A DNA stretch of 64,000 nucleotides from Epithemia pelagica (taxonomy: Eukaryota > Protista > Bacillariophyta). The translations under genes and the position numbers were made by a program. The DNA lies in assembly GCA_946965045.2 (NCBI GenBank), contig OX337238.1:2108001-2172000 (forward strand), in the 5' to 3' direction. Of this stretch, positions 1 through 64,000 are shown piece after piece. Below the pieces are notes generated by a model. That model did no database searches. It saw only the letters and a program-made list of their open reading frames with translations, and was not told the DNA's origin. Position 1 is the first letter of the stretch, and each line of letters begins with the position of its first letter.

Positions 1-1
1 T

Positions 2-1108
2 GACACCATTTTGGTCGAAGCCGGAGAGGATCCCTTTGGAGGAGCCGTGTCCCAAACAGCGCGGGCCATTTTTCAAAAAAAGGCCACACCGGGATGGGAA
101 TATTTTTCCCTGCCCACCAAGAAACACAAGAACAAGAAGAAGAACAACACGAAGCACGTTCGAGGTCCAGGATCCTTGTACAGTGGACAAGGTTCGGTTC
201 ATCCGGATGACGACGACAGTGCCACATCGTCCGACAAGGAATACGATGATGATGACGAATCGGAAGATCTCGATGACGAAAGTACCGTCGATGACAATGC
301 CAGTCATGCCAGTCAGTGGTCGTTTCGTCATCGCCGTCGTCACGCGGCGGCAGCTGGTTCCCAAACAACAGCACGATCCTCTACGACAGTACAACCTCGT
401 CTCAAGGCGGTCAAGTTTCATGTCTTTGAAGCAGCAGCACCCGCCACCACGGGGGGCGATAATGATGGTGAGAATGCAGTCGTCGTCCAGAATGAGAATG
501 ATCCTCCTCCCATGACAGTCTGGGTCTTTTGTGCCGTCTACAATCCCGACGCCACCACGTGGCACAGCCAATCCTCGGCCAGCATTTTGCGGGATGTGCA
601 AAGTTTTGTCCAAAAACTGGTTGGTTTGACCGAGCTGCCCCGTCAGTCCCATGACACCTGGAGGACGGGATCTCTCTTGGCCTGCCAATCCCACTTTTCG
701 GCCACCCTGTTGCAACGCATGCAAGAAGTCACGTATTGGGGCAAGGGTGCTCGCGTCATTGCCGGAGATCATCCTACGAACCAGGACGACGACAAGGACG
801 ACTATAGTGTTGCGCAATCGGTCGATGCTCGGGCCTTGATGAAGGCCAATATTGCCATTCTACTCAATCATCAGCAAACTCAAAACAACAATGACAACCA
901 CAACGACATGACCATGACGGACATGGACGAGATTCGATCCAAGAGTCGCCGATTGGTACAATCCGTGACAAAATTGCAACAAAAGTCTTGGCGCATGGTG
1001 CGACGCAAAATTCTCATGCAACAAGCCAAACATGGAGCCGTCAAGGGAACCATTATTTCGGCCGCCACAGCCTTGATGATTGTCCCGCCGCTCCTTGTTC
1101 TCCTCTAG
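2..1108 (+). CDS. 5'-partial longin/synaptobrevin-like (VAMP7-type R-SNARE) tail-anchored protein
   Basis: Frame is open from the window start. The C-terminus VAQSVDARALMKANIAILL...MDEIRSKSRRLVQSVTKLQQKSWRMVRRKILMQQAK aligns by eye with the synaptobrevin coiled coil and is followed by a terminal hydrophobic anchor (IISAATALMIVPPLLVLL). Confidence 0.5.
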   Translation, partial: DTILVEAGEDPFGGAVSQTARAIFQKKATPGWEYFSLPTKKHKNKKKNNTKHVRGPGSLYSGQGSVHPDDDDSATSSDKEYDDDDESEDLDDESTVDDNASHASQWSFRHRRRHAAAAGSQTTARSSTTVQPRLKAVKFHVFEAAAPATTGGDNDGENAVVVQNENDPPPMTVWVFCAVYNPDATTWHSQSSASILRDVQSFVQKLVGLTELPRQSHDTWRTGSLLACQSHFSATLLQRMQEVTYWGKGARVIAGDHPTNQDDDKDDYSVAQSVDARALMKANIAILLNHQQTQNNNDNHNDMTMTDMDEIRSKSRRLVQSVTKLQQKSWRMVRRKILMQQAKHGAVKGTIISAATALMIVPPLLVLL

Positions 1109-1632
1109 TAGTAGAGGGAGACAAGTTTGGGGCAAGAAACCCGTCTTGGACGGGGGGAATACCATTTGTTTGGGACCGTTTCGGAATCATGACATTCGAT
1201 ATAGGCTAGCATGATTAGTATTATGACACGCTACCGAAACGGACCACCAACAAAAGGAAGAAGAAGAATGCATAACAGAAAACGAGATCATTCTCGACAA
1301 AAACGAAAAAAACAAGCGCGTCATTGCAAGCTATATATCAGTGTTTTGAAGCAGGTATAAAATTTTATAGATACATGGATACATAGTATTATATCCAAGG
1401 GACACTGAAATGGAACCATTCCATTCCACACATTTGATTGATTGTTCGTGCTTCTCCACCAGCTACAGTATGCGTCGACAGGTTCACCGGGTTTTTACAC
1501 GGCATGCTTATCGACTCTCTCTCTACCTACATAAAGAACGACTCGACACAAACCCATTCCTACTGCTTACTACTACTACCACTACCACGACCATTTGCGT
1601 CCACACACATTGCCTTTCAAGGATGATGATAA

Positions 1633-4022
1633 TTAGGTTGCCCCCTTTGCTTGGTCTTGTTCGACCAACTCTTGGACGTCCTCCACGTGCACTTGCGGCA
1701 AGTCGTTGACGCCGGGACCAGTCGAGGGCACGACAAAGAGGGAATGTCCATAACCCGCGGCCAAATCCCAAACGGGAATCTCCTGCAAGGCGGGGACAAA
1801 GGTGGGTTTGGCACTGGATTTGGCCGTGGGCAATCCCAATTCTCCATGGGGACCTTGTCCCCAGGCCACCGTTTGGGCCAGGGCCGTGCAACACACGACG
1901 GTTTGTCCCCCCGCCGCCGCATGCGTCACGACATGTTGATTGTGAGCCAAGACATCAACGAGTTGGGGTCGCATGACGGCTTCTCCCACGGATCGATGTT
2001 TGCCCCAATAATAGACATGGCCCGTACTGGTTTGCAACAAACTGCAATGCGCACCGGCCGCGACGGACAAAAAGGGACGATCCGAAGAGGAGGACGACGA
2101 CGACGGACTGCCCAAGGGAAGTTTGGCCACCAACCCAACTTGACGAGGATAATATTCATCCTTTTGAATGCCATGCCCCAAACATCCATAATCGCCACAG
2201 CCAAACGAAAAAATGCGTGGACGTTGGTCGTCGCCGGAGGCATCCGTGGCTTCCACCACCAGGGTATGATGTTTGCCACAGGCTACTTGTTGCATCAAAA
2301 TTTCGTCATGATTCTGGATGGGAACCACCTTGGCCGTTTCATTGTTGGTATGCAATTTTTCGGTAGGTGCATGACAAAAGACGGACCGTCGTTCCAAAAC
2401 GGTGGCATTGGCAAAGGCCAATTTGTTGGCGGTAATAAAGTATTCCCCCGTTTCACCATTGCCCAATTGTCCATATTGCGACGATCCACAACTATACAAA
2501 TGTCCCTCTGTGGACAAGGCCATGGTAAAATCTTCGCCACAGGCAATCTGCACACACAGTGACCGACACACCACAAACACACAAAGGAGAGTATCGAAAC
2601 ACACACACACACAACAACAAGCACTGTAATGAGAACAAGGACCACAACGCGACAAACACACAGAAACATATGCATGCATCCACCTCTCATTCAACGTCTC
2701 TTGTTTCCACAAAAAAAACACCGTACCTGTGCCCACACGACATCCTCTTGGTCGAGACTGCATTTGCGCAATTTGCCAATCACTTCTTGGGAGGATCGGA
2801 CACTGCATTGTCCCGACTTGTTGGCCCCCACTCCATACAAGGTATTGTCGGTCAACAAAAAGATGGAATGCGACTTGCCACAGGCCGCTTGATACAAGGT
2901 GGTGGGCAAGTCGAGCGGCGTGGGATGATGGACATTTGCTGGTTGCTGCTGCGTCGTGTCCACTCCCTCGAGGGGTCCCAATTGATGACATTCGTTGCGC
3001 CCCCATGCATACGTGGTCCCATTGGCGGCTTGACAAAAGGAATGCACGGCATTGCAAGAGGTAAAGACTCGGACCATGGGAACGGGCAAGACGAGACGGG
3101 TCGGAATGGGACAGGCATAGACCGGCGCCGCTGACGCTGCAGTGGAGGATTTGGATTTGCTACTGCTACCACTTCCACCCTTGGTACGACCCACAATCGC
3201 GGCATCCAAGGTTCCGGCTTGCAACACCCACCCTTCCTTGTCATCATTCTTCTTTTTTTTATTGGACGATTTCGTGCCATGCGGCAAGGTTTGCCACGCC
3301 GTGGGCAAGGCATAGGAACGTCCACTACTGGTGGTGGTGACAGCCGTTTCCTCCTTGTCATTGTCGTCGTTGTCCTTGCTGGTCGTACTGCGACGCGATT
3401 TGCGAGTGCTACTGCGCGTCCCTGTACTCGTGGAATCAGCCGCAGCTGCATCCCCCTCGGTGGTTCCCTTGCGTTTCTTGGAATTGTCCTCCTCCTCCTT
3501 CTTGTCGTCTCCGCCCAGGACACCTTCTTGTTTCATAAAATCGGCCCAGGCCGACGAAACCGGTGTCGCCGCGGCCGCTGCAGTAGTGTTGTTGTCGTCG
3601 TCATTCGGCGCCAATCGTTTCGATCGAATGCCTCGTCCCCGTGACGTCATGACGGCTTGTACGGCAGCCAAGGGCAAGGTGTGGTCCAATTCCTGCGTCA
3701 ACCTAACCAAATCTTTGGCCGTGCCGTACCCTGGTGCTACAATGGGATCTTGATCCAACACTCGCGTCGATCGACGACGACGACGAGTCGAAGTAGTCGA
3801 TGCAGTAGTTGTAGTAGTAGTAGTGGATGTCGATGTAGTAGTTGGTGGGTGGGTGCTGCTCGTGCTAGTGGGTTGGGAAGTCAGAGTCTTGTTGTTGTTG
3901 TTGTTGTTGTTGGACTCGTCTTGTGGTTGTTGTTTGTTGACTGGTGGTTGATTTGGATTGGTAGGAGGGTTGTTGGAGGACGAGGACGATGGCAACAAGA
4001 CGGGTCCGTCGTGGGAGGACAT
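1633..4022 (-). CDS. RCC2: RCC1-repeat protein, RCC2/TD-60-like; join(4022..2727,2547..1633)
   Basis: RCC1 repeats (YAWGRNECHQLG, AACGKSHS, YSCGSSQYGQLGNGETGEY, FSFGCGDYGCLGHG, WGQGPHGELG). A phase-0 GT..AG intron at 2726..2548 joins the two ORFs; ATG at 4022. Confidence 0.85.
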
Positions 4023-4306
4023 TCCGGTGTGCGGATGCGCGAGGGTATAAGGTCTGTGTGGAAGCCACAAGGACACTGGATGGTCGTTCACTCTCCCTCT
4101 CTCTCTCTGTCTTTTTTTTGGAATGTCGTCGAGACTCTCTACCAAGGTCCAATGGTCGAGAACGTCTAATGAGTTTGATATTACTCGTTTGTATCAGAAG
4201 AGTCAGATAGAGAGGTATGGGCTCTCGATCCATCGTGCGTGTGGTGCACCAATGCACTCTCATGGTTTGTATAGCATGAAATTCGCCAAAAGGTAGGAAA
4301 TGAAAA

Positions 4307-4411
4307 TCCGCGATAGTATAGTGGCTAGTATCCCCGCCTGTCACAGGTGCTCCGCAATGGAGACTTCGATACTGCCCGCGGGAGACCGGGGTTCGATTCC
4401 CCGTCGCGGAG
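4307..4411 (+). tRNA. trnD-GUC: tRNA-Asp(GUC) with a 33-nt intron (4344..4376) at canonical position 37/38
   Basis: Acceptor stem TCCGCGA/TCGCGGA, A-box TAGTATAGTGG, anticodon arm CCGCC-TGTCA..CGCGG, B-box GGTTCGATTCC and a downstream T-run. Removing 4344..4376 gives a near-canonical eukaryotic tRNA-Asp. Confidence 0.93.
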
Positions 4412-4638
4412 CACTTCTTTTTGCCTTTTGTCCATGTCATCCAACGAACCACACAACTCTTTGTTTGGCAATTGTGTAAGAAACAACACAAAAGAGATCG
4501 GAAGATCTCTCTCTTTTGTCTATATCAACAACGACAACAAGGGCTTGGTCGGTGGTGTGTGACAGTAACGACATTCACATTCACTATAGCACCACCCTTG
4601 TTTCCAAAGGTGTTCCCAAACGAGTTGGATCGTGTCGA

Positions 4639-6518
4639 ATGTTTGGGTTCTTCTTCTTGTTGTCGGTGGTCTCGGCGGCAGTTCCAGAACCAACCACCAC
4701 CAGAACGACTCCCAACAACCGTGTTGTTGGCACACCCAACACCACCACAACGACAACAGAGCTGGTTCCAACGAATGATCAGCAGCAGTTGCTGCGGGGT
4801 GGTGGTGGAGGAGGAGACCTACAACAACAACCACAACAAGGCAGCAGGAACAGAATGCAAGACACCACTGTCAAGGATCCCTGGTCTCGCATGGGTGGAG
4901 GTGCCATTAATGAAAAACCACGAAGAGGAACCACACTGCATCATCAACAACCGCCACACGTGAAATCATCACTCCCACAACAAGCACAAGCACCACCACG
5001 AACCCATGGGTTTGATCCCCAAACGCACCAAGCTCATTTGTATCATGCCTTGGAAGGGTTGCATCGATATCCCAATTACTTGTCACGATTTAGTGATGAA
5101 TCGGATTTGGATGCCTTGGAACAAGCCTTGCAACAACAATTGCAAACGGTGCAATCGCAACGACAGAGGCAACGACGACACAAACAGGCATGGCAACAAC
5201 TCGTGGCAGACTATTGGAAGGAACACAACGACCGTACTGCAGCACCACCACCATCATCATCATCGCCACAACAACAAGACACAAAGGACCAACTCCACAC
5301 CGACAAGGACGACGACGACGACGACACCAAACAATTCAACGACAAGAAGAGAATGGACTTGTTGTTACAAGAGGGTCCCACTAGCTGGGAGCAACTCATA
5401 CACTATGTGTTGCATCCCCGGTTGGTCCAAACCCTTCTTTTCCAATCCCCCCAGTTTCGAGTGTCGTCTTCTTCCAACAAGAAGAAGAAGAAGCAGCGAC
5501 CGACGATTCACCAAGTCTTGACGGGTACCGTCTCGATCCACTATACGGCCGGGTCTTTGGAACAATTCTTGTATCGACATGGAGCCAATAACTACGACGA
5601 TGACGACGACGACGACGACAGCATGGACGAAGACAGCATGAATGACGACGACACTATGACCAGTGTTTCCTTTCCTCTCTTGCAACGAGAATTTTGCAAT
5701 GCCATTGTCCAGTATCGACAAGGCCTGGTCGATCGTGTCAGCAGACGGCAACAAGAACAAGAACAACAACTATCTTCTTCGTCGTCATGTCCCGACAGTG
5801 ACGACGATTGCTTATTGTTGGCATCCTTGCTTCGTCGTCCTTTGGATTTGGATACGATTGGTTTGTCTTGGATCAATGATTTGTTGTTGCAGTTGGTGGT
5901 ACGGCCCTTGGCGCGACACTTGTATTCCAACCATCACAACCACAACAAGGGCAATGGTTGGGACTTGGATTGGCGTCAAGGGTATATTGCCGCCTATGCA
6001 CCGCAACCCGGAACGACATGGGACAAACCACGACAGCACTTGGTCACTCATACCGACGACTCGGAAGTCACGCTCAATCTAGGATTGGGACCCCACAAAC
6101 GATTGCAGGGGAGTGGAGCGGTGGAATTGCGAGGCATTCGGGGCGGAACGGCCGAAACAGAAGGACGGTTGGTCCATTCCTATCATCCACGACAAGGTCG
6201 CGCCTTGTTGCATATCGGACGACGATTTCACAATGTCACACCAGTGCACCATGGGAATCGCTATGCCCTCATTTTGTGGACGCGCTCCTGTACGTATCCG
6301 TATCGACCTACTAGAGAGAGGAAGAGAAAGACGGCTTTCAAGTACGAAAGCATTGTGTTTTGCCTTTGGTGTGTAATAAGGACTGACTCGTTCCATATGT
6401 GTGTTCGAAATTCTGTTTTTTTTTTGCAGGGAATGGAGTCCGTGCCCAAACGTGTCCCTGTTGTTGGTTGAACAATCGACAAGACAATTGCTGCATTTGT
6501 GGTCCGCGATGGAATTGA
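4639..6518 (+). CDS. 2OG-Fe(II) oxygenase (OGFOD2/PLOD-like) with predicted signal peptide; join(4639..6289,6430..6518)
   Basis: HTDDSEVTLN (HxD), LHIGRRFH and RYALILW motifs. N-terminus MFGFFFLLSVVSAAVP is hydrophobic. Intron gtacgt..ttttgcag (6290..6429) yields the Cys-rich tail WNGVRAQTCPCCWLNNRQDNCCICGPRWN*. Confidence 0.8.
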
Positions 6519-6893
6519 TCGGAACATTCTCTACATATATAGAGTTTTGGACCCTCTCGCCGAAAGAGTCTCGACCAATGAGTTTGCAAGACCCAGCCTG
6601 TGCGAACAACTACGACGACGACCCAACGGAGTACTACGATAAGCTGGAAACAGAGGGATCTGTTCCTTGTGCGGATCCAACCAAACCGTGTCCAAGGCGG
6701 ATGGCACCCTTACGGAGGGACAAAAAACAAATTGAACCGCTTTCAGAATTCTGAACTACTCCTACCTACTCTACTTTTCATGGGTAGTATAACTAACAAT
6801 CCTCGCTTTCTCCTGCCCCCGTAATCTTTTCTTCCTCCCCCCTTTTTCTTTCACCTCTACTTCGCCCTTCCTTGTTGTAAAAGTAGCAACACC

Positions 6894-8717
6894 ATGACGA
6901 CCAAGGATATCACTATTGACGGCGAGGGTTTGGTCCTCTCCAGTGAGCAGGAATATGAGAAGTATGTAAATGATGAGAGCGTGAAGTTCCTAAGAGATAG
7001 CAATGGGAGAAGAATATACGGCTTTGAATCTCTCGTGGACGGCGGCACCTACACGGCTGTCCAGGCGGCACCTGCACCAGTGAGTTTGAATTTGTGATTG
7101 TGTATCTGTATTTGATTTTGAGATACTTGTCATTAATTGTTGCTTTGTCAGCTGACATGATGCTTTTGTTTGATTGTGGAACAGCAGCAGCTTTCAGTTG
7201 AGACAACAAATGAAAGCATCCTCAAAAGGAACGCAGAGCAAATCCTTGAGGCTCTGGTCGTTAAACATCGCATTATCGAAGACAGAGGGCGCCCGAAACG
7301 AACTCTTTCCTATGTATTAAAGAGCCATGCATTTTCCAACGCCATCACGAAAAATCGAATTTCCTGTGGGCACAATTTCTTCTTTCCATTGGAGGGAGCA
7401 ATAAAGACCACTGCTTTTGTGAAAGATGGACCATCAATCAAAGCAGACGAGAATACAACTCATCATCCTTATTTTCTTCGAGAGACCAAGAAGCTGATTG
7501 ACTCGGCTGAGTCGGCCAATATCATGATCCACCAGCGAGTATTCTGGACGAAAAGTGGTCACTGGCTCAAGCTGGATGATGGGATCTCGGCGGGTGTGGA
7601 ACCAGATTTCTGTACAACAGATCTTATTGCTGGCGATCCTTTGGTCGCTGCTCCGTCCGAAGGCGTAAAACTTCCCCCATCTAAGTACGATGTGGCAATA
7701 GCTTTCGAGCAAAAGAAGAGCTTTGTTGATTCCGACCAAATGGAGATTGTAGATTACGGAGAGCGAATACTTTGTATCCAAAGGGGGCGAGAAATCGCTT
7801 TCACAGCCTTGTTTCACTGTAGTGGAGGGGACAAAACCATCCGGTGGGCCAAGACGGAAGAAGTAAACGGCGAATTTATCACCAGGATCTCGAAACCAGC
7901 GTCATTGGAACCATATCAAGATGGGCAACGTCAGCTACTCACGATGTTGACAAAAACGTCCGCTGAGCTAGGCCGGAACTTTCCAAATTATGATCAGACA
8001 GAATGCTCTCAGAAGCTGACAATTCTGTATCGGGTTGGCGAGGGAGCTACCTCTACAGTCTACTTTGCAAAGCTGGGAGGCACAGAAGGAGTCGTAAAGG
8101 TAATGAAAAAAGGATTTGAATACCTAGCAGACCATGAGATGCAAATATTGGACCATCTTCAGCGGGAAAGTGTCCCTGGTTTGCTTTCAAGCACCAAGGT
8201 TACGGATGGCGTCCTCTTCTTCAACAAATTGCTACGACCATTCACAGGAACATTCACAGTCGACCAAGTCACTCATCTTTTGGACTGTCTGGAGCAGGCC
8301 CACCTAGCTGGTGTTGTCCATCGTGATGTCCGTCCCGAGAATGTAATGGAAGATGGACAGGGTAAAGTGTATCTCATAGATTGGGGCTTTGCCCGTACTA
8401 CCGAGTCAGATTCCTGCCCTCCAGAATTTGAAGGCACCTTTCGTTTCGCCAGCGAACGAGCCTTGGCAGCTGTTATTGATGGTAGCCCACGTCATCCCTT
8501 GCCCCAGGATGATTTGGAATCGTTAGTCAAGACTGTAGCTGCTGTAAATTCCGGAGGGCGGAGGATATGGAGAAAGTTGTCGGGAATAGGGCAAGGAGAT
8601 TTTCATGCAGCAAAAATAGCTTGGGACGAAGAACTGCAGCTGCACGTTACTTTACGCTCAATGTGTGAGGCAGCAGCGTCCAGCAACTACCAAGAGCTCA
8701 AGAACATGATTTATTGA
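6894..8717 (+). CDS. Crinkler-like protein: short N-terminal header + PD-(D/E)xK-like domain + protein kinase; join(6894..7079,7185..8717)
   Basis: Kinase motifs VGEGATSTVY, VVK, VVHRDVRPEN, LIDWGFA, GTFRFAS, DDLESL. Upstream EPDF...AFEQKK is a nuclease-like motif. Phase-0 intron gtgagt(7080)..cag(7184) with tandem CAG acceptors. Confidence 0.75.
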
Positions 8718-8974
8718 TTAGGAAAAAATCTCGACAACGAGCCATTCCTATAGCCGCACTCCCATCGCGATGTCCGAGCGCTTGCCTTTGTGAGCTCTCT
8801 CGATTGGAACTCAGTTGGTCAGTTGCGCTGTGCGCTAACAGCATAGCAATACCACCGGTTGCTGTGACAAGTTTGCCTGCACACACGTGTCCCTGTGCTG
8901 TGGCGCTAGGTTAGGTACTGATCATCAAGATTTCTAGGACTTCTGTCCGGTAATTTTTTCCGATATCCCAAAGT

Positions 8975-10418
8975 TTGTCCTATAAATTTGGGATGATGGA
9001 AATCAAACCATCCAGAAATGATTCAAGCTCAAACCATAAGGACTACGACAAGTGCGTCCTAGCAACATCTGCTACTGCTCTTGCTTTATCCTCAGTGTCC
9101 GACCAGGCGGAGATCAGATCTCTTGCAATTCCCTTCATTGTTGTAGAGGGGGGATTTTTGTCGCTCTATGTGACAAGACTGAACGAGAATGGTGTCCCTT
9201 TTGTCTCCTTGGTGAATCTACACGAAGATATCTACCAAAGTGATCGTTTGAATTGCCTTTCATCACCATCGGATGCGCGTTTGCGCAGCTTCGTAGCTTT
9301 AGCTGTTTTATTGGACGAATTCCTTGGAATCATGCAAAACTGCGATCTAGAAGCGTACCAACAGAGGAGAACCATTGAAGATGGAAGTAACATTTTCTCA
9401 ACAGGGGGAGCCACAAATCTGCAGGGCCAACGAAAAGGAGCAGACCGTCATCAGAAACAGAGACAAGCAATGCAACTCAGGGTACCGACAAAGAGATGGA
9501 AAGGGAAGCTTGCGAGGCGGCAAGTTGCCGCGGGAGGTTTAAAAATGTAGTTTACCCGTTCACAAGGTTCTTGATTTTTGGCGATGACGGTGTGGTTGAA
9601 TATCAGAGTAAATCGCCCTTTTACTTCAAAGGGGAATATGATCGTGAGCAGATTATTGATGTTATCTGTCCTGATTTGGTCGAGAAAGAATGGATGTTGC
9701 AATGGAGGGCGCACAGTTACAATGTCCCAGTTGCCTCGCCAGTCTCGAAGGAACTGATCAAATCACAACCTCAACAAGCTGGGCATGAGTATCTTGTCGC
9801 TGCAATGGAGTTTGTTGATTTTGATGAAATTGACACTATTGACGACGATGTCATTTCCTTTTCGGTTGCGCTTCTCTCCACTGTGAAAAGACTTCACTCA
9901 AAAGCGGCCATATTGCACTGTGATTTGAAGCCCAACAATGTGCGTTGGAGCAAAGGAGTTGTGAAGCTAATTGATTTTGGTCGTGCCCAATTGCTTGCCG
10001 ATGCAAGAATGTTCCAGGGACAAGGGGATACGAAGCACCAGAGGTCGAACGGGGAGAGGTACCAGCCATTGCTTCTGATGCATATTCTGTGGGTAAGACG
10101 ATTGGTTACTTTTTCGAACAAGTTCTCAAACGTGGGCATACTCTAGATTCCACATCTCTTGTGATCAAAACGACAGTGGATGGCTTGACAAGGGCTGATT
10201 CCATCGATCGCATGTCAGTTTCCGATGCACGTCAAATCTTATTGAATCTGGTGGATGCAGATGCCGATAATATCACTGCAAATACCGAGTCTTTGACGAA
10301 GAACCAGATGATTTACAAAGAAAAGACTGTGTCTCGAATTTCCTCGGAAGCTTCGTTACCGCAATCAAATTGCAGCAAAGGAATTTCAGTGAAGAGAAGA
10401 TTAGCCGAGATATCATAG
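8975..10418 (+). pseudogene. Second REase-like + protein kinase gene broken by two frameshifts (or assembly indels)
   Basis: GMMEIKP motif; ILHCDLKPNN and LIDFGRA lie in one frame, while GTRGYEAPEV and SDAYSVG lie in another (shift near 10010). A second shift falls between about 9390 and 9550, possibly in the G5 run near 9403. Confidence 0.7.
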
Positions 10419-12715
10419 ACAAGAGGAACGAGAGGAGGCTTATCGTAAAATGAAAGTTCTCTTCAGTTATTACGGATATCTCATTTTGCTCAATAGCGCA
10501 TAAATTATAGTAGGCTTACCTCATAGACTTCTCTTGTAGAGTCATACAGGTCAAGTCCCCTATGCGTTTAATCTTGTGAGAGTGCATTTATTATATTGCG
10601 TTGGCAGTCGGGTAGACGATTTGAATTGTCTGTTTTATGCATGGTTGAGGATCAATGGGAAAATCGATTTGCATCAGCTTTTGACGACCTTTATGACATA
10701 ATAGGTCGTATCACGTACATGGCACCAAACTGACTAATGGGGCAGGACATGAAAAGTCATTTGTCTGTCTGGAGCGTGGCATCGTATCTTTTCAGTTTTG
10801 CCGGGCGTCCCTGCTGGTGCAAATTGTTTCCACTCGTCTTGATTCATTGATTACAGTCAATATATGGCATCCGACTTTAACAAGTTGAATGGAGAATACA
10901 GCAAGATGGAGACATTGGTCCCATTCTTGCTAGTGGGCACCTTCCGACGATTCTCCCGTGCCTGAATGAATATTCTATCGTTTAGGAGGTTGGTTGTGAG
11001 GACGACAGAGTCGCTTTCGTGAGCGTATCTGAGGGAGGAGAAGGAGGAAAGTTTCCCAAGAGAATAGAATCCGGTGCTTGCACCAAGGATTGCAATTGCG
11101 ATACTTGATGCCATCCATAGAGTTACACATGTTGCAAGTGATGCAACCGTCGTTTGCCGTCTTTATCATAATCATCCTTTACATCATTAATGACTGGAAT
11201 GCCCGTGTGTCGAAATGTGGGTTGTCAATCGATTTTACTAGTTGCAGTGTAAGTGCTTGTGGAATCCGTTGGATTTGGGCAATGCTTTTTATCATCCATA
11301 GTTACGGAATCGTCGGGTAGTACTGCTGAAGAGGAGAGACTGGAATCGTTTGGTGTCTCCTGTTTTTCTAGTTCTGTACGCGTCTATCTGATGGAAGTTG
11401 TCCTCGGTTTCTCGTCGTTTCAAGGTGGATCTGCCGCCACATTCGTTTCGTGAGCCGTCTATACAAAGTCTCTTGTCTTGCTGCTTGCTGCATGTAGCTA
11501 CCGTATTTTTCGGATTCCTGTACCCCCGGAATGTGCATGGATCAGTGAGGGGGGTACAGGACCAAGAGAATTTTTACTATTTTTTTAAGATTCCATATGC
11601 AAGGTACAATTAACTTCATAGTGATAGTCAACTTCAACATCGGAGTAGTAGAGAAGAGTTGGTCGCACTATTCCAGTTAGGGGAAAGACCGTGCTTCAAC
11701 GCGTAGCCTTAACCCTAAGCATAATACCCATCATGCTGTTTCTCTTGTTTCTCCTCTTTGATTCACTCCCATTGAATGTCAGGCAGTGTGATAGAAAGCT
11801 CGGAACGTGAGGAATGTGGGGGTAACCCTATCACCAGGAAAGAGCCTGCAGATAAAAAGTTAAGGGGACATGTACATCGGAGGGGGTGGGGGGGTACGGG
11901 AATGCGAGGGGTACAAAACACCGAAAATTACGGTAGTGGGATTGTAGGTAGCTAGAGAGGCCACCTGGTACCTGGTGGGTACTCCTAGAGGTAGAGTAGA
12001 GAGGTAGATGGGACGGAAGGTGGCGTCTGTCTGTCGCATAACATTCGGAAGTAGAAGCGGTCGCGTATGGCGACGGGGCCACGCTCCTCGACGTCACAGA
12101 CACGGAGGACCCTTCGCTGTGATTGGTGCGTCGAATGGCCACGTCTGTAAAGGGTTCTGTACTCACCACGAGGGAGGGGCGATTCTGCGGTACGTGTGTG
12201 TCGAGCGTCGAGCCACCAAAGACATTAAAGTTGATGGAGGTTGTCATCCTCCTCCTCCTCCTCCTTTCCCGAGAGACACCACCCCAGCTGAGCTGAGAGC
12301 TGAGCGAGAGCCCTCTGGTGCTTCGCTCTATTGTTTGGTTGTTGCGTGTGTCTTCTGCCATCATTGGGATCTCCTCTTCTTCTCCCACAGAACAAAAGCA
12401 ATCATTCCCATCTGCTCGTTCTCAGCGCTACTGGAGGGGACAGATCGCCATCGTCTTGGGTTCTCTTACCAAAACAAAGAGGCGAGAAAGAGATCCAAGA
12501 TCATTGTTGCTCCCATCCTTGCGATTGCTCGTCTTACTTGCGCGAAACACAGCACCCTCTCCTACTCCTCAGTTGCAGTCATTTCTTTGTTGAGCGAGCG
12601 AGAGAGACACCCAAGTCCACCAACCACCAGTGTTCTGGCATCTCTGCGTTGCTGACAGAGTGCAGCCCTGCTTGTCCTTCCTCCTCAGACCACAAAATTG
12701 CTACTCCTAGCAACC

Positions 12716-14467
12716 ATGAACCGAATACTCCTCGCTCGTGGTAGTTTTCCTTTCCGGATCACAACAATCCATCCATGTTTGGCACTTGGTGGTGGCAGCA
12801 GCAGCTGGACCCTTGATTCTAGCATGTCGATTCGTTCCGTTTCGTCGTCTTGCAGCAACAACAACTCCCATCCTTCCTCACACTCGGGTTTGGTTCCCCC
12901 CTCCAGCACAACCGCCAGTCGCCGTCGTCTTCAGTCCTTGGCGGCCTTGCGACGACCCCCCTCCGCACACGACAACCACAACACGAACCCATCACAACCA
13001 TCACCCTTGGAGAACAACCACCACCACCACAATCCTTCCCCATCCGTACAGACTCGTCGTCGTCGTCGACGACCCTTGTATATTTCGGCCACCCGTCAAC
13101 ATGTGGGCAAAACCACCACGTCCTTGGCCGTTGTGTCGGGCTTGCAAAAACGAGTGGGGAAAATTGGATTCATGAAACCTGTGGGCCAAAAAGCCTTGCA
13201 AGTCCACGAACAACAACAACCACAGGATCCGGACGACGACCCTCTCCACAACGACAACCACAACCACAACAAGGAGAAGGACGAACCGAATCCCATTTCC
13301 TGCGATAAGGATGCCGTCTTGATGAAACACTACTTTGGGTTGGATCATTTGCGCTATCAAGACATGAGCCCCGTCTTGATTCCCAAGGGTTATACCAAAC
13401 GCTTTGTTGATGGTCAAATTGCCTCGTCGGACCAACAAAGCAAGGTATTAAAGGCCTACGACCGGATTGCCCACGATTCTCATTTGGTGGTGTGTGAAGG
13501 AACGGGTCACACGGCGGTGGGCAGTTGTGTCCATGCCAGCAATGCCCAAGTGGCCAGTTGGTTGGGGGCCCGCATGGTCTTGGTGGCCAATGGAGGATTG
13601 GGTCATGCCTTGGATGAGCTGGAATTGAATCGAGCCTATTGCAATCAATTTGGTGTGGAATTGGCCGGCGTCATTATCAACAAGGTCCGACCCGACAAGT
13701 ACGAACAAACCAAACATTACTTGACCAAGGCCTTGCAAGATCAATGGGGTGGTGTTCCACTCTTGGGTGTCATTCCCGATCGACCCTTTTTGGGATGTCC
13801 GGCCATGGCCGATTTGGAAAAATTACTCGAGGGATCGCAACTGGTATCCGGACAGGCCCATCGATATCGGCATTATACGGTGCATGGAGGGGATTTGAAT
13901 CTGGTCGCCACTTCCCTCCAAGTCTTTTTGCGGAATATTCAAACCCGAACCGACAGCAATCGAACCCTTTATGTCTGTCATGCCAGTCGACACGAAATTT
14001 TGTTGGGATTCCTCATGGAATCGCAACGCTTTCTGCAGCAACAACAAGAACAATCAAGTACGAATACGTCTCCTCCGTGGGAAGCCGCCTTGATTGTGAC
14101 GGGGTGTGACGACCATCCACCCTGTCCCCAAGTGTTGGAAATGGTGGTGGATCATCCGCAAGCGCCACCCGTCTTGTTGGCCCCGCAATCCACGGCTCAA
14201 GTCTTGCAAGAATTGCATGCCTATACCCCCAAATTGTATTACGAAGATGGACATCGCGTCCATACCGCCATTTTACATTATGAATCCTATATTGATTTTG
14301 ACACCCTCTTGGAACAAACCGAAACCACCACCACCGAGGATGACGACCGGTCCACGACGACAACGACGACCAGTAGTACCACAGCCGTCGCAGCCTCAAG
14401 TGCCTCGCGTTCTCTCCCGCCCCCTCCATTGGAACAGGAGCAGTGGGTGGCGGCCATTCCTTCCTAA
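12716..14467 (+). CDS. BioD-like (AAA_26) + DRTGG protein, phosphotransacetylase N-terminal family
   Basis: P-loop YISATRQHVGKTT, IGFMKPVGQ, VVCEGTGH and GVIINKV, plus a DRTGG-like region. The Ser/Arg-rich N-terminus resembles a mitochondrial transit peptide. Confidence 0.85.
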   Translation: MNRILLARGSFPFRITTIHPCLALGGGSSSWTLDSSMSIRSVSSSCSNNNSHPSSHSGLVPPSSTTASRRRLQSLAALRRPPSAHDNHNTNPSQPSPLENNHHHHNPSPSVQTRRRRRRPLYISATRQHVGKTTTSLAVVSGLQKRVGKIGFMKPVGQKALQVHEQQQPQDPDDDPLHNDNHNHNKEKDEPNPISCDKDAVLMKHYFGLDHLRYQDMSPVLIPKGYTKRFVDGQIASSDQQSKVLKAYDRIAHDSHLVVCEGTGHTAVGSCVHASNAQVASWLGARMVLVANGGLGHALDELELNRAYCNQFGVELAGVIINKVRPDKYEQTKHYLTKALQDQWGGVPLLGVIPDRPFLGCPAMADLEKLLEGSQLVSGQAHRYRHYTVHGGDLNLVATSLQVFLRNIQTRTDSNRTLYVCHASRHEILLGFLMESQRFLQQQQEQSSTNTSPPWEAALIVTGCDDHPPCPQVLEMVVDHPQAPPVLLAPQSTAQVLQELHAYTPKLYYEDGHRVHTAILHYESYIDFDTLLEQTETTTTEDDDRSTTTTTTSSTTAVAASSASRSLPPPPLEQEQWVAAIPS

Positions 14468-15344
14468 AAGCAGCTACACCCCTGGGTCTGTGGCCGCAAC
14501 GAACAGAGTGATGATGATGATGATGATGGTCGCTTCCATCCAAGGGATGATGATTCCCAAACCAAGGCTGCCGAAAACGCGCCGTGTGAACGAGTCAGGA
14601 ACCCCACAACGATGGAACCCAGTGGATGTCGTCGTCCCTCTCCAGAACTATACAGCCACGGATCGCATGTAATATATATAAATATATTGGTACTAGATAT
14701 GTAAAGCGTGTTCCTCTTCTAGAGAGCACGACAGAAAAAACAAGTAGGAACTCCAAGAGAAAAAAGAGCCTCGAGACACAAACTTAAGGTAACACTCCTT
14801 CTGTGGGACTTGTCCACATTGTTGCAATGGATTCGTATTGGATGCGTCCACTCGCGGAGCAAAATGCTAGTGATGACGTGCCACAAAAGGACTCTGGGAT
14901 GAAACAACCGTTCTGTGAGGGACCGCCAATGCCAGACGGATTGTGTGCCCAACGTGTGGCAGGCATTGTCACGTCGAGGCAAGAGCCAAATTTGCCGAGT
15001 TGCTACATAGCTGCTGCTTTGATGGAATGCCAAGAGTGGCAAGGCAAAATGTGTGGAGGAAGAAACCAACTCATGGGAGGATCAGAGGATTGTTGTTGGA
15101 TGCAAAAGTCTTGAACTTGCCCATGCAGTCGGGATGATGCATGCAGTGTTGTTCTTTGAACGACTACAAAAGCAAGTCCTCCACTACATCTTGATGTACC
15201 CCTTCTAGTATCCTTTGTGCCTTTCGCATAAATGTCTCCAAAGTCTTTTGCTCGCTTTGTGTGTGTGACAAGGCTACTCCTACCTGAGACGAAGAGGCTT
15301 GAGCCAGTAGTAGTATGGTTCACGTGAAGAAGCAATCGAGAGTT

Positions 15345-16301
15345 TTACAAAAAATATTCCGGTGTTTTGCCCAACTGGTTGGGTTCGCCCCGGAGCGGCG
15401 CCGGATCAAATTGAAGAAAGGTTGTTTGATGCGTGTCTTCGTCCACTTCCATCATGGCCGCTTGATTGCCACAGCGGTAGCAATAATTGGGGGCCGAAAA
15501 GACAGTGACCAAGGATTTTTCGTGGCACCAACTGTATCCTTCCATGACCAATTGATGAGCCCGGACCACCGTGGACAAGCCGTTGCAGTGCGTAAAGGCT
15601 TGCGTCACGTCGGCGCCAAACCAAGTCACACATGGCTCCTTCGTGAGGGACTTCTTGGATCCGATCCAATTCTCGCACGTGATCGAGTGTATCGAGCGAC
15701 GGCGACAAGCCGTCGTGGGGAAAAAAGATACTGGATTCAATCAAGGCGGACAATGGCAAGTAATCAAACAAATCGGTAAACATTTTCCAAACATTGCCGA
15801 TCCATATTTCCGCAAGCATTCATCGTAAAAGCCATAGACTTGGGTGATTTGTCGACTTTCGTGATTTCCCCGAATCATGTACACGCGTTGCGGATATCGG
15901 ACCTTGTAACAGGTCACCAATTGCACCGTTTCGACACTATAGTAGCCTCGATCCACGTAATCTCCCAAGAACAAATAATTGGTATCCGGCGGGGCGCCAC
16001 CAATCTGAAAGAGTTCCATCAAATCGTGCTATTGTCCGTGCACGTTGCTTTCATTGAAAAAGACCTCCCGTGCCATGTCGCACAACAGTTTAACTTCAGC
16101 TTCAGTCAAGGGGGTCCCCAAACGGAGTTTGGACAACCAAGCCTCCAAGTCATTTGTACTGGCCGTCGGCGTCGGGGTGGTGCTTGTTGTCTTGCTCCAA
16201 GAACCCTTCGCGAGTGATGGCGGGGCATTGGACGAGGAACTACTACTGCTCGAGACTGACGACGATGTAACGTCGGGCTCACTGTCCTCCATGGTAGTCA
16301 T
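15345..16301 (-). pseudogene. PP2Ac: Protein phosphatase 2A catalytic subunit pseudogene
   Basis: [38 protein letters not shown] and C-terminal TPEYFL are present. It also has an in-frame TAG (16031..16029), lacks the GDxHG segment, has a frameshift near 15795 and lacks the SDPDD..GAGYT segment near 15620. Confidence 0.9.
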
Positions 16302-16377
16302 CTCCGTCTTGCTCCATCATTGTATCCATGCACGTTCCAGGTAGCTCATGTTTTGTCGGAGCAATGAAACGACAGAA

Positions 16378-16424
16378 AACCCGGATTTGACGTCATATTT
16401 CCGGGTTCTTCGTGACGTGTCACG
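16378..16424. promoter_or_regulatory. Palindromic TGACGTCA (CRE/bZIP-type) site in a near-palindrome, plus a second cgtgac-gt-gtcacg palindrome, upstream of the PP2A pseudogene
   Basis: aacccggatttgacgtcatatttccgggtt (16378..16407) and cgtgacgtgtcacg (16411..16424); duplicated near 33313..33359. Confidence 0.3.
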
Positions 16425-16580
16425 CTCCAGGTTTGGTTTTGTAATTTGTAAATGCTATAGGGTCAGCCTCAAGAGTCCAAAGAGAACAGAGAAAGAGAGA
16501 AAGTGTTGGAAGGAGGGCTGAGGTTCGTCTTCAACGATCCGGTGCTCTTCTACAGAGGTGCGCTGTGTTTCCTTTAGAAA

Positions 16581-19500
16581 TCACTTGCTATTACTCTCGT
16601 TACGTTTTAACTCAATAGAATGAGATCGTTTGACGATCTCCGCGTAGGACGGTTTCGTCCATGACACCTTCTCATCTGGGCATGACACCTTCTTACCTGG
16701 GCCACTCAGTACGTCACTGTTTTCTTCCTGCTTGGGATTGTCATTGGGATTTCGTTCATCGTTGAGGGTTGACGGCAAGACCGTTCCCTTTGTTGGTCCT
16801 TCTTCGTCTCCTTTTTCAACACGCTCCTCCAACATAGGAGCGGTCTTGTCCTTTAGTGTGTTGATGTGCTTATGACCCAGAAGCACGTCACGAAATTTTC
16901 GAAACAGGGCTCCTTGTAATGGTTTGGTATAAAAATCGGCCAACATTTGTTCCGTTGGACAGTAAAAGATTTCAATATTCTCTTGTTCGACACGATCCTT
17001 GATGAAGAAGAAGCGTATGTCAATGTGCCGGGATTGCTTCCCGGCGGACCGCAGTCCATTTTTCTCAAGTCGGATTGCGCTCTGATTATCTTGCGCGAAA
17101 GTGCTTTTGACGTCATAACCTTGTTCGGCTAAGAAGCGTTTAGCCCATATGGTGTTGGGTAGGTAGTCACTCGCACCAACAACTTCTGCCTCGGTGGAGC
17201 TTTTGGTATTAAGCTTTTGCTTTCGGGACTTCGTCACCAGTGCTCCTCGTCCGAGTGACATGACACCACCCGTGTGGCTTTTCATATCGGAGTGGATCGC
17301 GTACGATGCGTCGACCCAGGTCACTAAGTTCCGAACGTCGTCGGCGGCGAGGATGTAGGTGAGGTCTCTTGTTCCATGTAAGTATTCAAGGACGCGCTTG
17401 AGCTTCATGCGGTCCTGCTCGGTGCATGTGCTCACACGTGTGGTGAGGAAAGCAATGGCTGTCTGGATATCTGATCGTGCGCGTGTTGACATATACAGGA
17501 GTTTCGCCGTGATGCTATGAAACATATCGGCCTTCTCTTTTGGCAGTTTCATAGCCGTATGATTGACCTCAAAAAGATCCTTCTTGGCTGGAGTTGGTGC
17601 CGTGTTGGTGATTGGTTCGTCGAAAGCCGCGATTGCCTCATCGATGTACTGTTCCATTTTTAATTCGACTGTTCCGTCACCCTTGAATGCGATGTTCATG
17701 CCTAGGTACGTGTGTTCGTTTCCACGTGTTACCGTCATTTTTTCAAAACGGCGTTCCAATTCCTTGATGATGTCCGTCACGACCTCGCTTTGTACGTGTG
17801 ATATCTTCAAATCATCCACGTACCACGCAATGGTTGCTTGTGTTCCGTTGATCATGGCGTTGGCTACGCACTGTTCGTAGGGGTTAACTTCAAAACCCAT
17901 TTCTTCTAGTGCACCAAGGAGCATCTCATACCACAGCAGTGCTGACCGAACACAGCCGTATAACGCCTTGTTTAGTCTCACGTAGATCACCTTCTTTCCG
18001 TTCTCAAAAGTAACGTATTGCTTATACTCCTCATTCATCTTGCAAAAAACATCGACCACGGGTCCCTCTAGCTTCATCAGAACAAAGTCAGGCATGAGTG
18101 CCTTCAGATAGGCTCCCGCGATGTCGGCTGTTGCGACGTCCCGACGCTCGATGGCGTCTATCATGAGTGTGAACATTAGTCCATCGCTAGACAATGCCGG
18201 AGACGCGATTGAGCCTTTGTCATATTTGTCGCGTTGTGGGCGTCCGTCGGCACAGCTGCGCCCCTTGATCTTTCCACATCTTTTCTCTTTGATGAGGTTT
18301 ACAGAACGAAGCGCCTCGCGCTTCTGTTCTCTTGTCAGCTCATGTGCATGTTTGGGATCGAAGACTGCTTGTTCATCCAACTGCAGAAATTCCTTGAGGA
18401 GCGCGTCGATGGCTGGTTGTCCGTACCTTTTGATGCCCGCAGCGGCACTCATTTGGGTCAGCATGACCTCGCGCTGTATTTTTTGTGTGGCATTCGCGAT
18501 GCTGGGGCGGTTTGGCTGAATGTACTTGCTCGTCGCCAAATCCCACGCGTTGTTTTTGTTGATTTCCTTCATTGTTGCTTCGGGCAAGAAGCGGGCTGCA
18601 ACTTGTGCTAGCGCAAAATGCAGGTATTGATGGTCGTACCTGTGCTCATAGGACCTCTCACGGTCCACACGCAGGTTGTAGACACCCGCGTTGTTTTCTT
18701 GTGTGGCAGAGTCTTCCTGCGCTCCTGGCTCTTGCGCTCCTTCTTCTTGCGTGTCTACATCTTCCTGCGGGAACAGGGGTTCGCTATTATTGTCGGCTTC
18801 TTCCTCGAGCACTATCTCCATGGTTTCGTCAGCGTTGTCGCTGGCTCCCTCTTCACTCTCGCTCACTTCCGCCACCTCTGCCACTAATGCGTCTTGATCG
18901 TTTTGTTCCGGTGGTTGGTGATCGTCATGTACGTCTTCATCTTGTTGTTGCACGTCGTTTGGTGGTGCTGGTGGCTCATGTACCATTGCCTCGTCTGCCG
19001 GCGCGTCTTCTTGTTGTGTCCCAATGTCGCCGTCGTCGGTATCCTCGACGTCGGCGTCGTCATCGGGGACCTCGTCGTTTGGGCCCCATTCAAAAAGTAG
19101 GTTTCCACCTGTTATTTCCTTCTGTCGTTGGGCTTGGGCCATCTGGTGTACGCGCTCGATAACGTCGGACGTGATGGGCAGTGGTGTCCACTGGTTTCGT
19201 GCCAACTTTCTCCCAGTGGTGAGGGACATGAAAGGGTAGCTTCCTTGTTCGTTTCCAGTCGGGTTCAACGCGATGGCACCGGTCGTTCGGGCGGCGTTCG
19301 TGTTACTTGGTGTGTTGTCTTCAAACACCTGGGCGTACTGTCCAAACTCGATCTTCATCTTCGAATAGTCCGGGTCAGGCAGACCGGTCACAATCTTGCG
19401 TGGACTTTCCGTGGGACTGATACCGCCGATTGCACTGGGAAGCTGGTTAAGCGACTTGATCGCATGTATCACGAGTTCCTTGACAATAATGACTGGGTAC

Positions 19501-21809
19501 GACCTATACGGGAGTCCGTGAACTGTGGAGCGCACGCGCTCCTTGATTGTTCGCACGGATCGTTCTACGTCGCCCACGTGATCGTCTTGCGCAGCCACGT
19601 TGAGATGGATGGGGAGGAGACGATTCCTGAGCGGTTCGAATTGTAGGTCGGCGTGTAGGTCGCTGACGACGAAACCACGTGTCCGGTACATCTGCAAGAT
19701 TCCCTGTAGGTCGTTCATGATGTGTGATGCGCTGGGGTTCCCACTGGTGTTCATGGCAGTAATTGTGCGAAATTTGATGTGGCGAGCAATGGTATGAAGG
19801 AAAGGAAGGCCTTGTACGAAGAGTACGTCGGCACACAAAGTGAGTTGTCCGTGGGCGTCTTTGATGGAGGGGGAAACCGGAGTCGGGGTTATGCTGGGAA
19901 CGTGAGTGGATTTACGCTTCGTTGTTTTGCCTTTGAGGGCTGCAACGTCCGGCCCGTAGATGATAAGGGCGCGCTTGGCGTCGTCGGAGGTGACGGGGGA
20001 GTTGCGGATGAGGTTGTTCTTGAGGGCGCTTTCGAAATCGCGCTGCGAAGGTCGACCAAGTAGACGATATAGGCGTCGGGCTTGTTGCGCTCCTTCGACC
20101 TCGCGGGGGGAGAAAGAAGCGGCGTTGGCCGACACGGTGGACACAAAGGTGAGGGGCACGGCCGATGGAGCGGCGGTGTCGTGAACATAAAGGCCACTTT
20201 TGACCTCGTGGAAAACCAGGGGCGGCTTGTCGGTACGGTGGACGAGGAAAGACGCGTCACCAGCGGAGTCCATGGTGACACGACACACGCGACGGACGGC
20301 GGCAAGCGACAAGATGTTGGCAATAGAATCCGGATTGAACCAGACGGTGCCGAAATTGGGGACGTCGCCGACGAGATGGGAGGTTTGCGAGCCACCGTTG
20401 GTGTGGACTGTCATGGCGTTAGCGCTGGGGCGAATGTTCATGAGGAGAGACCGATTACAAAAAACAGAAACGGTAGACTGGCTGTCCAAGAGCACCCAAG
20501 ACTTCGGAAGGGAGACGGCAGCTTGTGCAAAACTGAAACCGGACGAGGTCGTGGACTGGAGCAACTGGAGCTCGTCGGGGGAAACTGGACAGCCGTTGGC
20601 ATAATGGCCGAAGCCCTTGCAACGATAACACTTCACGTTTTCGTGCAAAATACCGTCGGTGCCAGGAACAGGAAGCCCATTCTGGACGAACTGGAGGCCA
20701 TCGCTGGTGGCGGGTGCTCCCGAAGACGCTCCGGATGAGGAGGAGGCGTTCTCTGAGGCAGGCTGGGAAGGAGAGGCAGGCTGGGAAGGAGTGGTTACCT
20801 TGGGTGGCCGATAACTGACCAGGAGGGAGTATGCACTGGCCAAATCCCTGGGATATTGATCCGTGTTGCGACTATGTTGGTTCTCGAGATCAACGAGGAG
20901 GCCACCGAAACGCTTTCCGTCGGCATTGTGTAAAAACTGGATTGCAAGGAGTCTATCCTTGGCCGCGCGTGCGAATTCGAGTTCACCGGTTAACTCATCG
21001 TCCTCTTCTTCCACCATGGTAAGAAGGCCGGGATCGGCGCCAACCTGGCCGCCGTAATGCTCAAGAACATCAACGTTATAGCGAAAATGTTGTAAGTAAT
21101 CGGAAAGGGACTCTCCTGGACCCTGTCGGTAGCTATAGAAATTTGCCAGCGCATCACGCAGCGACAAAGGGTAGTAGCGTTTCTCTTCGAAACGGTGACG
21201 AATGCCTTTGATCTCCTTGAGGAGCCAGGCACAGTCATTGCGTCGCTCACGCTCCTTGAACTCGTCCAGACCCTGCAACTTAGCCTTCATTGCTTCCGAA
21301 CACTGGCCCCAGATTACTGCAAAGATGGCACGTAGATTGCCATTGAGCTCGTGTTGACGAGTTACACAGAGTTGGCATTCCTTCTCGAACATGGCAATGC
21401 GGACTCGACTCGTCTCATCTTCAGGGGGTTCCGTGGGTTCCTCAATCGTTGGGTTCTCGAGATTGCGAGTGAGGGTGACTAGGTCGTCAGGGTACTTCAA
21501 CTCCTTCGCTATATACGCGCCGAGGGCCTCAATCGTCTTCGCGAACTGTCGCTTGTCGTCGCATTCAGCGAATACTTGGAAAACGTGCCCATTCATTTCA
21601 GACGTGTCGCCTTTAAACTTCGCCTTGCCCTGACCTCTTGTGCCACCACTTCCACCGTTGTTATTGCGGCGTCCTCGACCACCGCGGCCGTTGCGTCCAC
21701 CCCGCCGGTTACCGTTACCACCATTAGACGATTGTCCGCTCGTGGTACTGCCACCGTTCGAGGTCGCTCCTTCTGAGGGGGGCGCCTGCGATTGAGGTGA
21801 TGTACTCAT
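16581..21809 (-). CDS. E1 gag-pol polyprotein (Gag, CCHC knuckle, protease, integrase, RT, RNase H)
   Basis: CYRCKGFGHYANGC, LLDSQST, integrase CADVLF/HADLQF/VERSVRTIKE, RT WYVDDLKI and RNase H WVDASYA in copia order. The ORF runs about 80 codons into the 3' LTR. Confidence 0.95.
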   Translation of the reverse strand: MSTSPQSQAPPSEGATSNGGSTTSGQSSNGGNGNRRGGRNGRGGRGRRNNNGGSGGTRGQGKAKFKGDTSEMNGHVFQVFAECDDKRQFAKTIEALGAYIAKELKYPDDLVTLTRNLENPTIEEPTEPPEDETSRVRIAMFEKECQLCVTRQHELNGNLRAIFAVIWGQCSEAMKAKLQGLDEFKERERRNDCAWLLKEIKGIRHRFEEKRYYPLSLRDALANFYSYRQGPGESLSDYLQHFRYNVDVLEHYGGQVGADPGLLTMVEEEDDELTGELEFARAAKDRLLAIQFLHNADGKRFGGLLVDLENQHSRNTDQYPRDLASAYSLLVSYRPPKVTTPSQPASPSQPASENASSSSGASSGAPATSDGLQFVQNGLPVPGTDGILHENVKCYRCKGFGHYANGCPVSPDELQLLQSTTSSGFSFAQAAVSLPKSWVLLDSQSTVSVFCNRSLLMNIRPSANAMTVHTNGGSQTSHLVGDVPNFGTVWFNPDSIANILSLAAVRRVCRVTMDSAGDASFLVHRTDKPPLVFHEVKSGLYVHDTAAPSAVPLTFVSTVSANAASFSPREVEGAQQARRLYRLLGRPSQRDFESALKNNLIRNSPVTSDDAKRALIIYGPDVAALKGKTTKRKSTHVPSITPTPVSPSIKDAHGQLTLCADVLFVQGLPFLHTIARHIKFRTITAMNTSGNPSASHIMNDLQGILQMYRTRGFVVSDLHADLQFEPLRNRLLPIHLNVAAQDDHVGDVERSVRTIKERVRSTVHGLPYRSYPVIIVKELVIHAIKSLNQLPSAIGGISPTESPRKIVTGLPDPDYSKMKIEFGQYAQVFEDNTPSNTNAARTTGAIALNPTGNEQGSYPFMSLTTGRKLARNQWTPLPITSDVIERVHQMAQAQRQKEITGGNLLFEWGPNDEVPDDDADVEDTDDGDIGTQQEDAPADEAMVHEPPAPPNDVQQQDEDVHDDHQPPEQNDQDALVAEVAEVSESEEGASDNADETMEIVLEEEADNNSEPLFPQEDVDTQEEGAQEPGAQEDSATQENNAGVYNLRVDRERSYEHRYDHQYLHFALAQVAARFLPEATMKEINKNNAWDLATSKYIQPNRPSIANATQKIQREVMLTQMSAAAGIKRYGQPAIDALLKEFLQLDEQAVFDPKHAHELTREQKREALRSVNLIKEKRCGKIKGRSCADGRPQRDKYDKGSIASPALSSDGLMFTLMIDAIERRDVATADIAGAYLKALMPDFVLMKLEGPVVDVFCKMNEEYKQYVTFENGKKVIYVRLNKALYGCVRSALLWYEMLLGALEEMGFEVNPYEQCVANAMINGTQATIAWYVDDLKISHVQSEVVTDIIKELERRFEKMTVTRGNEHTYLGMNIAFKGDGTVELKMEQYIDEAIAAFDEPITNTAPTPAKKDLFEVNHTAMKLPKEKADMFHSITAKLLYMSTRARSDIQTAIAFLTTRVSTCTEQDRMKLKRVLEYLHGTRDLTYILAADDVRNLVTWVDASYAIHSDMKSHTGGVMSLGRGALVTKSRKQKLNTKSSTEAEVVGASDYLPNTIWAKRFLAEQGYDVKSTFAQDNQSAIRLEKNGLRSAGKQSRHIDIRFFFIKDRVEQENIEIFYCPTEQMLADFYTKPLQGALFRKFRDVLLGHKHINTLKDKTAPMLEERVEKGDEEGPTKGTVLPSTLNDERNPNDNPKQEENSDVLSGPGKKVSCPDEKVSWTKPSYAEIVKRSHSIELKRNESNSK

Positions 21810-22269
21810 CACGGGCCCTCGTCAACAATGCAACGTTCTTCCTGTCCCGTTGTATGTGTCTACCGGTGTCGGTGTAAATGTAGACCCAGTTTCCCGCTGT
21901 CTTGTAAGTCACACCCGTGTGATCCCTTCGGGTGGACACTCCTCCTTCGACCTCTGGTGGTACCGGGTTGAGTATCTCAACAGCGTCGCCTGGGTTAAAA
22001 CGCCGCACACTGATATTCCGACCCCAAAGACTCTGATCTGCCCGTGGGTGGTGTGGACTAAGTCTTCCTTGTGTGCGGTCAGCACGAGAATCCTCTGCTG
22101 TCTCTTCTTGGTGTTGTGGTTCTTGGTTCGTCGCGTTTGGCGCGGTCGGTGATGTGAGTCTCTCCACCTCTCGAAGGGAAGACAGACGATCAAGGAGCAC
22201 TACTTGCTCAGCGGCTAGCTCTTGGAGACAGAAAAGGATGTCTTCAATGTCGTCGTCTTGTGCAGCCAT
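21724..22269 (-). CDS. E1 accessory ORF with coiled-coil N-terminus and SH3/KOW-like beta domain
   Basis: ATG-initiated 181-aa ORF inside the LTR pair, overlapping the gag start; contains FNPGDAVEILNP...TGVTYKTAGNWVYIYTDTGRHIQRDRKNV. Confidence 0.6.
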   Translation of the reverse strand: MAAQDDDIEDILFCLQELAAEQVVLLDRLSSLREVERLTSPTAPNATNQEPQHQEETAEDSRADRTQGRLSPHHPRADQSLWGRNISVRRFNPGDAVEILNPVPPEVEGGVSTRRDHTGVTYKTAGNWVYIYTDTGRHIQRDRKNVALLTRARDEYITSIAGAPLRRSDLERWQYHERTIV

Positions 22270-22328
22270 AAAACGTCAGGAAACAATGCAATGACGCGTG
22301 GGGGTTCAGGAAGTGCCTATGTAATCGA

Positions 22329-22916
22329 TTACCTGGTGCGTCGCTTCTTCTTCGAGCGCTTCTCTCTCACCGATCTGGTGGTTTCTTTGGCTGCCGGCTT
22401 AGCGTCTGGTTCCGCCTTCCGGGTTCGGTTACTTTTGTCCTTGTTGGGACTGGCAACGACTTCGACGCTGCTATCTCCCTGTCCTTCTCTTGGTTCGCTC
22501 TCCGCTTCAGATTCACCTTGTGTGTTCGCGGGGGCTGCCACTGCAGTGGAGGAGGTTACTGCGGAAGGGTACTGGTATTCCGCACGAGCACGAGCAACTT
22601 GGTTGTCGCCTGCGTCGGGACCCTTGAAGTAGTCGTCGGTAGAGACTGTTGCGCTTGTGGCTCGGTGAGGAGTGCTTCGTCTACTCGACTCACTAGACAA
22701 TCCCTCGTCCTCGTCGTCAATGGCGTTTTCAAGCGTTTGATACGCGGCGCCAAGACGTTCTTCGTTTCGCACTTGTGCTTCTCTGTTCGCTTCCAATTCG
22801 TTGTGGTATTGGGTGAGAATCCGAGACCGATCTTGGTGGATCCTGGCACGCTGGCGGTGTAGGGATTCGATGACTTGCTTGGCGTATAGGACTCGGAATA
22901 CTTTGTCTCATTCCAT
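22329..22916 (-). pseudogene. E1 ORF0 (coiled-coil, acidic/basic tail) with an in-frame TGA at codon 3
   Basis: ATG GAA TGA GAC AAA GTA TTC.. at 22916 is in frame with the 22796..22329 ORF; the frame is otherwise open (DKVFRVLYAKQVIESLHRQRARIHQDRSRILTQYHNELEANR...). Confidence 0.45.
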
Positions 22917-22939
22917 GCAGGATGTTTCAGGATAGTCTT

Positions 22940-22953
22940 TTCTATTGAGTTAA
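22940..22953 (-). promoter_or_regulatory. E1 primer-binding site complementary to its own LTR (candidate self-priming PBS)
   Basis: Minus-strand TTAACTCAATAGAA directly after the 5' LTR is the exact reverse complement of minus-strand TTCTATTGAGTTAA at 23070..23057. Confidence 0.8.
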
Positions 22954-24456
22954 TGTTGGAAGGAGGGCTGAGGTTCGTCTTCAACGATCCGGTGCTCTTC
23001 TACAGAGGTGCGCTGTGTTTCCTTTAGAAATCACTTGCTATTACTCTCGTTACGTTTTAACTCAATAGAATGAGATCGTTTGACGATCTCCGCGTAGGAC
23101 GGTTTCGTCCATGACACCTTCTCATCTGGGCATGACACCTTCTTATCTGGGCCACTCAGTACGTCACTGTTTTCTTCCTGCTTGGGATTGTCATTGGGAT
23201 TTCGTTCATCGTTGAGGGTTGACGGCAAGACCGTTCCCTTTGTTGGTCCTTCTTCGTCTCCTTTTTCAACAGAAAGCGGTGGATGGCATTTTGAAATGCA
23301 AAAAAGCCTCTGAGGCAAATATAGCATGAACCGTACTGTTGTTTTCGGTTCCCCCTTGGCATTTCAATCCCATCATTTGACGCTCCTTTTACATCGCTCG
23401 AGCCTCTTGCAAACACCCCAAACAAATTGTGGGCAATGAGGAATGAACGAGACCTCCAAAACAGCGACGAGAGAGATAAGGAATGTCGAATTGTCTACAG
23501 CTCACACGCTCACACCAAGTATCCTCGGCCATTCCCTGGAAACCAGCTCACTTGTGGACGTTCCTTGGACCTGGGTCAGACTTGTCGGCCAGAATGCTCT
23601 GTTTCATGAGCCGTTCAGGATAACAACCGGCTTGGACCAACAGAGATGAGTGGCCAGCCGGCAAGAACTCTGACGCGTTTTTAGTGTCGAACTTTCTTGA
23701 ACTTGGCCCTTTTCCTCGTCCGACGAATCTGTTGTGTGGACAATGACCGTAAACTGCCGTATAGGGTAACTGTAGAAGGAAAAAAAGTGTTTTTTTTTCA
23801 TGGATTAATGGATCGTTTCCCTTGTCTCTCTCTAATGGACGACTCTGATGGGCAAGAGAGATGATCCAGCCTTTCTTGCGGTGGCTGAGACTGTGACATC
23901 TCTTTCGAGTAGGTAGTACCAAGTCATTCCTTGAGCATATCATGTTGTTTGTATAGCTTTGGAAAAGACAGTTCGCATCTGCCTCTATACCACGATCCAA
24001 GCATAAGAAGCATACATTGGCCAATTATATGAATGCCAACAACACCAACAGCCTGTCCACCTTGAAAACGACAAACAACTCCCACGTACCAACAAGGAGA
24101 GTGAGACAAGCTGATGGCAATCGAGTTTGGCCAATCTATTCGTGAAATAAAATGTCAAGACTTTTGCCAGTGGAAGGAGATGGAAGGAAGGTGTAGTTCC
24201 GGAGGTTGAAATTATGGGGAAAATGGATCAGGAACTCCTGCTAACCCAAACACTTGTGTCCTACAATTTCACAGCAAAGGACAACCGTATATACTTGTAG
24301 TGTTTTTCTTGATCTTGTTAATAAGCTTGCAAATATGCTGTCTTATGAATACTATTGATTTGGGGAAACGCTCCTATTGCTGTCCCTTTGAGGTGTTGAC
24401 AGTGCTTCCGCTCCTTGTGAAGGTGCTGGAGTTGATTGGGGTTTGGGGAAACACTC

Positions 24457-26090
24457 CTATTGCTGTCCCTTTGCAGTGCCCACAATTTCTGCCTTGGAAT
24501 TACAACCAACTGGAGGTGCTGGAGTTGGTTGTAAATCCAAGGCAGAAATTGTGGGCTCCAAATGTTCTTTGAACCAAATCGAATCCAGCCCCTTTGGCAT
24601 TGCGAAATTATTCACCTCCGTCAAAGAGTTGGACACTGCCAAAATTCGTTTTGTTTCAACACTCTTGGGTGGTTCGGCATTTTCATTTCTTGTCACCAGT
24701 GTCTCTACCTCTGTCTGAAAGCTTTGGACCGCAACAGCAGACCACTGTTTGGAAATCTCCTTCTTCTGTTTAGTTTCTTTGTTGGAGCTTTCAGTGTTGC
24801 CAATGCCCAGAGATTGGCACCAGTCATTGAGATTGGAATGTAACCGAGCATAGTGTTTGCACTGAATCGCCAAAATAGTCACGTTCCACTCCTTGTCCAC
24901 CAGAACAACAAACAAATCTGGTCCTTGGGCATTTGGTACCCCCTGGGATACTACAAAGCAAGTGTTGTTTTTCACTTCGTTTTGGCTGAAAAAAGGCTCT
25001 TTAAGAGCAAGTTCCGACAGTTCTTCCTTCAAATCCTCTTCGCGCATTTCTTCATTCTTCCGACGGCTGCGTGGCCACCCATTCTCTAACTCGTGTGTTT
25101 CGGTTGCATATCCTTGCACCTCAAATAGCCTCATACAGTGAAGAGATACGACCTCCTCAAACTGCTTTCCCATTGATGGAAGCAACAATTTCGTACTCCC
25201 GGAGCACGACAAGTACTTCAGGGCGTTGGATGTGCCGTTCCTCCTTGCCAGTCCCTTCTCAAATAAGGTGTCGTATTTCTCCTCGAAAAACAGCTCCATG
25301 GCAACGTTCTTGTCATTGGAACCTTCCGAATCACCTCCTTTTGCGACTCCCGATCCCTCACTTGGCTCTCCTTTTTCTTGGATAACATTGTTGTACAAAG
25401 CGTTCTTCACATTCATCAAATGACTCTCAAGTTGGGACTCCAGTTCATTCCTGGTCTTGTCGTTCGACTGGTTGATCGCTTTATTCAGTGCCTCCTCCTG
25501 GTGGTAGACAAATGCGCAACGTAGCAATAGTTCCCGATCCTGGTTTTCCAACTCACCCACAGTATTGGTTCGCAAATAGTACCGCACAGGGTAGTCCATT
25601 ATGTGCTGATAAGACGTAATGGCTTTCAGTCGTTCCGTATAGCGTGTTTCTTTTGTAGTCACACCATATGCATCTACCTCATGTTCTATAGCACGTAGGA
25701 TTGGTAAGACTCCTCGAAAGAACATCCTGGCATTGGTCCTCAGAATGCGGCAATATCCGACCTCAAGAGCAGCCTTCACAGCATTGTGCAATTCCTGCTC
25801 CTTCCGCAGCAGGTTTTCTAAATTTGGTTGCTTCATTGTTACTATCTTGACAAGGCTCGGACTTGTGCCGACTCGACCTCTGTGGATGGCGTCTGTGCCA
25901 GTTCCAACAAGAACGAGTTGCACGCGCCCTTTAGGACGTACAAGATACCTGTGACGTTCAATTATTTCCTCGACGCAAGAGACAAGACCCTCCACAAGGT
26001 CAATGTTTGTTGCTTCATCGATGACGATGGCCACCTTTTCAGGTCTTTCATTCTTTGGAAATTCACCCTCAAGCCATTTCTGAACATACG
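24457..26090 (-). pseudogene. 5'-truncated duplicate of the NTPase-REase gene (C-terminal half only)
   Basis: Nearly identical to 34606..36239; homology stops at catacg (26090) at the E2 junction. Confidence 0.9.
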
Positions 26091-26355
26091 TTAACCTGCG
26101 AGTAGTGGAAAAGAACGGCGGTCTCTTTCCACTGAGCAATCCGTAAAAGGATACTTATTCTGATAATCACTATTATGTTAGTCCTAAATTCTCACTAAAT
26201 TCACTTATCTTTTCTTCAATATCTTTTGGATGAGTCATTCCATCCACTCGTTCACATCTACGTCGCTCATCATTCGTGATTGATGAGTCTTGTTGCCAGG
26301 TATAAGCTTGCTACCCCAGCTATACTCGCACTCCCTCTCAAGCGCAATATCTCGG

Positions 26356-29300
26356 CTACCATCCACTCAGTAGCTTCCGAATTGTTTCAAATGTATCTTT
26401 CGTCAGACCCTTTGTCATGATGTCTGCACGTTGTTTCGATGTCTCGATCTTTTCAACCGTGACTCGATTCGGCTTTAAGTGCGATCGAAACCAGTGCATT
26501 CGTATCGCATAGAACTTTGATCTTGGTGTAAACCTGCCCGGCTCCATATTCGCGAGCGTCAGGGCACCATTGTTATCTTCCCACACTGTGGTTCTGAATT
26601 TCGTGCTCTGATCTTCTGTCATGCCGACACCTCGTGCCACAGTTTTCAGAAGTTCCAGAAGAGGCAACACAGATTTCATCGCCACACTGAGCGCTGTGTA
26701 TTCCGCCTCCATTGTTGATGTTGCAATATCCGATTGCAACTTGCTTTGCCAGATGACTGGACAGTTTGCGATGCAAATGGCAAACCCAGTTCGGCTTTTG
26801 ACACATGACGGATCCATCTTGTCCTCATGTGGCCACAGACCCGCGAAGTCTGCATCAACATAACAATCAACGTTGAGATTGTCGTAAGTTGGACGGAGAA
26901 TGAGCCCTTTCTCCATTGTCCCTTTCAAGTATTGTCCGATCCTTTCTAACGCCTCTTCGTGTGTTGTCTTAGGATCATGGGTGTATCGTGCACACTGACT
27001 GACGGCATATGTGATGTCGGGTCTTGAATGTGCTTGCAAATATTGCAGCATTCCAATGACACTTGGATAGCTGAATTTGCACTGTGCTGGAGTCCCATTT
27101 TTGTTTGCCACCAGAGGATCCTTCGATGCTGGTGTCCTTTTCATGGGTTTGTCTCCAAGTTGGAGAGCCTCTACAATTTGCTTGATAAGGCCCTTCTGCG
27201 TCAACGTGATAGTACCATCACTATCGTTGCGTTCAATGTGTACGCCGAGAAATCCGGCTACACTGTCTTCGATCTCGAGTGTCACGTTCTGTTGATTCTG
27301 GAGTTTCCCAAGAAACTCATCAATCCACTCGCGTTTGGGGCTGTAAATCAATGTGTCGTCCACATAGACCAGCACGATGATTTTGTCGGACATGAACAGG
27401 CACGGATCGATGTGTTCCTGCGACTTGAGTCCGACTTGTTCCAATTTGCTTTTCAGATGAAGGACGAAGTTGCGTGGTGCCTGCTTTAGGCCATACAACG
27501 ATCGAGTAAGTTTCAAGACTTTCCCTGGTTGCGCAAACCCTCTCGGCATCTCAACATACACGCCACTTTTCTTTTGTTCTTCTTCTGTCATCTTGTTCCA
27601 ATTGGGATCCTTGTCGATCGGCGCATGTACAAATGCTGCCGTGTAATCCACTTGTACCGTGGACAGATTCAAAATGATGGAAAGAATCATCATCAGGCGC
27701 ACAGTCGTCCAATTCACAACGGGTGCAAACGTGTCGAAGAAATCGACTCCTTCGACTTGTTTGTCCCCCCGTGCACAAAACCGTGCTTTCAATTTGCGTA
27801 CGGATCCATCGGGATACCGTTTGCACTTGAACGCCCATGTGCCAGGTAAGACATTCATCCATGTCTCTCTTGCCACGACTTCCCATGCTTTCATCTTCTC
27901 ATGAAGCGTGTTATATTCTTTCTTGCAAGCCTCCCAGTACCCGTCTTTATCGGGACCGTTCATGGCTTGTTCCCATGAGGGATTGTCTGCAGCATCGGCC
28001 TTGGTTGCCAATGCCATGGGATGCATCTCTTCAATCCAGCGTGTGTCCGGATCCGTATGACGATCCAGCCACAGGTCCATTGCCAATAGGTCTTTGGATT
28101 TGGACGCAATTGCGCTGGTCAGAGTGTCCCAGGTAAGGGATTGGAGGAACTGTGCATTTAACAGCTCTCGTCTCACTTTTTGCTTTGGCCTTGTTGACCC
28201 ACGAGGAAAGTAAGCAGTCGATGCCCACAATCGCTCATCGAATAAGTGACGATTGGGACGACGTTCTCTTTTGCCTCTCCCATGTGATTCTGGATTGGGT
28301 TCGGCAAAATGCCTATTACGGCGTTCAATCTCTTCTTGTCTTGTCGTGCTGTCATCGTCTGAGTCGTCTTCAAAAACGATCTCATGTTCTGCTTCGTCGG
28401 CTTCTCCCTCTGGAGGCAACAATTCACCATTTGGAGCTCCCTCTGGAGGCAACAATCCACCTGTTTGATCTTGACTTGGCAATTCACCGGGTTCTGCAGG
28501 TGGTTCTGGTCCTTGCCCTCGCTCTGTTGGCTGTTCCAGTGGAGGTTGGAATCGAACATGGTTCCTTGTGACTCGGCCTCTCCCCCCGTCAACAGACGTT
28601 GGAACAGGAACAATGGGTAAAGGAGGAGTGGGCAAGGGACGAGGAGGACGTGACTGACGTCGGGCGTGCCGTTCCGCAATCTCGGAATCGGTCATCCACT
28701 CGTCACCAAGCTCCAAATTACCATCATCATCATCTTCGTCAGGCAGGTTAGATTCAGTGCCCGCCGCTAGCAGACGTTGCCAAAAGTCACCGTTCAAATT
28801 TGGCTCATCGAAGAGCCCGCCAGAATCGGCATTAGGGACCGTAGAAAATAAATCATCGTAGACCACATGATACTGTGAGCTGATGAATCCCGAACGAAGA
28901 TTGAGTATACGACCAACAGTAGTAGAATGGTCGGGCGAAATCCCAAGAAACTGACCACGTCGTGCCTTGGCTTGCCATTTAGGCAACTTCTTTCCGTCTT
29001 GAAGCTTGGGGTCCAGGACATACACAGGACATCCCCATACGTGACTCCGCTGAAGGTGGTGAAAATCGGAGAATGTGATGCCAGAGAAGATTTCGAGTGG
29101 AGCGATGTTCGTCCGGCGATTCGGAAGGTGGTTCCATAGCCAGACGGCGTGCTCAACGGCAAAGGGCCAAAGATGCAAGTGCATTTGCTCGGGCCAGTGA
29201 ATGGTCGCGTGTAGTAACATAGTACGGGCCCAAGACATCGTGGTCTTTACTGCCCTTTCCGCGACTCCATTCTGGTGATGTGCCCCAACGCCTGAGAAGC

Positions 29301-31176
29301 TGATACGTTGACCACTTCCGTGTACATGGTTCAGAAATTCTTCTCGGCCAAACGGAGCATTATCGGCGCGGTACTCTCGTATCTTGACACCGTATTCATC
29401 CGCGAACCGCTCAAACTTCTTCTTAGAACTGATCGTCTCACCAACTCGAAGGGACACTTGGTTCGCCAAGAAGATCATGCCAGAGGCATGATCGACAAAC
29501 AGAGTTCCCCCTCTATACTGTTCTTCGGTCCTCTCTTTGCCATACGTGTGAGGAAGACGGCCACGAATCGTGGATTCGTATTGATCAATCGAAACACAAT
29601 CTCCTGGTTGAAGGTGCTCCCTCTTGAGCATACTGTCTTTCCCATCCACCAATCCACCGTGATTCGAATGAGGCGTCCGGCGATGTTGCTTCCCAAGCAT
29701 ACAAGCTGCGCACAAAGGTATGACGCAACTTGTTGTCTTCGCTTCTTTTGTCTCCAGCACTAACCGTCGACTGTTTGCTTTTGGATCTCGACAGATCGTC
29801 TGAATCCATTGCATGTTGGCATGGCCAAGCTTCCAGTGCCACAGCAAGAGCCCCCTTTGCGATGCCGTCAAGTTCTGGTTAGTCTCGTCGGCCACATTCA
29901 TCAAGCCACTGTGATTTGCCGTAGACAAGGCCGACTTGACGGAATATCCATCACCCAGCATCGTTGCATCTTCGAAGGTAAGTCCCATTTGATTCACATT
30001 CCCTGTGAGCATAAAGGGAAGATTACTACTGGAGTTATATGGAAATTCTAACCATGTCCCATCCGGGACTTGCAACTGCGTTTTCTTGTGGTCGAGTACC
30101 AGTTTTCCAGCTTGCTGTTCCTGGAAGAACGTTTGCGGGCTGAACAAACGAATCGAGGCTTCTGGTACGTAGTATGCTTTCGTCTTGATCGTTCGGGCTA
30201 CCCCCATAACATCTCTAACCATCCATTGGACCGTGCTAAAACCTCGGACTGCTGTTGTTCCAGACAATCCATTCAACGATGAGATTTCGGCCGGTTGAAT
30301 TGGTCCAACGAAGTCTTGGAGATTTGGCGTCAACGATTTGGACGCTCCAGAATCGATCACAATGGGAAGCACATCTTGTTCTCGTTGACTCATGTACACC
30401 GTCATGCGACGTGACAATTCACCAATAGTCTCACTATTCAAACCAGAACAATCAACCTGGTTCAACGGGACAGTGACGGCTTGAAAACTTTTCAGTTGTC
30501 CAAAATTGGCTGCTGCAACCATGCTTTGTCGCAACATCAGTTTCCAAGGGGTCTTTCGTCTTGTAAGGTCAGCTCCAAGCCACGCCCCATGACTCAACAA
30601 TTTTATTGTCTGCCACTGACGAACTGGATCGACTTGTGGTAGCAAGGAATCGTCCTTCAGGGCCAAACTCCAAAGCGACAATCCACCAAAGATTTGATCT
30701 CGAAGAGTCTTCGTCATGTCGTTTGTCGCTCCCTCTGGAGACGACGTTCTCGGGTTGGTCCAGTTGTCCCAGTCGTCCGTGTTGTACCAAAGACAAGGAC
30801 GGTTGTTTCGCCAGATCACACGATGGACTCGACGTCGTGCTTTCATTTTGAGGCCATAGGAATGTACCGATTGTCTCAAACGAGGTTTTGGTGGTCTTGG
30901 TGGAATGCTCACAGCAGGAGCAGCTGTGGCTCCGGACTTGGAGTCTTGCTCGACCAAGCTCATGGCACAACAAAGGCCTGTGAACAGGGCGAGATACAGT
31001 AGAAATAACCACGGCAGATAAAGCCAAAATAGGTCCCCCATCCCCCTCATGAGCGCACAGTCGAGTAAGGATGAGAAGATAGAGGTCGCCCAGGTTTCCC
31101 TCCTGGGACCATAGCGATGATAGGGTCGGCCTACACCAGATGGACCGTCTAAAGACGCCACCCAGCGGCCACCCCA
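26356..31176 (-). CDS. E2 pol (protease, integrase, RT, RNase H), in frame behind the gag TGA
   Basis: VIDSGAS, HWKLGH..CAACMLGK, SIDQY/RADN/VAER, VYVDDTL and YVDADFA motifs; uninterrupted frame. Confidence 0.93.
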   Translation of the reverse strand, partial: WGGRWVASLDGPSGVGRPYHRYGPRRETWATSIFSSLLDCALMRGMGDLFWLYLPWLFLLYLALFTGLCCAMSLVEQDSKSGATAAPAVSIPPRPPKPRLRQSVHSYGLKMKARRRVHRVIWRNNRPCLWYNTDDWDNWTNPRTSSPEGATNDMTKTLRDQIFGGLSLWSLALKDDSLLPQVDPVRQWQTIKLLSHGAWLGADLTRRKTPWKLMLRQSMVAAANFGQLKSFQAVTVPLNQVDCSGLNSETIGELSRRMTVYMSQREQDVLPIVIDSGASKSLTPNLQDFVGPIQPAEISSLNGLSGTTAVRGFSTVQWMVRDVMGVARTIKTKAYYVPEASIRLFSPQTFFQEQQAGKLVLDHKKTQLQVPDGTWLEFPYNSSSNLPFMLTGNVNQMGLTFEDATMLGDGYSVKSALSTANHSGLMNVADETNQNLTASQRGLLLWHWKLGHANMQWIQTICRDPKANSRRLVLETKEAKTTSCVIPLCAACMLGKQHRRTPHSNHGGLVDGKDSMLKREHLQPGDCVSIDQYESTIRGRLPHTYGKERTEEQYRGGTLFVDHASGMIFLANQVSLRVGETISSKKKFERFADEYGVKIREYRADNAPFGREEFLNHVHGSGQRISFSGVGAHHQNGVAERAVKTTMSWARTMLLHATIHWPEQMHLHLWPFAVEHAVWLWNHLPNRRTNIAPLEIFSGITFSDFHHLQRSHVWGCPVYVLDPKLQDGKKLPKWQAKARRGQFLGISPDHSTTVGRILNLRSGFISSQYHVVYDDLFSTVPNADSGGLFDEPNLNGDFWQRLLAAGTESNLPDEDDDDGNLELGDEWMTDSEIAERHARRQSRPPRPLPTPPLPIVPVPTSVDGGRGRVTRNHVRFQPPLEQPTERGQGPEPPAEPGELPSQDQTGGLLPPEGAPNGELLPPEGEADEAEHEIVFEDDSDDDSTTRQEEIERRNRHFAEPNPESHGRGKRERRPNRHLFDERLWASTAYFPRGSTRPKQKVRRELLNAQFLQSLTWDTLTSAIASKSKDLLAMDLWLDRHTDPDTRWIEEMHPMALATKADAADNPSWEQAMNGPDKDGYWEACKKEYNTLHEKMKAWEVVARETWMNVLPGTWAFKCKRYPDGSVRKLKARFCARGDKQVEGVDFFDTFAPVVNWTTVRLMMILSIILNLSTVQVDYTAAFVHAPIDKDPNWNKMTEEEQKKSGVYVEMPRGFAQPGKVLKLTRSLYGLKQAPRNFVLHLKSKLEQVGLKSQEHIDPCLFMSDKIIVLVYVDDTLIYSPKREWIDEFLGKLQNQQNVTLEIEDSVAGFLGVHIERNDSDGTITLTQKGLIKQIVEALQLGDKPMKRTPASKDPLVANKNGTPAQCKFSYPSVIGMLQYLQAHSRPDITYAVSQCARYTHDPKTTHEEALERIGQYLKGTMEKGLILRPTYDNLNVDCYVDADFAGLWPHEDKMDPSCVKSRTGFAICIANCPVIWQSKLQSDIATSTMEAEYTALSVAMKSVLPLLELLKTVARGVGMTEDQSTKFRTTVWEDNNGALTLANMEPGRFTPRSKFYAIRMHWFRSHLKPNRVTVEKIETSKQRADIMTKGLTKDTFETIRKLLSGW

Positions 31177-32922
31177 TCAGGAGAAATGCTCCACGAGACT
31201 GCGGAGCGACTGATCGACGGAGCGTGCCACATTTGCGACTGCAGCATCGAGCTCAGCGCGATTGACAGTAGAACCAGCCACAGTGCCAGTCGCTCCAGTG
31301 AGCGTGCTGGTCGTGCTGGCGCCGTCGGCTCGCGCGGCATGAGCACTTGCATCGTCTTGGTTGGAAGAATGCGTCCGATCCGGAACCCAGCGATGCGTGC
31401 GATGGTTGTAGAACATATGTTTTCCATCGATCACGCGTCGATTTCGTTCGTCCGACTTTGGAGGCGCCCACTTTCCGGATGCACCACCTGCTCCAGAATT
31501 TGAGGAACTCGTCCCATTGGCTGCCTTCTTAGAACCAAACTTCTCTCTGTTCGCAGCAATCTTCTGTTCGTTGCGGGGTTCCGTGCACTTCGGTGCCGTA
31601 TGTCCCGGCTTTCCACAATTCCAACAAATTGGTTGGGGCTTGCCATTGCCCGAAGAGGCAGTATTGGCAGCTTTCTTGGCATCTTCTTGGGCATTGAACA
31701 CGGAGTTCTTTCCCTTCGTTTTAGAACCGTGCCAGTCATTACTGCTGCATAATTCATTATACTTAGTTTCGGCTAAGCGAAGTAAAACATCAACTTCCAA
31801 ACCACCAGTGTCATCAGGATCACCTTGAAGTTTACCAATGTCCCGTGCCATTGTATAAGTTTGCTCGATATAGCGGAAGTAGGAGTTAAATTTGCCAACG
31901 GATGAAGTTTGCATGACCTTTAGCACTTGCTGATTAAAACGCTCTGGAACTTTCTTGACCCATTTCAAGCGCTTGTGTGCACCACGGATCAAACTTACAA
32001 CACGAAGAACATTTTCACCTTGAAACTCATTGATCTTCAAATTCTTAACCAAGTCTTTCAAGTGATCAATAGCGGCTTCCGAACTTGAAACCAGAATGTT
32101 CATCATAATGACGAAGAGCAGTGGACCCCCTTGTTGAATGGTAGGGTAAGTCTCAAACTGTTCGTAGCATTTTTCAAACAGACTTTGAGTCATGTTATTT
32201 TCCAGATGCTTGTAGGTTAGTACCAAATTCTCCCGGTACCAATCCTTCTTGGTCCAACGGCGATACCATTCACAACTGGCTGCAACTTCATCGGGAGTAA
32301 CTTCCTCATAATTTAAATATAGATCTACAGTACGAGACTCAATACTCCGGGATCCCTTCGACTTGGGGAACACAATCGTGAACACGTCATGCATATCGTA
32401 AACCATATGCGTGTCCTTGGTCTTGGAAATCATGATGGCAGTGTTATAGCACTCATCCAACTTCTTTTCATCGGTCAAACTCATACTCGTGAAAGTATAT
32501 TTTGTTTGCGATGTCTTCACGGCTTCCTTGAAGAGATCTTGTTTCTTCTCCGAGGACATCTTCTCCCTGTTCTCTTTCCGATATAGAGGTCCTTGATCTG
32601 CGACACCATATCCCCTTGAACCTGGTTCCACCAGCTCAACTGCCAGTCCCCCAACCATGAATCGGGTATCTGTATCTAACGGGTAGTCATCGCTCTTTGA
32701 ACTCTTATCCGAGTTGTTTTCATCGCTTGTTCTTCTTTGTCTTCTCTCATTAAGACCCTGAAGCGTTTCGTCGAGTGTTCGGAATCCAAAGTCGGATTCT
32801 CGATTGTCGGTTCCAGTCTGGTCTTCCGCTGAGGCGTCTTGATAGTCCTCATCGTCTCCCGTGTTAGCCGGTGCTGCACCTGAAGCGGGTGAAACATTTG
32901 CCGAGTCTTCTGCTCGCGCCAT
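31177..32922 (-). CDS. E2 gag with CCHC zinc knuckle
   Basis: CWNCGKPGHTAPKC; may extend upstream to an in-frame ATG at 33060 inside the LTR across a TAG at 32946..32944. Confidence 0.85.
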   Translation of the reverse strand: MARAEDSANVSPASGAAPANTGDDEDYQDASAEDQTGTDNRESDFGFRTLDETLQGLNERRQRRTSDENNSDKSSKSDDYPLDTDTRFMVGGLAVELVEPGSRGYGVADQGPLYRKENREKMSSEKKQDLFKEAVKTSQTKYTFTSMSLTDEKKLDECYNTAIMISKTKDTHMVYDMHDVFTIVFPKSKGSRSIESRTVDLYLNYEEVTPDEVAASCEWYRRWTKKDWYRENLVLTYKHLENNMTQSLFEKCYEQFETYPTIQQGGPLLFVIMMNILVSSSEAAIDHLKDLVKNLKINEFQGENVLRVVSLIRGAHKRLKWVKKVPERFNQQVLKVMQTSSVGKFNSYFRYIEQTYTMARDIGKLQGDPDDTGGLEVDVLLRLAETKYNELCSSNDWHGSKTKGKNSVFNAQEDAKKAANTASSGNGKPQPICWNCGKPGHTAPKCTEPRNEQKIAANREKFGSKKAANGTSSSNSGAGGASGKWAPPKSDERNRRVIDGKHMFYNHRTHRWVPDRTHSSNQDDASAHAARADGASTTSTLTGATGTVAGSTVNRAELDAAVANVARSVDQSLRSLVEHFS

Positions 32923-33011
32923 TGTTCTCACCTTCTCTCTGTCCTATCTTGCCAGAGCACTCACTTCCTTGACACCGTATGACCTTGGGAAACCTTCTAC
33001 AGCGTAATACT

Positions 33012-33024
33012 TGGGCTCATAACC
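33012..33024 (-). promoter_or_regulatory. E2 PBS complementary to the 5' half (anticodon arm) of initiator tRNA-Met
   Basis: Reverse complement TGGG-CT-CAT-AA-CC is the iMet anticodon arm ending at position 40, the half-tRNA primer type known for copia and Ty5. Confidence 0.85.
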
Positions 33025-33260
33025 TGCGAGTAGTGGAAAAGAACGGCGGTCTCTTTCCATTGAGCAATCCGTAAAAGGATACTTATTCTGATAATCACTA
33101 TTATGTTAGTCCTAAATTCTCACTAAATTCACTTGGATCTTTTCTTCAATATCTTTTGGATGAGTCATTCCATCCACTCGTTCACATCTACGTCGCTCAT
33201 CATTCGTGATTGATGAGTCTTGTTGCCAGGTATAAGCTTGCTACCCCAGCTATACTCGCA

Positions 33261-36239
33261 CCATGCACGTTCCAGGTAGCTCAGGTTTTGTCGGAGCAAT
33301 GAAACGACAGAAAACCCGGATTTGACGTCATATTTCCGGGTTTTTCGTGACGTGTCACGCTCCAGGTTTGGTTTTGTAATTTGTAAATGCTATAGGGTCA
33401 GCCTCAAGAGTCCAAAGAGAACAGAGAAAGAGAGAAAGCGGTGGATGGCATTTAAAATGCAAAAAAGCCTCTGAGGCAAATATAGCATGAACCGTACTGT
33501 TGTTTTCGGTTCCCCCTTGGCATTTCAATCCCATCATTTGACGCTCCTTTTACATCGCTCGAGCCTCTTGCAAACACCCCAAACAAATTGTGGGCAATGA
33601 GGAATGAACGAGACCTCCAAAACAGCGACGAGAGAGATAAGGAATGTCGAATTGTCTTCAGCTCACACGCTCACACCAAGTATCCTCGGCCATTCCCTGG
33701 AAACCAGCTCACTTGTGGACGTTCCTTGGACCTGGGTCAGACTTGTCGGCCAGAATGCTCTGTTTCATGAGCCGTTCAGGATAACAACCGGCTTGGACCA
33801 ACAGAGATGAGTGGCCAGCCGGCAAGAACTCTGACGCGTTTTTAGTGTCGAACTTTCTTGAACTTGGCCCTTTTCCTCGTCCGACGAATCTGTTGTGTGG
33901 ACAATGACCGTAAACTGCCGTATAGGGTAACTGTAGAAGGAAAAAAAGTGTTTTTTTTTCATGGATTAATGGATCGTTTCCCTTGTCTCTCTCTAATGGA
34001 CGACTCTGATGGGCAAGAGAGATGATCCAGCCTTTCTTGCGGTGGCTGAGACTTCGAGTAGGTAGTACCAAGTCATTCCTTGAGCATATCATGTTGTTTG
34101 TATAGCTTTGGAAAAGACAGTTCGCATCTGCCTCTATACCACGATCCAAGCATAAGAAGCATACATTGGCCAATTATATGAATGCCAACAACACCAACAG
34201 CCTGTCCACCTTGAAAACGACGAACAACTCCCACGTACCAACAAGGAGAGTGAGACAAGCTGATGGCAATCGAGTTTGGCCAATCTATTCGTGAAATAAA
34301 ATGTCAAGACTTTTGCCAGTGGAAGGAGATGGAAGGAAGGTGTAGTTCCGGAGGTTGAAATTATGGGGAAAATGGATCAGGAACTCCTGCTAACCCAAAC
34401 ACTTGTGTCCTACAATTTCACAGCAAAGGACAACCGTATATACTTGTAGTGTTTTTCTTGATCTTGTTAATAAGCTTGCAAATATGCTGTCTTATGAATA
34501 CTATTGATTTGGGGAAACGCTCCTATTGCTGTCCCTTTGAGGTGTTGACAGTGCTTCCGCTCCTTGTGAAGGTGCTGGAGTTGATTGGGGTTTGGGGAAA
34601 CACTCCTATTGCTGTCCCTTTGCAGTGCCCACAATTTCTGCCTTGGAATTACAACCAACTGGAGGTGCTGGAGTTGGTTGTAAATCCAAGGCAGAAATTG
34701 TGGGCTCCAAATGTTCTTTGAACCAAATCGAATCCAGCCCCTTTGGCATTGCGAAATTATTCACCTCCGTCAAAGAGTTGGACACTGCCAAAATTCGTTT
34801 TGTTTCAATACTCTTGGGTGGTTCGGCATTTTCATTTCTTGTCACCAGTGTCTCTACCTCTGTCTGAAAGCTTTGGACCGCAACAGCAGACCACTGTTTG
34901 GAAATCTCCTTCTTCTGTTTAGTTTCTTTGTTGGAGCTTTCAGTGTTGCCAATGCCCAAAGATTGGCACCAGTCATTGAGATTGGAATGTAACCGAGCAT
35001 AGTGTTTGCACTGAATCGCCAAAATAGTCACGTTCCACTCCTTGTCCACCAGAACAACAAACAAATCTGGTCCTTGGGCATTTGGTACCCCCTGGGATAC
35101 TACAAAGCAAGTGTTGTTTTTCACTTCGTTTTGGCTGAAAAAAGGCTCTTTAAGAGCAAGTTCCGACAGTTCTTCCTTCAAATCCTCTTCGCGCATTTCT
35201 TCATTCTTCCGACGGCTGCGTGGCCACCCATTCTCTAACTCGTGTGTTTCGGTTGCATATCCTTGCACCTCAAATAGCCTCATACAGTGAAGAGATACGA
35301 CCTCCTCAAACTGCTTTCCCATTGATGGAAGCAACAATTTCGTACTCCCGGAGCACGACAAGTACTTCAGGGCGTTGGATGTGCCGTTCCTCCTTGCCAG
35401 TCCCTTCTCAAATAAGGTGTCGTATTTCTCCTCGAAAAACAGCTCCATGGCAACGTTCTTGTCATTGGAACCTTCCGAATCACCTCCTTTTGCGACTCCC
35501 GATCCCTCACTTGGCTCTCCTTTTTCTTGGATAACATTGTTGTACAAAGCGTTCTTCACATTCATCAAATGACTCTCAAGTTGGGACTCCAGTTCATTCC
35601 TGGTCTTGTCGTTCGACTGGTTGATCGCTTTATTCAGTGCCTCCTCCTGGTGGTAGACAAATGCGCAACGTAGCAATAGTTCCCGATCCTGGTTTTCCAA
35701 CTCACCCACAGTATTGGTTCGCAAATAGTACCGCACAGGGTAGTCCATTATGTGCTGATAAGACGTAATGGCTTTCAGTCGTTCCGTATAGCGTGTTTCT
35801 TTTGTAGTCACACCATATGCATCTACCTCATGTTCTATAGCACGTAGGATTGGTAAGACTCCTCGAAAGAACATCCTGGCATTGGTCCTCAGAATGCGGC
35901 AATATCCGACCTCAAGAGCAGCCTTCACAGCATTGTGCAATTCCTGCTCCTTCCGCAGCAGGTTTTCTAAATTTGGTTGCTTCATTGTTACTATCTTGAC
36001 AAGGCTCGGACTTGTGCCGACTCGACCTCTGTGGATGGCGTCTGTGCCAGTTCCAACAAGAACGAGTTGCACGCGCCCTTTAGGACGTACAAGATACCTG
36101 TGACGTTCAATTATTTCCTCGACGCAAGAGACAAGACCCTCCACAAGGTCAATGTTTGTTGCTTCATCGATGACGATGGCCACCTTTTCAGGTCTTTCAT
36201 TCTTTGGAAATTCACCCTCAAGCCATTTCTGAACATACG
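33261..36239. repeat. Copy 2 of the tandem duplication, containing the empty E1 target site
   Basis: gagagaaag|cggtgg at 33430..33444 carries a single GAAAG. Confidence 0.95.
34508..34621. repeat. 31-bp direct repeat pair spanning the NTPase-REase stop codon
   Basis: tttggggaaacRctcctattgctgtcccttt at 34508..34538 and 34591..34621; also present in the duplicated copy near 24359..24472. Confidence 0.8.
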
Positions 36240-37854
36240 GCTCCTTGCCTGATTTTATAGCACTATATGCGTTTCTGAATACGTCGAAGGCCCATTGATT
36301 CCTGCTTTCGTTCACAGTGGATTTCATCCACGCCAAACCAGCCGCCACGTCGGATTCTCCACTTTTGATCTCGCCGCAACATACTATCAACTTTCGTAGA
36401 AGTTCACAGACTTGGGGATACTTGATGGGGGCTTCTAGAACACTCTTTTCTCGAATCCTGAAAGACTCGGTATTTAGACGCTTGTACAACACCAAAAAGC
36501 CATTTTCTCGTGCTTTTTGGCATGAGAAAACGCTTTTGCCACTCCCACTTTCTCCTGCCACCACTATAGCGAACTCTTTGTCCACACGTGTTCCAAAGGG
36601 ATCGTTACTAGTAGCTACTTCTGTGTCCACATACAATGTCGAAGGCTTCACAATTCTTTCATCTTCTTCTTCTTCAATGTCTTTCAAGGGTTTTGGCGAC
36701 GGAATTTCAGCCTTCAGTCTCTTGAAAGTATACTCCCCAAGTATCTCATTCAGTTCCGAGGCGCCGAGTCTTTTTGTTCTTATTATGTTCTCCTTGCCGC
36801 TGGCGACGTCCGTAAACTTGGTTTGAATCTCTTGAATTTTGACAGCACGTGTACTTTGGGTGATGATGGAATCAAGCTTTTCTCTCCTTGCGTCATCGTC
36901 ATTCCATTCCAATCCAAATAAATCTTTCTCATTTTCCCCAGAAAGACACTTCACAACAATATCCCAATTTTTAATCGCTTCGCTGTTTTCCCTCTTTTTT
37001 AGCCCATCAATAAGTCTCCTCAAAAACTCACTTTGAAGGAGGGTATCATCTTTGGATTCTGTCTCTCCTACCGAATCCTCCATCATTTGCCCTGTGACTG
37101 CATCGTTCAACATTTCCTCACCACCAGCAACACTAATAGGCTTTAGTGTCAAATCCAAAAATGAATTCAAGTCCTCCTCTTTGCCGCTATTGATCCATTT
37201 CCGAATCCCTTCCCATAACTCCTTCAGTGTTTTCTTTTCGTCCTCTTCCTCTAGGTTGTTGTTTTCGCGTTGTGAATCTATATCTTTCACGATTTCTTCA
37301 GCTATATCATTGCTGACAGTTTTCTTTTCTTCCTCCGTCAATCGACTTAAAATTTGTTGGAAGTGAGAAACATAAGCAAAGTGCGATGTTTCGTCATCGT
37401 CATTCGATCGCGAATGCTTTGAAAGACTGTCATTCGGGAGAGGGGATCCTTCTCGTTTGGCATTTGACGATGCCGCACTGGGACGAGTCGTGTCGTCCTT
37501 GTTGTCGTCCGTGCCAAACAAGGAGGACATTTTGGACCGAAAATCTTGGACAGCCTTGTCATTGTAATCGTCCTCCTCCAAATAATCGTCGTCGTCGTCC
37601 TCGTCCTCCTCATCATCGTCTTCATTTTTGGAGGTTTCTTCAAAATCATTGTAAAAGGCAGTCAATGGAGGTGCGAATCTCCTCGTTTCATGGAATGCTG
37701 GACAACTGGATATTTGATAAAATGGTCTCTTGCCATTCTTGGTCGTCGTACTAGCACCACCAAAGGCGGAACAACCCCACAGACCTCCATGGACCATCAC
37801 GAGCAGCACCGTCCCGAAAGCAACGAACCATCGAGGAAATATGATCATTTTCAT
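34606..37854 (-). CDS. Signal/plastid-targeting-like N-terminus fused to a P-loop NTPase and a C-terminal PD-(D/E)xK-like domain (Crinkler/RHS-like effector)
   Basis: MKMIIFPRWFVAFGTVLLVMVHGGLWGCSAFGG; Walker A AGESGSGKS, Walker B VAIVIDEA; GPDLFVV...ILAIQCKHY nuclease-like motif; intact ORF of about 1080 aa. Confidence 0.7.
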   Translation of the reverse strand: MKMIIFPRWFVAFGTVLLVMVHGGLWGCSAFGGASTTTKNGKRPFYQISSCPAFHETRRFAPPLTAFYNDFEETSKNEDDDEEDEDDDDDYLEEDDYNDKAVQDFRSKMSSLFGTDDNKDDTTRPSAASSNAKREGSPLPNDSLSKHSRSNDDDETSHFAYVSHFQQILSRLTEEEKKTVSNDIAEEIVKDIDSQRENNNLEEEDEKKTLKELWEGIRKWINSGKEEDLNSFLDLTLKPISVAGGEEMLNDAVTGQMMEDSVGETESKDDTLLQSEFLRRLIDGLKKRENSEAIKNWDIVVKCLSGENEKDLFGLEWNDDDARREKLDSIITQSTRAVKIQEIQTKFTDVASGKENIIRTKRLGASELNEILGEYTFKRLKAEIPSPKPLKDIEEEEDERIVKPSTLYVDTEVATSNDPFGTRVDKEFAIVVAGESGSGKSVFSCQKARENGFLVLYKRLNTESFRIREKSVLEAPIKYPQVCELLRKLIVCCGEIKSGESDVAAGLAWMKSTVNESRNQWAFDVFRNAYSAIKSGKEPYVQKWLEGEFPKNERPEKVAIVIDEATNIDLVEGLVSCVEEIIERHRYLVRPKGRVQLVLVGTGTDAIHRGRVGTSPSLVKIVTMKQPNLENLLRKEQELHNAVKAALEVGYCRILRTNARMFFRGVLPILRAIEHEVDAYGVTTKETRYTERLKAITSYQHIMDYPVRYYLRTNTVGELENQDRELLLRCAFVYHQEEALNKAINQSNDKTRNELESQLESHLMNVKNALYNNVIQEKGEPSEGSGVAKGGDSEGSNDKNVAMELFFEEKYDTLFEKGLARRNGTSNALKYLSCSGSTKLLLPSMGKQFEEVVSLHCMRLFEVQGYATETHELENGWPRSRRKNEEMREEDLKEELSELALKEPFFSQNEVKNNTCFVVSQGVPNAQGPDLFVVLVDKEWNVTILAIQCKHYARLHSNLNDWCQSLGIGNTESSNKETKQKKEISKQWSAVAVQSFQTEVETLVTRNENAEPPKSIETKRILAVSNSLTEVNNFAMPKGLDSIWFKEHLEPTISALDLQPTPAPPVGCNSKAEIVGTAKGQQ

Positions 37855-38943
37855 GATACCAAAATAGAGATGCAAAATCTTTTTTTCTTTTTGGGTGCTC
37901 TGTCGGTTCTGTGAGAGGAGGTGATGGATGGATGTGTGGTGCGTACAATACGTGTGTCCGAATGACCTTGTAGCGGGATTGGGAATCACGGGTGTAAGGG
38001 AATGGTCATTACCTCGTACCGAATTACTACTTTTGGGGAAATCTTCGTTCGTAGTGTAAGCTTAGTCTTTTAGGAACTGGTTTGTACGAAGAGTATAAGA
38101 CAGTTTATCAGACCCAATGGTATCGAAAGATGACGACAACGACGCGAGCTAACACCAGGAATGCCACTACGAACGAGGGGGATGGAAAGCCGGAGGCGGA
38201 GGAAAGTGAATAAATAATCACGGGCGCCCCCTTTGTAACCTACGAAGGGCCTCGCCATGCCTCGCTACGCACCGCCTGGCATCGCCCGGCCCCTAGTTAT
38301 GTGTTCGCTAGTGGGTACCGTGGTCGCTATTTGGCCCCTACGTGAGCGATTTGCCCCAAAAGGGCACCCTTAGTTTAGTCATCATAATTTCTGATAGTTT
38401 GATTGTTGCAAGCCGTATATTGCGTCTGGCCGTCAGTTTTTATTCAGTTTATCAGACCCATACGTCTGTTGTTTCCCCACTGTTCGCCGGACGGCAAGCG
38501 CCTGATCAACGCTCGGGAGTTGTTCGCGCTAAGCGGCTTCGTCACTCGCTCGCTTGCGTCATCTCTGTGACTTGTTTTTGTCACTGTGGGACCCACTCGC
38601 TAATTTGTGACTTGCGACTGCACAACGTACCGTGCACGTGCTCGTACACGTGGACTGTCCATCCACGCGCTCCGTACGACTCAATTATATAAGCCTGCTG
38701 GCTTTTGACACGTGCTTGCTTGCTCGCGGAATCGCCGGTTCGCCGACTCGCGGATTCGCCGATCGCTAGCTCGCTCGCTCGCGGAATCGCCGGATGACTA
38801 CTCGCCGATTCACTCGCAGATTGTTGGCTCACAGAAATTCGCTCCTCTCATCACAATTGCAAATTTCTGCACAAGAACAAGCCTTCCCTTGCCGTCCGTT
38901 TGACCTTCTACTACCCTCCTACCCTTCATCCGACCCTTGAACC

Positions 38944-41022
38944 ATGGCCGCAAATGCCTTCCGTACTGCACTGGGCCGCTGTGGCTACGACAATGCTACC
39001 GTTGGGTACCTAACGCAACAGGGCTTCATGACAACGGATCAGTTCCTGGAGTTTCCTATCAACGAAGTAAAGCCCATGCTGAAGACACTAGCCAAGAACC
39101 TACCCGACGGTGTCACTCTACCCTACCAATTCAACCTGAAGTTCCTTGGCTTCCGAATGTGGTTGGAATACCGTTCTGTCCGTGGTCAGGACCTTGATGC
39201 TGGTGCTTATACTGGTGACGTAATCACCAAGTGGATGAAACGCGTAACGGAACTCGCGAATGCCACCACCACTCATGGTCAGGATGACCCAGTACCACCC
39301 AAAAGGCTAACGAACCTTGCCAATTGGGAACGTCACGACGGAATGTGGCGCACGTACTTGGGTCAGCACCGTAATCTGACAACGGGAGTGCCACTCACCT
39401 ACGTATTGCGTGAGGAGTCCGACGTACCGGACGACGCACTAACCGCCGATTACGACTGCATTGACGACGACCTAGTCGCGACCACTCGTCATGAGGGGGA
39501 CCAGTACAAAGCTGACCGACGCAGAGTGTATGAGCTGTACTACCCTCTTATCTACGATGGCCCGGCCTGGACGTTTGCTAAAACGCACGCGAAATCGAAG
39601 GACGGCCGTGAGGCCTACCTGACCGTCAAGCGGCAAGCCACTGGACAGGCCGCGAGCATCCTGCGCAAGAAACAAGCTTATGCGCAGATCGCAAATGCTA
39701 AGTTTACAGGACGAGGGAAGTACCGCTTCCATGACTACATCCACCGTCACCAACATGCGCACAACACCCTGGAAGAGCTTGGCGAAACGGTCGCAGAAAC
39801 AAAAAAAGTGACCGATTTCATGAATGGGATCACCGATCCGACGCTCGTCCAAGCAAAGACCGTCGTCAACGGTGACCAGGAGAAGTTGTAGAACTTCGAA
39901 GCGTGCCAGCAATACTTCTTGACTGTGCACAGTGCCGCCAAAACCGAAACGCAGGACGACTCTCGAAAGATCGCCGCTGCTAGTACCACCCCAAGCAAAG
40001 GAAAGGGCAAAGGGCGCAATCAGAAAAAGAGCAAGAAGAAGAAGGACCGCGTTCATGCTGGTCACTACGATGCCAACGAATGGGCAGACCTGACGGAGGA
40101 CGAACGCAAACAAGTCCAGGCTCTTCGCAGAGAGCGCAAAGAAAAGCGGAAGCTTGGATCCGTCACCACAGACGACTCTTCCAACGCATCGTCGAAGAGG
40201 TCGAAAACGTCGCATGGGAGTACTGCTGAGGACGCAATCTCAGTAGACATTGATGAAGACGACGCTAAGCCTGAGGCTAAGACCAACGTATCGGTCATTA
40301 TGGAAGTAGACGAGAACTTGCTTGACTCCTCTGTTGACAACGTACCGTCGCCAGACAAGCACTCTAAGTTCCGCGCTTCCACCTCACCTGCAAAATCATC
40401 CGAAGATGATTCGCAGCCGACAAAGTCCTCAGCTGGCAACAGCTTTGGACGTTTTGCGCATAAGGCTAAAGCACAACCGAACAAACCCGGATCTGCATCC
40501 GTCAAATCCGTACGTACTCGCCCCATGGGGGAATACGAGACCTATCCACCGATGTGGCAATGGGAAGAGGACGGACGTCCTGATATGAGTCATATGACCA
40601 TCCCGCCAGTCCCGGAACACGGCGACATCTTTGTGAAGCTGCCGCTACCGGTCAAAGGCAAGTATGCTGAGGGGACTCGCAACGTCTGCTCACTTACCAA
40701 GCATGACCAGAGTATGCTGAAAGGAAGCTTCCGCGAAGAGATCGACACTATTGTACACAATAGTCCAATTTGGTCTTGGCGCTGGTCTAAAATGTCAGGC
40801 TATGAACGAGAAGAGCGCCAAATGTACCATGTGTGCAGACGCTTAGCCGAGCACACGGAAGTGTTCGACGAAGCTTTGAAATACACTATGCTTGCCAATG
40901 GACAATTGGCTGCCGCAGAGCGAAGGCGTAATGTATGCGGTCGTTATTCCGCCGATCTTGAATTCGATGTCCGTGACCCCAATGTCTCTGACAAGTCTGC
41001 CGACATGTCTAATTCCTCCTGA
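38944..41022 (+). pseudogene. E3 gag with a premature TAG at 39889..39891
   Basis: Gag-like PLTYVLR and GPAWTF motifs; GDQEKL*NFEACQQYF continues in frame to TGA 41020..41022. Confidence 0.8.
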
Positions 41023-44000
41023 TGGAGTGTGCCCTGTGTATCCGCTGCCGAAGCAGTAAAAATTGATAAAACGAATCTTATTGTTCAATCGAATGCACAT
41101 GTAGGCACCCATTATAGTTATTCTAAACGTTTCGCACATTGTTTATGTGCTATGAACACTGACCAATATGGTGTTGAGACCATTGAGCTCACCTGTGAGT
41201 TGGACTCACATGCGGACACCTGTGCCGTGGGAAGAGACTTCGCAATGCTCTCCGAAGCCCACCGCTATATCAGTGTGCATCCGTTCGCGGAAGAATATAA
41301 CCCGCTGACCAATGTCCCTATTGCGACTGTTGCTACTGTCTGGACTGACAGCGAAAACCAGTCTTACTTGCTTGTCATCCACCAAGCATTGTTTTTAGGG
41401 GACCGTATGGGCAGTTCGTTACTCTGTCCGAACCAGATGCGTGCCCATGGCATCGTTGTCAACGACGTACCTAAACAGTTTGACCCGCACAGCACGCATA
41501 GTATCCACGTCCCGGATGCCGATCTCACCATCCCGCTCACCATGGCTGGTGTGATAAGTGGTTTCACCACTCGCAAACCCAATTCTGACGAGCTGGAACA
41601 CTTGCCACAAGTTGTGCTAACTGCCGATAGCCCATGGCAACCTCGTTCTGCCGCCTTTGCGGACGCGGAGGAGAAACTGGGTGTAGCTGCCGCTACTGCC
41701 GTTCGCAATGGCGATCCGAATTCGATTGCCGCATCCTCCATTCCACGACTCATCAAAGCAGTGCGAACGTACCAGCATGCTTTTGCCAATCCATCACCCG
41801 ATCTGGACGCCGACGCACAAGGCGACGACCTATACGAACGCTTAATAGCGACGGTCACTGTTCATCCAGAAAAGGAGGAGCCTGATGTAGTCCCGGAGGA
41901 CAAACGTGAACGTCGGCTGTACATGATCAAGACTGCTAACGAGTCTTCCCCAGCCGATCCTGCTGGAAAGGGAGTGCTTGATGCAGCCGTACTGTCACAA
42001 CGTTGGGGCATTGGTTTACCCAAAGCGAAGAATACGCTTAAAGTGACGACGCAGGCTGGAGTACGAAACGTATTAATCCCATCTGAGCGTAAGGTCCGTA
42101 AGAAGGCACCGTGGCTCAAATTCCCTAATGAGAAAGGCCGTTGGTTCTCGGACGAGATGTTTGCCAAGGAAGTATCACTGAACGGGGACACGGGCGCCTC
42201 GATCTTTACAGACGGCAAAGGATTCGACCACGTTTATCCCTGGAAGTCAAAAAAGCAACATCCTGAAGGATTGATGTCTTTGATTACAATGTAGGGATTC
42301 CCCAAACAATGGTATCTGATGGTGCCCGAGAATTGTTCCTAGGGAAGTCCCGTGAAATATGCAACGAATACCGCATAAAGATGGAGAAAACGGTTCCTTA
42401 TAGTCCATGGCAGAACGCCGCCGAAGCGAGCATTCGTGAATTAAAGAAGGGAGTTGTCAAAATTATGAGGACGACCGGCGCACCACGACGTTTATGGAGC
42501 TATGCTCTTAAATGGTGCTCACACGTACGGCAACTCACGGCATCCGATATCCCTGAATTAGATGGACGGACACCGTTCGAGCATGTAATTGGCTCAACGC
42601 CAGACATCTCTCCATTAGCCATGTTCCAATTCTATCAGCCGGTGTATTATCGCATGCCCACGGCACAGTTTCCCTTCGAAAAAAGACTGATTGGCCGATG
42701 GTTGGGTTTAGCCGATGATTGCACCGATGATATGGCCTATGAAATCCTAACGCAAGAGGGCAATCATGTCACACGGAAAGATGTGTGGGCCATTCCGGAA
42801 GACGACCTGAAGAATCCGACGATTCATCAGCAGTTGTTGGACTATGATGCCGCTATTCAAACGCAAATGAAAGAGCCGCCATCTGATGGCACAACTGGGA
42901 GCGATCCACCCCCAGACCTCTTTGACGAAGGTGAACTTCTAGAGCCCTTGTTCCCAGAGGCCGAAGCCCTGGAATCCGACGCGTACACGCCGGAGGAACT
43001 AGACGAATATCTCACCGCTGAAGTCATGCTGCCGCGAGGAGGTGAAAGCGCTCGAGCGAAAATCATCGGACGCACGAAAGATGCTCGCGCTCACCCAATC
43101 CTTGATACCCGGTACTACAATGTACAGTTTCCGGATGGATTGGTCGAGTCGTATGCAACCAATATGATCGCAGAGAATCTGTATTTGCAAGTTGACCCGG
43201 AGGGCAATGCGTTCAACACATTGAAAGCCATTGTGGGTCACCGCAGTGATGAGACCGCAGTTAAGCGAACAGACGCATCGTTCCTTGACGGCACATCACA
43301 CCACACAACGAAAGGCTGGGAATTGCAATGTGAACTGTCCGATCAATTGACTGTTTGGCTGCCGCTCAAAGACGTCAAGAATGGAAATATGATTGAAGCC
43401 GCCGAATACGCAGTATCCACTGGCATCGCAAAAGAGCCTGCTTTCGCATGGTGGGTGCCACGTGCACTTCGCAAACGAGACCGCATTATCAAAAAGGTAA
43501 AGTCACGTTATTGGAAGCGAACGCACAAGTATGGCATTGAGTTGCCCCACTCTGTGGAAGAAGCCCTGGCGATTGACCGCCGAACGGGGACTGACTTCTG
43601 GCGTAAGGCTATTGAGAAAGAAATGAAGAACGTTGGCATTGCTTTCGAATTTCCAGCTGATGGTGAAGTGCCTTCTGGATACAAGCATATTCCCTGTCAT
43701 ATGGTTTTTGACATCAAATCAGACCTGCGACAAAAAGCACGGTTAGTGGCCGGAGGCCACAAAACTGATCCACCCAAAGAATCGACCTATTCTAGTGTGG
43801 TATCACGCGATAGCGTACGCATTGCTTTTACTATCGCTGCACTAAATGGTCTTGATGTTCTCGTCGGGGACGTGCAAAGCGCATATCTCAACGCACCGAC
43901 TAAAGAGAAGAACTATACCACCGCGGGACTCAAATTTGGACCAGATAAGGTTGGACAACCTGCACTGATAGTGCGCGCATTATATGGTCTCAAAAGTTCT

Positions 44001-45233
44001 GCCGCAAGGTGGCGTGATCACATCGCCGCAACGCTCCGCGACATGGGATTTAAGATGTGTCAAGCTGATCCGGATGTATGGCTTCGAGCGAACACTCGAC
44101 CATCTGATGGGTTCCAGTATTACGAGTATGTTTTGGTCTATATTGATGATCTGCTGATTGTTAGTCATGATCCCAAAACCGTGATGCAGGACCTGCAGAG
44201 GCGCTATACGATCAAGCCCGACAGTATCAAACCACCAGACGAATACTTGGGATCCGAAATACGGCGTTATACCATACCCGACACGCAAGATCCGTCAAAC
44301 CGTGATCGTTGGGCCATGTCCGCTGACATGTATTGTAAGCGTGCTCTTGCCGAAGTCGAAACGGAACTGGAGAAATCCGGAGAAAAGCTGAAGTCAAAAG
44401 TGACGACGCCGATCGCCGATGGATATCGCCCGGAATTGGATGCGACTCCTGAACTCGACGCAAGACGTGCAAACTATTACCAAGGACTGATCGGTATTCT
44501 CCGTTGGATTGTTGAACTCGGTCGTATCGACATTACAACCGCAGTCTCCCATATGTCCCGTTTTATGGCGAATCCACAAGAAGGACATCTCGAGCAAACG
44601 TTGCACATCTTCGCGTATCTGAAGAAGTACGATAAATCCGCCATTGTGTTCGACGACACAACCCCTGACGTCGACGAGTCACGTTTTACCAGACCGGATT
44701 GGTCTGAGTATTATCCTGATGCTGCCGAGCCGATTCCGCCAAACGCACCAGCACCGCGTGGAAACGCTGTCACCACGACTTGCTTTGTCGATGCTGATCA
44801 TGCTGGATGTCGTGTCACACGGCGCTCTCAAACAGGAGTCCTACTGTTCTTGCAACAAGCACCGATCATGTGGTATTCAAAACGACAGAACACTGTTGAG
44901 ACGTCTACATTTGGCAGTGAGTTCGTGGCGATGAAGACTGCCATTGAAATGATTGAAGCATTTCGTTATAAGTTGCGAATGATGGGTATCCCGTTGGATG
45001 GAGAGACGAATGTGTTTTGCGACAATGAATCTGTGTTTAAGAACTCGACGCAGCCGGAATCAGTCCTAAAGAAGAAGCACAACGCAATTGCTTATCATCG
45101 GACTCGTGAAGCGCAAGCCGCTGGACTTGTGCGCATTGCATGGGAAGAAGGTGAAACGAATCTTGCCGATATCCTAACCAAACTGCTACCCGGACCTCGA
45201 TTGCGATTCCTGGCCCAACGTATCATGTGGTAG
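41023..45233 (+). pseudogene. E3 pol with a 1-nt frameshift near 42285
   Basis: ELDSHADT protease; integrase FSDEMF..VSDGA..AAEASIRE; RT KARLVAGGH and YIDDLL; RNase H FVDADHA. SLI(H)NVGIPQTMVSDG is restored only by a frame change. Confidence 0.88.
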
Positions 45234-47239
45234 CACCCCTTTTAGATCCAAAATGGGATCGCCCCTTTTGAAGAATAGTCCGACGTACTGGACCGGCCTC
45301 TGCTGACATGACGAACTAAACGAAGTTGCCCACCCCGATTTTGTTCGCGGGGACTGAATAAATAATCACGGGCGCCCCCTTTGTAACCTACGAAGGGCCT
45401 CGCCATACCTCGCTACGCACCGCCTGGCATCGCCCGGCCCCTAGTTATGTGTTCGCTAGTGGGTACCGTGGTCGCTATTTGGCCCCTACGTGAGCGATTT
45501 GCCCCAAAAGGGCACCCTTAGTTTAGTCATCATAATTTCTGATAGTTTGATTGTTGCAAGCCGTATATTGCGTCTGGCCGTCAGTTTTTATTCAAAAGGA
45601 ACGATGGGAAAGGTGGTAGCGGAAGTCGTGGTAGCGGAAGCGGAAGCGGAAGTGGTGGAAGTAACGGAAGTGGTGGAAGTGGAAGTGGCGGAAGCGGAAG
45701 CGGAAGTGGTGGGAATAATGGTAGCGCTACGGCGCATGGGAATGGAAACAGTACTTCACGCGAAAATCGCGGAAGTGGAGGAACGGGAACGAGTTCTGGA
45801 AACTCAGGTTCAACTGGAACTTCAAGTGGTGCGGGTTCACGAGGACGCACCACTGGGGGCACAGGAACGTCCGCAGGAACGAGTGGACGCGGTAGTCGAA
45901 GTGGGAGTAGCGGAGGTACAGCCGGCGGTGGTGGAGGAGGCGCACCCGGTGGTGGAGGAGATGGTGGTGGAGATCACGGTGGAGTAGGCGGCGCTCCTGG
46001 AGGAGGCGCTCCTGGCGGAGGAGCACCGGGAGGCGGTGGTGGAGGCGCGCCACCGGTACCTCCCGCGCCACTCTCGGCCGTGGGATTGGCGCTTACGATC
46101 TGCGGAGCGAACAATCTAGAGATACAGGCCCTTGAATTTACTGAGCGTCTCAACACTCTGGCCGCTCTGGGCCGGTTGAGTTCTGACGACGTTACCCAGT
46201 TGGTATCACGACTAGAGAAGCGTGCGGCACCTAATAATGTAAGCATCCCCACTGCTGTGGTATTGAACATACAAGGCCTATGCTTCTGGGCAGCTCGTGC
46301 CCGTCGCCAAGGACGTATTGTACTCGCTGGGGAATTCGGACATGCAGAACTTCAAGAAGCTCTCGATGCTATGGAAATCCAAGCCGAGAAGAACACTGCC
46401 CCCGAGATTAAACCCTCCGCGTTGAAGGAAGAGAACTGGGAAGATTGGAGTCAAGAATTCCCGACCTACCTTTCTCATATCTTGGGCAAGCAACAAGCCC
46501 CATTGGATTACGTCATCCGTCCCGATCTAGATCCAACACATGTCTTTGCTAGTCGCCGCGAAGAGGAGCTATATAGCTCATCTAAGGAGGGAAATGGGCC
46601 CCGGCGCTTGATTTCCACCCCCAAAAGCGAATTTCTAGAAAAAATTCGCCGAATTAAAATTTTTTATGCGCAGTTTATTTTTATATGCGCAGTTTTTAAC
46701 TATAATCCTGCTTTCCCAACTAAATCTGCAAATCTAGGTCTAACAATGCACATTTCTCTAGCTAGTTCTAGAGATCGAGCTGACTATCACGCGCATGCCA
46801 CAATTTTAATGCGCACAAGCCCGCGATCAAACCACGAATAACGCGCGCCACACTCCGATAATGCGCACTACAACTATCTGGCGCGCTCGACCCCCCCGAG
46901 ACGCGCATGACGCAACCCTCATGCGCAAGCGTCTGTCCCCTCACCTTTGAATCACGAATTTCCACTCCCACCACATCACACAGCAGCTGCCAGAAAGACT
47001 GACGCACATGGATGTCCCAAAGAATGTCTCAGATGGATCCTCCTTCCCAATCACCCAAACCGCGGGGATTACCAACTCGACACTCTGATCCATCGAACAA
47101 AACCGAACAACTTAGCATACTAGTCATTCAACAATCAACGACCACCAGAATCGATGCTCATTCATCTCCCTCCACCTCCACCCAACACACCACAACAAAC
47201 AACAACAACAGCAGCAGCAACAACAACAATCGATCACCC

Positions 47240-48210
47240 AACGCTATCGAGATTCCCCTGTTCAATCCCATTATCTATCCAGCTTCTTTCATCAACCTAA
47301 CAGCTCTGCCATTCCAATCACGCTACAATTAAAGCGGCTTGGGGCATCTGTCTGATTGTTTCTTGGTTCCTTTTCAGCCACCTTTTTGTTGCTTGCTTTC
47401 TCTCTGCCGAGATTCCCTTTTCAATCCTTTCACCTATCCAACTTCTTTCATCAACCTAACAGCTCTGCCATTCCAATCACGCTACAATTAAAGCGGCTTG
47501 GGGCATCTGTCTGATTGTTGCTTGGTTCCTTTTCAGCCACCTTTTTGTTGCTTGCTTCCTCTTCAGCCACCTTCACTCCAAAACCGCTGCACCAGAAGAA
47601 GAGGAAGAGGAACTCAAGCACGGCCAGAGCATTCGAGACATTGACACTTGCACTATCTTGCAGCTCTGCCATTCCAATCACGCTACAATTAAAGCGGCTT
47701 GGGGCATCTGTCTGATTGTTGCTTGCTTCCTTTCAACCACGACCTTCACTCCAAAACCGCTACAACACTTCACTCCAAAACCGCTGCACCAGAAGAAGAG
47801 GAAGAGGAACTCAAGCACGGCCAGAGCATTCGAGACATTGACACTTGCACTATCTTGCAGCTCTGCCATTCCAATCACGCTACAACTAAAGCGGCTTGGG
47901 GCATCTGTCTGATTGTTGCTTGCTTCCTTTCAACCACGACCTTCACTCCAAAACCGCTACAACAGGAAAACAAGAAGAAGAGGAACCCAAGAAGAAGAAC
48001 GACCACCAGAGCATTCGAAATATTGTCGACATTTGTCCTATCTTTGACACTTGCACTATCTTGCAGCTCTGCCATTCCAATCACCACGCTACAATTAAAG
48101 CGGCTTGGGGCATCTGTCTGATTGTTGCTTGTTTCACTCAGCTCTGTCCTTCACTCCAATCACGCTATTACAATTGAAGCGGTTTTGGGCTATCTGTTAG
48201 ATTGTTTATC
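47240..48210. repeat. Complex tandem array with a ~60-bp core (cagctctgccattccaatcacgctacaattaaagcggcttggggcatctgtctgattgtt)
   Basis: Core copies at 47301, 47460, 47661, 47858 and 48064, plus a degenerate copy at 48139; periods 159-206 bp; the spacers are mosaics of one another. Confidence 0.9.
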
Positions 48211-48632
48211 AAGAACCCTCCTGTCCTCGTGATACTCGGACTTGAATAGAACAGACCCAAAGCAAGCAGTGTGACACGGTGGTAGCCAGTTGCTTCTGTT
48301 CTATTCTTGTCGCGAGATTGCTTGGACAACCAACCAACCCCTGGTTTTGGAGTAGCAAATTCTGGCACCGATTGTTGGATCACAACGAACAAGACGCTAC
48401 ACATAAAGCGCGTCGTAGTGTATTCCTTCGATTTGGTTGTTGTTTTGTTACCACCAGAGTTCAGGACCAAACCAAAGACGCTACACAATTCAGCGCACAC
48501 TTTTTACTGTTTAGACAAGTACACAAGGTTGTCTCAAAGACGCTACAATTAAAGCGCTTCCTCGACTACCCTTGTTGTTGTTGTTGTTGAAACAAAGACG
48601 CTACACAAAAAGTGCATCGTGACAAGTACAAA

Positions 48633-51600
48633 ATGGCGGGCAACCGCATCAAGGGCCCTCGCTACAAAAAACCACCGACCGCCAAGAATCCTGGTGACCC
48701 TTCTTCAATGAATGATGAAGTGCGAAACAAAAGAAAGGACGTGTCGACTATGACTGTTTCTGGTACCAATCATACACTTCGAACACACACAAGCGAGGAA
48801 TCTCACTACACCGGTATTATGCCCATTACATACGAAAGTGTCCTCAATTGGTATGAAAGTGTATTCCAAGACAAATCAGGAAAATGGACAACAGTGGAGG
48901 TACCACATGACGGCCATTATCTGAAGATATTCCTACCAATCTGTTATTCGCCTGCATTCCAAGATATCATCTGTCACTCCGTTTTCTGTTTCACAAGAAT
49001 TAAGAACGAGATGGATGATGATGACAAGTTGACTCCAATGGTTGCTCGACTGTTGTTCAAAAAGACTCTCTACAGTCCTGTTTCCAATATTTGGAATCAG
49101 GCATTTGGGACGACAGTGATAGACGGTGCTGAGAATCTGAGACAAACCATTATCAGATTTCTTTCCTCTCATGGCTTAGTCTCTAAGAAGACACGCAAGG
49201 GGATCGGTGGGATTGGAGAAGCATTGAAACGATACCTTCTAGATGATTCCTCCCTTTACAGGAAACCGCGTCTCGTACCTGTTGGTAAAATCGCATGGGT
49301 TATCGAACATATGGTGGCCATACACCGTTTCATCTCAGAATCGACATCGGACGAGAACATGGACGTGATTTCCAATATCCAAATGGAGAAAGCACTGTTG
49401 TATACGATGCCTGACACATGGTTCAAGATGTACCTTGAAGAAAGAGATTCTTTGGTACAATATGGAAGAAACGGAGACGATGGCGGTATGTTCTACGATC
49501 TACTGCATTATATAGAAAAACAAGAGGTACTGTCTGCCAGGAAATCGAAAGAAATTGCCGTGCAACGTCGGAGTATAGACTCGCCGGCAAAAAAGAGACA
49601 GAAGGTCGTCGCTGGTAATGATCCTACTGACGAGAAAAAGGATCAAGTACTACCAACTTCCATTACAACGTCGAACCAAGTTGCCCTCAAATCAGACCGT
49701 GTGGAAGAGGTCAGGAAGATTATAAGCGACGACAATGAAAAAACCGCAGACAACAAGGTAAGATGTTCGAGCGACTTGCCAAGAATCGAGAAGGATTAGA
49801 CAATCTCAAAAATGATTGATCTCTTTGTCTTAGAGACGTTGTGCTTCCATAAACAAGGGAATTGAGGAGACAGGTGATGGTGTGGTACCACAGCCTTTCA
49901 TTGAAATTCCACACGTTCTTGATCCTATAGTAAACCAGAAGAGAAGAAAAGACTCATGGGACTCGAATGAATCAATCGACAACATTGGTGACGGTTACTT
50001 GGACAAGTTCGCGGAAAAACAAACTAACAGAAACAACGAGAACATCAAGTCGGCCATGAAGCTAGCAACCCAGTATGCTAAGAGTATGGGGAAGGACAAC
50101 ACGCATGTCGAAATCAAGACATTATTTAGGTGCACACTATGCATGTCTTACAGTGGGTTGATGAATGACCAGGACCCTACAACGCGTGTTTTGCATATCC
50201 CACATAGACATCGTCGGAGAGATCTTTGCTACAACACTTCAAGGACGGGCATGCCGATTGAGTCTTTCTATACTTGTTTGAAATTGATGGTCCATCACAA
50301 CCATCAGAACCTAGTATATGTTGACAAAGTAACATTTGATGAAGCAAACAGGAACCCATTTCCTAAGAAAATTCCTATGTCATCATGGAGACAACAGGAT
50401 CCGAACACACTGATATTGGCGATCATTGCCTTGACAACAGCAACTGATGTCAGCGACCCAGCTTTATTGGCTTTCGAAATCGACAAAAAGATACTTCATA
50501 TCTACGAACCAATACATAATCGATCAGACCAATACTGGGAAGGAACGACGCGTCATGTACTACGGAAATGGGACCTGGTCAATACGTCAAAAGGTGCCCC
50601 GCCTGTCAGTCTATGTTATGACCCATCATTAGTGGAAGAAGATGAAACAACACATGATACAAACAAGGAATGTAACAAGTGGCGATATCGCATTGTGAAA
50701 ATGCCAGAACCTAAGAAGGATACTCCAAAGCCAATGCCACAAGCTATTGTGATCAGAATGCTTGGAAACATAATGAGTAGTCGACCAAACCCGGGTCGGA
50801 AAGAAGGTCAGATAGACAAGAGTATGACGATATCCAATTGTTTTTCGAGTAATCAAATACGGTACAATAATGAATTTTCGAGAGGACTAGAGCATGCTGT
50901 TGAAGGCAATTCGATTTCTCCTTTGGTGTTGGGACCTGACAATTTCGATGGCAACAGCGACGACAATCCTGTTGAAGTGGGGTTTTCACGTGGTACCGAT
51001 AAATACGAATACCAGGAGAACGTCGATCTATCTGATGGTGGGTGTTCAGAGACGTGGACTACGGATGGTGACATATTGTTCATACCGTGCCCGAGGGTGG
51101 GATTAGAACCCAAGGAGGTGTTACTTGACTCCAAACTTTCCAAGAGAGATATAAATCGATTGCTACCGACCGTTGTATATTGTCCAGATTCTTGTGTATG
51201 CTGTAACAGGGCATTGAAAACAGATACAGACAGCGAAGTCTGTACCCTCATCCCATGTGGACATCTGGTTCACGGAAATTGCTTACGAATACGGTTCAAG
51301 TATCATAATGTATGGTGTCCCCAGTGTGGACAAAAGATCAAGAGTAACATCCACATGTTTGGTGCGGAGAAGATAGAGGGACACAAGAAAACAGCGGAAG
51401 ACACTACAACTACGAGCGAGGGATTCCCTGAAGAGGGACATAGGAAAACAGTCAAAGACACTACAACTACGATTGAGGGACGCCCTGAAGAATCATAAAA
51501 AAAATCACCCGTGAGTAACAAGCCATCAACACTAGAACAAAGAGGAGTTGAGACAAAATACAAGCCCGAGGTTTGTTCGATTTGTATGACCAGAAAAGTG

Positions 51601-54600
51601 GATTGCGAACTGTTTCTTTGTAGACATACATTTTGTCGGGAATGTGTTGGAGATTGGATGCAGCGGGGCCACAACACATGTATGGTGTGCAGCCAGGATA
51701 TTCAAAGTCTATTGTACTTCTGTCCTATGACACGTTCTGTTCAAAGAACATATACTCATCCTTCTGAACACAAAGCAATCTATCAGTCACCAGAGGGTGA
51801 GAAGCCTAAATACCAGCAATGGGGAGGAAATAACTCATCACGTTCCGTTGCAATGCCTGCGAATTGGGGTAACCGGAGTGAGCTGCCTGAAGAAAGACAT
51901 AGAACAGAGCAAACCCAACATGATAACGAAAGAACCAAGGACAAGAGAGAGAATCCACATGGGCTGTGGGGAGGACGGAATCTGAACAACGTCCTGTCGA
52001 CAACTCGAAGCCCCAGAACAAATGAGTGGGGTTCGCTACCTGAACATGACAGGCCAGTGTATTGTAAGCATGGACAGAATCGATTCAATGATGATCATCC
52101 AGGATCGAGAGGATCTAATACATCGGATTATCATGGGTCTCGTCATTCACATTTCGATCAAGATAACCAACAAACTAGAAGAGGAGTCATTGAACGACAA
52201 GACCAACATGGATACCATGATAACCACCAAGACGAGTCTAGAGGGAGAAGAGATCAAATCATGGAAAACACTTACCGGGATAGAAAAAGAAGACATGATA
52301 ATCAAAATCAATTGTCTAATCGACATTCGATGGATTGGAGGAGATTCTCTGGATACAACGAACATTCGAGAGAACATACAAGGCACCATTCGGTATATAG
52401 AGATAGCCACAATCAATGGTCTAATCGACATCCGATGGATCCGATGGATTGGGAGAGATTCCCTGGATACAACGAACATTCCAGGCACCATTTGTCACTT
52501 AGAGACAGTCATCCTGGACACAACGATCATTCTAGGCGTACCCGTCAGAGAGAGCCTAACCGTCCCTCAACTGATAGAGGTAATAGTCAACCAAATCAAT
52601 CACCTCGTAGAGAGAGAGAAAAGGACATTCATCACACTACAGCGAGTCGTGGAGGGCAGGATGGCCTATCCAAACTTGGTTGGAATTCCAAGGACAATCA
52701 GGAGAGGGATGATCGGAACAGACAGAGCGGTCAGAAAGCAACCTCCAGTCACCAAGATGAATGTGGACAAGGAGAAGAGATACAAAGCAGAGATGGCAAC
52801 GGTTCTACAGACAAACAAAAGGGCAAGGAATGTGGCAAGCAAGAGATTGTTGCTTACGAACAACACGGAAATTCTGGAGAGAACGGGTCTAAGAATGCCA
52901 ACAACACACCTGACAGTGATAATCTGTCTAGCTGTCACAATGACAGTGTCAACCAAGATGATGCGACACAAACCAAAGAAGGAAAGGATAGTACAGACAA
53001 ACAAAAAGGTAGCAACAAGAACAACGATGACCAAATGACAAAAAACGACCATAACAAGGGAAGTAGCATCAACACGACAACACAAACGGATCAGCGCATA
53101 CAAGACGAACGAGGTACGAAGGAGATTCACAAGTCTCCAATACACGGTAATCATGACGATACTGACGAACAGAATACTTCACCGGAAAGGAAAAGAAAAG
53201 AATGTAAGACCATTGGTTCATCCAGGGGACTACCCACGAACAAGCAACGACGACAAGAGGGCCTATCGAAGTTGACACTAACACATGAAACGATGAAGAA
53301 GTATAAGAGACGACAGGCTGAGAAACCTAGCCATTTGACGACAAAATTCTCCAAACCAAATGAATCCGATCATACAGAAATGTGTTTTTTTGGAATTCCT
53401 GACATGGACAAGGTAGCAAAAAGACTACGCGACTTACTATCACTCTGTCTCAGTAGCAATGATGATCGGAGAATGTTCGGCATCTGCTATACAAAGGTTC
53501 TGAAAGACTACGACATCACACCAACAGACCTCCAGACAATCATGGGAAAATTACCTAACATATACGAACAAATGAAAGACATGGTTGGTGAGGTGACGGA
53601 AGATCCAGCAAGCCATTGTTGTTTCGAAGACAACAAGCTTCATGTGACAGAATGTGACCCGAAGTTCTTAACAACCCGGTCTCCATGTGCCTTCTTGGTA
53701 GAATGTGTACTGAATCGCTGTCAACGACATAAGGGACATCGGAAATACCCCAAAACCGTGTGGTCTGCGTTTGACGATACAATCTTCCATTGTCGCACAT
53801 CCAAGAAAAACTGTGATGATTGTATGGACCATATTTTCCATGACGTGATCGTTATCATCCCTTTGGCCGGTATTTTTTATACTTCGGCAATGATAATGAA
53901 TACTGGGTATGCAACATCGGAATGCACTTCATCTTTGGTAGCACTACCTATATCCTGGCTGCGCTTACGACATTCCGACGGCCAACCAAGTGGTGGGGCA
54001 TTCCTCAAAAAGGTTGTCAAGTGTTGGTGTATTGATTGGACACAAAGTGCAAAGAGAGTTGTCCATGAATGCTACCAAGCGTCTGATGTTGAAAGTGGTT
54101 CTCCACTTTGGGCCCCTGATCATTACACAAGTGAAAAGTCCAGACCAAAAATGACACCAAATGACCAACATTCTCTTAGAGTGTGGTATCGTGAAACACT
54201 GCTGAATAAAGCCAGTGCTAACAAGACTGGATGCCGAAAGTACGTCCATGGAGCATTGTATAGAAACCTGTCCCCTCCGCCTGATACTTCGGTCCGTCCG
54301 CTCCTGTTTGATGTAAGGGATACCGGAGAAGATACAACATTCATTGTTCGGACACGTGGGTACGCGGGTAAAAACGAAACCATCAGCCATGTCAAAGTGA
54401 CAACACTTCAGCAAAATGACAAAAACCTACTTTCATTGTTACACAAGAGGTCATGTCACTTCGCGCAGAGCGGTACACTAGAGAGATCAGCCAATGCAAG
54501 GTGTAACCATGGTGATATGGGGACCATGACATCTGTTGGTGTGTGCACAAAAACGGGTGGCAGAAGTACATTCTTTTCTGACAAACTTTTCAAAATATCT

Positions 54601-55164
54601 CCAAACATGATGAATATATTGCCAAAAATCTGTGGAGGTGTTCGGCGATTCTGTGAGAGGAAATTCCCTGGTGTGTTATCGGCTTTCAGACACCTGGAAA
54701 CAAACTTCGGTTTGGATGTCCCAAACGAATTGGGAGGAAACGAAAGGGGTGTGTCATCATCCATCATTTTGAGTTGCGATTTGATGAATGCAAGCCACTA
54801 TGATATTCATGATGCATCAGTGTCCTTTACAATCTGGACAGAAACCAACCCGGGCAGCACCAACAATTGGTATTTCGTCCATCCCAATGTCCTTATAAAG
54901 CATAAGGACAAGACTTATCATGGGCTTTGTATCCGGTTATTCCATGGCATTGCGATCGCATGGGACGGGAGAATCATCAGACATGGAACATCTGTCCATA
55001 CACACTCCATACCACCGAAAGACAAGAATGTGGGAAATCATACGATTGGTTGGTTTTTTAGCACAAATGCAAGATCTTTGAGTGCTACCGTAACACAAAA
55101 CGAGGATGACAATTCTCATGAAATTGGAGGCTTGGCGTCGGACCAGAAATCTAGTGACGAATAG
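48633..55164 (+). CDS. Large cargo gene: two RING fingers, long disordered region, C-terminal TET/JBP-like 2OG-Fe(II) dioxygenase; join(48633..49757,49894..55164) with one in-frame TAA at 51496
   Basis: Predicted phase-0 intron gtaaga(49758)..cacag(49893). RINGs CVCC..CGHLVHGNC..CPQC and CSIC..CRHTFCREC..CMVC. Dioxygenase SHYDIHD (54796) ... WYFVHP ... GIAIAWDGRIIRHGTS (54982). ORFs 49882 and 51511 are in the same frame. Confidence 0.6.
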
Positions 55165-55231
55165 AGATTTCTAATATACAAGACCATGCCCACCTATCAG
55201 CAAAACCACTACCTACCATCAATCAATGCCT

Positions 55232-55483
55232 ATGATACCCCAAGGGTCTCTAGAAAATTTGGAGCCATTCGATTTCTAGAAGAATGTCTTTGCTCCATGT
55301 CCATAGAATTTTGGGACGACGGCAACACCACACCGGTAGGGTCTATTGCAAGTCTTTTGGTTGATGATAGACAAATTCAGAGCCTTTACCGTCCATGCAA
55401 ATGATACCCAAATGGTCTATACGAAAATTTGGAGCCATTCGAGTTCTAGAAGCATGTCATTGTTCCATGTCCATGGAATTTTG
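55232..55483. repeat. Imperfect ~82-bp direct repeat pair
   Basis: atgatacc..gaaaatttggagccattcga.ttctagaag.atgtc.ttg.tccatgtccat.gaattttg at 55232..55313 and 55401..55483. Confidence 0.75.
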
Positions 55484-55756
55484 CAAAGCCACACCGATAG
55501 GTCAGCCCAGCGAGTGAAACGCGACCATGTTGGGAATGATTACACTTATACTCACAGTATGTGGTAATACTCACAGTGAATAGTATAGTGTGACGATTTC
55601 TGTACACAAACGCGACCGATCGGTTATCCGTGGATCTATTTCCAGTTGAACTCTCGTTCATATGACAGCAGAGGTTTCATAAAAATCCAAAGAAGAAGCA
55701 ACAAGTACAGGTATTTGTATTCACAGCAAAACGAAGAGAAGGAGACTGCAAACAGA

Positions 55757-56713
55757 ATGGCTGACAATCCAGAGGACCAACCGGAGGATGAATCGGGAGA
55801 TGAATCGGAGGAAGAAGAATCGGAGGAAGAAGATTTTTATGTTCGGGAACGTAGACGACGACGAGAAATGCGGGCGATCAACGACAGGAACTTGGAAGTG
55901 AATGATCGGCCTTGTTTCAGGGACGCTGGGAGGATCTTTTTTGATTACGATAATGAAGAAGAAGATGTACCACAAGTCATAGAACAACTCAGAGAAGAGA
56001 TGCGTGTCGGTCATGAAATCCAGACTGAATTCAAACGGTTGGTGGACGAAATGCTTAGAGGCGAGAAACTCTGTCCATACTGTGTTATCCTTGGTCGTCC
56101 CACACCACATCACCAGTGCAATCATGGAAATACTACAGTGGTAACACGTGCGGCATATCTCGATTATTCAGTTATCTGGCAGCAGAATTTTTTGATGCGT
56201 TGTAACTTATGTCACCGCCACAGGCATCCAACATTTCATTGTCAGGTGTGTAGGGAATGTTTCCGAATTCCCGAACGCTCAATACCTTTTGGGATTCCAC
56301 AACCAGATTTGGATTCATGCAGTGTCTGTGTGGAATCTGAGAACAAGCACTTCGTGTGGCAGTTCTGTATGCTCATACGCCATATTGTGGCGCGTACTTT
56401 TCAAATAACATCATTTTACGATGGTGTGAACTTTCCCCGTCAAATCACCTGGCCAATGTTTACTATTGTCCGCAGCGTTTGGCTTGAGGAATTGCGATCC
56501 CGTTTCTATTTTGATGATAACGATTGTGCCCCATACGATTATGCCCGAGCATCTGATAAAACATGGGCAGTATGGTTGCTTTCGTTGCCTCATTCTACGG
56601 CTGGTTTTCGCAACTACATGCCACTCTTTGTCAGGTGCTTCCGTAATTGTCTCGAAAGAATGGCTGAGACGGCGGAGTTGGAACGTGGAAATATGGATGG
56701 TAATGATCATTGA
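55757..56713 (+). CDS. Hypothetical Cys/His-rich protein (paralog A)
   Basis: Acidic N-terminus; CPYC, CNLC and CQVC pairs; motifs NKHFVWQFC and WAVWLLS..NYMPLF. Confidence 0.65.
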   Translation: MADNPEDQPEDESGDESEEEESEEEDFYVRERRRRREMRAINDRNLEVNDRPCFRDAGRIFFDYDNEEEDVPQVIEQLREEMRVGHEIQTEFKRLVDEMLRGEKLCPYCVILGRPTPHHQCNHGNTTVVTRAAYLDYSVIWQQNFLMRCNLCHRHRHPTFHCQVCRECFRIPERSIPFGIPQPDLDSCSVCVESENKHFVWQFCMLIRHIVARTFQITSFYDGVNFPRQITWPMFTIVRSVWLEELRSRFYFDDNDCAPYDYARASDKTWAVWLLSLPHSTAGFRNYMPLFVRCFRNCLERMAETAELERGNMDGNDH

Positions 56714-56774
56714 CATATATTATAAATCTTGTTATCTGTTCCCAGTTTGCCTTTCGAAGAAGTCGAGAGTTTGT

Positions 56775-57902
56775 TTAATACAATGGTTTCGATGAAGACA
56801 TCAAGGCTGTGTAACAATGACGGAAGAACGGCATGTAATTGTAGTATCGACCGAAAGACATGGAGACAAGCCATTTAGACCAGGAGTCTTGGTCAAGAAC
56901 ATGACAAAATGGAGATGTGTACTGAGAAGACTCCATCGGATCTCGCAGTTCGTTGTACATCAACTCTGTTGCGTTTTTGATAATATCCTGTGCATGTTTG
57001 GGAATCGTGCCTGGTCCTTTGCAATTGGGCTTCAATTGTGAGTACACCAACGCCCGTCCAGCAATATGACAGAATCGCCAGACGAAGTACTTGTTGCAAG
57101 AGTTCCAACAACCATGCGAGAAGACGCATTCTGAATAAGAATTGCATGGCCTTAAGCAAGATTTACACACCAATGGAACCTTGTTTATGTCTGATTCTTC
57201 GCGTGTGATATTCATCGAATCATGGATATACAGGGCTTCGGTGCAACAACGTTCATTCCCACCTGAATCACATCCGTTCATGGGCACTCCACAACCATAA
57301 CAACAATCGGCACATGAGAGAGATTTACCGAAGCGATGCCAACATTTTCCTGTAAGTCTACGATCTGTTGAAAGGTTGTCGGTTACAAAACACCAAGGAC
57401 AGACTGGCTCTGGGGGAACATCATTGGATCCATAGATTTTATTGACAAGCTCAGTGAACCGAATAACTTCGAGATGCAGCTTATCTCGGTTTGCTCTTGG
57501 TTTACACATTGGAGGAGAGTCATGTAATAGCAAGATTGGAATAGTAGATGGATCGGCAACCTTGAGCTTCTTCTTATATGGGTTTGGGATCAACTGATAC
57601 GATGGGCGCTTGATTGGTGGAAGTTTCTTCTCCTCTTCTTCCTTGGTATCAAGCTTAGAAGACGGAAGTGGATGACATTTGATTATTGATTTGGACGCAG
57701 GCGGTGGCTTCTTGTCATGTTCACCGTCGCAAGTTTTCGGGGTTGGAGAGTGCGTTTTGACCATGGGGGTCTCTATTTCCTCTAGCTCGTATGGGTTGAT
57801 CATCATTTCTTCATTAGATGGAGGTATCTTTGTGACTGGAAAGTTTGGTTTGACCACCAAGGGTGGAACTGTTTTCTTCCTCGATTTGTATGGGTTGATC
57901 AT
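56775..57902 (-). CDS. Hypothetical Cys/His-rich protein (paralog B), convergent with A
   Basis: CPWC, CADCC and CKSC; motifs NKYFVWRFC and WSKWLVS..NYMPFF; three NPY repeats in the N-terminus. Confidence 0.65.
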   Translation of the reverse strand: MINPYKSRKKTVPPLVVKPNFPVTKIPPSNEEMMINPYELEEIETPMVKTHSPTPKTCDGEHDKKPPPASKSIIKCHPLPSSKLDTKEEEEKKLPPIKRPSYQLIPNPYKKKLKVADPSTIPILLLHDSPPMCKPRANRDKLHLEVIRFTELVNKIYGSNDVPPEPVCPWCFVTDNLSTDRRLTGKCWHRFGKSLSCADCCYGCGVPMNGCDSGGNERCCTEALYIHDSMNITREESDINKVPLVCKSCLRPCNSYSECVFSHGCWNSCNKYFVWRFCHIAGRALVYSQLKPNCKGPGTIPKHAQDIIKNATELMYNELRDPMESSQYTSPFCHVLDQDSWSKWLVSMSFGRYYNYMPFFRHCYTALMSSSKPLY

Positions 57903-58098
57903 TGTTTGAAGAGGAGTAGAATAGCCTTACTGACTGAAGACTGAGGATGACTTTTGGAAAACGATGGAAAGTATCTACTATTTCATCCAATTTGTGTGTG
58001 ACACTCTGAGTTGAATTGGTCGGCTCGCGTACGGTTGGGGGGGGAGATTAGGAGGGGAGTGCTGGTATGTGACAACCCCCCATAGAGGCAAATTATGA

Positions 58099-61000
58099 TC
58101 ATGACGTCGAATTGCTAACGGATTGTTTCAATCTTTCTTTCATTTCATTACAGCGTTTCTCGAGATTGTCACGGGCACTTTCATTGAATTCGGAAGCCCA
58201 TTCTTTGATGTTGCGTACGGCCCAGACATTGTCACTAAAGTTTCTCAAATTACGACTGTCTTCTTGGAGTAAATCTTTTTCAAGTGAAGAATGGAAATAT
58301 GTTGGGATAGAATCACGGTCTTGAATCATTTCTGGGTTCTCATCCACTACACCAACAACCTCAACAATATTCCGGAGTGGAACCATGACAATTTCAGCTA
58401 TTCGATGTAGGTCAAAACGCTTACGCCATTTTTGAAAGAGAACGGATGATTTCTCGATATCAGCTGTACTCCGTACATATGTTGTTCGGAGAAGGACATG
58501 GGTCATCTCGGGTGAAGTTGAAGGTTGACATACCGGTGATGGTTGCATTTGTATGTGGTCTGTTCGAGTAATGGGTATTTGAATGAAGCATATCGTTTGA
58601 CATAGGATGGTATCAAATTCTCCAAGAGGTTGGTTGTATACCTCATCAAGAGGTTTCCTTTTTTTCTTTGGAACTTTAGCCATCACCCAATCTCTCCATG
58701 GCCCCTCGCTTTGATAATTCGGATGAGCCCGTATATTTCCTATCCTGGGGTCTTCGAACTTAAGTTCTGTGCTCCCGAACAATTCCAGTGTGGTTGAAGT
58801 CTCATTTGTTGGATCATCACTCATCCCGTCTATATGATGAAAAAAGCGTTTGTAATGTAATCGAAAGAAGTGATTACAAAACTGTGGCAATGTCATGTCA
58901 TGATTTGTTTTGGAATGGAATTCGATATTCACTGATACCACATCCTCCTCGTGTGGTGCTGCTGTCAATCGCCTGTGTACACTATTCGTCTGGTTTCGGT
59001 TTGATCCGTCTTGTTCTTTTCTGGTCGTGCCTGGAACTTGAATCGACATACCCAATGGAGACGGAAGATCCTTGTCTATTTCATCTGATGACTGGTCTTG
59101 ATTATCACCAGAAGTATGTACGTTCGTGTGAGGTACTGGAATCAAACATTTTTCTCTGGTCATGGATACTACTATGACCGTTCCACGGCTATTCGAGGTT
59201 GATGTGGTAGGGAGTTGGTTTTGGGATCCCTTTTTTCTCCTTATTTCATAAGGCGACTTCCCTTCCTGGAGAAAGGTGACATGATCTTCTTCAAGACCTG
59301 TTGCTTCCTGCAGCATTTCCAAGCTTTGCATCCACCAGATATTTTCTGCAAGTTGCGACTCAAAAATTCCTTTTCCACGTTTCTGTACCGTTTTTGCATT
59401 CAATTTCACAATTTCCTTATGATTACTTTCCTCTGACTCCACATCAAGCAGTCGTGCTGGTCCAAAATTCTGAATCTGTTGTATAATGTGTATGAGATTG
59501 TGGAATTTTGGTATCATCCACCCGTTGGACATCAATTTGCCTTTTTTATCGAGCCTGGGTGCATATCTCCTGATGCCATCCATCAAAATCCGCACTGATT
59601 CGAGAGACTTGGATGCTGTTGTTTGTCCTTCTTGTGAGTCTGGGTCTGTTTCCCAGAATGTATCCATACGAATCCAGCTGTTGAAACACAAAAGAGTCTC
59701 GAATAGATGCAGGAAGTTTATGTATGGTTCCCGCTCATCAACATCCCAGATAGACCTGTAAGCAACTGGGTCATCATCAAAAACAGTTTCAGCTGTGATA
59801 TCAATGTCAACACTATCATCATCATCAAGACGTGTACGTTCGTACTCTTCATCTGGTGGAGTATCATCCTCATTGTCAGCAATAGGTTCACTTGTCTCTT
59901 GCACTTGATCCAAGTCCGCTTGACATGTCTTGTTGGTGGTTTTGGATGTTTGCTTTGCTTGTCGTTTTTTCCATTCCGCAACCACCTTGTTCCATTTCTT
60001 TGCCATATTTTTCGCGAATATAAGGCGACCTCTGGCAGTGGCACATAGAGCTGCTGAAGCAAACATGATCCCAACCCACTCATTGGCAGTTACTTTTGAC
60101 AGGTTACTGATCCCGGTCGAGAATGATGTTCCGGGATATCCAAGTTTCGATGAATACGAGAATACAGTCTGTCTACTTGCCCGAAAGATTGAATTGTAGA
60201 CATAATCAAACATGGCCCGTTCAGTTTTTGTCATCAACGTGAAAAAGTCAATCATGATGTATCTCATTATCCCAGATTTCAATGTATGAAGAACATCACA
60301 ACTACTGGCCGAGAAAATCCCATGTTCAGAATTGGTTCCTTCACCCAGGTAAACCTTGGAAAAACAAAGATCGACTGCATATTGTCCCATGTCATGCAAT
60401 TGGGTTTTTGCAGCTGACACAAGAGTATTGACCCCTCCATCTCTGCTATTTTCTTGACTTACTTGCGATGTGCTCAAACAGGTAGGAACAGTCAAAGTCG
60501 AAAATGTATCATTGTCTCTCTCTTGGTAATCAACATCCTGTTCAGTCAGTTTTTCTCGATTTTCATTAAGACCCAATGCATTCAAGCACATTTTGTATGT
60601 ACTTGCAGCATTGATATAAGAACATTCATGTCATGGGTATCTGCTATCCCTTGGTTTAATGTTGCAACACCATGATAGTCTTCCAACACTTGGATGATGC
60701 GAGGCATACCGACCTGCAAGGTTATCCTGAGACTTCCCGTCTCCTTTGACAACAATCATTGGCAATATCAAACGGACAACTTTGATAATCCCATGGAGAC
60801 GTAGTTTCATCCATAAACCTTCCTGTTTTTGGATACTGACAAGACCTTCGAGGATCTTAGTCAATTGAGCATGATAATTTCGGCAAGGAGTCCCTTTATC
60901 GAGGATATGTTTTGCCGCTGATGATTTTCTTTCCATGTCTGTAATAGTCCCAAGGATGATCTGTCGCCTTGCTTTCCTCATTTGTGTTTCCGTTAGAAAA

Positions 61001-61956
61001 GATGGCACCATTACAACAGGCTCCGATGTATATCTTCCATCCCCTGTTGCATGTGTTTTGTCCATATAACAGACAAGACCAACCACGAAGGCATCTGGAT
61101 CATCTCTATATTTTTCCACTGTTTTCCGAAATACTTCTCCGTCTTGTATATTTTGGATGTGCTTGTTTGGAACATATGGACGATACGGATCGTCATCATC
61201 GAGGATCGTATTTTCTTTCTTGGTTGCATCGGGATCTTGTAATACACGCTGTAGTTGACTGATCAAATCAAATACTGGTGTTGTTATTGATTTCTCACTC
61301 TCTGGTACAACCACACCCTGTTTTTGGGTGAATTCCATTGGTACCGGGAAAAATTTGGCCTTGGGATAATTGAAACCTTTGGAAGAAAACTTTTCGATGA
61401 ACGTTTTCCTCTTTGAATGGTTGTCCAGGAAGAACCCAGGACCGCATCTTGAGTATGTGTCACTCGACCATGCCAGGATCGAATTGTACAAATATTTGGG
61501 GCAACCAGCTTTCCGAAGTAACATCATAAGTGAGACCAAGGCTGCATCGTGTTTATGAAGTTTCAATTGCTTCCCATCTCTATCGAGGAACGCAGGAAAA
61601 TCAACCGGGCACTCCTTGCTGTTGCGCGGAATAATATTATCTGTATCACCAGGTACATAGTATGCTTTTGGTGGGTCAGCATGCGGAATAGTGGTTTCAT
61701 CGTCCATGATATCAATATTCATTGGATCAGCATTCATATTACTGGCACAATCATTGTTGTCATCGCCAACATTTGGCCATTTCCTTTGGGTGTTCATTTT
61801 CAATTCACAAACTGTTTCGTGACGGCTGATTCCTCTTGCATCGAAACGTGATTGACAGAAACGACACACTTGAAAGGATATGAAGGACTCCTCTTGTTGG
61901 TTTGTATTTGAGCATCTCTTTTGCAACTTCTTTTTTACTTTACGACGCTGGCCCAT
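58099..61956 (-). pseudogene. Plavaka-family transposase with one in-frame TGA (60633..60631)
   Basis: N-terminal CRFC..H Zn finger; CYMDKT..EPV, VKGDGKSQ, CDVLHTLKSG, PKFHNLIHIIQQIQNFG..EESNHK and RAHPNY..WRDW motifs. Both ORFs share one frame (YP*HEC). Confidence 0.8.
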
Positions 61957-62520
61957 GATGGTACGATGCTGGTGGTTTTAGATTTTGGTTTGTAATGAAA
62001 AATGCTCTGTAATCGATTTCTGCAAATTGAGACATCGGTGGTCAATCTTGTGGCATATATCAGAATTTCTCCGCATTGGGTGGATCGGCCGACGTTGGTG
62101 CATAAAAGCGACTGAAAATCGCTTATGTACATGAACGGATCATAATATTTTCAAACGGTCGTGTGTATTTACTTAATCCAATCCAGCCTGCCGGGTTAGA
62201 TACCAACGGTGATAGCAGCGATTGGAATTCAAACACTGTGTCAATGCCGAGGATACCGACACTGTCGACATTAGAAAGGAAATGACAATCATTCAAACCC
62301 ATGTACCAATGTTCCATCTGACAAGTATGATGTACTTGAAACCACCTATGCTCATCTTCATACGTTCTCTAAACGACCATCGTTCAAACACAGAGTTTAT
62401 GATTCAAACATGGAGCATTCCAGCGTTTGAATTTGAATGGTTGTCCATCAGAGGTCTTGTTGTCACCCTGCTCTTGTTCACGTCCTTGTCATAAATCAGA
62501 CGGAGCATCCAAGATAAACG

Positions 62521-63751
62521 ATGGCAGGAGTCACCACCAGAAATGCAGCTCCAACGAGGCGTCGACCCTTAGCAGTCCGAAATGCAAACTATGGAAGTAA
62601 TCAGAAAGAGGTTGAACGACAACGAAGAAGCATCTTGGCAGCAGTGGCAACAAGAAATAAAGAGAATCTTCCTAACAAGGACGGGACAATTACAAACAAA
62701 GATGCTCTTATTGCAGCAGCCAATGGAGGTTTAGTACTCCAAGAAGATAGTTCTGATGACGAGGAAGAAGAGGAACAGATCTCGATGAACAACGATCAAG
62801 CACAAGCACAAGAAGGCACAACTGTGGAAGGGAGTGGTAATCTTTTGGAGCAGGCAACAAATTCAGAAAGAGATGGAGCCGATGTGACTTCAGCAGATGA
62901 TAGCAATAATGAACAGGGTGGGCTGAGAACACAACCATCATCTGGTTTTGCGCAACCAACAAACACGGCAGTTAATAACATGGAGGAGGACGACGTCGGT
63001 GTAAATATTCTCACTGGACCTGAAATGCAACGAGCATTGCAGAATATGGGCAATGGACCCAGTGAGTATGATGGAGATGATTTTGATCCTAATGAGAGAC
63101 ATTTTCCTGCTGGAGGACTTGTCAGTAAGTTGTTAGATGCACAAAATAGAGGAGGACAATTTGTCGGTGAGACGGCTCTAATGACGGGGGTGTTTGTGGG
63201 TTGAATGCATCAGGTGATACCTTTGCTAACGACGTTTCTTCCCTTTCGGATATGTCGTCATCTTCATCATCTACTTTGCTAACAACAGGGCCTGATCAGG
63301 CGATGGAAACTCTTCTACAAGACGATATTCAAAATCAGTTGGCACAGGAAACACAGACAACAACAGTACACCATAATCAATCATCTTGCCCGACAAGTAC
63401 GATTGTAACATCCACTACACACAAAGGTTCTGTCGAAAAGGACAAGAATAAGAAGCAAAAGCCGAAGAAAAAGCCTGAGGTGGTATCGGAGAAGTTCTTT
63501 GATACATTTGTTCGGAAGGTGGCATGGCGTTATGTCAAGTATTTCTCCATGTCCGAAGATACTAAGGCAGATCCGAATGGTCTTTGGGGGAAGTATGGCA
63601 AAACATATTTTACTGAGCACTATTTCAAAGGCAAAGGCATTACGGATGCAAAACAACAAGAGGAGTGGTGGATTGAACATTCACCTTATATGCTTGACAA
63701 GTTCCGAAGCAAACGATCAAATGTTCTGGCTTCCATGCGAAAAGCATTTAT
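62521..63751 (+). CDS. Hypothetical transposon-associated protein, probably multi-exon and continuing past the window
   Basis: Two ORFs that can be joined by a possible 47-nt GT..AG intron (63167..63213); a helical C-terminal region (FVRKVAWRYVKYF..KFRSKRSNVLASMRKAF) is followed by a gtaagt donor near 63752. Confidence 0.45.
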
Positions 63752-64000
63752 AAGTAAGTGTCAATCGAAGAGTGAATGTGTTGGTTCATCATGTCGTCTT
63801 CTCATAAAGAGATGTGAGATAATTTGTTGCTGAATCTAGAACATGTGGGTCTTGATCTATGGCGTGACAGTAATTTCCAGCGGAGGTATCCATGCCTTTT
63901 GAACGACTGTGAAGACTTTGGGCCAATGCCTACCCTGGAAGAATTTCTGTTATTGAGAGGAGAGAAGTGTGACAACTATGCCTATTCATATCTCTTGCAA

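What the first reader, a model, noticed from the sequence alone, without database searches (positions are those of the whole stretch)
22940..23073. Candidate self-priming (tRNA-independent) Ty1/copia retrotransposon
Seen: E1 has neither a TGG-type nor a half-tRNA PBS. The 14 nt abutting the 5' LTR (sense TTAACTCAATAGAA, 22953..22940) are the perfect complement of TTCTATTGAGTTAA at 23070..23057 inside the same LTR. That stretch starts exactly 1 nt after the A of an initiator-consensus TCATTC (TCAKTY, A at 23071). Established: S. pombe Tf1 and related gypsy elements prime reverse transcription by folding the first ~11 nt of the transcript onto the PBS and cleaving it with RNase H. Inference: E1 transcripts start at about 23071, fold back over a ~103-nt R/U5 loop and self-prime with the 3' end exactly at the LTR edge. 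I know this mechanism from the gypsy Tf1/sushi group and cannot recall it for copia-order elements; novelty was not checked.
Basis: partly seen in the sequence, partly recalled or inferred. Interest (0 to 1): 0.92.

Follow-up and report, generated by a model that had tools for sequence, protein, structure and literature searches.

The report
Self-priming copia retrotransposon clade in diatoms
This diatom jumping gene, and all its relatives checked in three diatom genera and in environmental samples, appears to start copying itself with the first 14 letters of its own RNA instead of a host tRNA; this trick is proven in fission-yeast Tf1, predicted for one plant copia lineage, and was not found reported for diatoms.

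Summary
E1 (window 16504-23271, minus strand) is a young, intact Ty1/copia element. Its ends are fixed by a 5-bp target duplication and by a paralogous empty site. The 14 nt abutting the 5' LTR (22953..22940) are the perfect complement of 23070..23057 inside the LTR, directly after TCA.

The pairing is a conserved trait of the clade, not chance:
- I found 16 distinct box/PBS sequence pairs. They come from five families of this genome, Nitzschia inconspicua, Fragilaria crotonensis and metagenome contigs.
- Every pair is a perfect 14/14 Watson-Crick match, with no G-U pairs.
- 10 of the 14 positions show compensatory double changes.
- The box always follows (T/C/G)CA, which fits the published diatom initiator TCAH+1W.
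- One E1 copy (contig 13) carries G>A in both LTR boxes together with C>T in its PBS.
- A box predicted from a PBS alone was then found in that element's 3' LTR.

The exact 14-mer occurs nowhere else in the genome, and the sampled tRNAs match at most 6 nt.

Tf1-like self-priming is therefore well supported. The transcription start and the cleavage step were not shown, because no RNA data exist.

It is not new for copia as such: the plant TAR lineage (Houba, Osr-1) was already predicted to self-prime. I found no report for diatoms. First-stage readers flagged the same signature at three other places in this genome.

The parts
16504..23271 (-). Complete Ty1/copia-type LTR retrotransposon E1 (6768 bp)
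   Evidence: LTR pair found. TSD and empty site. Four further full copies in the genome at 96-99% identity over the 5' LTR region.
22954..23271 (-). 5' LTR, 318 nt, TGTTG...CAACA
   Evidence: 317 of 318 positions identical to the 3' LTR.
16504..16821 (-). 3' LTR, 318 nt
23071..23073 (-). TCA of an initiator-like motif (CTCATTCT). It fits the diatom TCAH+1W and the oomycete YCAYTYY consensus. The inferred transcription start is at 23071 or 23070.
   Evidence: Sequence. Consensus motifs from PMC4686930 and PMC3599244. TCA precedes the box in 14 of 16 relatives; the other two have GCA or CCA. The start site itself was not mapped.
23057..23070 (-). Self-primer box TTCTATTGAGTTAA in the 5' LTR; inferred to be nt 1-14 (or 2-15) of the transcript
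   Evidence: Perfect complement of the PBS. Covaries with the PBS across relatives.
22954..23056 (-). R/U5 segment forming the 103-nt loop closed by the box-PBS stem
   Evidence: Fold. Loop length is 57-130 nt in relatives and the loop sequence is not conserved.
22940..22953 (-). Primer-binding site TTAACTCAATAGAA, abutting the LTR-terminal CA
   Evidence: The exact 14-mer occurs only in E1 copies in the genome.
16607..16620 (-). Same box in the 3' LTR, the copy that supplies the box of progeny LTRs under the model
   Evidence: G000:C11:2124607-2124620.
16822..16830 (-). Polypurine tract GGAGGAGCG directly upstream of the 3' LTR
   Evidence: The same GAGGAGCG|TGTTG junction is present in relatives; the more distant families have AAGGAGTG.
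16581..21812 (-). Polyprotein ORF, 1743 aa: gag with CCHC knuckle, protease, integrase-like region, RVT_2 reverse transcriptase, RNase H. It runs through U3 of the 3' LTR and stops 24 nt after the box.
   Evidence: RVT_2, E = 1.3e-17; 46% identity to a Nitzschia inconspicua polyprotein from residue 66 into the RNase H part (printout cut there); weak zf-CCHC; weak integrase-core matches.
23272..23276 (.). Target-site duplication GAAAG, upstream side in element sense
16499..16503 (.). Target-site duplication GAAAG, downstream side in element sense
33405..33475 (.). Paralogous empty site: both E1 flanks joined with a single GAAAG (33434-33438)

Best explanation
E1 belongs to a large, diatom-wide clade of Ty1/copia retrotransposons that prime minus-strand DNA synthesis with their own RNA, as Tf1 of S. 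pombe does.

Proposed steps:
1. Transcription starts in the LTR at an initiator-like YCA|YT, so the 14-nt box forms the first 14 nt of the RNA (or nt 2-15).
2. The box folds back over R/U5 (103 nt in E1, 57-130 nt in relatives) and pairs with the 14 nt that abut the LTR.
3. A cut after box nt 14, by the element's RNase H by analogy with Tf1, leaves a 3'-OH opposite the first base after the LTR.
4. Extension copies U5 and R and produces a correct ...CA LTR end.
5. Plus-strand strong-stop synthesis copies the attached RNA primer, so the PBS of progeny is re-templated from the box. This keeps the two strictly Watson-Crick complementary as they drift.

Shown here: the complementarity, its exact abutment to the LTR, its conservation and covariation, and the absence of another source of the primer sequence in the genome.

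Inferred: the transcription start, the cleavage and the enzyme that makes it, whether pairing is in cis or between two RNA copies, and the re-templating of the PBS.
For: 1. A perfect 14/14 pairing abuts the LTR. The LTR edge is fixed by the TSD and an empty site. Chance expectation is 3e-7.
2. Within the E1 family, four copies keep the pair. The contig-13 copy has G>A in the box of both LTRs and the matching C>T in the PBS.
3. Sister families in the same genome (63-68% and 44-46% aa identity in RT-RH) have different boxes, each matched 14/14 by its own PBS: TTCTTTGGAGATAA, TTCTTTGGAAACAA, TTCTTTTTAAAATA and CTCTTTGTAATCTA.
4. Elements with 100% identical LTRs in Nitzschia inconspicua and Fragilaria crotonensis show the same pattern. 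So do six metagenome or Logan contigs.
5. RNAalifold on 16 sequences returns the 14-bp stem as the only consensus structure. Ten of its 14 pairs show double changes, none shows a one-sided change and none is broken.
6. 196 of 196 cells are Watson-Crick and none is G-U. Column shuffles give a mean of 75% paired and a maximum of 81% in 2000 trials. Slid registers give 40-54%.
7. Blind prediction: a new PBS variant, TTGTCTCCAAAGAA, turned up in a pattern search. Its predicted box TTCTTTGGAGACAA was then found in that element's 3' LTR.
8. The box always follows CTCA, GTCA, ATCA or TTCA (once CCA, once GCA). This fits the diatom Inr-like TCAH+1W, with +1 being the base after TCA (PMC4686930), and the oomycete INR YCAYTYY (PMC3599244). 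The complementarity never extends to the A of TCA.
9. No host source of the primer was found. The exact 14-mer occurs only in E1 copies. One-mismatch hits outside E1 number 5, against 21 for the reversed control pattern. Twenty nuclear tRNA genes match at most 6 nt of the E1 PBS.
10. Negative controls: the unrelated copia elements E2 and E3 in the window (22-23% aa identity) have only 5-7 nt matches.
11. The MFE fold contains the stem, z = -3.9.
Against: - There is no direct evidence for the transcription start, the cleavage or the primer. No RNA run holds the element. The three runs laid are DNA contigs. Contigs of 5.4-5.9 kb that might have been transcripts turned out to be repeat-collapsed, permuted assemblies.
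- The tRNA set tested is incomplete: only 63 of 1840 candidates were scored, about 20 of them nuclear, and initiator tRNA-Met was not among them.
- TCAHW is a short motif, expected about twice per LTR by chance (my estimate, not a tool result). Only its fixed position next to the box carries weight.
- Pfam does not recognise the integrase, and the profile matches to retroviral integrase cores are weak, E = 0.08-0.8. The copia domain order therefore rests on RVT_2 and on the position of that weak match.
- A conserved stem at the PBS could in principle serve packaging, dimerisation or translation control while an unidentified primer is used.
Confidence: 0.8

Rival explanations
1. The box-PBS stem is a conserved RNA structure with another role, such as packaging, dimerisation, translation control of the adjacent start codon, or masking of the PBS. 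Reverse transcription would then be primed by something not yet identified.
For: The stem is the only conserved structure in R-U5. It sits right before the first ORF: in Nitzschia element L058 the ATG lies 2 nt after the PBS. No priming data exist.
Against: The 3' edge of the pairing coincides with the LTR/internal boundary in every element. Only a primer-binding site requires that position. No separate PBS-like conserved block follows it: the sequence after the 14 nt differs between families. A purely structural RNA stem should tolerate G-U pairs, yet 0 of 196 cells are G-U, which fits templated copying better.
Confidence: 0.12
2. The PBS binds a host tRNA, a tRNA fragment or another host small RNA, and the LTR box merely resembles that RNA.
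For: The tRNA catalogue tested was incomplete. Copia elements elsewhere use internal tRNA fragments (PMC6317226).
Against: At least six different PBS sequences coexist in this one genome, and each matches its own LTR 14/14. A host primer would hold the PBS constant. The exact E1 14-mer is absent outside E1 copies, and one-mismatch hits are at control level. The best tRNA match to the E1 PBS is 6 nt. No PBS starts with TGG.
Confidence: 0.04
3. The complementarity is a chance inverted repeat in E1.
For: Short AT-rich inverted repeats do occur: three loci in the window have 14-nt inverted repeats within 318 nt.
Against: Expectation at that exact position is 3e-7. The pairing recurs in 16 sequence-distinct versions with full compensation.
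Confidence: 0.005

Closest known systems
Tf1/Tf2 of Schizosaccharomyces pombe and the Tf1/sushi group (Ty3/gypsy chromoviruses; Levin 1995/1996, Lin & Levin 1997, Butler 2001, as summarised in PMC7175516 and PMC6317226)
   Same: The PBS abutting the 5' LTR is complementary to the start of the element's own transcript rather than to a tRNA. The predicted fold-back spans R/U5. The primer 3' end falls opposite the first base after the LTR.
   Different: The superfamily differs: RVT_2 copia-type RT here, Ty3/gypsy there. The duplex is 14 nt here and 11 nt in Tf1 (PMC7175516). For Tf1 the start site, the RNase H cut between nt 11 and 12 and the primer are shown experimentally. Here all three are inferred. 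No second conserved helix comparable to Tf1's U5-IR-like stem was found.
Plant Ty1/copia TAR lineage, including Houba and Osr-1 (self-priming predicted by Neumann et al. 2019, PMC6317226; earlier proposal cited there)
   Same: Ty1/copia elements with no tRNA-type PBS, in which at least 10 nt just downstream of the 5' LTR are complementary to a region in the 5' LTR. In both cases the evidence is computational only.
   Different: The host and, probably, the lineage differ: stramenopile diatoms against land plants. Maumus et al. 2009 (PMC2806351) describe diatom-specific copia lineages. The phylogenetic relation to TAR was not tested here. The diatom case adds a fixed 14-nt length, a fixed position after an initiator-like TCA, and explicit covariation across genera.
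Fungal GalEa copia elements with a 'conserved hairpin site' instead of a PBS (Donnart et al. 2017, PMC5445492)
   Same: Copia elements without a tRNA-type PBS and with a conserved self-complementary feature at the PBS position.
   Different: In GalEa the feature is a local palindrome or hairpin. The authors state they could not find any LTR sequence complementary to it. Here the partner is an LTR box 57-130 nt upstream.
CoDi (copia from diatoms) groups of Phaeodactylum and Thalassiosira (Maumus et al. 2009, PMC2806351)
   Same: Diatom Ty1/copia elements with short TG...CA LTRs, 5-bp duplications and high LTR identity. E1's clade is probably one of these lineages.
   Different: That paper does not discuss a retrotransposon primer-binding site or priming. 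Assignment of E1 to a CoDi group was not tested, because no reference sequences were at hand.

Membership tests
Self-priming (Tf1-type) LTR retrotransposons | The sequence immediately 3' of the 5' LTR is complementary to a stretch of the element's own LTR (R region) and not to a tRNA 3' end | tested here: met
   14/14 match abutting the LTR in E1 and in 15 further sequence variants. No PBS starts with TGG.
Self-priming (Tf1-type) LTR retrotransposons | The complementary stretch is the very 5' end of the transcript | not testable with these tools
   No RNA runs; only DNA contigs were laid. Indirect support: the box always follows an Inr-like (T/C/G)CA, consistent with the diatom TCAH+1W, and the pairing never includes the A.
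Self-priming (Tf1-type) LTR retrotransposons | The pairing is functionally constrained (compensatory evolution of primer and PBS) | tested here: met
   10 of 14 pairs have double changes, none a one-sided change and none is broken. 196 of 196 cells are Watson-Crick, against 75% in column shuffles. There is a compensated variant within the E1 family and a blind prediction was met.
Self-priming (Tf1-type) LTR retrotransposons | No host tRNA or host RNA fits the PBS as well | tested here: inconclusive
   Genome-wide, the exact 14-mer occurs only in E1 copies and one-mismatch hits are at control level. Twenty nuclear tRNA genes match at most 6 nt. The tRNA list is incomplete.
Self-priming (Tf1-type) LTR retrotransposons | RNase H of the element cleaves the RNA duplex to release the primer | not testable with these tools
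   This needs biochemistry. It is known only for Tf1 (PMC7175516).
Ty1/copia superfamily (Pseudoviridae) | Copia-type reverse transcriptase (Pfam RVT_2) | tested here: met
   PF07727, E = 1.3e-17, residues 1176-1409 of the 1743-aa ORF. All homologues carry PF07727.
Ty1/copia superfamily (Pseudoviridae) | Integrase lies upstream of RT in the polyprotein | tested here: inconclusive
   Pfam finds no rve domain. A profile of residues ~560-900 gives weak hits: 12 of 14 are retroviral integrase catalytic cores, E = 0.08-0.8, over the block with invariant H186, V187, E191, R192. The position, upstream of RT, fits the copia order.
Ty1/copia superfamily (Pseudoviridae) | LTRs with TG...CA ends, a 5-bp target duplication and a PPT before the 3' LTR | tested here: met
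   TGTTG...CAACA, TSD GAAAG, an empty site and the PPT GGAGGAGCG.
Plant TAR lineage of Ty1/copia | Phylogenetic placement of RT/RH/INT within TAR (REXdb) | not tested
Only the shared predicted priming mode is known from PMC6317226.
CoDi groups of diatom copia elements | RT clusters with one of CoDi1-7 | not tested
   No reference sequences. The homologues found are diatom proteins from Nitzschia inconspicua and Fragilaria crotonensis.

The most novel reading that the evidence does not exclude
A whole diatom-wide clade of copia elements, with hundreds of RT matches in this genome alone, has given up tRNA priming. It uses nt 1-14 of its own transcript as primer, an origin of self-priming separate from Tf1/sushi and perhaps from plant TAR. 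Because the PBS is re-copied from the primer in each cycle, box and PBS drift together without ever passing through mismatched or G-U intermediates. That would give a built-in lineage barcode that keeps families from cross-priming. The same LTR is packed tightly: U3 is entirely coding, and the pol stop codon sits in or just after the primer box.
Probability: 0.45. Interest if true: 0.7.

Novelty: new member of a known kind. Interest (0 to 1): 0.55.

Why it matters
Self-priming has been proven only for Tf1, a gypsy-type element. For copia elements it is a bioinformatic prediction in one plant lineage. This analysis adds a second copia clade, in a distant eukaryotic group, with unusually clean comparative evidence: 16 compensated variants and no wobble pairs.

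The clade is abundant and recently active in diatoms, which are ecologically dominant algae. Some diatoms can be transformed, so the mechanism could be tested directly.

There is also a practical consequence. LTR annotation pipelines that look for tRNA-type PBSs will mislabel these elements as lacking a PBS. The rule 'TCA + N14 ... CA + reverse complement of N14' gives a simple diagnostic. It may also give the transcription start of each family for free.

Tried and rejected
- RNA evidence for the start site. The look-up of sequencing runs found no RNA run. Read laying on the three holders showed genomic DNA contigs of up to 509 kb, with no starts or ends.
- Contigs of 5.4-5.9 kb from Logan and JGI, fetched in the hope that they were transcripts. 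They proved to be repeat-collapsed, circularly permuted assemblies. One carried adapter sequence. They gave two more box/PBS pairs but no start site. L089 did not contain a recognisable LTR/PBS junction.
I fetched 1.2-1.8 kb pieces instead. Two pieces (L047, L054) missed their 5' LTR, and L053 was not informative.
- The Rfam tRNA search of the genome scored only 63 of 1840 candidates, many of them organellar. The tRNA test is therefore partial.
- Pfam at E <= 1 did not find an integrase or protease domain.
- I looked for further conserved helices in R/U5, such as a Tf1-like U5-IR stem. RNAalifold found none beyond the 14-bp stem.
- I did not run the count of structure pairs, to avoid typing a long dot-bracket string. 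The equivalent controls were computed.
- Literature searches: 'self-priming' with 'diatom', and 'diatom', 'retrotransposon' and 'primer-binding site', gave nothing relevant. The CoDi paper does not discuss a retrotransposon primer-binding site or priming.
- Rejected explanations: chance, a host tRNA primer, and an error in the LTR boundary (the empty site rules that out).

Full report
**Observation**

On the minus strand, E1 has two 318-nt LTRs: 23271..22954 and 16821..16504. They run TGTTG...CAACA and differ at one position. The 14 nt that follow the 5' LTR, TTAACTCAATAGAA (22953..22940), are the exact reverse complement of TTCTATTGAGTTAA at 23070..23057 inside the LTR. That box is preceded by TCA, with the A at 23071.

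The pairing stops at 14 nt on both sides. The loop between the two arms is 103 nt.

The LTR edge, on which the argument depends, is fixed independently:
- The element is flanked by a 5-bp duplication, GAAAG on the plus strand (16499-16503 and 23272-23276).
- Both flanks are duplicated elsewhere in the window, at 33261-36239. There they are joined with a single GAAAG and no element, which is a natural empty site.

By LTR composition, 3e-7 such matches are expected at that position. The minimum-free-energy fold of 23071..22930 contains the stem, z = -3.9.

**What the element is**

The 1743-aa ORF (21812..16581) carries the copia-type RT domain RVT_2, E = 1.3e-17. It aligns from residue 66 into the RNase H part, where the printout is cut, with a 1764-aa polyprotein annotated in Nitzschia inconspicua, at 46% identity. 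A CCHC knuckle is weakly detected.

Pfam does not see an integrase. A profile of the region between protease and RT gives weak but consistent matches to retroviral integrase catalytic cores. The domain order therefore fits copia, but I rate that feature inconclusive.

The genome is 60.5 Mb in 23 contigs and is a diatom by its homologues. It holds five full E1 copies, 96-100% identical over the 5' LTR region.

**Comparative test within the genome**

Four of the five E1 copies keep both sequences. The copy on contig 13 has G>A at box position 8 in both of its LTRs and the matching C>T in its PBS.

An RT-RH search of the genome found many related elements at 63-68% and 44-46% amino-acid identity: 767 first-look candidates, of which 69 were scored. 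I fetched their 5' LTR/PBS junctions and paired them with the 3' LTRs already in hand. Every family has a different box, and every box is matched 14/14 by the 14 nt abutting its own LTR:

| Box | PBS |
|---|---|
| TTCTTTGGAGATAA | TTATCTCCAAAGAA |
| TTCTTTGGAAACAA | TTGTTTCCAAAGAA |
| TTCTTTTTAAAATA | TATTTTAAAAAGAA |
| CTCTTTGTAATCTA | TAGATTACAAAGAG |

One visibly decayed copy (L048) has a single mismatch.

A pattern search for LTR/PBS junctions turned up a further PBS variant, TTGTCTCCAAAGAA. From it I predicted the box TTCTTTGGAGACAA, and then found that box, after CTCA, in the element's 3' LTR.

**Comparative test in other organisms**

A protein search found over a thousand homologues. 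They include annotated proteins of Nitzschia inconspicua and Fragilaria crotonensis and many metagenome contigs.
- Four elements from the two named genomes have 100% identical LTRs, the same GAGGAGCG|TGTTG polypurine junction, and again perfect 14-nt box/PBS pairs with new sequences.
- Six further contigs gave five more new pairs.

In total there are 16 distinct pairs.

**Statistics**

RNAalifold on 16 aligned R-U5-PBS segments returns the 14-bp stem as the only consensus structure. Ten of its 14 pairs show changes on both sides. None shows a one-sided change and none is broken.

Among the 14 distinct rows of that alignment:

| Measure | Value |
|---|---|
| Cells that are Watson-Crick | 196 of 196 |
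| Cells that are G-U | 0 |
| Paired in column shuffles | mean 75%, maximum 81% in 2000 trials |
| Paired in registers slid by 1-3 | 40-54% |

The loop varies from 57 to 130 nt and is not conserved. Two unrelated copia elements in the same window, 22-23% identical to E1, show only 5-7 nt matches.

**Position of the box**

In 14 of the 16 variants the box directly follows TCA; in the other two it follows CCA or GCA. The A never pairs with the base after the PBS.

Kadono et al. 2015 (PMC4686930) propose a diatom initiator-like motif TCAH+1W, in which +1 is the base after TCA. On that reading the box is exactly nt 1-14 of the transcript, as the first 11 nt are in Tf1 (PMC7175516). The oomycete initiator YCAYTYY, with initiation usually at the A (PMC3599244), also fits and would make the box nt 2-15.

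The motif alone is too short to be significant. Its invariant adjacency to the box is what counts. The start site itself could not be mapped, because no RNA run holds the element and the three runs laid are genomic DNA.

**Host primers**

The exact 14-mer occurs 12 times in the genome, all inside the four unchanged E1 copies. Three of the one-mismatch hits are the contig-13 copy. The remaining five are at the level of the reversed-pattern control.

Twenty nuclear tRNA genes, covering 11 amino acids, match at most 6 nt of the E1 PBS. That tRNA list is incomplete.

The stronger argument is that at least six different PBS sequences coexist in one genome, each fitted to its own LTR. A shared host primer would instead hold the PBS constant.

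**Mechanism**

The best-supported reading is Tf1-like self-priming. The 5' end of the RNA folds back onto the PBS and is cut after box nt 14. The new 3'-OH, opposite the first base after the LTR, is extended through U5 and R.

I add one inference. Plus-strand strong-stop synthesis copies the RNA primer still attached to the minus strand. A change in the box of a 3' LTR would therefore reach both progeny LTRs in one cycle and the PBS in the next.

This would explain two observations: no G-U or mismatched intermediate is seen in any intact family, and the contig-13 copy is fully compensated. It also argues against a purely structural role for the stem, because a structural stem would tolerate wobble pairs.

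The cleavage, the enzyme and the choice between cis and trans pairing are all inferred.

**Comparison with what is known**

Self-priming is established for Tf1/Tf2 and inferred for the Tf1/sushi and Tcn1 groups, all of them gypsy-type. Neumann et al. 2019 (PMC6317226) predict it for the plant Ty1/copia TAR lineage and cite an earlier proposal for Houba and Osr-1.

Fungal GalEa copia elements lack a PBS but have a local hairpin with no LTR partner (PMC5445492). The paper that defined diatom copia lineages does not discuss a retrotransposon primer-binding site or priming (PMC2806351). My searches found no report of self-priming in diatom elements.

I therefore file this as a new member of a known kind: a diatom-wide copia clade with a 14-nt self-primer. 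Its relation to TAR and to the CoDi groups was not tested.

First-stage readers of this scan flagged the same signature at three other places in this genome. That fits the clade-wide pattern but is not independent evidence.

**Verdict**

| Item | Verdict |
|---|---|
| Observation | confirmed |
| Interpretation | supported by covariation; transcription start and cleavage unproven |
| Confidence in functional self-priming | about 0.8 |
| Novelty | moderate |
| Interest | 0.55 |

Noticed in passing
window 16326-16510 and 23271-26090, against 33261-36239: Both flanks of E1 are duplicated about 10-17 kb away at 98-99% identity, joined there without E1. E1 therefore inserted after, or into one copy of, a segmental duplication. 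Element E2 (LTRs 26092-26331 and 33020-33261) sits between the two copies.
   Followed up: partly
window 16581-16821; L058:7435-7795; L092:5493-5693: In this clade the polyprotein ORF runs through the whole U3 of the 3' LTR. The stop codon is the last 3 nt of the primer box (TAA in L058 and L092) or lies 24 nt after it (E1). U3 is thus entirely coding, and R/U5 begins where coding ends.
   Followed up: partly
L060:1896-2300, L085:200-568, L086:2079-2504, L087:279-626, L088:370-813, L092:133-423; window 21724-22269 (-): A small upstream ORF of 96-147 aa lies between the PBS and the polyprotein ORF and is conserved among several relatives (blastp E from 1e-7 to 1e-24). It often overlaps the polyprotein start by a few nt. 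E1 has a 181-aa ATG ORF in the same place, with a similar N-terminal DIEDIL..LQEL pattern but no significant BLAST match. Its function is unknown.
   Followed up: partly
window 21813-22939 (-): E1 has a 1.1-kb leader between the PBS and the polyprotein ORF. In the Nitzschia element L058 the ATG follows the PBS after 2 nt. Leader length is therefore very variable in the clade.
   Followed up: no
L087:5499-5682 against L087:1-249: In this metagenome contig the 3' LTR lacks 61 nt that include the primer box, with the deletion lying between short AAGA repeats. This may be a real deletion variant or an assembly artefact.
   Followed up: no
window 24536-24543 and 34685-34692: A second perfect inverted repeat of at least 14 nt within 318 nt is present in both copies of the duplicated segment. 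It is unrelated to E1.
   Followed up: no
window 38447-38464 (E3) and 33002-33019 (E2, minus strand): The two other copia elements in the window have PBS regions with no LTR complement: GTTTATCAGACCCATACG for E3 and TGAGCCCAAGTATTACGC for E2. They belong to distant lineages, 22-23% aa identity to E1. I used them only as negative controls and did not test their primers.
   Followed up: partly
G000 contig 13, about 405-419 kb, against contig 22: Several tRNA hits on nuclear contig 13 have the same scores as hits on the small contig 22. This suggests an organelle-derived insertion in the nuclear assembly.
   Followed up: no
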